Positions 1 to 38,395 of a stretch of DNA of 38,395 nucleotides are shown here, piece by piece; positions within the stretch are counted from its first letter, which is position 1, and each line of letters opens with the position of its first letter. The notes below the pieces were generated by a model that saw nothing but the letters and a program-made list of their open reading frames with translations, was not told the origin of the DNA and did not search any database. This DNA is from an uncultured Ruaniaceae bacterium. Its GTDB lineage: Bacteria > Actinomycetota > Actinomycetes > Actinomycetales > Beutenbergiaceae. A program made the translations under genes and the position numbers. The DNA lies in assembly GCA_938004115.1 (NCBI GenBank), contig CALKWS010000046.1:1-38395 (forward strand). Direction: 5' to 3'.

Positions 1-24
1 ACGAACTGCCGCTAGCAATGACGA

Positions 25-54
25 AGCCGCCCACCCCCCGAGGGGCGGACGGCT
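25..54 (-). terminator. Intrinsic terminator-like hairpin downstream of rpmB
   Basis: Minus strand reads AGCCGTCCGCCCC-TCGG-GGGGTGGGCGGCT (13-bp stem with G-U pairs) followed by TCGTCATT, about 60 nt after the rpmB stop. Confidence 0.7.
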
Positions 55-114
55 GTGCGTCGGCTGCATGGGCGGCTCAGCCGCCCCGGTGCAGCGCCGG
101 TTCGATGCGCGCGG

Positions 115-306
115 TCAGACGGCGCGGACCACCTTGCCGGCCTTGAGGCAGGAGGTGCACACGTTCAGACGCTTCGGAGTGCCGTTCTGCACGGTGCGCA
201 CCTTCTGGATGTTCGGGTTCCAGCGCCGCTTGGTGCGGCGGTGGGAGTGCGAAATGTTGTGACCGAAGCTCGGTGACTTGGCGCAGACGTCGCACGTGGC
301 AGCCAC
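115..306 (-). CDS. rpmB: 50S ribosomal protein L28 (zinc-binding, two CxxC motifs)
   Basis: 63 aa MAATCDVCAKSPSFGHNISHSHRRTKRRWNPNIQ...NVCTSCLKAGKV; GTG start preceded by SD AAGGAG; typical position divergent from recG. Confidence 0.97.
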   Translation of the reverse strand: MAATCDVCAKSPSFGHNISHSHRRTKRRWNPNIQKVRTVQNGTPKRLNVCTSCLKAGKVVRAV

Positions 307-413
307 GGTTTCTCCTTGGTTGGTCGTGTGCTCGTCACCTGAGATCGGCGACGGAAGCCGGTATCTGGTGCGGGCGTGGAATCCGCCCGCGCGCCCCTTC
401 GGGCAACCGGTAC

Positions 414-443
414 AGGATACTGCACCGCGGCGCGGGATCACAA
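414..443 (-). promoter_or_regulatory. Putative sigma70-type promoter of rpmB
   Basis: Minus strand TTGTGA-N18-TATCCT, about 105 nt upstream of the start codon. Confidence 0.5.
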
Positions 444-716
444 CGCTGCACACCGCAGGGCGCCGGGTGAGACTGGTCACTGCTCCTGAGGCCTGCACCC
501 TCGTTGTCAGGCTACCGGGCGTTGATGGGACCCGCTGTGGGCGGGCGCCGATACCATGAGCGCGCAGCGCCGGGGACGAATCGCCAGTCGGCCCCCCCGG
601 GGCGCCCCGCGCGAGCGCCGGCACCCCGGGCCCTACCCGCCGAGGGGCGGGCGCCCGGCCGGCAACTCCGTACACACCCCCTAGTAGGCCCAGACCGACG
701 CGAGGTACAGACCGCA

Positions 717-3032
717 GTGGCAGATCGACCGAGGGACATCCGGCCGGATCGCGCCCTGGAGAAGGTCGTGGGCCCTGCTGCCGGGCGGCTGGCGAGCCTG
801 GGTATCCACAGCCTGCGCGACCTGCTCTACCACTTCCCTCGCAAGGTCCAGGACATCTCCCACTACTCCGCCATCGCCGAGGTGGTGCCCGGACAGTACG
901 GCACGATCATGGCCGAGGTGGTCCAGGTCAACTCCCGGCCCACCCGGCAGAAGGGTCTGCACCTGACCACCGTCGTCCTCACCGACGGCCAGGGCGGCCG
1001 GGCCGAGGCGGTCTCCTTCGCCCGCGGCCGCAGGCTGGACTTCGCCCTGCGCAAGACCCTGCCGCCGGGCACCCGGGTGGAGGTCTCTGGCGACGTGCAG
1101 TGGCGCCGCGGCGTGATCCAGTTCCGCAACCCTTCCTATGAGGTCATCCCGCCGGAGGACGCGCTGGAGGAGGACCTACGGAACCTGCGCGCCGACATGG
1201 CCGCGTTCGAACGCGGCCTCACCAGCCGCCCGGCCCGGGAGGGTCATGAACTGCGACCGGTGTACCCGGCCAGTTCCGACGCGCCGCTGGACATGGTCCG
1301 CGAGGCGATCGCCCTCGCCCTGGCCAGCGTCGAGGACGCCGGCATCTTCGACCCGCTGCCGCAGCAGGTGCTCCGGGAACGGGAGCTGCCCGATCTGCAT
1401 GAGGCGCTGCGGGCCATCCACCGCCCCGAGTCCACGGAGGAGTACCAGCGGGCCCGGCGCCGGTTCAAGTTCGAAGAGGCGTTCTTGCTGCAGACCGCGA
1501 TGGCCCGCCGCCGCGCGGATATCGCCGCCCAGGCCGCGACCGCCCGGCCAGGGCGCAGTGGCGGTCTGGTGGACGCCTTCGACGCCGCTCTGCCCTTCAC
1601 GCTGACCGAGGGGCAACGTCAGGTGGCCGCCGACCTCAGCGCCGACCTGGCCGGGGACCACCCGATGCAACGGCTCCTGCAGGGCGAGGTCGGCTCCGGG
1701 AAGACGGTGGTCGCCCTGCGGGCCATGCTGCAGGTGGTGGACTCCGGCGGGCAGGCCGCCCTGCTCGCACCCACCGAGGTGCTCGCCTTCCAGCACGAGC
1801 GGTCCATCAGCGCGCTGCTGGGTCCGCTGGGCCGGGCCGGCATGCTCGACGGCGACGGGTCGGGAACCCGGGTGGTGCTGCTCACCGGGTCGGTCACCGG
1901 GACCAAGCGCCGCCAGGCGCTGGCGGAGATCGCCTCCGGCGCCGCCGGCATCGTGATCGGCACGCACGCGCTGCTGCAGGAGCAGGTGCAGTTCGCCGAC
2001 CTCGGGCTGACCGTGATCGATGAGCAGCACCGTTTCGGCGTCGAACAGCGCGAGGCCCTGCGGGCGAAGTCGGCGGTGCTGCCCCACCAGCTGTACATGA
2101 CCGCCACCCCGATCCCGCGGTCGGTGGCGATGACGTTCTTCGGTGACGTCGAGGTGTCCACGCTGCGGGAGATCCCCGCCGGCAGGCAGCCGGTCAGCAC
2201 CCACCTGGTGCCGGCCACGAACGAACGCTGGTTGCAGCGCGCCTGGGACCGCATCTTCGAGGAGGTCTCCCGCGGCAATCGCGCCTACGTGGTGGCCCCG
2301 CGGATCTCGGCCACGACCGGTGAGGACGACGCCGACCTCGTGGACGAACCCGCCACCGGCACCGCTACTGACCGGTCCGCGGGGTCCCGGCGCGCCGCCG
2401 ACCGTGCCGAGCCCGCCCCGATGGCGAACGTCACCGAGGTGGCCGAGATGCTCGCCCGGCACAGCACGCTGGGCGGCATCGACCAGGGCGTCCTCCACGG
2501 CCGGCTGCCGACGGAGGAGAAGGAGGCCGTGATGGCCGACTTCGCCGGCGGCCGCACACCCATCCTGATCACCACCACCGTGGTGGAGGTCGGCGTCGAC
2601 GTGCCGGAGGCCACGGTGATGGTGGTCCTGGACGCGGACCGGTTCGGGCTGTCCCAGCTGCACCAGTTGCGCGGCCGCGTCGGGCGGGGCACGCAGCCGG
2701 GGCTGTGCCTGCTGGTCAGCGCGGCCCAGCCCGGCAGCGACGCCCACGAACGGTTACGCATCCTGGAACGCACCAGCGACGGGTTCCTCCTGGCCGAGGA
2801 GGACCTGAAGACCCGCAAGGAGGGCGATGTGCTCGGCGCGGCACAGTCGGGCCGGGCGCGGTCGCTGAAGATCCTGCGGGTGGTGGCCGACCGGACGATC
2901 ATCGCCCAGGCCCGGGAGGATGCCCGGGCGCTGATCGACCGGGATCCCAACCTGGTGCATCATCCGGAACTGCTGACCGCGATCACGCAGATGGTCGACC
3001 CCGAACACGAGGAGTACCTGGACCGTGCCTGA
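717..3032 (+). CDS. recG: ATP-dependent DNA helicase RecG
   Basis: Motifs LQGEVGSGKT, APTEVLA, IDEQHRFG, MTATPIPRS, QLRGRVGRG and an N-terminal wedge/OB region. GTG at 717 after GAGG is a more plausible start than 504. Confidence 0.96.
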   Translation: MADRPRDIRPDRALEKVVGPAAGRLASLGIHSLRDLLYHFPRKVQDISHYSAIAEVVPGQYGTIMAEVVQVNSRPTRQKGLHLTTVVLTDGQGGRAEAVSFARGRRLDFALRKTLPPGTRVEVSGDVQWRRGVIQFRNPSYEVIPPEDALEEDLRNLRADMAAFERGLTSRPAREGHELRPVYPASSDAPLDMVREAIALALASVEDAGIFDPLPQQVLRERELPDLHEALRAIHRPESTEEYQRARRRFKFEEAFLLQTAMARRRADIAAQAATARPGRSGGLVDAFDAALPFTLTEGQRQVAADLSADLAGDHPMQRLLQGEVGSGKTVVALRAMLQVVDSGGQAALLAPTEVLAFQHERSISALLGPLGRAGMLDGDGSGTRVVLLTGSVTGTKRRQALAEIASGAAGIVIGTHALLQEQVQFADLGLTVIDEQHRFGVEQREALRAKSAVLPHQLYMTATPIPRSVAMTFFGDVEVSTLREIPAGRQPVSTHLVPATNERWLQRAWDRIFEEVSRGNRAYVVAPRISATTGEDDADLVDEPATGTATDRSAGSRRAADRAEPAPMANVTEVAEMLARHSTLGGIDQGVLHGRLPTEEKEAVMADFAGGRTPILITTTVVEVGVDVPEATVMVVLDADRFGLSQLHQLRGRVGRGTQPGLCLLVSAAQPGSDAHERLRILERTSDGFLLAEEDLKTRKEGDVLGAAQSGRARSLKILRVVADRTIIAQAREDARALIDRDPNLVHHPELLTAITQMVDPEHEEYLDRA

Positions 3033-3720
3033 GACGCCGCTGGTGCGGACCGAGAACCTGACCGTGGGCTACGGCGCCGACCTGAGCAGCCGCGTGTGCC
3101 CCCCGATCACCGTGTCCGTCGCCCCGGGCGAGGCGCTCGCCGTGATCGGCGCCAACGGCACCGGGAAGTCCACCTTCCTCCGCGCCCTGGCGGGCCTGCT
3201 CCCACCACTGGCCGGCGCGGCGTTGACCTACGGGCGGCCGGTGGACGAGCGCGCCGCGTGGTACCGCGCCTACACCGCGGTGCTGCTGGACGAGGACTCC
3301 TACCTGCCCGCTCTGACCGTGCGGGAACACCTGCTGCTCACCGCGCGCGGGCACGGGGTGCAGGGAGTCTCCGGCCTGGTCACCGACCTGGTCGAGGAGT
3401 TCGGCCTCACCGACCGTCAGCACGCCATCCCCAGTGCCCTGTCATCAGGCCAGCGACGACGGTTGCTGCTGTGCTCGGTGTTCGTACGGCCACGCAAACT
3501 CCTCCTGCTCGACGAACCCGAACAGCGCCTGGACGCCGGCATGCGCGAACGCCTGGGGCAGCGGTTGGTCGCCGAGCGCCGTGCCGGGGGCGGGGTGGTC
3601 ATGGCCACCCACGATCCGGCCCTGGTGCGCGAGGCGGCGACCCGGGCGGTGCTGCTGACCGAGGAGCGGGTCACCGTGATGTCCGCCGAGGACGGCGCCG
3701 CGGCGATCGAGGCGCTATGA
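3025..3720 (+). CDS. ABC transporter ATP-binding protein
   Basis: Walker A GANGTGKS, signature LSSGQ, Walker B LLLLDEP, H-loop ATHD; overlaps the recG stop. Confidence 0.92.
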   Translation: MPETPLVRTENLTVGYGADLSSRVCPPITVSVAPGEALAVIGANGTGKSTFLRALAGLLPPLAGAALTYGRPVDERAAWYRAYTAVLLDEDSYLPALTVREHLLLTARGHGVQGVSGLVTDLVEEFGLTDRQHAIPSALSSGQRRRLLLCSVFVRPRKLLLLDEPEQRLDAGMRERLGQRLVAERRAGGGVVMATHDPALVREAATRAVLLTEERVTVMSAEDGAAAIEAL

Positions 3721-5303
3721 CCCTCGGCACCCCGTCCTGGCCCCCGCCACCGCAGGAGGCGCTCTCCGGTGCCCAGGTACGCCGCCTCACGCGGCGTGCC
3801 ACCGAGGCCCACGGCGGCGGGCACCTCAGTGCGCTGATCGGGGAGTTCTACTCCGTGGTGGTGGCCGGTGCGATCGCCTGGCTGGTGGTGATCGGGGCGG
3901 TGCAGGCGCTGGGCATCCAGACCGGCGGGGAGTGGAGTCAGAGCCGGGTGGACCCCGGGTGGCTGGGACTGGCGGTACTGGTGCTGGGTCTGGGCGTCAT
4001 CCTCAGTCTGTTCGCCCGCCTGGGGCCGATGTCGATCGGCGCCGGGCACGCTACCTGGTGGCTGCCGATGCCGGCGGACCGGGCGGGGTTGCTCCGCCCC
4101 CGGTTGGTTGTCATCACGGCCGTCGCGCTGCTGCTCGGCGCCGCCGTCGGGGGCGCCGCCGGGGCGGCTCTGGCAGGCGGTGCGGACCTGGGCAGCGCCC
4201 TGGGGCTGGCGATGCCCGCCGGCGCGTTGGGCAGCGCAGTGGCGGCATTGGCGTGCGTGACCGGGCAGATCCGGTTGGGTGCCGGCCGGCCCCGGCGGGT
4301 GCGCCCCCTGGTGGTGGCGGGGGACGGGCTGGTGGTGGCGGGCCCGGTCCTGGTGCTGCTCGCCGCCCTCACCGGCGCCGGGGAACTGGACCTGCTCGGC
4401 GCGCTGGGCCCGGCCACGGTGGTGCTGGCCGCGGTGACAGCGGGTCTGGTGCTGTGGTGCGCCCATGGTCTGGAACGTCTCTCCGGCCAGGAACTGCGCC
4501 AGCGCGGGGCGATCGGTGGCCATGCCGCCGGGTCGATCCAGTCGCTGGACACCCGCGAACTGGGGCGGGCGCTGTCGGTTCCCGGCCTGCCGCGCACCCG
4601 GCGCAGGTCAGCGGCCTTCCGGTGGGTCAAGGGCCCTGCGCTGGCGCTGGTTACCGGGGACGCCACGTTGATGCTGCGCAACCCCCGGCATCTGATCCAA
4701 CTGGGCATCGGCGCCGCTGTCGCGCTCGTGCCGCTGGTTGCCGGATGGCCACCGGGTCTGGCCGTCGTCGGCTACCTGATCGGGGGGTACCTGGCAGCAC
4801 TCGCCACCGGGGAGGGGGCGCGTCTGGCGGAGATGTCTCCGGTGCTGGACCGCAGTTTCCCGCTCGAGGCGGTCGTGGTGCGGCGCGTGCGGGCGTTGTG
4901 GCCGCTGGCGGTGCTCAGCCTGTGGGCGCTGGTGGTGGCCGCGGCGTGGGGCTGGGTGTACGGCGACCCGGGCGGCTGGTTGTTGATGGGCCTGGTGGCG
5001 GCACCCACGTTCGCCGCGGGGGTGCTGCGGGGGGCTTACCGCCAACCCCCGGACTGGTCCCGGCCGCTGCTGCCCGGCCCGTTCGGTCCGGTGCCCCCCG
5101 GGATCGTCACCGCTTTCTCGCGCGGACCGGATGTGGTGGTGATCTGCCTGATCCCGCTGCTGGTGGCGGTGCTGGCCACCGGGCCCACCGCCGTGATGGT
5201 GTTCGTACAGATCGGCGCATCCGCGGTCGCACTGGCGATCGGCTGCCACGTGCCCGCCGCGCCGCGCTCGCCGCACGGTCCACCTCGCACGGAAGGGAAC
5301 TGA
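3717..5303 (+). CDS. Polytopic membrane protein, probable ABC permease partner (DUF6297-like)
   Basis: ATGA overlap with the ATPase gene; many hydrophobic segments; WWLPMPADR motif recalled from this actinobacterial family (unverified). Confidence 0.75.
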   Translation: MTLGTPSWPPPPQEALSGAQVRRLTRRATEAHGGGHLSALIGEFYSVVVAGAIAWLVVIGAVQALGIQTGGEWSQSRVDPGWLGLAVLVLGLGVILSLFARLGPMSIGAGHATWWLPMPADRAGLLRPRLVVITAVALLLGAAVGGAAGAALAGGADLGSALGLAMPAGALGSAVAALACVTGQIRLGAGRPRRVRPLVVAGDGLVVAGPVLVLLAALTGAGELDLLGALGPATVVLAAVTAGLVLWCAHGLERLSGQELRQRGAIGGHAAGSIQSLDTRELGRALSVPGLPRTRRRSAAFRWVKGPALALVTGDATLMLRNPRHLIQLGIGAAVALVPLVAGWPPGLAVVGYLIGGYLAALATGEGARLAEMSPVLDRSFPLEAVVVRRVRALWPLAVLSLWALVVAAAWGWVYGDPGGWLLMGLVAAPTFAAGVLRGAYRQPPDWSRPLLPGPFGPVPPGIVTAFSRGPDVVVICLIPLLVAVLATGPTAVMVFVQIGASAVALAIGCHVPAAPRSPHGPPRTEGN

Positions 5304-5305
5304 CG

Positions 5306-5863
5306 ATGTCGCGCATCATCGCCGGGGAGTTGGGCGGACGCCGCATCCAGGTGCCGCCCCGCGGAACCCGGCCCACCAGTGACCGGGCCCGCGAGGCGCT
5401 GTTCTCCGTCCTGGAGCACCGCGCACTGCTCACCGGGGCACGGGTGCTGGATCTGTACGCCGGTTCGGGTGCCCTGGGGTTGGAAGCACTCAGTCGCGGT
5501 GCCCGCCGTGTGGTGATGGTCGAGTCGGCGCGCACCGCCGCCGCGATCTGCCGGCGCAACGCGGCCGAACTGGGAGTGTCCGGCCGGGTGGAGGTGGTCA
5601 CCGCCACCGTGGAGCGGTACCTGGAGCGCACCGAGCCGGGGGAGAAGTTCGACCTGGCCCTGCTCGATCCGCCCTATGAGGTCACCGAGATCGGCCCGGT
5701 GCTGACCGCACTGGCACGGACATGGCTCGCACCCGGTGCGGTGGTGGTGGTCGAACGCGCCCTACGGGTCCCGGAACTGGTCTGGCCCTCGCCGTTGGAG
5801 GGCACCCACACCCGGACCTACGGCCAGTCGGCGTTCTGGTTCGCCGAACTCCCGGGGGACTGA
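5306..5863 (+). CDS. rsmD: 16S rRNA m2G966 methyltransferase
   Basis: RIIAGELGGR, TRPTSDRAREALF, VLDLYAGSGALGLEALSRGA and DPPY motifs. Confidence 0.95.
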   Translation: MSRIIAGELGGRRIQVPPRGTRPTSDRAREALFSVLEHRALLTGARVLDLYAGSGALGLEALSRGARRVVMVESARTAAAICRRNAAELGVSGRVEVVTATVERYLERTEPGEKFDLALLDPPYEVTEIGPVLTALARTWLAPGAVVVVERALRVPELVWPSPLEGTHTRTYGQSAFWFAELPGD

Positions 5864-5900
5864 GCCGCTCGAGGGCGCGCGGCGTCGCACCGCCGCCGCA

Positions 5901-7034
5901 TCACGCCGTCGCCGGTTCGGCCCAGGGCGCTCCGAGTTCGCTGAACGTGCGGCCCTGGATGGCCACCTGCTCACACCAGTGCTCCACGTCGGCGACCACC
6001 GGGTGGCGGCCGTGCTCGTCGTCCAGCCAGGTGATGTACTGCGGGTCGATCGGCGTGGGCTCGGGTGCGGTGCGGACGGCCTCCAGCACGCGCATGAACG
6101 CCCCGGTATCGCGCACATCGGCCAGCAACGGTTCGCCGGTGCGGATGTGTTCGCGCAGGTTGCGCAGCAGGTCGGTGCGCCCGAAGGTCAGTTCCTCGGT
6201 GCCCTCCCCGGTATGCACGGTCAGCACGTCCTCGGTGTACTGGAACTCCATGTCCCCGGCGGTGCCGTAGACGATCACCCGCGGCGGGGGGTGCCCGGTG
6301 GCGGCCAGGGTGAGGCCGAAACTCAGCGTCAGCCCCCCGGTGCTGCACACCCGCACCGCAGAGGTGTCATCGGCTTCGATGTCATGGGCGCGGTACAGGT
6401 CGGTGACCACCTCGTCCACATGGTGGGTCCGCACCGCCCCGGCGATCCGCAACCCCGTGGCCACCGCATGCGCCAACGGGTTGGTGACCACGCCGTCCAC
6501 CACCTCGCGGCCCTCCAGGCGCCGCCGGCCGGCCCAGGGCGCCCGCGCGTAGTAGTCGGTGCTGCGCAACCAGGTGCCCACTGCGCCGATGCCGCGCAAC
6601 TCACCGATCTGGCCGGCGGTGATACGTCGGGCGATCTCCGGCAGCGCGTGCGATCCGAAGGACTGGAACCCCACCTGGCAGGCCTTGCCGGTCTCCTCTG
6701 CCACGGCCACCAGCGACTCGAACTCCGCCAGGGTGGCGGTGGTGGGCTTCTCCACCAGCACATGGGAGCCCGACCGCATCGCCTGCTCGGCCAGCGGGCC
6801 GTGGGTGTGGATCGGGGTGGCCAGCACCACGATGTCCGGGACGGTGGAGTGGTACATCTCCTCCAGGGTGGTGAACCTCCCGGCGGAGGGGGGCAGGTAG
6901 TCCAGACCGTCGAAGCCCTCGGTGTCCACCACCGCGGTCGTCTTCACCAGGCCCTCGTCGGTGAGTTCGGCGAGGTTGTCCAGGTGCTGACGGCCGTAAC
7001 CGCGTACGCCGACGACGGCGACAGAGAGCGTCAC
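5901..7034 (-). CDS. Gfo/Idh/MocA family NAD(P)-dependent oxidoreductase
   Basis: Rossmann VAVVGVRGYG, ATPIHTH, HVLVEKP; GTG start after GGAGG. Confidence 0.9.
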   Translation of the reverse strand: MTLSVAVVGVRGYGRQHLDNLAELTDEGLVKTTAVVDTEGFDGLDYLPPSAGRFTTLEEMYHSTVPDIVVLATPIHTHGPLAEQAMRSGSHVLVEKPTTATLAEFESLVAVAEETGKACQVGFQSFGSHALPEIARRITAGQIGELRGIGAVGTWLRSTDYYARAPWAGRRRLEGREVVDGVVTNPLAHAVATGLRIAGAVRTHHVDEVVTDLYRAHDIEADDTSAVRVCSTGGLTLSFGLTLAATGHPPPRVIVYGTAGDMEFQYTEDVLTVHTGEGTEELTFGRTDLLRNLREHIRTGEPLLADVRDTGAFMRVLEAVRTAPEPTPIDPQYITWLDDEHGRHPVVADVEHWCEQVAIQGRTFSELGAPWAEPATA

Positions 7035-7173
7035 AGATCCTCCTGCAAGGTACTGATGTGGACCGCGGCCGACTCGGCTGCTTCGTTGGGGCGGGGTGGT
7101 CGATGCGAACCGCGACGAGGCCTCTGCGGTGTGTGCGCAGGTGCCGGGAACGCGCGGGCGCGGACCGGGCACC

Positions 7174-7196
7174 ACCCTACGGCAAGCGATTGCCGT
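7174..7196. promoter_or_regulatory. LacI-type palindrome next to a putative -10 box of the Gfo gene
   Basis: ACGGCAA-GCGA-TTGCCGT (core GCAAGCGATTGC, 7182-7193) abuts minus-strand TAGGGT (7174-7179). Confidence 0.55.
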
Positions 7197-7258
7197 GGGA
7201 TAGGGGGCGAGTTCGGGAGGTGTGGATCGGTGGTGCCGAGGCGTGGCACGATCGAAGG

Positions 7259-7930
7259 ATGTCCCAACCGCGTGCAGTCATCATCTCCGGCGCCGGGCGG
7301 TACAGCGACCCGTGGCACCCGTTCGAGGAAACCTCCGCCGCGCTCGCCGAGGAACTGGCGCACCTGGGCCTGGGTGCCTCGGTGTGTCCCACCGACGGGC
7401 AGGTCCCGGACCTGGCCGGGGCGGACCTGCTGGTGGTCAACGCCGGCGGGGGATCCACCACCGACGAGGATGACCGGCTCCCGGAGCCGGCAGCCTTGCG
7501 GGTTGCGGCCGAGGAGTTCACCGCCGGCGGCGGCCCGACGCTGGTGGTGCACACCGGTTCCAACACCTTCTACGAATCCACCCGGTGGGCCGAACTGATC
7601 GGTGGCCGTTGGGTGCCGGGCACCTCGATGCACCCGCCGCTGGGCCAGGCCACGGTGCCGGTGGTCGACCGCGAGCACCCGATCACGGCCGGGTTGCGGC
7701 AGTTGCGGGTGCGCGATGAGTTGTACTGCTACCTGGACATGGCCGGCACCGCCCGGCCGCTGGTGGGCCACGACTACGAGGACCGCCGGCACCCGCTGGT
7801 GTGGGTACACGAACACGACGGGGTCCGGGTGGTCTACGACGCGTTCGGCCACGACGGGCAGGCGTATGCCGGCGCGGACCGGCGGGAGTTGCTCCGTCGC
7901 GAGGTGCGCTGGCTGGTCGGGCGCGGCTGA
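7259..7930 (+). CDS. ThuA-like domain protein (class I glutamine amidotransferase-like fold)
   Basis: DPWHPF, ELIGGRW, HPPLG, HPITAGL, DELY, RVVYDAFGHD; ATG 6 nt after CACGAT, so probably leaderless. Confidence 0.82.
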   Translation: MSQPRAVIISGAGRYSDPWHPFEETSAALAEELAHLGLGASVCPTDGQVPDLAGADLLVVNAGGGSTTDEDDRLPEPAALRVAAEEFTAGGGPTLVVHTGSNTFYESTRWAELIGGRWVPGTSMHPPLGQATVPVVDREHPITAGLRQLRVRDELYCYLDMAGTARPLVGHDYEDRRHPLVWVHEHDGVRVVYDAFGHDGQAYAGADRRELLRREVRWLVGRG

Positions 7931-7957
7931 GGCGCACGCGGTCAGGACAGGCGCACG

Positions 7958-8070
7958 CCGGTGACCCGGCTGTGCCGACTGCGGTGGCCCGGCTGTGCCA
8001 ACCCGCAGTGCCCGGGTTGGGCGCACTCGCAGTGCCCGGGCTGGGCGCACTCGCAGCGCCCGGGCAGTGC
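7958..8070. repeat. Degenerate tandem array of about five 23-24-bp GC-rich units between convergent genes
   Basis: CGGTGACCCGGCTGTGCCGACTG / CGGTGGCCCGGCTGTGCCAACCCG / CAGTGCCCGGGTTGGGCGCACTCG / CAGTGCCCGGGCTGGGCGCACTCG / CAGCGCCCGGGCAGTGC. Confidence 0.8.
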
Positions 8071-9651
8071 TCAGGTCACCGCCCCCACGTGCCAGGGGAT
8101 GAACTCATCCTGACCCAGGTCCAGTTCCTCGCTGACTGTGCGCCTCCCGGAGGCCACGGCCACGATCCGCTCATAGATCTGCCGCCCGACCTCCTCCAGG
8201 CTGGCCGTGCCGTCCACGATCCCTCCGCAGTTGAGGTCCATGTCCTCACGCATGCGCTCGAACATGGCGGTGTTCGTGGCCAGCTTGATCGACGGTGTGG
8301 GTTTGCAGCCGAGCACAGATCCGCGGCCGGTGGTGAAGCACACCACGTTCGCCCCGCCGGCCACCAGACCGGTCACCGACACCGGGTCGTAGCCGGGGGT
8401 GTCCATGAAGGTGAAACCCTTGTCCGTGATGGGTTCGGCGTACTCGTACACCGCGGCCAGCTCGGCCGAACCCCCCTTGGCCACCGCACCCAGTGACTTC
8501 TCCAGGATCGTGGTCAGGCCACCGGCCTTGTTGCCCGGGGAGGGGTTGTTGTCCAACGTGCCCTGCCCGGCAGCGGTGTAGTCCTTCCACCACGCGATCC
8601 GGTCCAGGAGCCTGCGCCCCACCTCCGGGGTGATGGCCCGGCGGGTGAGCAGGTGCTCGGCCCCGTAGACCTCCGGGGTCTCGGCCAGCACGGAGGTGCC
8701 CCCGGCTGCCACCAGCATGTCCGAGGCCAGCCCCAGCGCGGGGTTGGCGGTGATGCCGGAGTACCCGTCCGAGCCACCGCAGTTCAGTCCCAGGGTCAGC
8801 TGGGACACGTCGGCCGGGGAGCGCTCGGCCTGGTCGACCAGCGGCAGCATCTGCCGGATGCGTTCCACCCCGGCACGCACCGTGGCCCGGATACCTCCCA
8901 GGTCCTGGATGGTCATCGTCTCCACATAGGTGCCCTCGGGCAGTCCGAGGTCGGCGGTGAGGGCGTGCACCGGGATCATCTCGCAGCCCAGACCGAGCAC
9001 CAATAGGCCGCCGAAGTTGGGATGGTTGGCATACCCGCGCAGGGTACGGAGCAGGATCTGACCGCCCTCGGAGTCCGGCACCAGGCCGCAGCCGCTCTGG
9101 TGGGTGATCGCCATGACCCCGTCGACGTTCGGGTACTCCTCCAGTGCGCCCATGCCGCGGAACTGGTCGGCGATCATCCGGGCGGTGGAGACGGAGCAGT
9201 TCACCGAGGTGATGACGCCGATGAAGTTGCGGGTGGCCACCCTTCCGTCCGGGCGGTGATAGCCCAGGAAGGTGCGCGGGAGGTCATCCGGAATGCTCGG
9301 TTGCACCCGGTCCACGCCGAACTGGTGGCCGCGCTCGCCGGTGTCCATGCCCAGGTTGTGGGTGTGCACGTGGTCACCGGCGGCGATGGCCGTGGTGGCC
9401 CGACCGATGCTGTGGCCGTATTTGAGCACGCTGTCGCCGGGAGAGACGTCGCGTACGGCGAACTTGTGCCCGCGGGAGACGTCCTGGCCGAGCCTCAAGG
9501 GGGGAGCGCCGGACAGGGCCGTGCCGGTGAGGTCCAGCGTGGTGCCCGCCGGCAGGGTCTGGACGGCGACGGCGACGTCGTCCTCCGGGGCCAGCAGCAG
9601 TGCGGCCTCGGCGAAGGGGGTAGTGGTGCGCAAGACTGCCTCCCTGGCCAT
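8071..9651 (-). CDS. uxaA: UxaA/GarD family sugar-acid (altronate/galactarate) dehydratase with N-terminal SAF domain
   Basis: SAF domain (GHKFA, KYGHSIG, HVHTHN), TSVNCS, HPNFGG, GLGCE, CGGSDGYSGITANP, NNPSPGNKAGGLTTILEKSLG, FMDTPGYD, FTTGRGS. Confidence 0.9.
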   Translation of the reverse strand: MAREAVLRTTTPFAEAALLLAPEDDVAVAVQTLPAGTTLDLTGTALSGAPPLRLGQDVSRGHKFAVRDVSPGDSVLKYGHSIGRATTAIAAGDHVHTHNLGMDTGERGHQFGVDRVQPSIPDDLPRTFLGYHRPDGRVATRNFIGVITSVNCSVSTARMIADQFRGMGALEEYPNVDGVMAITHQSGCGLVPDSEGGQILLRTLRGYANHPNFGGLLVLGLGCEMIPVHALTADLGLPEGTYVETMTIQDLGGIRATVRAGVERIRQMLPLVDQAERSPADVSQLTLGLNCGGSDGYSGITANPALGLASDMLVAAGGTSVLAETPEVYGAEHLLTRRAITPEVGRRLLDRIAWWKDYTAAGQGTLDNNPSPGNKAGGLTTILEKSLGAVAKGGSAELAAVYEYAEPITDKGFTFMDTPGYDPVSVTGLVAGGANVVCFTTGRGSVLGCKPTPSIKLATNTAMFERMREDMDLNCGGIVDGTASLEEVGRQIYERIVAVASGRRTVSEELDLGQDEFIPWHVGAVT

Positions 9652-9653
9652 GC

Positions 9654-9665
9654 GAAAACGCTTTC
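9654..9665. promoter_or_regulatory. LacI-type operator-like palindrome directly upstream of the uxaA start codon
   Basis: Minus strand TACGAT-GAAAGCGTTTTC-GC-ATG: a -10-like hexamer, then the palindrome covering the predicted transcription start. Confidence 0.6.
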
Positions 9666-9794
9666 ATCGTAGCCGGGTACTGCCCTCGATGGGGCGTGTC
9701 CGCGCAGAGCGGATCAGGACGGCCCGTGGCGCGGGCCACGGCGTTGCGGGTGCCGGTGCGGCACCGGTGGCACGGCGGCGGGTACGTTATCGAT

Positions 9795-10301
9795 GTGACC
9801 TCACGTATCGCCGTCTGCCCTGGATCGTTCGACCCGGTGACCCATGGACACCTCGACGTGGTGCGCCGCGCCGCCACCCTGTACGACGAGGTGATCGTGG
9901 CCGTGGGAATAAATGCGTCCAAGTCGGCGCTGTTGCAGGCTGATGAGCGAGTACGGCTGTTCGAACAGGCCGTGGCCGAGATGGCCAACGTGCGAGTGGA
10001 ACGCATGGACGGGCTGCTCGTGGATCTGTGCCGCGAGCACGGCGCCGACGTCATCGTCAAGGGTCTGCGCGGGGGCGCCGACTTCGACGACGAGCACCCG
10101 ATGGCCGCGATGAACCGGCACCTGAGCGGAGTGGAGACGGTGTTCCTGATCCCCGATGCCACGGTGGCCCACATCTCCTCGTCGATGGTCAAGGACGTCG
10201 CCCGGTACGGGGGCGACATCACCGATCTGGTTCCCGCTCCGGTCGCCGACGTGGTGTACCGGGCGTTCGGGACCCACCCACCGAAGGAGGCTGAGGCATG
10301 A
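9795..10301 (+). CDS. coaD: Phosphopantetheine adenylyltransferase
   Basis: AVCPGSFDPVTHGH, IVKGLR, HISSSMVK; GTG 6 nt after TACGTT. Confidence 0.96.
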   Translation: MTSRIAVCPGSFDPVTHGHLDVVRRAATLYDEVIVAVGINASKSALLQADERVRLFEQAVAEMANVRVERMDGLLVDLCREHGADVIVKGLRGGADFDDEHPMAAMNRHLSGVETVFLIPDATVAHISSSMVKDVARYGGDITDLVPAPVADVVYRAFGTHPPKEAEA

Positions 10302-10900
10302 GCCGCGAATCCGACCCCGGGGCGTCCCTGGTTGCGATCCTGGACGAGTTGGGCGAACTGGTCGCCACCGCCCGGTCGATGCCGATGTCGGCGTCGGCGA
10401 TCGTCAACCGGGCCCAGGTGATGGAACTCATCGACTCGGCCAAGGAGGTGCTGCCCGCGCAGATCTCCCGCGCCGACCGGGTGGTCGCGGACGCCGATGC
10501 GGTGCTGGCCGAGGCACGTAAGCAGGCCGAGGACCTGGTCGAGCGGGCCCACGCCCGCGCCGAGGAACTGATCGCCGAGCAGCGCGTGGTCGCAGAGGCC
10601 AAGGCCAAGGCGGACCGGATCGTGGCCGAGGCGCAAGCAGCCGCAGAGAAACTCGCCCGCGAGGCCGATGACTACTGCGACCGGCAACTGGCGCAGTTCG
10701 AGATCGACCTGAATGCCGTGACCGCCCAAGTGGCCGCCGGCCGGGCGCGTCTGGAGGAACGCGCCCGCAGCCGCGGCCCGGCCGCCACCGACCACACCGC
10801 GCGCGGCGGACCGGGAACGGCGCCGGAATCGAACCACACACCACCGGGCAGCGGCCGCCGTCGCGCCCGGCCTAGTACGGAGGAAGGCGGCAATGACTGA
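10298..10900 (+). CDS. Coiled-coil DivIVA-related protein (SepIVA/Rv2927c-like)
   Basis: LDELGELVATARSMPMSAS N-terminus, Ala/Glu coiled coil, EADDYCDRQLAQFE; conserved position between coaD and DUF177. Confidence 0.8.
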   Translation: MSRESDPGASLVAILDELGELVATARSMPMSASAIVNRAQVMELIDSAKEVLPAQISRADRVVADADAVLAEARKQAEDLVERAHARAEELIAEQRVVAEAKAKADRIVAEAQAAAEKLAREADDYCDRQLAQFEIDLNAVTAQVAAGRARLEERARSRGPAATDHTARGGPGTAPESNHTPPGSGRRRARPSTEEGGND

Positions 10901-11504
10901 CTCACCTTTTGTCGTCAGCACCCGGGACCTGGGCCGCCAGCCCGGGGCCACCCACGCCCTGGAAATGAGCGTCACCAGCACCCACGACATGGGTAACCAG
11001 GTGATCGGCGTGCCCGCGGGCCGCCGGATCGATCTGGACCTGCGACTGGAATCGGTGATGGAGGGCGTACTCGTCACCGGGGTGGCCCGGGCCGAGGCCT
11101 CCGGCGAGTGCGTCCGCTGCCTGCGCCCGGTCGCCGCGGACGTTGCCGTGGACACCACCGAGTTGTTCGTCTACCCCGGGCAGGCCCACCCGGACGCCGA
11201 GGACCTCGGTGCCGATGAGGCACTCCCGGAGGTCCGTGCGGACAGCGTCGATCTGGAACCCACCGTGATCGATGCGGTGGTCACCTCCCTGCCGCTGCGC
11301 CCGCTGTGCGACCCCGCGTGCCCGGGGCTGTGCCCGGAGTGCGGGATCCACCTGGACGAGGCCGAGCCCGATCACGGGCACGACCGCACCGACCCGCGCT
11401 GGGACGCCCTCGCGGCTCTGGCCGGAGTGCTCCAGCAGGACGAGGCCACCGGCCCGGAAACCGACGCGGACAGCGACCTCGGCGGTGAGGTGGGGAGGCA
11501 GTGA
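10893..11504 (+). CDS. DUF177/YceD family metal-binding protein
   Basis: GECVRCL and PLCDPACPGLCPECG Cys motifs, DPRWDAL; lies upstream of rnc. Confidence 0.92.
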   Translation: MTDSPFVVSTRDLGRQPGATHALEMSVTSTHDMGNQVIGVPAGRRIDLDLRLESVMEGVLVTGVARAEASGECVRCLRPVAADVAVDTTELFVYPGQAHPDAEDLGADEALPEVRADSVDLEPTVIDAVVTSLPLRPLCDPACPGLCPECGIHLDEAEPDHGHDRTDPRWDALAALAGVLQQDEATGPETDADSDLGGEVGRQ

Positions 11505-12214
11505 CCGACGGCGACGATGCCGCAGCCCTGCAGGCAGCACTGGGCATCGAGGTGCCGGCTGACCTGTTGGTGCTGGCGCTGACGCACCGGTCGTTCGCCC
11601 ACGAGGCGGGAGGCATCCCCACCAACGAGCGGTTGGAGTTCCTGGGCGATGCCGTCCTGGGCCTGGTGGTCACCGAGCACCTGTACCGCAGTCATGACCA
11701 GGTCGCGGAGGGGGAGATGGCCAAGATGCGTGCGGCCACCGTCTCCCAACGGGCCCTGGCCGCCCGCGCGCGGACGCTGGACCTGGGCCGGTACGTGCTG
11801 TTGGGCAAGGGCGAACTGGCCACCGGCGGCCGGGACAAGGATTCGATCCTCGCCGACACCCTCGAGGCAGTGTTCGGGGCGATCTACCTGTGTCACGGGT
11901 TGGAGGCCACCCGCCAGGTGATCCACCGCGTGGTCGGCGACTCCCTGGAGCAGGCGGCCGGACTGGGCGCCGCCCTGGACTGGAAGACCTCGGTGCAGGA
12001 ACTGGCCGCCCGCGTGGGCCTGGGGGCCCCCGAGTACCGGGTGGTCGGCTCCGGCCCTGACCACGAGCGCACCTTCACCGCCGAACTGGTCCTGGACGGG
12101 ACCGTCTGGGGCAGCGGGGAGGGAACCTCGAAGAAGGTCGCCGAGCAGTACGCCGCCGAGCAGGCCCACACCGCACTGACGGTCGCCTACCCGCAGGAAG
12201 CGGCCCGTGCCTGA
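11501..12214 (+). CDS. rnc: Ribonuclease III
   Basis: ALTHRSF, NERLEFLGDAVLG signature, LADTLEA, C-terminal dsRBD (DWKTSVQE...GPDH...SKKVAEQ). Confidence 0.97.
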   Translation: MTDGDDAAALQAALGIEVPADLLVLALTHRSFAHEAGGIPTNERLEFLGDAVLGLVVTEHLYRSHDQVAEGEMAKMRAATVSQRALAARARTLDLGRYVLLGKGELATGGRDKDSILADTLEAVFGAIYLCHGLEATRQVIHRVVGDSLEQAAGLGAALDWKTSVQELAARVGLGAPEYRVVGSGPDHERTFTAELVLDGTVWGSGEGTSKKVAEQYAAEQAHTALTVAYPQEAARA

Positions 12215-13343
12215 ACTTCCGGAGGTGGAAACCGTCCGGGCGGGGCTGGCCGCACACGTGCTGGGCCGCAGCATCGCCGGCGTGGAGGTCTACTCCCCGA
12301 GGGCAGTGCGCCGCCAGGAGGGCGGCGAGGCGCAGTTCGCGGCGCTGCTGACCGGACGCACCATCCGTGCGGCGGTGCGCCGCGGCAAGTTCTGCTGGTT
12401 GCTGCTGACCGCCCCGGACGGGCACCTGGAGGACCACGCCCTGCTGGCCCACCTGGGCATGAGCGGGCAGTTGCTGGTCCGCAGCGGATCCGGCGGCAGC
12501 CACCGTCACCTACGCGTCCGGCTGTCGATGGACGACGGCGGGCAGGTCTGGTTCGTCGATCAACGCACCTTCGGCTACCTGACGGTAGAGGAACTGGTGC
12601 CCACCGAGGACGGCGGGCCGGGCGGGTTCGCGGGATTCGAACCGGTTCCCGAGGGCGCATCCGGGCCGGACACCCACGCGCCGGCGGGCAGTTCCGGTGG
12701 TCAGGGAGCCGCAACCGGCCAGCGGATCGAGGTGCCGGCGCCGGCCGAAGCGCTGCTCCAGGCCGAGCCGCCGCTGCAGGCAGAAGCCCCGGCGCAGGCC
12801 GAGCCGCCGCTGCCCCACCCCGGTACCCCGTTGGCCCCGGTGCCGCCGCTCCTGCCGCGTGCGGTGGCCCACATCGGTCGGGACCTGCTCGACCCGCTGC
12901 TCGCACCGGGCACGCCGGGACGGGCCGCGCTGAACCTCCGGCTGCGCCGGGGGCGCAGGGACATCAAGCGAGCACTGCTGGACCAGACCCTGACGTCCGG
13001 GATCGGCAACATCTACGCCGACGAGGCGCTGTGGCGGGCGCGGGTGCATTACCTGCGCCGCGCCGATCGGCTCCGCCGCGGGGACGTGGAGGAGATCCTC
13101 GACGCGGCGGCCGAGGTGATGCGCGAGGCGTTAGTCGCCGGCGGCACGAGTTTCGATGCCCTGTACGTCAACGTCGACGGCGACTCGGGGTACTTCGAGC
13201 GGGCGCTGGCGGTGTACGGGCGGGAGGACGAGCCGTGCCCACGGTGCGGAGCACCGGTGGTGCGGGAGTCGTTCATGAACCGGTCCTCGTACTTCTGCCG
13301 GCGGTGCCAGCGCCGTCCCGCACGGGCGCCGCTGGCACAGTAG
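12207..13343 (+). CDS. mutM: Formamidopyrimidine-DNA glycosylase with a long low-complexity linker insertion
   Basis: N-terminal PELPEVE, RRGK, HLGMSG, GIGNIYADEAL (H2TH), zinc finger CPRC...CRRC. Confidence 0.95.
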   Translation: MPELPEVETVRAGLAAHVLGRSIAGVEVYSPRAVRRQEGGEAQFAALLTGRTIRAAVRRGKFCWLLLTAPDGHLEDHALLAHLGMSGQLLVRSGSGGSHRHLRVRLSMDDGGQVWFVDQRTFGYLTVEELVPTEDGGPGGFAGFEPVPEGASGPDTHAPAGSSGGQGAATGQRIEVPAPAEALLQAEPPLQAEAPAQAEPPLPHPGTPLAPVPPLLPRAVAHIGRDLLDPLLAPGTPGRAALNLRLRRGRRDIKRALLDQTLTSGIGNIYADEALWRARVHYLRRADRLRRGDVEEILDAAAEVMREALVAGGTSFDALYVNVDGDSGYFERALAVYGREDEPCPRCGAPVVRESFMNRSSYFCRRCQRRPARAPLAQ

Positions 13344-13358
13344 TTGCGAGCACAGTAA

Positions 13359-13402
13359 CTCACTTGGCCCAGTAGTTCGCTGGCAGAACAACTCGCCGGT
13401 CC
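13359..13402 (+). repeat. Left copy of a 44-bp imperfect direct repeat bounding an accessory block
   Basis: CTCACTTGGCCCAGTAGTTCGCTGGCAGAACAACTCGCCGGTCC; 37/44 ungapped identity to 17802-17845. Confidence 0.85.
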
Positions 13403-13461
13403 GCCGACAGTTGTTCACCGGCCGCTCGTTCGCCTGTTCGGCGGGCATGACCCTGCTCGCG

Positions 13462-14022
13462 TTACGAGGACGGTCTCCCGGTCGAACCTTCGCGCAGTGG
13501 CCGTGAGTACCCCAGGAGCTCGGTCCGGTGCCCGGACGGTGCAGTGTCCACCTCGCGGCCACGCAGGGCGAACCCGGCTGCTTCGAGGACGCGCCGGGAT
13601 GCGGTGTTCTCCGGCAGGGTTCTGGCCGTGAGTTCTTGCAGTCCGCAGTCGCGGGCGAACCGGGCAGCGAGGCCGAGGGCCGAAGCGGTGACGCCCGAGC
13701 CGCGGTGGTCTGGATGGACCCAGAATCCGACTTCGGCGCTGTGGTCGCTGACGTCGAAGATCACGAGGCTGCCGACGAACTGGTCGGTCGCGCCGTCGGC
13801 GATCGCCAGTACGGCGAGGTCGCCTCGCTCCAGACCGGGCGCGACATCACGGTAGATCATCTGCCGCACCGACTCCGGTGTGTACTCGGGTTCGGGCAGG
13901 TGGCCGTACTCTCGCACGCCCGGGTCCTCGGTGCCCTCGGCATAGGCGGCGGCGTCGCCGTGGTGCAGAGGCCGAAGCCTCACCCGGTCGTCCTGCAGGG
14001 GGAGAAGGGTTGAGTCAATCAT
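13462..14022 (-). CDS. GNAT family N-acetyltransferase (RimJ/RimL-like)
   Basis: RVRLRPL, AEVGFWVHPDHRGSG, ENTASRRVLEAAGF. Confidence 0.9.
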   Translation of the reverse strand: MIDSTLLPLQDDRVRLRPLHHGDAAAYAEGTEDPGVREYGHLPEPEYTPESVRQMIYRDVAPGLERGDLAVLAIADGATDQFVGSLVIFDVSDHSAEVGFWVHPDHRGSGVTASALGLAARFARDCGLQELTARTLPENTASRRVLEAAGFALRGREVDTAPSGHRTELLGYSRPLREGSTGRPSS

Positions 14023-14089
14023 GGGCCTCAAGGGTGCGATGAACGCAGCAGACTTGTCGTCGATGGTTGATGCGGAGTCTGTGCCGGTG

Positions 14090-14125
14090 CGACTGCTGCG
14101 GTGGGTGCGGCCACCGTAGCAGTCG
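14090..14125. terminator. Strong hairpin downstream of the membrane-protein gene
   Basis: CGACTGCTGCGGTGG-GTGCGG-CCACCGTAGCAGTCG (15-bp stem, one non-Watson-Crick pair). An outer TGATGCG/CGCATCA pair (14068-14074 with 14134-14140) extends it. Confidence 0.6.
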
Positions 14126-14137
14126 GTGGGAGGCGCA

Positions 14138-14566
14138 TCAGTGGTCGGCGCCGGTCGGGGCTGGACGCACTCCGCGAATTCGCTGCAGACCCAGCGCCAG
14201 CGCTCCGGTGATCAATCCCCAGACAGCGTTGGTGGCCAGCACGTAGACAATGGCAATCGGGTTGGCCAGAGGTCCCTGGAGTTCACCATGCAGTATGGGT
14301 GACAGGACTGCGCTGAGCAGGATCGAGAGCACCGCGTACGTCAATCCCGCGAATACCAGGGTGAGCAGCGGGTTTCGCACGCGGCTCAGGCCCACGATAA
14401 GGATCCACAGCACGCTGATCACGACGGTCAGGATGATCGGCGTCGCGGGCTTGCCCAAGGTGTCGCTGAGCCCGGTGATCGAGAATAACGGGCGGACTAA
14501 GGCCAGCACAGCCAGACCGATGATGAGTGGCACGTTGACGGTGTTCTTCCATGAGTTCGGAGTCAT
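14138..14566 (-). CDS. Small membrane protein with about four TM segments, divergent from the two-component pair
   Basis: 142 aa, four hydrophobic segments; ATG 7 nt after TAGCGT. Confidence 0.8.
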   Translation of the reverse strand: MTPNSWKNTVNVPLIIGLAVLALVRPLFSITGLSDTLGKPATPIILTVVISVLWILIVGLSRVRNPLLTLVFAGLTYAVLSILLSAVLSPILHGELQGPLANPIAIVYVLATNAVWGLITGALALGLQRIRGVRPAPTGADH

Positions 14567-14741
14567 GACCTCAACGCTATGGAGCGATGCCGATTTGCGA
14601 ATCGGTCTGATGTTGACAGTGCAGTAGCGCAGTGTCGCCTCTCGACGTACGCGCAGAGTTTCCCGGAGATGCCACACTGAGGAACAATCGTCTTCTGCTC
14701 TCGGAGTGTCCCGTGCGCACTTCATCCCGTGGGGAGGTGCT

Positions 14742-15926
14742 GTGTCGCAGTCTGCGCCTTCGCCGGAGTCCGAGGTACCGCACTGGGTCTTGAGGGTCCT
14801 GGCCGCCGTAGCGCAGTCGATCTCAGTGGCGCTGATCGTGGCGATCGGCTCCATCGGCAGGGGTGGAGCGCCCGTGGGGGCGTATGTCTTCGCCGTCGGC
14901 TTCGGAGCCTTGCTGCTGTTGGCCCGATGGGTGCCGGTGATGGTGCTGATCGTGTCGATCGCCGGGGTGTTTGCCTACTACATCGCGGACTACCCGCCGA
15001 TCGGGATGGCGGTGCCGGTGGTGGGTGCCTTCTTCGCGGTTGCCGAGCGCGGGCGCGTCCTCGTCGCCGTGATCGCGGGCTTCCTGCTGCTGACCGTAGC
15101 GTTGTACTTCCGTGCTGCCGAAGGAGAACCTAGCGAGGTCCTTGCCTACGAGCTGGTCACGAACGCGGCATTGATCGCCGCGGCGGTGGCATTGGCGCTG
15201 GTGGTCAGGAGTAGGCGTCAGCTGCGCCGGCAGCAAGAACAGCTCGTCGCACTCGAACGGGTGCAGGATCAGCAGCGCGCCGCGCGCCAGGTCGAGGCCG
15301 AGCGCCTGCGCATCGCCAGAGACGTCCACGACTCCATCGGTCATGCGCTGTCTGTGGTGTCCATCCAGGCCAAGGTCGGACAGCAGGCCGTCGGCGCGGA
15401 CGAGGCGGCGGCAGCATCGGCGTTCGACACCATCATCGACACGTCCGCGGACTCGCTCGCCGACCTCCGCCGGACGCTGGCGGTGCTTCGCTCCGACCGG
15501 GATCCCATGGGTAGCGCTCCGCTGTCCGCAGCGGGCCTGGAGAGCATCGCGCGAGCAGCGCGGGATGCCGGTCTGGATGTCGATCTCGTGGTCGACGATG
15601 TCGCGATTCCCGCGTCCGTCGGCAGCGCGGTCTTCCGAATCGTGCAGGAGGCGGTGACTAATGTCTTGCGTCACGCACAGGCACGCTCGGTCGAGATCGC
15701 GGTCCGCGTCACCGGGGACTCGCTGACGGTGGAAGTGGCAGACGATGGAGCCGGCCCGCCTGATCGTGGGCAGGTGGACCGCCTCGGCGAAAGATCTGGC
15801 CGGGGGATCGTAGGAATGCGCGAGCGCGCGCAATCCCTCGGCGGTACTTTGGACGCACATGCGAGCGCCCGGGGATTCGTCGTGTCGGCACAGCTCCCGA
15901 TCCAACCAGCAGCGCAGGAGCGATGA
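14742..15926 (+). CDS. Membrane sensor histidine kinase (HisKA_3/NarL-partner type)
   Basis: N-terminal TMs, ERLRIARDVHDSIGH, QEAVTNVLRHA, VADDG, GRGIVGMRERA; GTG after GGAGG. Confidence 0.92.
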   Translation: MSQSAPSPESEVPHWVLRVLAAVAQSISVALIVAIGSIGRGGAPVGAYVFAVGFGALLLLARWVPVMVLIVSIAGVFAYYIADYPPIGMAVPVVGAFFAVAERGRVLVAVIAGFLLLTVALYFRAAEGEPSEVLAYELVTNAALIAAAVALALVVRSRRQLRRQQEQLVALERVQDQQRAARQVEAERLRIARDVHDSIGHALSVVSIQAKVGQQAVGADEAAAASAFDTIIDTSADSLADLRRTLAVLRSDRDPMGSAPLSAAGLESIARAARDAGLDVDLVVDDVAIPASVGSAVFRIVQEAVTNVLRHAQARSVEIAVRVTGDSLTVEVADDGAGPPDRGQVDRLGERSGRGIVGMRERAQSLGGTLDAHASARGFVVSAQLPIQPAAQER

Positions 15927-15930
15927 CGAC

Positions 15931-16581
15931 GTGATCAGGGTTGTGATCGCCGAGGACGAACCGCTGCTGCGCAGCGGGCTGAGAGCGCTGATCAAGCACG
16001 ACGGGGATATCGAGGTCGTCGCCGAGGCGGATCAGGGCGGTGCTGCACTGGCCCGGACTCGGGAGCTTCGCCCCGATGTCGTGCTGATGGACCTCAGGAT
16101 GCCAGGCATCGACGGCGTGGTCGCGACTCAATTGATCCGCGACGATCCGGCCCTCGACGACGTCCGTATCCTCGTACTGACGACTTTCGGCGAAGAAGAG
16201 ACCGTGTTGGAGGCACTGCGTGCCGGTGCGGCGGGCTATCTGCTCAAGGACGTCGGCGCTGCCGAACTGAGGCAGGCGATCAGAGCGGTGGCCGGCGGGC
16301 AGCATGCGCTGTCGCCAGCGGCGATGTCCGCCGTGATGCAGGCCGCGACCTCTCACAGTGCAACAGAGCCGGGAATCGTCGAAAGTTTGACCCCACGAGA
16401 AGCGGAAGTGCTCGCGGAGATCGGCACTGGATACAGCAACGACGAGATCGCCGAGCGACTGTACATCAGCCCCGCGACCGCACGGACTTACGTCAGTCGA
16501 CTTCTCGCCAAACTTGAGGCTCGCGACCGCGCACAACTAGTCGTCATCGCCCACCGTGCGGGGTTGGTCCGAGGACCGTGA
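15931..16581 (+). CDS. NarL/LuxR family response regulator
   Basis: VVIAEDE, VLMDLRMP, GYLLKD, LTPREAEVL, HTH SNDEIAERLYISPATARTYVS. Confidence 0.93.
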   Translation: MIRVVIAEDEPLLRSGLRALIKHDGDIEVVAEADQGGAALARTRELRPDVVLMDLRMPGIDGVVATQLIRDDPALDDVRILVLTTFGEEETVLEALRAGAAGYLLKDVGAAELRQAIRAVAGGQHALSPAAMSAVMQAATSHSATEPGIVESLTPREAEVLAEIGTGYSNDEIAERLYISPATARTYVSRLLAKLEARDRAQLVVIAHRAGLVRGP

Positions 16582-16595
16582 ACACGAGCAACCAG

Positions 16596-16622
16596 GCGGC
16601 ACCTGACATCGTCAGGTGCTGC
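16596..16622. terminator. Hairpin between the convergent response regulator and hydrolase genes
   Basis: GCGGCACCTGAC-ATC-GTCAGGTGCTGC. Confidence 0.65.
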
Positions 16623-16660
16623 TGCGAAGCACCGGCTCAACGCGGACGGTAGATCGACAT

Positions 16661-17542
16661 TCAGTTGTCGATGACGTCCGACGTGCGCGCCTGCTCGGTC
16701 AGGAATTCGCGTACGACCGCTGCGTATTCACGGGGCCGCTCGACTGGCACGAAGTGCCCGGCTCTTGCGATCACACTCAGTCGCCCTTGCGGCACGGTTG
16801 CGGCAGCCTCTCGCGGGTACCGAAGCAGCACCGCCGCGTCGTCCTCGCCGTGTACGAATAGCACCGGTTGGGTGAGCTCGTGGATCCGATTCATGAAGTT
16901 CACCCGATGATGGCGGGGCGCGGTCTCGAACCGGTTCCAGTCGCAGAAGACATGACCACCGTGCTCGCGTTTGGTGCGGAGTTCCTCGGCGGCGAGATCG
17001 GCCAGGGTTTCTATATCCGCTGACGAGAGGTATTCGGCATAAGCCAGTTTGGTGCGCACCCACTTACGGATGGACTGCGCGGAGATTCCGCGGGCGATCA
17101 GCCAGGACACCGGTGTGCGCAGTGAAAGCCAGGCGAGTTCATGATTCTCCAGCCGGTGCTGGAGTCCACCTGCTGAGGTGGGCACCAGGCGGTGCACTCG
17201 TTCGGGGTGGCGCAAGGCGTATCCCAACGCAGTGGCCGCTCCGAGCGAGAGTCCGATGAGAGTCGCCGTATCGACTTCCCAGTGATCCATCATTGCAGCC
17301 AGCATGTCCTCCTGGCCACGCTGGTCAGCCCTCGCACGCCACGGCCAGCTCTGCCCGTGTTTGGGGTGATCGGGCACATACACGCGGTGATCGGCCGCGA
17401 GATCCGGGGCGAGCCAGCGCCACATCCAGGCCCCGTTGTCAATGCCGCCACCGTGCAGCAGGACCACCGGCGGCCCGGAGTCACCGAGAATCCGGTAGTG
17501 GATCGTTCCATTGGTCAATTCGGCGGTGTGGCGGGTGATCAT
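16661..17542 (-). CDS. Alpha/beta-fold hydrolase
   Basis: PPVVLLHGGG, nucleophile elbow GLSLG, acid in HGEDD, catalytic His in AGHF. Confidence 0.92.
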   Translation of the reverse strand: MITRHTAELTNGTIHYRILGDSGPPVVLLHGGGIDNGAWMWRWLAPDLAADHRVYVPDHPKHGQSWPWRARADQRGQEDMLAAMMDHWEVDTATLIGLSLGAATALGYALRHPERVHRLVPTSAGGLQHRLENHELAWLSLRTPVSWLIARGISAQSIRKWVRTKLAYAEYLSSADIETLADLAAEELRTKREHGGHVFCDWNRFETAPRHHRVNFMNRIHELTQPVLFVHGEDDAAVLLRYPREAAATVPQGRLSVIARAGHFVPVERPREYAAVVREFLTEQARTSDVIDN

Positions 17543-17778
17543 GTGGGAGACGGTGTGACCGCCATCGGCAATGGCGAGGTTCCGGGAATCCGGAGACCTC
17601 TGGTGCGCGGTGATCGCAGCCGGATCGATAGCCCCGTCGCTGCGCCGCCGGCTACCCGCAGGGTGGGACGTTCTGCCGATGCATATCCGGAATGCTGTGG
17701 TGCAGATCTCCCAGCCCGGTACAGCCGCACGGAGCCGCCGAGGACGTTCGGGCCCGTTCGGGGCTCAAAGGTGGCCAT
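17539..17778 (-). pseudogene. Possible remnant of a second alpha/beta hydrolase (79-codon ORF)
   Basis: Good SD (AAAGGGGA). The start VLGGSVRLYRAGRSAP resembles the neighbour's LTNGTIHYRILGDSGP, after which similarity stops. Stop overlaps the hydrolase start (ATGA). Confidence 0.35.
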
Positions 17779-17801
17779 CAGGTCCCCTTTGGATAGTCGG
17801 G

Positions 17802-17845
17802 CTCGCTTGCCCCAGTAGTTCACCGGCGCAGCAACTCGCCGGTCC
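17802..17845 (+). repeat. Right copy of the 44-bp imperfect direct repeat
   Basis: CTCGCTTGCCCCAGTAGTTCACCGGCGCAGCAACTCGCCGGTCC; matches 13359-13402. Confidence 0.85.
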
Positions 17846-17938
17846 AGTGGTTTTCGCCGGCACGGCAGTATGCCTGCGACAGTGATTCGCCGGTGATGCC
17901 GGCGGGAGGCCCGGCAGACCCGTGGCCGCGGTCGGCGG

Positions 17939-18880
17939 TCAGGCCCGGTCGGAGGACGAGCGGGACGTGGAGGGCCGGGTGGCGGACCGTCCTTCACGGA
18001 TCAGGGCGGCCTGCCCGCGGTCCACGCGCCGCCCGAGCACGAACAGTCCGAGCACGATCACCGCGCCGAGCAGGAACATCCCGATCGCCAGACCCACCTG
18101 CCCGTCCGGCGGCAGCAGTTCACGTCCCTCGCCCTGCCACGGCCACAGCGCGCGCAGCGCGCCGGCCACCACTCCGGTGAGCACCACGAGGGTGATCTGC
18201 CGGCGGTGGCTCAGCAGCCATTGCAGGGCCTTGACGAAGAGCGCGAACCCGGTGAACGCTCCGGCCACGAACACCGCCACATAGCCCACGTCGCGGTTGT
18301 TCAGTGCCTCGAGCGTGGGCTCGTACAGTCCGAGGGTGAGCAGGATGAACGCGCCGGACGTGCCGGGCAGCACCAGGGCGCACACCGCGACCGCCGCGGC
18401 GATGAACACCACCGGGGCCGCCGGCGTCAGGTTCCCCGGGGGCAGCCCGACCAGCACGAACACCCCCACGGCAACCGCGACGGCCACCAGCACCTGACCG
18501 GCCGTCCACCTGGTGCCCTTCATCGTGATCGGCACGATGATCGCCGTCGCCGTCATCCCCAGGAACAGCGCCCACATCGGCACCGGGTGATCCTCCACCA
18601 ACGGTGCCAGCACCCGCGCGGCGATCAGGAGCGCCGGCACCATGCCCAGCACCAGCGGGACGATCACCCCCCAGTGGGCGGCGGCGAACTCCTCCCGGGC
18701 ACGTGCGCGATCGGTGAACAACGCCTTCAACCCGCTGACGACGTGCCCGGCGGAGGTGATGATCGATTCGTAGACCCCGGTGACCAGCGCGATCGTGCCG
18801 CCGCTGATGCCGGGCATGATCTCCGCGGTGCCGATCAGGGCGCCGCGGATGAAGGTGTACAAGGTACGCAGGATGGGCAC
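17939..18880 (-). CDS. DUF368 family membrane protein
   Basis: GALIGTAEIMPGISGGTIALVTGVY and second repeat CALVLPGTSGAFILLTLGLY; LRALWPW. Confidence 0.9.
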   Translation of the reverse strand: MPILRTLYTFIRGALIGTAEIMPGISGGTIALVTGVYESIITSAGHVVSGLKALFTDRARAREEFAAAHWGVIVPLVLGMVPALLIAARVLAPLVEDHPVPMWALFLGMTATAIIVPITMKGTRWTAGQVLVAVAVAVGVFVLVGLPPGNLTPAAPVVFIAAAVAVCALVLPGTSGAFILLTLGLYEPTLEALNNRDVGYVAVFVAGAFTGFALFVKALQWLLSHRRQITLVVLTGVVAGALRALWPWQGEGRELLPPDGQVGLAIGMFLLGAVIVLGLFVLGRRVDRGQAALIREGRSATRPSTSRSSSDRA

Positions 18881-19025
18881 CGCGTCACCCTATCCGCTCA
18901 GGACCGGCCGTACCGGCCGGACCTTGTTGCCGCCGTCGTCCACCGCCGTCGTCGGCTGCTCCCGTCGCCGGACTGCTGCCGTCGTCGTCAAACGGTCGTC
19001 GGCCCGGCGCAGCCGCGCCATACGC

Positions 19026-20126
19026 TCAGCGGTCCACGCGGGCGCTTCCGCCGCTGGCGAGTTTGACCACTTGGTCCTTGGTCACCATCGAGGTGTCCCC
19101 GGGCGTGGTCATCGCCAGCGCGCCGTGGGCGGCGCCGTACTCCACCGCGGTCGCCAGCGGCTCACCGGTGATCAGGCCGTAGATCAACCCGGAGGCGAAG
19201 GAGTCCCCGCCGCCCACCCGGTCCAGGATCTCCAGGTTCTTCCGGTGGGTGGCCTCGGCGAAGCCCTCGTCGGCCGACCACGCGATCGCACCCCAGTCGT
19301 TGTCCGATGCGGTATGCACCGTGCGCAGGGTGTTCCCGATCACCTGGAAGTTCGGGTACGCCTTGGAGGCGGTGGCGATCATCTTCTTGAAGTTCTCGAT
19401 CTCCAGACCGGTGAGGTTCTCATCGACCCCTTCGACCTCGAACCCGAGCGAGGCGGTGAAGTCCTCCTCGTTGCCGATCATCACGTCGATGTGCGGGGCG
19501 ATGCGGGAGTTGACCTCCCGGGCCTTGTCCACCCCGCCGATGGACTTCCACAGGCTGGGCCGGTAGTTCAGGTCGTAGGAGACGATGGTGCCGTGCTGCT
19601 TCGCCGCGGTCACCGCCTCCACCACCACCTCGGCGGTGGTCTCGCTCAGTGCGGCGAAGATGCCGCCCGTGTGCAGCCACCGCACACCCAGGTCACCGAA
19701 GATGTGGTCCCAGTCGATGTCGCCGGGTGCCAGTTGGCTCGCGGCGGTGTTGGCCCGGTCGGAGACCCCGACCGCGCCGCGGACGCCGAAACCGCGTTCG
19801 GTGAAGTTCAACCCGTTCCGCGCCTGGCGGCCCAGGCCGTCGAACGGCTGCCATTTGATGAAGGACGGATCCACCCCGCCGGTGAGGATGAAGTCCTCCA
19901 CCAGCCGGCCCACCTCGTTGTCCACCAGGGCGGTGGCCACGGCCGCGCGCAGGCCGAAGGCGCGGCGCAGCCCACGGGCCACGTTGTACTCCCCGCCGCC
20001 CTCCCACACCCGGAACTGCCGGGTGGTGCGGATACGCCCCTCGCCGGGGTCCAGGCGCAGCATCACCTCGCCCAGGGAGAGGATGTCGTAGCGGGTTTCT
20101 TCGGCAGGGCGGATGTTCAGTGCCAT
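19026..20126 (-). CDS. kdgK: 2-keto-3-deoxygluconate kinase (PfkB family)
   Basis: SLGEVMLRLDP, GGGEYNVA, SYDLNYRPSLW, GNEED, DRVGGGDSF; downstream of eda. Confidence 0.9.
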   Translation of the reverse strand: MALNIRPAEETRYDILSLGEVMLRLDPGEGRIRTTRQFRVWEGGGEYNVARGLRRAFGLRAAVATALVDNEVGRLVEDFILTGGVDPSFIKWQPFDGLGRQARNGLNFTERGFGVRGAVGVSDRANTAASQLAPGDIDWDHIFGDLGVRWLHTGGIFAALSETTAEVVVEAVTAAKQHGTIVSYDLNYRPSLWKSIGGVDKAREVNSRIAPHIDVMIGNEEDFTASLGFEVEGVDENLTGLEIENFKKMIATASKAYPNFQVIGNTLRTVHTASDNDWGAIAWSADEGFAEATHRKNLEILDRVGGGDSFASGLIYGLITGEPLATAVEYGAAHGALAMTTPGDTSMVTKDQVVKLASGGSARVDR

Positions 20127-20214
20127 CGGGATCGCGGTCTCCTTGCTGATCGGGTGGTCTGGTGGTCGTGGGGAGCGGGGGCCGCCGCGGCCCGGGGCCG
20201 CGCTCCGGTGCGGG

Positions 20215-20853
20215 TCAGGGCGTCGCGGCCAGGTCCACGGCCTGGGCGGTGAGGCCGGTGATCTCGTCGAACGCGCCGGCGGCGATCTTGTCCCGGGGGA
20301 CCATCCAGGACCCGCCCACCGCATGCACGCTGGGCAGGGCGAGGTAGTCGCTCAGGTTGGACGGCCCGATCCCGCCGGTGGGCACGAAGCGCACGTCGGC
20401 GAACGGGGCGGACAGCGCCTTGATCGCCGGGGCGCCACCGGATGTCTCGGCCGGGAAGTACTTCACCGTGGTCAGCCCGGCGCCCAGGGCCGCCTGGATC
20501 TCGGTGGCGGTCACGGCGCCCGGAAGCGGCAGCACCCCGCGCTCCTGCGCGCGCTGGACCACCGGGGCGTAGAAGCCGGGGGAGACGATGTACTGCGCGC
20601 CGGCGTCGACGGCGGCATCCACCTGGTCCGGGGTGAGCACGGTCCCGGCGCCCACGAGCACGTCGCCACGGGCGGCGATGGCTTCGATCGCCGCGACCGC
20701 CGCGGCGGTGCGGAAGGTGACCTCGGCCACCGGTAGACCGCCGGCCACCAGGGCCTGGGCCAGCGGCGCGGCCGCCTCGGCGTCGTCGAGCACCACCACG
20801 GGCACCAGCCGGGCCGCGCCCAATTGCGCGAGAAGTTCAGAGGACACGGGCAC
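20215..20853 (-). CDS. eda: KDPG/KHG aldolase
   Basis: AEVTFRT, VGAGTV, IVSPG, VKYFPA, FVPTGGI, VGGSW. Confidence 0.95.
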   Translation of the reverse strand: MPVSSELLAQLGAARLVPVVVLDDAEAAAPLAQALVAGGLPVAEVTFRTAAAVAAIEAIAARGDVLVGAGTVLTPDQVDAAVDAGAQYIVSPGFYAPVVQRAQERGVLPLPGAVTATEIQAALGAGLTTVKYFPAETSGGAPAIKALSAPFADVRFVPTGGIGPSNLSDYLALPSVHAVGGSWMVPRDKIAAGAFDEITGLTAQAVDLAATP

Positions 20854-20863
20854 ACTCCGCTTC

Positions 20864-20942
20864 GCAAACGTTTACATTGCTTGTTGACCCGGCACGCTAG
20901 CACGGCCAGGATGAAGGGACAAGACCGGTTGCAAACGTTTAC
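20864..20942. promoter_or_regulatory. Overlapping divergent promoters of eda and the LacI gene, with two identical LacI-type operators
   Basis: GCAAACGTTTAC at 20864-20875 and 20931-20942; plus strand TTGACC-N17-CAGGAT (20884-20912); minus strand TTGTCC-N17-TAGCGT (20922-20894). Confidence 0.8.
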
Positions 20943-20999
20943 GAGATGCCTGGGCATCAGGGCGTCACATGGAGGCGAGATGAGCAGAGGGGAACGCCG

Positions 21000-22058
21000 G
21001 TGACCACCATCCACGACGTCGCGCGGGCTGCCGGGGTGTCCACCGCCACCGTCTCCCGTGCCCTGGCCGGATCGGCCGCCGTTGCGCCCGCCACCCGGGC
21101 ACGGGTGCACCGCACCGCCCAGCGGCTCGGTTATGTCCCGAACACCGCGGCCAGGCAACTGGTGACCGGTCGCGGCCAGTCGATCGGCCTGGTCCTGCCG
21201 GACCTGGAGAACCCCTTCTACGCCGCGGTGGCCAAAGGCGTCCAGCACCGGGTCCGCGCCGCCGGGTTCACCGCGGTGATGGCGGACACCGACGAGGACG
21301 TGGACACCGAGCGGACGGTGCTGGGTCAGTTGTCCGCCGGCATCGACCGGCTCATCCTGGCCTCCCCGCGGGTGCCCGACGGCGACGTGCAGGAACTGGC
21401 GGCCCGGGCCCGGGTGGTGCTCATCAACCGCCAGGTTCCGGCAGCGCAGACGCCGGTGGCCAGCGTGGTCCCGGACAACACCGACGGCATCGCCCAGGCG
21501 CTGCGGCACCTGTACAACCTGGGACACCGCCACGTGGGCTACGCCGGAGGACCGGCCACCTCCTGGTCCGACGCCCAGCGCCGGCGCGCCTATCAGGGCT
21601 CCTCCACGCCCGGACTTCGGGTGGTCGACCTGGGTGCCTACCGCCCCGGCCAGGAGGGCGGGGTGGCCGCCGCCGATGAGGCGATCGCCCGGGGCGTCAG
21701 CGCCGTGCTGGCATTCAACGATCAGTTGGCCATCGGCATCCTGGGCAGGCTCGCCGCCCGGGGGGTGCCGGTCCCGGAGGCGATCTCCGTGGTCGGTTTC
21801 GATGACGTTCCGGTGGCACGCCTGCTCGCCCCGGCGCTGACCACCGTGGCGGTGCCGGCCCAACGGATCGGGGCCCGTGCCGTCGACCTGCTGATGGCGG
21901 ATCCGGAACCCGGGAACGGTCCCGGCCACTCCGAGGAGGATTCCCGCCATGACGGCGATGGCGCGCCGCAGGTGGTGATGGACGTCGAACTGCGGGTGCG
22001 ATCCTCCACCGCGGAACCTGCCGCCGGCTCCGCAGCGGCCAGTAGAGTGCCGGTATGA
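21000..22058 (+). CDS. LacI family transcriptional regulator
   Basis: TIHDVARAAGVSTATVSRAL HTH, YVPNTAARQL hinge, ISVVGFDD, PALTTV. Confidence 0.95.
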   Translation: MTTIHDVARAAGVSTATVSRALAGSAAVAPATRARVHRTAQRLGYVPNTAARQLVTGRGQSIGLVLPDLENPFYAAVAKGVQHRVRAAGFTAVMADTDEDVDTERTVLGQLSAGIDRLILASPRVPDGDVQELAARARVVLINRQVPAAQTPVASVVPDNTDGIAQALRHLYNLGHRHVGYAGGPATSWSDAQRRRAYQGSSTPGLRVVDLGAYRPGQEGGVAAADEAIARGVSAVLAFNDQLAIGILGRLAARGVPVPEAISVVGFDDVPVARLLAPALTTVAVPAQRIGARAVDLLMADPEPGNGPGHSEEDSRHDGDGAPQVVMDVELRVRSSTAEPAAGSAAASRVPV

Positions 22059-22717
22059 CTGAGCAGATCCGCGTCATGATCATCGACGATCACGAGGTGG
22101 TCCGCCGGGGCCTGGCGCATCTGGTGGACCGCGCCGAGGATCTGGACGTGGTGGCCGAGGCGGCCTCGGTCGCCGAGGCCACCCGCCGGCTGGTGCTGGT
22201 GCGCCCCGACGTGCTGCTCGTGGACCTGCAACTGCCGGACGGCACCGGCATCGAGGTCATCACCGCCGCCGGGCGGCATCTGCCCGACGCCGGATGCATC
22301 GTGCTCACCAGTTTCGACGACGACGACGCGGTGGCCGCGTCCCTGGCCGCCGGCGCCAAGGCGTTCGTGCTCAAGACCGTCCGGGGGGCGGAGATCGCCG
22401 AGGTGATCCGCTCCGTGGCGGCCGGACGCACCCTCCTGGACGAGCGCACGGTGACCCGCCGCAAGGCCGATGCCGATGACCCGACGGCGGACCTGACCGT
22501 CTCGGAGAAACGCATCGTGGAACTCATCGGCGACGGACTGTCCAACCGCCAGATCGCCGAGGCCCTCGGGGTGGCGGAGAAGACGGTGAAGAACCACGTC
22601 ACCGCCATCCTGGGCAAGATGGGGCTGCAGCGACGCACGCAGGTGGCGGCCTGGGTGGCCGGCAAACGGTCCTCCGCCTGGCGTACCGGGGAGGAAACCT
22701 CCCGCACCGGGCACTGA
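22055..22717 (+). CDS. DosR/DevR-like response regulator
   Basis: IDDHEVVRRGL, DLQLPDGTGIE, LTSFDDD, SNRQIA...AEKTVKNHVTAILGKMGLQRRTQ. Confidence 0.88.
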   Translation: MTEQIRVMIIDDHEVVRRGLAHLVDRAEDLDVVAEAASVAEATRRLVLVRPDVLLVDLQLPDGTGIEVITAAGRHLPDAGCIVLTSFDDDDAVAASLAAGAKAFVLKTVRGAEIAEVIRSVAAGRTLLDERTVTRRKADADDPTADLTVSEKRIVELIGDGLSNRQIAEALGVAEKTVKNHVTAILGKMGLQRRTQVAAWVAGKRSSAWRTGEETSRTGH

Positions 22718-22759
22718 CCGGCCCGCCCGACACCGGTTCGCGGCTGCCAGGATAGGACC

Positions 22760-24160
22760 ATGAGCACACCACAAGACACCGGTCCGCACAGCGACGAGAA
22801 CCCCGGTGACGCGGCACTGCGCCGCCGGATCGCCGGCCTCATGCCCAGGGCGATCGAGGACCTGGCAGAACTCGTGACCTTCCGTTCGGTGGCCGACCCG
22901 GCCGTGGAGGACCCCGAGCAGTGCACCGCAGCCGCTCGGTGGGTCCGCGATGCGCTCACCGCCGAGGGCCTGCGCGCCGACCTCATGCCCACCCCGGACG
23001 GCTCCGAGGCGGTCATCGCCCACTACGACGGCCCGCCGGACGCACCACGGGTGCTGCTCTACGCCCACTACGACGTCCAGCCCGCCGACCCCGCCGAATG
23101 GGCCAGCGATCCATGGACCCTCACCGAACGGGACGGCCGGTACTACGCCCGCGGCGCGGCCGACTGCAAGGGCTCGGTGGTGGCGCACCTGACCGCTCTG
23201 CGGGCGCTGCGCACCGACGGGCAGTACCCGGTGTCCCTCACCGTGGTGGTGGAGGGCTCGGAGGAACAGGGCACCGGTGGTCTGGAACAACTCGTGGCCA
23301 CCCGCCCGGAACTGTTCGCCGCCGACGTTATCCTCATCCAGGACACCGGCAACGCCGCGGTCGGCGTGCCCACGCTGACCGTGGCCCTGCGCGGAGTGGT
23401 CGACGCCACGGTGACGGTCACCTCCCTGCGCACGTCGCTGCACTCCGGCGCCTTCGGCGGCGCCGCCCCGGACGCGCTCGCCGCGCTGATCTCGATCCTG
23501 GCCAGCCTGCGCGACGAGCGGGGCGACACGGTCATCGACGGTCTGCCGGCGGATGGGACGTGGCCGGGTGCGCCCTACCCGAGGGACCAGTTCGCCGCCG
23601 ACGCCGGCGTGCTCCCGGGGGTGGACGTGCTCGGCTCCGGTTCGGTGGCCGACCAGATCTGGGCCCGACCCGCCGCGACCGTCCTGGGGATCGACGCACC
23701 CCCGGTGGAGGGAGCGGTGGCGGCGATCCAGCCCCGGGCCGCAGCCCGGGTGAACCTGCGCATCCCGCCCTCGATCGGGGTGGAGGAGGCCGAGGCGGCG
23801 CTCGCGGAACATCTGCGGTCCCACGCACCGTGGGGTGTGCAGGTCGAGGTGGAGATCACCGGGCGGGGCCGGCCGTTCGCCGCCCGCACCGACACGGTCG
23901 CCTTCGAGGAACTCAGCCGGGCGCTCGCGCAGTCGTTCGGCCGGCCGACCGTCACCACCGGTCAGGGCGGGGCGATCCCGTTGACCGCTGCGCTCGCCGA
24001 CGCCCACCCGGAGGCCTCCATCGTGATGCTCGGCCTGGCCGAGCCGGAATCACGGATGCACGCCCCGGATGAGTCGGTCCACCCCGGCGAGATCGAGCAC
24101 ATCGCACTCGGGACGGCGCTGTTCATGCGCCGGCTCGGCGCCGCGGCCGGGAGCCGCTGA
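22760..24160 (+). CDS. M20/M25/M40 family metallo-dipeptidase
   Basis: LYAHYDVQP, ARGAADCKG, EGSEE, HSGAFGG, GGAIP, MHAPDES. Confidence 0.92.
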   Translation: MSTPQDTGPHSDENPGDAALRRRIAGLMPRAIEDLAELVTFRSVADPAVEDPEQCTAAARWVRDALTAEGLRADLMPTPDGSEAVIAHYDGPPDAPRVLLYAHYDVQPADPAEWASDPWTLTERDGRYYARGAADCKGSVVAHLTALRALRTDGQYPVSLTVVVEGSEEQGTGGLEQLVATRPELFAADVILIQDTGNAAVGVPTLTVALRGVVDATVTVTSLRTSLHSGAFGGAAPDALAALISILASLRDERGDTVIDGLPADGTWPGAPYPRDQFAADAGVLPGVDVLGSGSVADQIWARPAATVLGIDAPPVEGAVAAIQPRAAARVNLRIPPSIGVEEAEAALAEHLRSHAPWGVQVEVEITGRGRPFAARTDTVAFEELSRALAQSFGRPTVTTGQGGAIPLTAALADAHPEASIVMLGLAEPESRMHAPDESVHPGEIEHIALGTALFMRRLGAAAGSR

Positions 24161-24183
24161 CCCGGCTGCCTGCCCGGGCACCG

Positions 24184-25809
24184 CTAGCCCAGCCGCGCGG
24201 TCCAGGTCAGGTGCGCCCCGCCGTCGTCCCCGGTGGCCCAGGTGAACGTCCCGCCGTGGCGGCGGGCCCGCTGGGCCAGGTTCGCCAGACCCGAGGACCG
24301 CGGCGGGTCCGCGGGCAGGCCCACGCCGTCGTCCACGATGTCCACCTGGATCGCCTCGGCACCCAGCCCGACCCGCACGTGCAGCAGGGTGGCGCGGGCG
24401 TGACGAGCGGCGTTGGCCAACCCCTCGCGCACCACGGCCACCAGGTCGTCGGCCAGGTCCTCGTCGACCCGGGCATCCAGCTCGTCGGAGTGCAGCGGGG
24501 TGCCCGGTGGAATGCGCTGCAACACCAGGGACGGTGCGAACCCCAGGCCGGTGCGGGACAAGGAGACCTCCCGCTCCAGCCGGTCCACCACCCCGGCGCG
24601 CTCATCGGGTGAGCGTAATGCGTGCACGATCGACCGGATCTGGCGCACCGACTCATCCACCCCGGCCAGCGCCTCGTCCAGCACCGCGCGAAGACGCTCC
24701 TCCCGGGCCGGGATCTGCTCGCGAGCCTGCGTCAGTTGCAGACCGGAGGCGAACAACTGCTGGATCGCCAGATCGTGCAGGTCCCGGGAGATCCGCTCGC
24801 GTTCATCCAGCACCGAGGCACGGTCCTGGGCGTCACGGGCCTCGGCCAGCTGCAGCGCCAGCGCCGCCTGCCGGGCGAAGGACTCGGCGATCTGCAGGTC
24901 CGCGTCGGTGAACTCCGGTGCACGCTTGCGGCGCAGCAGGATGATCACCCCCATCACCGTCTGCCCGGCGCCCAGCGGGGCGTACAACGAGGGGCCGTAC
25001 CGGCCGAACTGCGGGACCCGGACGTTCCGGGCGCGCGCGAAGGAGTCCACGATCATGCCCGCACCGGACCGGATCACCTGCAGCGCCCGGCCGTCGGGGG
25101 GCATCACCGTGCCGAGCAGGTCCCCGTGGGAGTCGCCGTCGACGATCTCGATCACCCACTCGTTGCCCACGCCGGGCAGCACCAGTACCGCGGTGTCCGC
25201 GACCGCGATCTGCCGGGCGCGCTGGGCGATGACCGTCAACGCCTCCTCCACATCGGTGCCCTGCAACATCGCGGTGGTGATCTCCTGGCCGGCCATCACC
25301 CACTGTTCCCGGGACCGGACCGCCTGGTACAACCGGGCGTTCTGCACGGCGATCGAGGCCGCGGCCGCCAGCACCTGCACCTGGGCGGCGTCGTCGTGAT
25401 CGAACCCGCCCGGCTTCTCCGCCAGGTAGATCCGCCCGAACACGTCCTCACCGATACGCAGGGACACCCCCAGGAAGGTGTGCATCGGCGGGTGCTCCGG
25501 CGGGAAGCCGAGGAACGCCTCGTGCTGGGTCAGGTCCTCCAGGATCAGTGCACCCTCCGCCGGGATCTCGCCCAGCACCCCGTAGCCGTGCGGGGGATCG
25601 TTGGAGTCGGTGAAGTCCTGGGGCATGCCGGTGTAGAGGAACCGCTCGTTCACACCTGCGGCGCCCAGCACCCCGATCGCCGCGTAGCGCGCCCCGGTCA
25701 GCTCCGCCGCCGTCTCCACCAACGTCTGCAGCACCTCGTCCAGGTCCAGGTGGGAGGTCAGGGCCAGCACGGCTCGCAGCGTCGGTTCCATCACCCGCGT
25801 CGGTTCCAT
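24184..25809 (-). CDS. DosS/DevS-like sensor kinase with two GAF domains
   Basis: ELTGARYAAIGV, GFPPEHPPMHTFLGV, ERERISRDLHDLAIQQLFA, EGLANAARHA, DDGVG; no TM segments. Confidence 0.88.
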   Translation of the reverse strand: MEPTRVMEPTLRAVLALTSHLDLDEVLQTLVETAAELTGARYAAIGVLGAAGVNERFLYTGMPQDFTDSNDPPHGYGVLGEIPAEGALILEDLTQHEAFLGFPPEHPPMHTFLGVSLRIGEDVFGRIYLAEKPGGFDHDDAAQVQVLAAAASIAVQNARLYQAVRSREQWVMAGQEITTAMLQGTDVEEALTVIAQRARQIAVADTAVLVLPGVGNEWVIEIVDGDSHGDLLGTVMPPDGRALQVIRSGAGMIVDSFARARNVRVPQFGRYGPSLYAPLGAGQTVMGVIILLRRKRAPEFTDADLQIAESFARQAALALQLAEARDAQDRASVLDERERISRDLHDLAIQQLFASGLQLTQAREQIPAREERLRAVLDEALAGVDESVRQIRSIVHALRSPDERAGVVDRLEREVSLSRTGLGFAPSLVLQRIPPGTPLHSDELDARVDEDLADDLVAVVREGLANAARHARATLLHVRVGLGAEAIQVDIVDDGVGLPADPPRSSGLANLAQRARRHGGTFTWATGDDGGAHLTWTARLG

Positions 25810-26212
25810 GGCCCACAACGTACGCGCAAAACACGCCGGGGGAGAGTAGGGAATCACCGGGAAGCGGGTCACCTGGGCAGTGGCATCGACCCCGGGGCGG
25901 GGGTTCTGTGCGATACTCACCTTGGTGCTGCGGTGCGGACCCATACCCTCCGCAGGACCCGACGACATCGGCATAGGTAGTTTGGGGTTCGACCTCCACG
26001 CGCCGCCCACGTGGCCCGGCGCAGGATGCGGACCGACCACCCGGCACCGGCCCACATGGCGCGGATGATGACGTCGCGAGTGCCCCCCGCGAGTGATCGC
26101 GAAAGGCCCCGAAACAGACAGACTTTTCCAGAACCGGTGCCGGCCCCGGCCGGGACCACGAATAGCCTACTTGCACCAAATATGGGTGGTGCGAGGGGCC
26201 GGAGCACACCTC

Positions 26213-29200
26213 GTGAGTGACCAACCCACCAACGACGCCACAACAGAATCCACGCCCGCCGCAACGGGTCGGCGCAGACCGCGGCGGGCGACCAGACCGG
26301 TGATGACACCGGCACAGCGCGAAGCAGCCGAGCAGCAGGCCGCCCAGGAGCAAACAGACCGGGAGCAGGCCGCCGAGGACCAGCGCCAGCAGGAGCGGGC
26401 CGAGCAGGACCAGCGCCAGCAGGAGCCGGCCGAGCAGGCTGCCCCCGAGGAACGCACCGCCGAGCCGGCCGCCACGGTGCCGCCCGCGCAGGTGGGCGCC
26501 GGAGAGCAGGCGCAGGACGACGTCGAGGAGCCTGCGGAGGCGGTCGAGGACTCAGACGACACCGAGGACTCAGGCGCCGAGGACGCCGGTGACGCGAACC
26601 CCGACGAGGGCCGGCAGTCCGCCGACCCGGCCGGACCGGCCCTCGACGTCTTCGCCGCGCTGGGCATCGACCCGCAGGAGACCCAGGAGGCGGAGAGCAC
26701 CAGCACGCCGGCGGTCATCGATCTGGACATCCCCGAACGTGACCGCAAGGACCCCCAGGGCCGCGGCACGCAGACCAGGTCCCGCGACCAGGACGAGGCA
26801 CCGGCGCAGGACGAGGAGCCCGAGGAGCCCAAGCGAGGAAGGTCCCGCTCCCGGAGGGCCCGTCCCGCGTCCGACGCGGCGTCGCCCGACCGGACGCCGC
26901 CGTCCGAGGAGTCCGCGGCGCAGGAGCGGGCCGGCGACGACGACAACGAGCAGGACGAGGACGCCGAGAGTCCGCGGCTGCCCGCGACCGCTCTGCTGTT
27001 CCAGGCCCCGGACCCGACCCGGGCTCGCCGGCCCCGCCGGGCGGCTGCACCGGCCGGTCCGCCGGTCGGCGGCAACGGCCCGGACGGGAGTGCCGAGGAC
27101 TCCGCGACGGAGGGGTCCTCCGCCGATCGTGACGAGTCGGATGCCACCGCCGGGACCACCGCCGACTCGGCCAGCGACGACGCCGGGCGCATGCCGGACG
27201 CCGACACCGGCTCCGATGACGGAAGCGAGGGCGCCGAGGACGAGGACGGCCAGGGATCGAAGCGCCGCCGCCGTCGTCGCGGTGGGCGGGGACGGCGCCG
27301 CGGGGGCGGTAAGCGCAACGGCCAGGGGGAGGAGTCCGCATCGGAGGGCGCCGGGAAGTCCGAGAGCGGTCGAGGGACCGATGACCAGGCGAGCGAGTCC
27401 GACGGCGAGTCCGCGGCGGCGAAGAAGTCCTCCGGCGACGGCGACAGCGCCGACAACGGCGACAACGGCGATAACGGTTCCAACGGCGGCGGGTCCTCCC
27501 GGCGGCGTCGGCGCCGGCGCGGTTCGCGCGGCTCGGACGACAGCAGCCGGGACGAGGTCACCGCGCTGAAGGGCTCCACCCGCCTGGAGGCCAAGCGGCA
27601 ACGCCGCCGGGACGGACGCGATTCCCAGCGGCGGCGCGCCATCATCACCGAGGCCGAGTTCCTCGCCCGGCGCGAGTCGGTCAAACGGGACATGGTGGTG
27701 CGCGAGCGCAACGGCCGCACCCAGGTCGCGGTGCTGGAGGACGAGATCCTCGTGGAGCACTACGTGGCCCGCAAATCCCAGACCTCGATGGTGGGCAACG
27801 TGCACCTGGGCCGGGTGCAGAACGTGCTGCCGTCGATGGAGGCCGCGTTCATCGACATCGGCAAGGGCCGCAACGCCGTGCTGTACGCCGGCGAGGTGAA
27901 CTGGGACGCCGCCGGGCTGGAGGGCCAGCCGCGCCGGATCGAACAGGCACTGGCTCCCGGTGACACCGTCCTGGTTCAGGTGACCAAGGACCCGATGGGC
28001 CACAAGGGTGCCCGGCTGACCTCCCAGATCACCCTCGCCGGGCGCTACCTGGTGCTGGTGCCCTCCGGGGCGATGACCGGCATCTCCCGGAAGTTGCCGG
28101 ACACCGAACGCAACCGGCTGAAGAAGTTGCTCAAGGACATCGTCCCCGACGGCCAGGGCGTGATCGTACGCACCGCGGCCGAGGGAGCCACCGAGGAGGA
28201 GCTGCGCCGGGACGTGGAGCGGCTCACCCGGCAGTGGGCGGACATCCAGAAGAAGGCCAACCGCAAGTCGGTCAGCGCCCCCACCCTGTTGAAGGGCGAG
28301 CCGGAACTGGCCGTGCGCGTGGTGCGCGATGTGTTCAACGAGGACTTCAGTTCGCTGACCATCTCCGGCGAGGAGGCCTGGAAGACGATCTCCGAGTACG
28401 TCGAGGCGGTCGCCCCGGACCTGCGTGATCGGGTGTACCACTGGACGGAGAAGAAGGACCTGTTCAGCGAACTGCGGATCGATGAACAGATCGCCAAGGC
28501 CCTGGACCGCAAGGTCTGGCTGCCCTCCGGCGGCTCGCTGGTGATCGACCGCACCGAGGCGATGACGGTGGTGGACGTCAACACCGGGAAATTCACCGGC
28601 ACCGGAGGCACGCTGGAGGAGACGGTCACCCGCAACAACCTCGAGGCCGCCGAGGAGATCGTGCGCCAACTGCGGTTGCGCGATATCGGCGGGATCATCG
28701 TGATCGACTTCATCGACATGGTGCTGGAGGCCAACCGGGACCTGGTGCTGCGCCGCCTGGTGGAGTGCCTGGGCCGCGACCGCACCCGTCACCAGGTGGC
28801 CGAGGTGACGTCGCTCGGCCTGGTCCAGATGACGCGTAAACGCATCGGGCAGGGGCTGCTGGAAGCATTCAGCGAGAACTGCGAGCACTGCAACGGCCGC
28901 GGCTACCTGGTGCACACCGAACCGCTGGAGAGCGATGACCGCGGCAAGCGCGGCGGTAAGTCGAAGGGCGGTGGGCGCACCGAACCGGAGCAGGACGAGG
29001 CGCAACGGGCCCAGGTGCGGGCCGCGCTGGCGAACATCGCCGCGGCGGCGGCCAATGCCCATGCCGAACAGGACGCCAAGGACGCCCGCAGCGCCCAGTC
29101 CGGGCCGGAGTCCTCCGATGCGCAGACAGATCCGGACGGCGGCGCCGACAAGCCCGCAGCGACCTCCGGCGGCGCTGAGCGACAGGAGGAGAAGGCCGAC

Positions 29201-29602
29201 GGCGAGACGCAGGCGGCCGACGGCGAGGCACAGGCGGCCGACGGCGAGCCCCAAGCCGGCGACGGCACGCCGCCAGCCGGCAGCACGGGTGAGTCGACCC
29301 CGGAGCAGGACCGGCAGGGTCCCGAGACCGCATCCGAGCCTGCTGACCAGACCGGTGACCACGGCCCGGCCTCCGACCGAGACCAGGACCCGGGTGAACC
29401 GGCTCCAGCGCCCGAGGCGACGCCCGCGGCTGCGTCCGCCGCACAGCCCGATGGCGATGGTTCGCGGCCCGATGGCGATGGTTCGCGGGCCGATGGCGAA
29501 GGGTCGCAGCCCGATAGCGACGACTCCCAGGCGGACGGCGAGGAGTCACAGGCCGAGCCCGAGGCGGGCGAAACCGCGCAGGTCGGCACCGGGCAGGGGT
29601 GA
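26213..29602 (+). CDS. rne: Ribonuclease E/G with long disordered N- and C-terminal extensions
   Basis: S1 domain GRVQNVLPSMEAAFIDIG, VDVNTG, LRDIGGIIVIDFIDM, Zn-link CEHCNGRG, Arg-rich tracts; GTG at 26213 after GGAG. Confidence 0.96.
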   Translation: MSDQPTNDATTESTPAATGRRRPRRATRPVMTPAQREAAEQQAAQEQTDREQAAEDQRQQERAEQDQRQQEPAEQAAPEERTAEPAATVPPAQVGAGEQAQDDVEEPAEAVEDSDDTEDSGAEDAGDANPDEGRQSADPAGPALDVFAALGIDPQETQEAESTSTPAVIDLDIPERDRKDPQGRGTQTRSRDQDEAPAQDEEPEEPKRGRSRSRRARPASDAASPDRTPPSEESAAQERAGDDDNEQDEDAESPRLPATALLFQAPDPTRARRPRRAAAPAGPPVGGNGPDGSAEDSATEGSSADRDESDATAGTTADSASDDAGRMPDADTGSDDGSEGAEDEDGQGSKRRRRRRGGRGRRRGGGKRNGQGEESASEGAGKSESGRGTDDQASESDGESAAAKKSSGDGDSADNGDNGDNGSNGGGSSRRRRRRRGSRGSDDSSRDEVTALKGSTRLEAKRQRRRDGRDSQRRRAIITEAEFLARRESVKRDMVVRERNGRTQVAVLEDEILVEHYVARKSQTSMVGNVHLGRVQNVLPSMEAAFIDIGKGRNAVLYAGEVNWDAAGLEGQPRRIEQALAPGDTVLVQVTKDPMGHKGARLTSQITLAGRYLVLVPSGAMTGISRKLPDTERNRLKKLLKDIVPDGQGVIVRTAAEGATEEELRRDVERLTRQWADIQKKANRKSVSAPTLLKGEPELAVRVVRDVFNEDFSSLTISGEEAWKTISEYVEAVAPDLRDRVYHWTEKKDLFSELRIDEQIAKALDRKVWLPSGGSLVIDRTEAMTVVDVNTGKFTGTGGTLEETVTRNNLEAAEEIVRQLRLRDIGGIIVIDFIDMVLEANRDLVLRRLVECLGRDRTRHQVAEVTSLGLVQMTRKRIGQGLLEAFSENCEHCNGRGYLVHTEPLESDDRGKRGGKSKGGGRTEPEQDEAQRAQVRAALANIAAAAANAHAEQDAKDARSAQSGPESSDAQTDPDGGADKPAATSGGAERQEEKADGETQAADGEAQAADGEPQAGDGTPPAGSTGESTPEQDRQGPETASEPADQTGDHGPASDRDQDPGEPAPAPEATPAAASAAQPDGDGSRPDGDGSRADGEGSQPDSDDSQADGEESQAEPEAGETAQVGTGQG
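29195..29520 (+). repeat. In-frame 21-bp tandem repeats in the rne C-terminal tail
   Basis: GCCGACGGCGAGnCnCAGGCG-type unit about three times (ADGETQA/ADGEAQA/ADGEPQA), and CCGATGGCGATGGTTCGCGG-type unit three times near 29447-29515 (PDGDGSR/PDGDGSR/ADGEGSQ). Confidence 0.8.
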
Positions 29603-29636
29603 GCCGGGCCGGCGCGGCGGCGCCGCCGAACCGGCT
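29602..29636. terminator. GC-rich hairpin between convergent rne and the hypothetical gene
   Basis: AGCCGG...CGGCG...CGCCG...CCGGCT; no U-tract. Confidence 0.4.
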
Positions 29637-31746
29637 ATGCGCCGCCGCGCCACCACCGGCGAATCGCCCACCGCAGGAGCACCGGACCCCCGGCGAGCGT
29701 GGCCACGGCCAGGAGGAAGCCGACCTGCGCTGACCCCGGAGCGGCCACGGTGAGCACGAACATGCCCACCGCCCAGCACGTCAGCCAGATCATGGCGCGG
29801 GTGCGCGGACCGCGAGAGCGGCGCAACCGTTCGCTGCCGCGCCCGGTGAACGGGTCGTCCTCGAAGGATCCCGGCTCGGCGTGCAGATCGACCAGGGACA
29901 GACCCGCGGCCCCGGCGAAGGCCGCCAGGCCGCTCAGGTCACCACCCGGGGCCCACTCGGCAGCCGGTAGCACCACCCGCCAGCGTCCCGCACGGTCGGC
30001 GAACGCGAAGCCCCAGGTGGTGTCCTTGTGATGAAGGCGCACCAGGGCGACCGCCCCCAGGTCCTCATCGGAACTGCCGGCGATCCACACCTCGTGCCCG
30101 GAGGCCCCGCGAACCCCGATGTTCGCCCCGTCGAACCGGAGTTCGGCGCGCTGGGCGAACTGCTTGCTCGCGTGCTCCGACGCGCCGGGGTGGTAGACCG
30201 CCACCATCGTGCGCCAGTCCCGGTCCACCAGCCAGTGTCCGACCCACCACACCCAGGGCTCGGCTGCGGCCAGCAGGGCCAGGCCGACCACGATCCAGGT
30301 GAACCAGCCGGACTGGTCGGACAGCGCCAGATCCGCAGCGCCCCAGGCGACGGCGATCGGAGCCAACCGCTGCAGCCACGGCTGCAGCGGTGAGGCCGGT
30401 CCCACCTCGAACTGCCGCTTGGTGCGCCGGCCGATGGCGTGCTTGCGAGTGGCCGCCAGGCCCCGGCGCGGGAGCAGGTGCGGCGCCGGGCGGAGCATCC
30501 GCACTGCCGGGAGGGGGTCCGCCGGAACGGGTGTACGCCTGCCACCAGCGGGCTCGTCGTCAGCCGGCCCGCCGGTGGGTCGATCCTCCCGACGGCCTGC
30601 AGCGGGACTGGCGTCGTCGCTCGATGCGCCTTTGCGCAGTCGCGCAGGCCACCACTGCGGCCTCGTCGTCGCCGGTGCGGGGAGACTGAGCGGTGGAGGG
30701 TGGGCCACGCCGCGGCGGATCGGAACGTCGAGGACGGCGGCACCGGCGACGATGCCGCTCGCCTCCAAGGCCCAGACCACGTTCGCGTGCTGGCTCAGTT
30801 CGGTCACCTCCGCGCCGGTGAGCGCCGGTTGCCGCACCAGGAGATCGGGTTGGGCGAGCCAGTCGGCCACGGCGACCGCGCCCATGGAGTACCCAGACTG
30901 CGTGCAGAAGTGCACGGCACCCAGGTCATCGAACCGCGGCACCGGCGCGTATCGTTCGGCCGGATCCGCCAGGTACTCGGTGGTGGTCGGGCGAGGCGGT
31001 GCCACATGCATCAGATAGGCGATCGGCTCCGGCACCCCGATCACCTCGTGGCCGTCGGCCGTGGTCACCTCCACCCGGCCCCGGGTGAACAGCAGCCGGG
31101 CGAACCGGGCCCATCTGGTCTGCGGCACCGCGCGCGGGGAGGGGCGCAACTCGATCCGCCCGGCCGCCGAGGGCAGTGCCGGCATCGCGGGGCGCTCGAA
31201 GTCCCAGACCGCGGCACTGAACATCGCGGTCAGGTGCCGGGCCCGCTGGGCGCCGTGGGCGGCGCGCCCGGCCAGGTACAACGCCTGCATGAGCCCGGTC
31301 CGGCGTGCGCTGGACATACTCATCGCGTGGACCGTGCCGGCCAGATCGGCCAGCACCTCGGCGTACGCCGGGGCGAAGCCGAACACCGGCTCCTCGGCAT
31401 GACGTCGGGGCACCGGCACCCTGGCGACCGGTGCGCCCGGCTCCACCCACTCCTGGCCGAGGGGCGGCTTCGCCCGGATCGAGCCGAACTCCGCGCCGTC
31501 GAAGGTCCAGTGCCGCAGATTGCCCTCGAACTGCTCCAACTGACGATCCAGGCGCTCGAACTGCGCCCGCACCTCGTGCTGGGCCGCCGGGAGGAACTCG
31601 ATCAGCTCGATGATCGCCAGCCGGGCCGCCGTCACCTGCGTGCGGGAGAACTCGAACGGTGCGTCCTGGGCCAACAACAACTGGGTCGCGGTACGCGGGT
31701 AGTGTGCCGGTAACAGCGGCTCCGGAACGCCTCGGCTCTCAGTCAT
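29635..31746 (-). CDS. Hypothetical membrane protein with an internally duplicated domain
   Basis: 703 aa ORF filling the rne-rplU gap, plausible composition, two pairs of hydrophobic helices, two similar segments ending in AxGHEV. Confidence 0.75.
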   Translation of the reverse strand: MTESRGVPEPLLPAHYPRTATQLLLAQDAPFEFSRTQVTAARLAIIELIEFLPAAQHEVRAQFERLDRQLEQFEGNLRHWTFDGAEFGSIRAKPPLGQEWVEPGAPVARVPVPRRHAEEPVFGFAPAYAEVLADLAGTVHAMSMSSARRTGLMQALYLAGRAAHGAQRARHLTAMFSAAVWDFERPAMPALPSAAGRIELRPSPRAVPQTRWARFARLLFTRGRVEVTTADGHEVIGVPEPIAYLMHVAPPRPTTTEYLADPAERYAPVPRFDDLGAVHFCTQSGYSMGAVAVADWLAQPDLLVRQPALTGAEVTELSQHANVVWALEASGIVAGAAVLDVPIRRGVAHPPPLSLPAPATTRPQWWPARLRKGASSDDASPAAGRREDRPTGGPADDEPAGGRRTPVPADPLPAVRMLRPAPHLLPRRGLAATRKHAIGRRTKRQFEVGPASPLQPWLQRLAPIAVAWGAADLALSDQSGWFTWIVVGLALLAAAEPWVWWVGHWLVDRDWRTMVAVYHPGASEHASKQFAQRAELRFDGANIGVRGASGHEVWIAGSSDEDLGAVALVRLHHKDTTWGFAFADRAGRWRVVLPAAEWAPGGDLSGLAAFAGAAGLSLVDLHAEPGSFEDDPFTGRGSERLRRSRGPRTRAMIWLTCWAVGMFVLTVAAPGSAQVGFLLAVATLAGGPVLLRWAIRRWWRGGA

Positions 31747-31797
31747 CGCCGGCCCAGCGTATCGGCGGCGGAGAGGTCCAGATCACAAGGGGTGAGT

Positions 31798-31827
31798 TTG
31801 CTCCGTGAGGGGACACTCGCGTAACCT
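31798..31827 (+). promoter_or_regulatory. Putative sigma70-type promoter of rplU-rpmA
   Basis: TTGCTC-N18-TAACCT. Confidence 0.6.
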
Positions 31828-31960
31828 TAAGCGTCGGCGCTACGTGCGCCGTCTCCCCTCCTGCGCGGGCGTGACCAGGTCTGGTTCCGCGGGCACCGTG
31901 ATCCGGTGCCTCGCTGCGGGGAGGAGCCGCAGATGTTGTCCAGACAGGAATGAGCAGAAC

Positions 31961-32269
31961 GTGGTGTACGCGATCGTCAAGGCCGGTGGCCGGCAGGAGA
32001 AGGTGTCCGTCGGTGACATCGTCGTCGTGGACCGGCTCTCCGGTGACGTGGGCGACGCCGTCGAGCTCACCCCGGTGCTGGTGGTGGACGGCAACGAGGT
32101 GACCACCGACGCGGAGAAGCTCGCCAAGGTCACCGTGTCCGCGGAGATCGTCCAGGACGAGAAGGGTCCGAAGATCACCATCGGCAAGTACAAGAACAAG
32201 ACTCGTTACCGCCGTCGGGCCGGTCACCGCCAGCAGTTGACCCGCCTGAAGGTCACCGGTATCGCTTAA
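31961..32269 (+). CDS. rplU: 50S ribosomal protein L21
   Basis: [14 protein letters not shown]...[19 protein letters not shown]; the start may be 31961 or 31964. Confidence 0.96.
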
Positions 32270-32285
32270 GGAAAGCAGGTAGGTC

Positions 32286-32543
32286 ATGGCAACCAAGAAG
32301 GGCGCAAGCTCCTCCCGCAACGGCCGCGACTCCAACGCGCAACGGCTCGGGGTCAAGCGGTTCGGCGGGCAGACCGTCAAGGCCGGTGAGATCCTGGTCC
32401 GGCAGCGCGGCACCAAGTTCCACCCCGGCAACAACGTGCGTCGCGCCGGGGACGACTCCCTGTACGCGCTGGCCGCGGGCGAGGTGCAGTTCGGTACCCG
32501 CCGCGGACGCAAGGTCGTCGACATCGTCCTTGCCGACGCCTGA
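32286..32543 (+). CDS. rpmA: 50S ribosomal protein L27
   Basis: [28 protein letters not shown]...[10 protein letters not shown]. Confidence 0.98.
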
Positions 32544-32713
32544 GCAGACTCCGTCACGGGGGCGCACCGGCAGCACGTCGGAGCGCCCCCGTTGCTCATT
32601 CCACAGCCCGGTGGCGAACCTGGCCATCGCGGCATCGGACCGGGTCCCTAGGCACTCCGGCCGCGCCGGGCGGCCCGGCCACCGGCTCCCACGACTCAGC
32701 ACCTGGAGGTGTC

Positions 32714-34210
32714 ATGGCGGACTTCGTCGACCGGGTGGTGCTGCACGCACGCGGGGGCAACGGTGGCCACGGGGCCGCGTCGGTCCACCGCGAGAAGTTC
32801 AAACCGCTGGGCGGTCCCGACGGCGGTAACGGCGGCGCGGGCGGGGACGTGATCCTGCAGGTCGACCCCCAGGTGACCACGCTGCTGGACTACCACCACT
32901 CACCGCACCGCCGCGCCACCAGCGGCACCCAGGGCATGGGCGGCAACCGCACCGGCAAGAACGGCGCCGACCTGGTACTGGCCGTCCCCGACGGCACCGT
33001 GGTGAAGACCACCGACGGGCAGGTCGTGGCCGACCTGGTGGGCGCGGGCACCCGGTTCGTCGCCGCCGCAGGCGGGCGCGGCGGCCTCGGCAACGCCGCC
33101 CTGGCCTCACCGCGGCGCAAGGCCCCCGGATTCGCCCTGCTCGGGGAACCGGGCCAGGAACGGGACCTGGTCCTGGAACTGAAGACCGTGGCCGACGTGG
33201 CCCTGGTCGGGTTCCCCTCCGCCGGGAAGTCGTCGCTGATCGCCGCGATGAGTGCTGCACGGCCCAAGATCGCCGACTACCCCTTCACCACCCTGGTGCC
33301 GAACCTGGGGGTGGTCCAGGCAGGGGAGCACCGGTTCACCATGGCCGACGTCCCCGGGCTCATCCCGGGCGCCTCCCAGGGCAAGGGCCTGGGCCTGGAG
33401 TTCCTGAGGCACATCGAACGCTGCGCGGTGATCGTGCACGTGCTGGACTGCGCCACCCTCGAACCCGGCCGCGACCCGATCAGCGACCTGGACGTGATCG
33501 AGGCGGAATTGGCCGCCTACAGCGCTGACCTCGAGATCGAGGGCGGGCGGGTGCCGCTGTCGGACCGTCCCCGCCTGGTGGTGCTGAACAAGGTCGACGT
33601 CCCCGAGGCACGGGAGCTGGCCGATCTGGTGCGTCCGGACCTGGAAGCGCGCGGCCTGGAGGTGTACGAGATCTCCGCGGTCGCCCGCACCGGCCTGCGG
33701 GAACTGTCCTTCGCACTGGCCGGCATCGTGCAGCGTGCCCGTGAGCAGTCCCCGCCCGCAGCGCCCACCCGCACCGTGCTACGACCGGCGGCAGCGGGGG
33801 AGGCGCCCTTCACCGTCACCCGCCGGCACACCGACCGGGAGTACTTCCTGGTCACCGGGGAGAAACCGGAACGCTGGGTGAACCAGACCGACTTCGGCAA
33901 CGACGAGGCGGTGGGCTTCCTCGCCGACCGGCTGGCGCGCCTGGGCGTCGAGGAGGCGCTGTTCAAGGCAGGCGCGAGTCCCGGTGCGGAAGTGGTGATC
34001 GGAGACGGGCCCGACGGGGTGATCTTCGACTGGGAACCGACGATGATGACGGGTCCGGAACTACTCGGCGCCCGCGGTACCGATGCGCGGCTGGACGACC
34101 GCAGCCGGCCGACGCGCGCCGAGCGGCGCCAGGAGTACTACGACCGGATGGACGCCAAGGCCGCAGCCAGGCAGGAACTGCAGGACGAGGTCTGGACCGA
34201 CCGGGAGTGA
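32714..34210 (+). CDS. obgE: GTPase ObgE/CgtA
   Basis: Gly-rich Obg fold, [22 protein letters not shown]; SD GGAGGT. Confidence 0.97.
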
Positions 34211-34243
34211 GGCGCTACCGCTCGGGTGCGCCAGAATGATGCC

Positions 34244-35389
34244 GTGACCACCGCAGTGACCGACCGCGCCGCCCTGGCCGACACCACCAGGGCGCGGCGC
34301 GTGGTCGTCAAGATCGGGTCCTCCTCGCTGACCGATACCGGCGGGCGACTCGATGTGCACAAACTCAACGCACTGGTGGAGGTGCTGGCCGCCCGGCGTG
34401 CCGGCGGGGGACAGGTGGTGCTGGTCTCCTCCGGTGCGATCGCCTCGGCACTGGGGGTGCTGGGCCTGAGCGCCCGGCCCCAGGATCTGGCCACCGCCCA
34501 GGCCGCCGCCAGCGTCGGTCAGGGCCTGCTGATGGCCCACTACACCCGCGCCTTCGGCGCCCACGACATCACCGTGGGTCAGGTGCTGCTCACCGTGGAG
34601 GACGTGATCCGCCGGGCCCACCACCGCAACGTGCAGCGCAACCTGGAGCGTCTGCTCGCCCTCGGTGTGCTGCCGATCGTCAACGAGAACGACGCGGTCG
34701 CCACCCAGGAGATCAAGTTCGGCGACAACGACCGGCTCGCCGCCCTGGTGTCCCACCTGACCAAGGCCGACGCGCTGGTGCTGCTCACCGACGTCGATGC
34801 CCTGTACGACCGCTCCCCGCGGCATCCGGACGCCCGGAGGATCGCCCGCGTCGACAGCCAGCAGGATCTGCAGGGGATCGAGGTGACCGCCCGCAGCACC
34901 GGGGTGGGCACCGGCGGGATGGTCTCCAAGCTCGACTCCGCCGCGATCGCCTCCGGCGCGGGTATCCCGGTGGTGGTGACCTCCGCGGAGAACGCCGGGG
35001 CCGTCCTGGCCGGCGCCGACGTGGGCACCTGGTTCGAGCCCGCCGCCCGGCGGGTCAGCGCACGCAGGTTGTGGCTCGCTCACGCCGCCCACACCAGCGG
35101 GGCGGTCCAGGTGGACGACGGGGCGGTCCGCGCCATCACCGTGGGCAAGAAGTCGCTCCTCGCAGCCGGTGTGACCAGCGTCTCCGGGGAATTCGACGCC
35201 GGCGAACCGATCGACGTGCTCGACCCGGGCGGACGGGTGGTGGCCCGCGGCCTGGCGGCCTACAGCGCGGAGGAACTACCCGAACGGCTGGGCCGGACCT
35301 CGGCGGAACTGCGGCGGCAGTTCGGTCCGGACAGCGCGCGTGCGGTGGTCCACCGCGACGACCTGGTGGTCCTGCACCACGACCGCTGA
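34244..35389 (+). CDS. proB: Glutamate 5-kinase with PUA domain
   Basis: VVVKIGSSSLT, VSSGAI, NENDAV, FGDNDRL, GTGGMVSK, C-terminal VVHRDDL. Confidence 0.96.
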   Translation: MTTAVTDRAALADTTRARRVVVKIGSSSLTDTGGRLDVHKLNALVEVLAARRAGGGQVVLVSSGAIASALGVLGLSARPQDLATAQAAASVGQGLLMAHYTRAFGAHDITVGQVLLTVEDVIRRAHHRNVQRNLERLLALGVLPIVNENDAVATQEIKFGDNDRLAALVSHLTKADALVLLTDVDALYDRSPRHPDARRIARVDSQQDLQGIEVTARSTGVGTGGMVSKLDSAAIASGAGIPVVVTSAENAGAVLAGADVGTWFEPAARRVSARRLWLAHAAHTSGAVQVDDGAVRAITVGKKSLLAAGVTSVSGEFDAGEPIDVLDPGGRVVARGLAAYSAEELPERLGRTSAELRRQFGPDSARAVVHRDDLVVLHHDR

Positions 35390-35405
35390 TATGCCGGGGA
35401 AGGTC

Positions 35406-35437
35406 CTCGGTGACCTGCGATCTCGGTGACCTGCGAT
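35406..35437. repeat. Perfect 16-bp tandem duplication
   Basis: CTCGGTGACCTGCGAT twice, just after the proB stop. Confidence 0.85.
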
Positions 35438-35500
35438 CGCGGCCGATGCGCCCCGGGGTGCCCGCCGTGACCGCACCGCGTGCACCGGCGCAGCGGGTAG

Positions 35501-35530
35501 TTGACTTCGCCTCGGCGGCACCCATAACCT
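35501..35530 (+). promoter_or_regulatory. Sigma70-type promoter driving the riboswitch leader
   Basis: TTGACT-N18-TAACCT; the predicted start (about 35537) coincides with the 5' edge of the aptamer. Confidence 0.75.
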
Positions 35531-35537
35531 CATAGTC

Positions 35538-35645
35538 GGTCCAGAGCGTCAGCGCCAAGCCCCGGCTCGCTGACCGGCAACCCCCGCGCAGTGGGGTGCC
35601 CCGGGAAACGACCAGGCCCCGGCCAACCGGCCGGCGGCAAGCGCA
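35538..35645 (+). ncRNA. SAM-IV riboswitch aptamer (SAM-I clan)
   Basis: P1 GGTC/GACC; GAG-CGTCAGC..AAGC-CCCG-GCTC-GCTGAC (P2); GGCAACCCC..GGGGTGCC (P3); P2-loop CCCG can pair with CGGG; P4 CCGGCC/GGCCGG; 3' GCAAGCGC can pair with the P3 loop GCGC. Matches the actinobacterial SAM-IV pattern as I recall it. Confidence 0.88.
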
Positions 35646-35687
35646 TCACCGCCCACGCGGTGCCAACCAGAAGGACAAGACACACTG

Positions 35688-35774
35688 ATGAACACCACCA
35701 GGACCCCTGCGTACCAGCGACGCGTCGTCTCCTGTGTGATGTGTTCCATGTGTTGCTGCTCCATGTCGGCCTGA
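35688..35774 (+). CDS. Cys/Met-rich 28-aa small ORF, putative attenuator leader peptide
   Basis: MNTTRTPAYQRRVVSCVMCSMCCCSMSA*, upstream AGAAGGA. The last 14 codons contain 5 Cys, 3 Met and 4 Ser. Too short for the supplied ORF track. Confidence 0.72.
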   Translation: MNTTRTPAYQRRVVSCVMCSMCCCSMSA

Positions 35775-35931
35775 ACCGACACCTCGACCGGCAGCCTCGG
35801 CCCGACCGGGCCCCTTGGCGCCACCCCCCAGTTGCTCGGCGAGCACGCGGGTCCGGTGCGTGACACACCGGACGTGCCCCGCGGCTGGGGTCATGGAGTG
35901 ATTTCTTCTGTGCACGAAAGTGAGCACCGCT

Positions 35932-36930
35932 GTGACCGTCGTCCCCACCCCCCTGACCGCGCCCTTCTCCCTGATCGGCGTGGACCTGTCCAACGCCGGC
36001 GCCCCTCGTGAGTGGCAGCGCGAGCGAAACTCCGAGACCGAACAGTTCATCATGGGCCGGCTCGCCGGGTTGGCCTCCCTGGCCGACCGCGGCGGCGTGG
36101 ATCTCATCGCCCTGGATGAGACCTTCCGCCTGGGCGGGCACCGCCGCCGGGACGCCTGGCTGGACGGCGCCCTGGCCGCCTCCAGGCTCTCCCGGCACAC
36201 CACCCGCGCGGCCGTGGCCGCAGCGGTACCCCTGGCCACCGCCCGCCCCGAGCACGTCGCCGGAGCGATCGCCTCGGTCCACCGGGCGACCGGTCAGCGC
36301 GCCGGATGGCAGCTTCCCCTCGGAACCACCGCGCAGGGGGCCGGGGCCCGCAGCGTCGACGCCGTCCTGCGGGCCACCACGCTGAAGACCACCACCTCGC
36401 AGCGAAACGCCGCCACCCCCACCGTCCGGCCCGCGGTGGTGGTGCCGGTGCGCACGGGCGTGGACGCCGAGCTGGCCGCCGCCCGGGCCGACGTCGCGCG
36501 GATCTCGGTGGCAACGCTGGAGGAGGCCCGGGCCGCGCGCTCGGCGATCCGCGACGCCGCCGTCGAATGGGGCCGGGCCCCCGAGGACGTCAAGGTGCTG
36601 GTGGACGTTCACGCGGTGCTCTCCGCGGACCGTCCCAGTGCCCAGGCGCGATGGGACCTGCTGTCCTCCCTGGAGTTGCCCGAGGGACTACCGGCCCTGC
36701 GCGTGATCGGCACCGCCGGCGACCTTGCCACCCTGTGGAACGCCTGGGTGCAGGCCGGGGCCGCCGACGGGTTCACCGTGGTGCCGGCCTCGGTGCCCAC
36801 CGACGTGGCCGCCCTGGCCGGCGACCTCGTGCCCGCCCTCACCGACCTGGGACTACGTACCCCGCACACCCCGGCGGTCCCGGCCGCACGCGCGCGCAGC
36901 ACCCAGCGCACCGCTGCCGCCGCCCGGTGA
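35932..36930 (+). CDS. Shortened luciferase-like (LLM) flavin-dependent oxidoreductase, NtaA/SnaA/DszA-related
   Basis: [60 protein letters not shown] at 35932 follows GAAAGTGAG; 35920 is an alternative start. Confidence 0.78.
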
Positions 36931-37078
36931 TCGCGGTCGTGGGCGGCGCCGCCAGCCGGGCAAGGCACGGCACCGCCGGTACGACATGGCAACAGCACCC
37001 CCCGCCCGGGGAGGCGGTCAGCGCGGGGGCGCGCAGCACCCGTCCCGCACCCCGCGAAGCGGGCTTAAGGTGTGTGCT

Positions 37079-38371
37079 ATGACCGAGACGACGGCGCAGT
37101 CCACCCAGGACGTATCCGCAGCAGTAACCGACGTGGCCCGGCGGGCGAAGGTCGCCGCGCGTTCCCTGGCCCGGGCCACCCGGGCCACCAAGGACGGCGC
37201 ACTGCACCGGATGGCGGACACACTGGTGGCCGCCAGCGAGCGCATCGTGACCGCCAACGCCCGCGACGTGGCCCGCGCCCAGGCGGACGGAATGAGCCCG
37301 GGACTGGTGGACCGGCTCACGCTGGACCCCGCCCGGATCGAACAGATCGCCGGCGCGCTGCGCGATCTGGCCGCGCTGCCGGACCCGGTGGGTGAGGTGC
37401 TGCACGGGTCCACGCTGCCCAACGGTCTGCGGGTGCGGCAGGTACGTGTGCCCATGGGTGTGGTGGGCATGATCTACGAGGCGCGCCCGAACGTGACGGT
37501 CGATGCCGCGGGCCTGGCCCTGAAGAGCGGGAACGCGGTGGTGCTGCGTGGAGGATCGGCCGCCGCGGACTCCAACCAGGAGATCGTGGCAGTGCTCGGG
37601 CAGGCGCTGCGGGACGTCGGTCTGCCCGCCGATCTGGTGCAGTCCATCGACGCCTACGGCCGCGCCGGCGCCCAGGCCCTGATGCGGGCCCGGGGCCTGG
37701 TAGACGTCCTGATCCCCAGGGGCGGGGCGGGCCTGATCCAGACCGTGGTGGCCCAGTCCACCGTGCCGGTGATCGAGACCGGGGTGGGGAACTGCCACCT
37801 GTACGTCGACGCCGCGGCCGACGTGGAGCAGGCCCTGGCGCTGCTGCTGAACTCCAAGACCCAACGGGTGGGGGTGTGCAACGCGGCCGAGACGCTGCTG
37901 GTGCACGCCGACATCGCCACCGGCTTCCTGCCTGCAGCGCTGCAGGCGCTGGGCGAGGCCGGCGTTCGGATCCACGGGGACGAACGCACCCAGGAACTGG
38001 CGCCCACGGGTGTGGCGGTGGCCGAGGCCACCGAGGAGGACTGGCACGCGGAGTACCTGAGCATGGACCTGGCGGTCCGGGTGGTCGCGGACCTGGACCA
38101 GGCGCTGGACCACATCCGTACCTACTCCTCCGGGCACACCGAGGCCATCTGCACCACCGACACTCGCAGTGTGCAACGGTTCACCGCGGAGGTGGACTCG
38201 GCGGCGGTGATGGTCAACGCCTCCACCCGGTTCACCGACGGCGGGCAGCTCGGCTTGGGAGCCGAGATCGGCATCTCGACCCAGAAGTTGCACGCCCGCG
38301 GACCGATGGGGCTGGCCGAACTGACCACCACCACCTGGATCGTGGAGGGTGACGGGCACATCCGCACCTGA
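37079..38371 (+). CDS. proA: Gamma-glutamyl phosphate reductase
   Basis: [68 protein letters not shown]. Confidence 0.97.
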
Positions 38372-38395
38372 CGGGCACAGCCGCACCTGAGGGCT

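What the first reader, a model, noticed from the sequence alone, without database searches (positions are those of the whole stretch)
35501..36930. SAM-IV riboswitch in tandem with a Cys/Met-rich leader peptide: candidate two-tier sulfur-sensing leader
Seen: one promoter (TTGACT-N18-TAACCT) is followed in order by a SAM-IV-type aptamer (35538-35645), a 28-codon ORF ending SCVMCSMCCCSMSA (35688-35774), about 155 nt of structured spacer and an LLM monooxygenase-like gene. Three of the five Cys codons are TGT, which is disfavoured in a genome this GC-rich. Established: SAM-IV riboswitches control sulfur-metabolism genes in actinomycetes, and poly-Cys small ORFs act as cysteine-responsive attenuators in mycobacteria, where the described cases are leaderless. 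Inference: two sensor types are stacked on one mRNA. One reads the SAM pool. The other reads Cys-tRNA and, unusually, Met-tRNA charging through ribosome stalling. The gene would be expressed only when both are low. I do not recall this combination being characterised, but cannot search to confirm novelty.
Basis: partly seen in the sequence, partly recalled or inferred. Interest (0 to 1): 0.85.

Follow-up and report, generated by a model that had tools for sequence, protein, structure and literature searches.

The report
SAM riboswitch plus Cys/Met leader peptide
A SAM-IV riboswitch sequence is followed by a tiny cysteine- and methionine-rich reading frame and a folded RNA spacer, a layout kept in all 36 genomes of this bacterial family that were searched, and it likely lets one mRNA leader read two sulfur signals before a monooxygenase-like gene is expressed.

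Summary
Rfam gives SAM-IV at 35538-35649 (81 bits, cut-off 38). Promoter, aptamer, ribosome-binding site, a 25-34 codon ORF ending in Cys/Met codons and the same downstream gene recur in order in 36 of 36 family genomes (Beutenbergiaceae by named homologs) and in 9 genomes of three other families. The ORF behaves like a selected leader: the first ATG after the site is in frame in 36 of 36, and Cys and Met make up 13% and 11% of its codons. New here: the spacer is a covarying three-hairpin RNA without an Rfam match, and the gene is a shortened NtaA/CmoJ-like barrel that may be catalytically dead. The wiring is not shown: folding tests found no conserved masking of either ribosome-binding site, so 'both signals low' and a transcription-level readout stay inferences. 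Riboswitch-gated uORFs and poly-Cys attenuators are each published; I found no paper on this combination (the 2008 SAM-IV paper was not available). This scan has reported SAM-IV or SAM-I plus Cys uORF before, on other DNA and other genes. Verdict: new variant of a known kind.

The parts
35501..35506 (+). -35 hexamer TTGACT
   Evidence: TTGAC(A/T) in 37 of 37 orthologous loci
35525..35530 (+). -10 hexamer TAACCT, 18 nt after the -35; predicted start about 35536-35538
   Evidence: TANNNT at 17-18 nt spacing and 7-11 nt before aptamer P1 in 37 of 37 loci; start site not measured
35538..35649 (+). SAM-IV riboswitch aptamer (RF00634); P3 loop 3 nt shorter than consensus
   Evidence: 81.4 bits, E 3.6e-13; alignment; core motifs in 35 of 36 genomes
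35647..35662 (+). Short hairpin after the aptamer tail (called P6 here); does not overlap the PK-2 strand, unlike in direct SAM-IV leaders
   Evidence: predicted folds
35669..35675 (+). Shine-Dalgarno-like AGAAGGA of the uORF, 12 nt before ATG
   Evidence: SD-like motif 5-16 nt before the ATG in 36 of 36
35688..35774 (+). 28-codon uORF (leader peptide gene), stop TGA
   Evidence: conserved in 36 of 36 family genomes
35733..35765 (+). Cys/Met codon tract (5 Cys, 3 Met) next to the stop: predicted stalling sensor
35764..35781 (+). Hairpin H1 with the uORF stop codon in its loop
   Evidence: 78% of cells paired, little covariation
35790..35822 (+). Bulged hairpin H2
   Evidence: outer helix 4 of 6 pairs with two-sided changes
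35826..35890 (+). Long hairpin H3 with conserved 7-nt loop (35859-35865, N-GUGACA)
   Evidence: base helix 4 of 6 and apical helix 6 of 8 pairs with two-sided changes; model R1
35916..35924 (+). Predicted ribosome-binding site of the downstream gene
35932..36930 (+). 332-aa shortened NtaA/DszA/CmoJ-like LLM barrel, the regulated gene; possibly non-catalytic
34226..35389 (+). Context: proB (glutamate 5-kinase) upstream
   Evidence: TIGR01027
37079..38371 (+). Context: proA downstream, 148 nt after the LLM stop; possibly reached by the same transcript
   Evidence: NF001221; proA follows the gene in 26 of 36 family loci

Best explanation
This is one leader with a SAM-IV aptamer, an SD-led Cys/Met-rich uORF and a conserved three-hairpin spacer, and it likely works as a two-step sulfur gate: bound SAM would stop expression early, and a ribosome that runs through the Cys/Met codons would let the transcript be shut down in the spacer, whereas a ribosome stalled there for lack of charged Cys- or Met-tRNA would keep it going. 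The downstream gene would then be made mainly when SAM and Cys/Met supply are both low. Shown: the parts, their order, their conservation, the coding signature of the uORF and the covarying spacer. Inferred: SAM binding, translation and stalling, the AND logic. The readout is most likely at the level of transcription (Rho-dependent termination on the C-rich RNA after the stop, with H3 as a pause hairpin), chosen because masking of ribosome-binding sites found no family-wide support; this step is the weakest. My odds: uORF is a Cys/Met-responsive attenuator 0.8; aptamer active in this genome 0.85; AND logic given both 0.7; transcriptional readout 0.55.
For: Aptamer: 81.4 bits; the letters at the pocket positions named in PMC6890682 (passages) match the Rfam consensus; core motifs in 35 of 36 genomes. 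One promoter directly before P1 in 37 of 37 loci and no -10 element before the uORF in 36 of 36. uORF start lies 30-53 nt after the aptamer tail, where the regulated gene starts in direct leaders (37-58 nt, 18 leaders). ATGs in that zone: 41 in frame, 2 out; first ATG after the SD in frame in 36 of 36. Cys 130 and Met 109 of 994 codons, 232 of the 239 within 14 codons of the stop, while the N-terminal part drifts; genome background 0.74% and 1.6%. Both Cys codons are used interchangeably in the MCC motif (12, 8 and 1). Frame relative to the gene is random (10/13/13), so no fusion. Spacer: 84.6% of cells paired against 32-43% when slid, 17 of 33 pairs with two-sided changes on an unfitted alignment of 20 leaders; the model also finds 7 leaders of an untrained genus and one outside the family. 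First 70 nt after the stop have C/G above 1.5 in 24 of 36 against 7.7% of random genome windows. No U-tract terminator on the + strand. Rho termination is reported as dominant in M. tuberculosis (bioRxiv 2022.06.01.494293, one passage) and was proposed for actinobacterial cys leaders (PMC1262725, passages). Nearest solved relatives of the gene include the organosulfur enzymes YtnJ/CmoJ, BdsA and DmoA.
Against: No conserved switch was found. SAM step: the uORF's ribosome-binding site is predicted open whether or not PK-2 is engaged (0 of 36 changed by more than 1 kcal/mol, against 10 of 18 direct leaders); freeing the P6 3' strand closed it in 11 and opened it in 8 of 36. Stalling step: the H3 base is predicted at 0.88-0.99 in this genome wherever the ribosome is placed. 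The C-rich signal is compared with whole-genome windows, mostly coding, and much of it lies inside hairpin H2. The spacer is strongly folded, which suits a Rho site poorly (own knowledge). The closest relative G001 keeps the uORF but has a decayed aptamer (49.5 bits), so the two parts are not inseparable. No transcript ends, footprints or reporter data; the RNA-labelled runs are contigs only. Kin are not independent: the 36 genomes are 11 genera.
Confidence: 0.5

Rival explanations
1. Same two inputs, but the second step is translational as at Ms5788A: the free Cys/Met codons pair with the gene's ribosome-binding site and start codon, and a stalled ribosome frees them.
For: In this genome the best fold pairs 35747-35757 with 35923-35934, over the start codon; opening the site costs 10.7 kcal/mol free, 6.3 with a stalled ribosome, 7.5 +/- 1.6 with a shuffled uORF. 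A drop above 1 kcal/mol in 20 of 36. The high TGT share would fit a pairing constraint. This is the mechanism shown in bioRxiv 834739 (passages).
Against: Family-wide not above controls: 2 of 36 at p <= 0.05, mean z -0.30 against -0.51 for a coding window; real uORF above shuffled in 16, below in 20, Wilcoxon p 0.66; 10 of 36 against 6 of 36 for an early-codon control. The tests are crude for 70% GC RNA and cannot see pseudoknots.
Confidence: 0.2
2. OR logic: the SAM-bound fold is the one that lets the uORF be translated, complete translation shuts the gene off, and either no translation (low SAM) or stalling (low Cys/Met) turns it on, as with a leader whose full translation is the off signal (Salmonella mgtL, recalled).
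For: The uORF's site is open in the modelled SAM-bound state (median 3.5 kcal/mol); in some genera the P6 5' strand can pair with the aptamer's P3 loop (4 of 36 at p <= 0.05).
Against: Freeing the P6 3' strand does not consistently close the uORF site (11 up, 8 down of 36). In mycobacterial Cys attenuators loss of the uORF start increases attenuation (bioRxiv 834739, figure legend passage).
Confidence: 0.12
3. The small peptide is itself the product that the riboswitch controls (a thiol- or metal-binding partner of the downstream protein), as proposed for Rv1805A behind the Mbox; stalling plays little part.
For: It sits at the regulated-gene position; 25-34 aa is long for a pure attenuator; the downstream protein may lack a normal active site. 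PMC12810186 (abstract and discussion) proposes such a role for its uORF.
Against: Only the Cys/Met tail is conserved and its order varies (MCCC, CMCMC, MMMMRMC); versions of 7-8 codons occur behind other SAM-IV hits; the RNA around the stop is under structural selection.
Confidence: 0.08
4. Only cysteine is sensed; the Met codons are by-products of ATG-TGY repeat expansion or of RNA pairing, so the leader is a SAM-IV in front of an ordinary poly-Cys attenuator.
For: The tract is often a repeat of Met-Cys codons; 126 Cys/Met codons also appear in the +1 frame as a by-product.
Against: Every one of 36 leaders has at least one internal Met, 35 have two or more, and two have 6 Met with 2 Cys; related leaders before metY carry Met with one or no Cys.
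Confidence: 0.07
5. In this genome the aptamer is a decaying relic and only the uORF attenuator works.
For: Score 81 bits is below most of the 97 hits; P3 loop 3 nt short and one distal P3 pair broken; a congener's aptamer has decayed.
Against: All pocket letters, P1, PK-1 and P5 are intact; two other congeners share the short loop.
Confidence: 0.03

Closest known systems
SAM-IV riboswitch, Rfam RF00634 (structure PMC6890682, passages read; Weinberg 2008 not available)
   Same: Aptamer fold, pocket letters, PK-1, actinobacterial host, sulfur-related context; short hairpin after the tail.
   Different: The first ORF is a leader peptide, not the enzyme gene; the hairpin after the tail does not overlap PK-2 and no SD masking is predicted.
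Mycobacterial poly-Cys leaderless sORF attenuators, Ms5788A and others (bioRxiv 10.1101/834739; passages and one section read)
   Same: Cys codons clustered at the stop of a short uORF; long folded spacer; sulfur-linked target.
   Different: Those are leaderless and the word riboswitch does not occur in the main text; here the uORF is SD-led behind an aptamer, is as rich in Met as in Cys, and tract-SD pairing is not family-wide.
Streptomyces lividans metL before metNIQ (PMC8079986, passages read)
   Same: A 29-aa predicted leader ending in mixed Cys and Met codons; similar R-M-C ending to leaders seen.
   Different: Leaderless, no riboswitch, predicted only, described as Met/Thr-rich; the paper lists SAM-IV separately before a cysteine desulfurase.
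Riboswitch-controlled uORFs of M. tuberculosis: B12 switch with uPPE2 (PMC11260477, passages) and Mbox with rv1805A (PMC12810186, abstract and discussion)
   Same: The aptamer's first target is a small uORF in an actinobacterium; Rho is involved at the Mbox.
   Different: uPPE2 is a landing pad coupled by an AUGA overlap and Rv1805A has no known role; neither is an amino-acid sensor. Here a 157-nt folded spacer separates the ORFs.
NCBIfam leader-peptide models NF042934 (cis_reg_atten) and NF042936 (Ms4527A)
   Same: Curated actinobacterial Cys-type leader peptides; one NF042934 member lies directly behind a SAM-IV hit in locus L164.
   Different: The window's peptide hits no NCBIfam or Pfam model.
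NtaA/DmoA family monooxygenases (TIGR03860): YtnJ/CmoJ, BdsA, NtaA
   Same: Barrel fold, TM 0.65-0.70, and N- and C-terminal motifs.
   Different: About 100 aa shorter, 14-20% identity, far under the family cut-off, and the segment that I recall as the flavin-phosphate loop is replaced.

Membership tests
SAM-IV riboswitch (RF00634) | Score above the Rfam gathering threshold over the full model | tested here: met
   81.4 bits against 38, model 1-116
SAM-IV riboswitch (RF00634) | Helices P1, P2a, P2b, P3, P5 and pseudoknot PK-1 | tested here: met
   Read from the alignments; positions 24-28 can pair with 64-68; one distal P3 pair broken
SAM-IV riboswitch (RF00634) | Pocket nucleotides (2-4, 7-8, 63-65, 77 in the numbering of PMC6890682) | tested here: met
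   Identical to the Rfam consensus at those positions, read by eye; motif check
SAM-IV riboswitch (RF00634) | Pseudoknot PK-2 between the P3 loop and the 3' tail | tested here: inconclusive
   3-4 pairs possible, loop 3 nt short; no covariation count was obtained
SAM-IV riboswitch (RF00634) | Binds SAM and changes expression | not testable with these tools
   Needs probing and reporters
Poly-Cys leaderless sORF attenuators | Leaderless start at the transcript 5' end | tested here: not met
   Promoter lies 150 nt upstream; SD in 36 of 36; no -10 before the uORF in 36 of 36
Poly-Cys leaderless sORF attenuators | Two or more consecutive Cys codons | tested here: met
   CCC in this genome; many relatives have alternating Cys-Met instead
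Poly-Cys leaderless sORF attenuators | Cys tract pairs with the downstream SD (Ms5788A) | tested here: inconclusive
   Predicted in this genome, not above controls in the family
Poly-Cys leaderless sORF attenuators | Cysteine-responsive expression that needs the uORF | not testable with these tools
   Needs reporters
NCBIfam Cys-type leader peptides | Hit to a curated model | tested here: not met
   No family at E <= 1 or 10
Mycobacterial riboswitch-uORF modules (B12, Mbox) | Ligand-bound fold masks the uORF's SD | tested here: inconclusive
   Not predicted in 36 of 36; the model ignores pseudoknots and kinetics
Mycobacterial riboswitch-uORF modules (B12, Mbox) | Stop/start overlap coupling uORF and gene (uPPE2) | tested here: not met
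   Gap about 140-270 nt, random frame
NtaA/DmoA monooxygenase (TIGR03860) | Score above the curated cut-off | tested here: not met
   68.4 against 279.7 bits
NtaA/DmoA monooxygenase (TIGR03860) | Luciferase-like barrel fold | tested here: met
   Model pLDDT 90; Foldseek E about 1e-15 to 3SDO, 5TLC, 1TVL
NtaA/DmoA monooxygenase (TIGR03860) | Flavin-binding segments conserved | tested here: inconclusive
   Two internal segments deleted and the loop aligned to HAGQS reads VPVRT; which residues bind FMN is recalled, not taken from a call

The most novel reading that the evidence does not exclude
A modular two-input sulfur gate of actinobacteria: SAM-IV stacked on a ribosome sensor that reads Met-tRNA as well as Cys-tRNA, read out through an uncatalogued three-hairpin RNA, reused before at least four kinds of genes, and in this family guarding a flavin-less pseudo-monooxygenase that every member keeps.
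Probability: 0.4. Interest if true: 0.8.

Novelty: new variant of a known kind. Interest (0 to 1): 0.62.

Why it matters
It would be a natural two-input gate made of an aptamer and a ribosome-stalling sensor on one pathway, a type that the 2022 review of tandem riboswitches does not name (no hit for uORF, leader peptide or attenuat in its main text). It would give a testable case of methionine-codon attenuation, which an early survey did not find in actinobacteria (PMC1262725). It offers a handle on how SAM-IV regulates when no SD masking is apparent. It also marks an unannotated, universally kept protein of this family as a sulfur-starvation protein.

Tried and rejected
1) Tract-to-RBS pairing as the family mechanism: three tests, none above its control. 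2) SAM-dependent masking of the uORF SD through PK-2/P6: 0 of 36; through invasion of the P3 loop: no consistent sign. 3) Terminator/antiterminator switching of the H3 base: median probability rises from 0.5-0.75 to 0.92 once the stop region is covered, but fewer competitors alone would do that, and this genome shows no switch. 4) Local anti-SD hairpin after H3: real above shuffled in 8 of 29. 5) Alternative helix between the last codon plus stop and H2: 85% paired but no covariation; a second alternative was entered out of register and says nothing. 6) Partner for the H3 loop in the Cys codons or in P2: looked at by eye, no covariation seen. 7) RNAalifold on the whole spacer alignment found only two helices because the stems were misaligned; the z-score of the single sequence is -0.77. 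8) Rfam on the spacer: nothing meaningful. Model R1 occurs once in this genome and only in family members among 121 genomes; it misses the 7 divergent family leaders. 9) Expression: four RNA-labelled compost runs of one study, contigs only; cover is flat across proB, leader and proA and may be DNA. 10) A full-length NtaA partner: none above cut-off in this 94% complete genome, present in 12 of 36. 11) Four references were not frame-checked and are not used. 12) Literature searches without a paper on this combination. The 2008 SAM-IV paper is not held; no supplements were read, and those of the 2007, 2008 and 2010 motif papers and of bioRxiv 834739 could mention such uORFs.
Full report
OBSERVATION. 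The window reads, on the + strand between proB (34226-35389) and proA (37079-38371): TTGACT-N18-TAACCT (35501-35530), a SAM-IV match at 35538-35649 (81.4 bits, gathering 38, the only Rfam hit of the window), a short hairpin, AGAAGGA, a 28-codon ORF at 35688-35774, 157 nt of spacer and a 332-aa ORF from GTG 35932 to 36930. Eight of the last 14 codons of the small ORF are Cys or Met, the highest value among 62,714 stop-adjacent stretches of the genome. An independent contig shows no difference inside the leader. Named homologs of the large ORF (Beutenbergiaceae bacterium, Ruania, Occultella, Pseudactinotalea) place the organism in that family by inference.

CONSERVATION IN THE FAMILY. The large ORF has an ortholog in 36 of 36 family genomes and SAM-IV is found in all of them. 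I examined all 37 orthologous loci (one genome has two near-identical copies; the second was dropped from the statistics). A script found aptamer, SD and uORF in 36 loci; G001 was missed because its aptamer has decayed and was added by hand. The promoter geometry is the same in 37 of 37, 7-11 nt before helix P1, and no -10 element precedes the uORF, so it is leadered. In 16 of the 36 genomes this leader is the only SAM-IV hit. The uORFs are 25-34 codons. In the zone after the aptamer 41 ATGs are in frame with the Cys/Met tract and 2 are not; the first ATG after the SD is in frame in 36 of 36. Cys and Met are 130 and 109 of 994 codons, 232 of the 239 within 14 codons of the stop, against 0.74% and 1.6% in 1,897 long ORFs. 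TGT is 66 of 130 Cys codons against 14% in the genome. The N-terminal part drifts freely. The last codon and stop are nearly fixed: Ala-stop in 28, Arg-stop in 7, Gly-stop in 1. These genomes are 11 genera, not 36 independent trials.

BEYOND THE FAMILY. The protein matched 50 of 301 genomes of the order, 32 outside the family; I fetched 29 of those 32, two with the leader cut off by a contig end. Rfam finds SAM-IV upstream in 10. Nine of the ten, in three other families, have a uORF with Cys near the stop (seven found by script, two read by eye); one has the aptamer directly on the gene. Two have a Cys uORF and no aptamer. The parts are thus modular. Of the 59 SAM-IV hits that are not on this gene, all of which I looked at (one cut by a contig end), most sit directly on a gene such as O-acetylhomoserine sulfhydrylase or a cysteine desulfurase, and 7 have a short uORF with Cys or Met: three before metY-type genes, one NF042934 leader before a peptide-type binding protein, one before an SsuA-like protein and two before an ABC permease. 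The short ones are weak one by one.

THE SPACER. In 29 of the 36 genomes the spacer folds into three hairpins: H1 over the stop codon, a bulged H2 and a long H3 with a conserved 7-nt loop. On an unfitted alignment of 20 of them, 84.6% of cells pair against 32-43% when slid, and 17 of 33 pairs show two-sided changes; the structure was drawn from these same sequences, which favours it. A model built on them also finds the two closest left-out leaders, the 7 leaders of an untrained genus (17-31 bits, E 0.001-0.4) and one leader outside the family (30 bits). It has no Rfam match, occurs once in this genome and only in family members among 121 genomes. Seven divergent family members have a different, longer spacer.

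THE REGULATED GENE. The model (pLDDT 90) is a luciferase-like barrel nearest to NtaA, BdsA and YtnJ/CmoJ (TM 0.65-0.70, 17-20% identity). It is about 100 aa shorter, scores 68 against a cut-off of 280, and in the profile alignment two internal segments are missing and the loop that I recall as binding the flavin phosphate is replaced. In two genomes of another family a full-length NtaA/DmoA gene follows directly, which suggests descent from the short partner of a two-gene organosulfur monooxygenase; but this genome has no full-length member above cut-off, and only 12 of 36 do. proA follows in 26 of 36 loci. 'Monooxygenase' is therefore a fold, not a shown activity; a non-catalytic or rewired protein is at least as likely.

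MECHANISM. Anatomy and precedent point to ribosome-mediated attenuation behind a SAM switch. The uORF begins where the regulated gene begins in ordinary SAM-IV leaders. But the wiring did not come out of folding tests. In 10 of 18 direct leaders, engaging PK-2 closes the ribosome-binding site by more than 1 kcal/mol; in 0 of 36 uORF leaders does it. In this genome the best fold pairs the Cys/Met codons with the gene's start region and a stalled ribosome lowers the opening cost from 10.7 to 6.3 kcal/mol, as at Ms5788A; across the family the effect is not above shuffled controls. A switch of the H3 base, a local anti-SD hairpin and an invasion of the aptamer by P6 were not supported either. What remains positive is a C-rich stretch after the stop (24 of 36 above 1.5, against 7.7% of random windows, a lenient background), no U-tract terminator, and published reliance of mycobacteria on Rho. 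I therefore commit to a two-step gate that opens when SAM and charged Cys/Met-tRNA are both low and is read out mainly by premature termination, at 0.5, with translational masking (0.2) and OR logic (0.12) as the main rivals.

COMPARISON WITH WHAT IS KNOWN. What I saw of each paper: bioRxiv 834739, passages and one section (leaderless poly-Cys attenuators; riboswitch not mentioned in the main text); PMC8079986, passages (a predicted leaderless metL with mixed Cys/Met tail); PMC11260477, passages (B12 switch and uPPE2); PMC12810186, abstract, discussion and a term search with no hit for SAM-IV or cysteine; PMC9481103, term search only; PMC1262725, passages and one section; PMC6890682, passages; PMC1950547, PMC2864571, PMC3890552, PMC13096801, PMC13236596 and bioRxiv 2022.06.01.494293, passages. 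Nine full-text searches gave no paper describing a SAM riboswitch coupled to a Cys/Met leader peptide. The 2008 SAM-IV paper and most subscription papers are outside the library, and no supplements were read. The aptamer is a SAM-IV member; the uORF works like a poly-Cys attenuator but fails the leaderless criterion and matches no curated model.

EARLIER NOTES OF THIS SCAN. Seven AI notes describe SAM-IV or SAM-I with a Cys or Cys/Met uORF in other genomes and before other genes; none matches this sequence. They are not evidence, but my own loci show two of the layouts they describe (metY; peptide-type importer).

VERDICT. Real, conserved, and apparently not described in print as a combination; a new variant built from two known kinds of control. 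Specific to this locus are the equal weight of Met codons, the covarying spacer RNA and the degenerate target. Interest 0.62.

Noticed in passing
L099, L103, L108, L109, L115, L116, L121 (about 200 nt before the LLM-like gene; family f8): A different conserved, apparently structured leader with a promoter and no Rfam hit precedes the same gene in 7 of 10 fetched genomes of one family; possibly an uncatalogued RNA motif.
   Followed up: partly
L049 1112-1216 (G001): Closest relative: uORF almost identical, aptamer decayed to 49.5 bits with an altered binding core.
   Followed up: partly
L002 1501-1615 (G000 contig C160): The genome's second SAM-IV hit (78.6 bits) sits directly on an ORF with no Pfam hit; a similar one in L173.
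   Followed up: partly
L004 1440-1463 (-), L026 1654-1680, L028 1648-1671: 7-8 codon uORFs with an Arg-Met core between SAM-IV and metY-type genes.
   Followed up: partly
L090, L092, L093, L095, L096, L122: An Arg-Met-Cys motif with the rare CGA Arg codon recurs in the uORFs of two other families; it resembles the tail of S. lividans metL.
   Followed up: no
L110, L104, L112 (family f3, small genomes): No SAM-IV, but SD-led short ORFs with one or two Met codons near the stop appear before the same gene (read by eye).
   Followed up: no
L164: SAM-IV directly followed by an NF042934 leader peptide (34.7 bits, cut-off 27) and a C/U repeat tract before a peptide-type binding protein.
   Followed up: partly
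L051, L058, L059: Three SAM-IV aptamers carry a 12-16 nt insertion in the P2 internal loop.
   Followed up: no
L066, L082, L065: The LLM-like gene is split in two matches in G003 and G005 and has an internal stop in the match in G029, while the leader is intact; assembly error or decay not told apart.
   Followed up: no
window 35406-35437: Two exact head-to-tail copies of 16 nt just after the proB stop.
   Followed up: no
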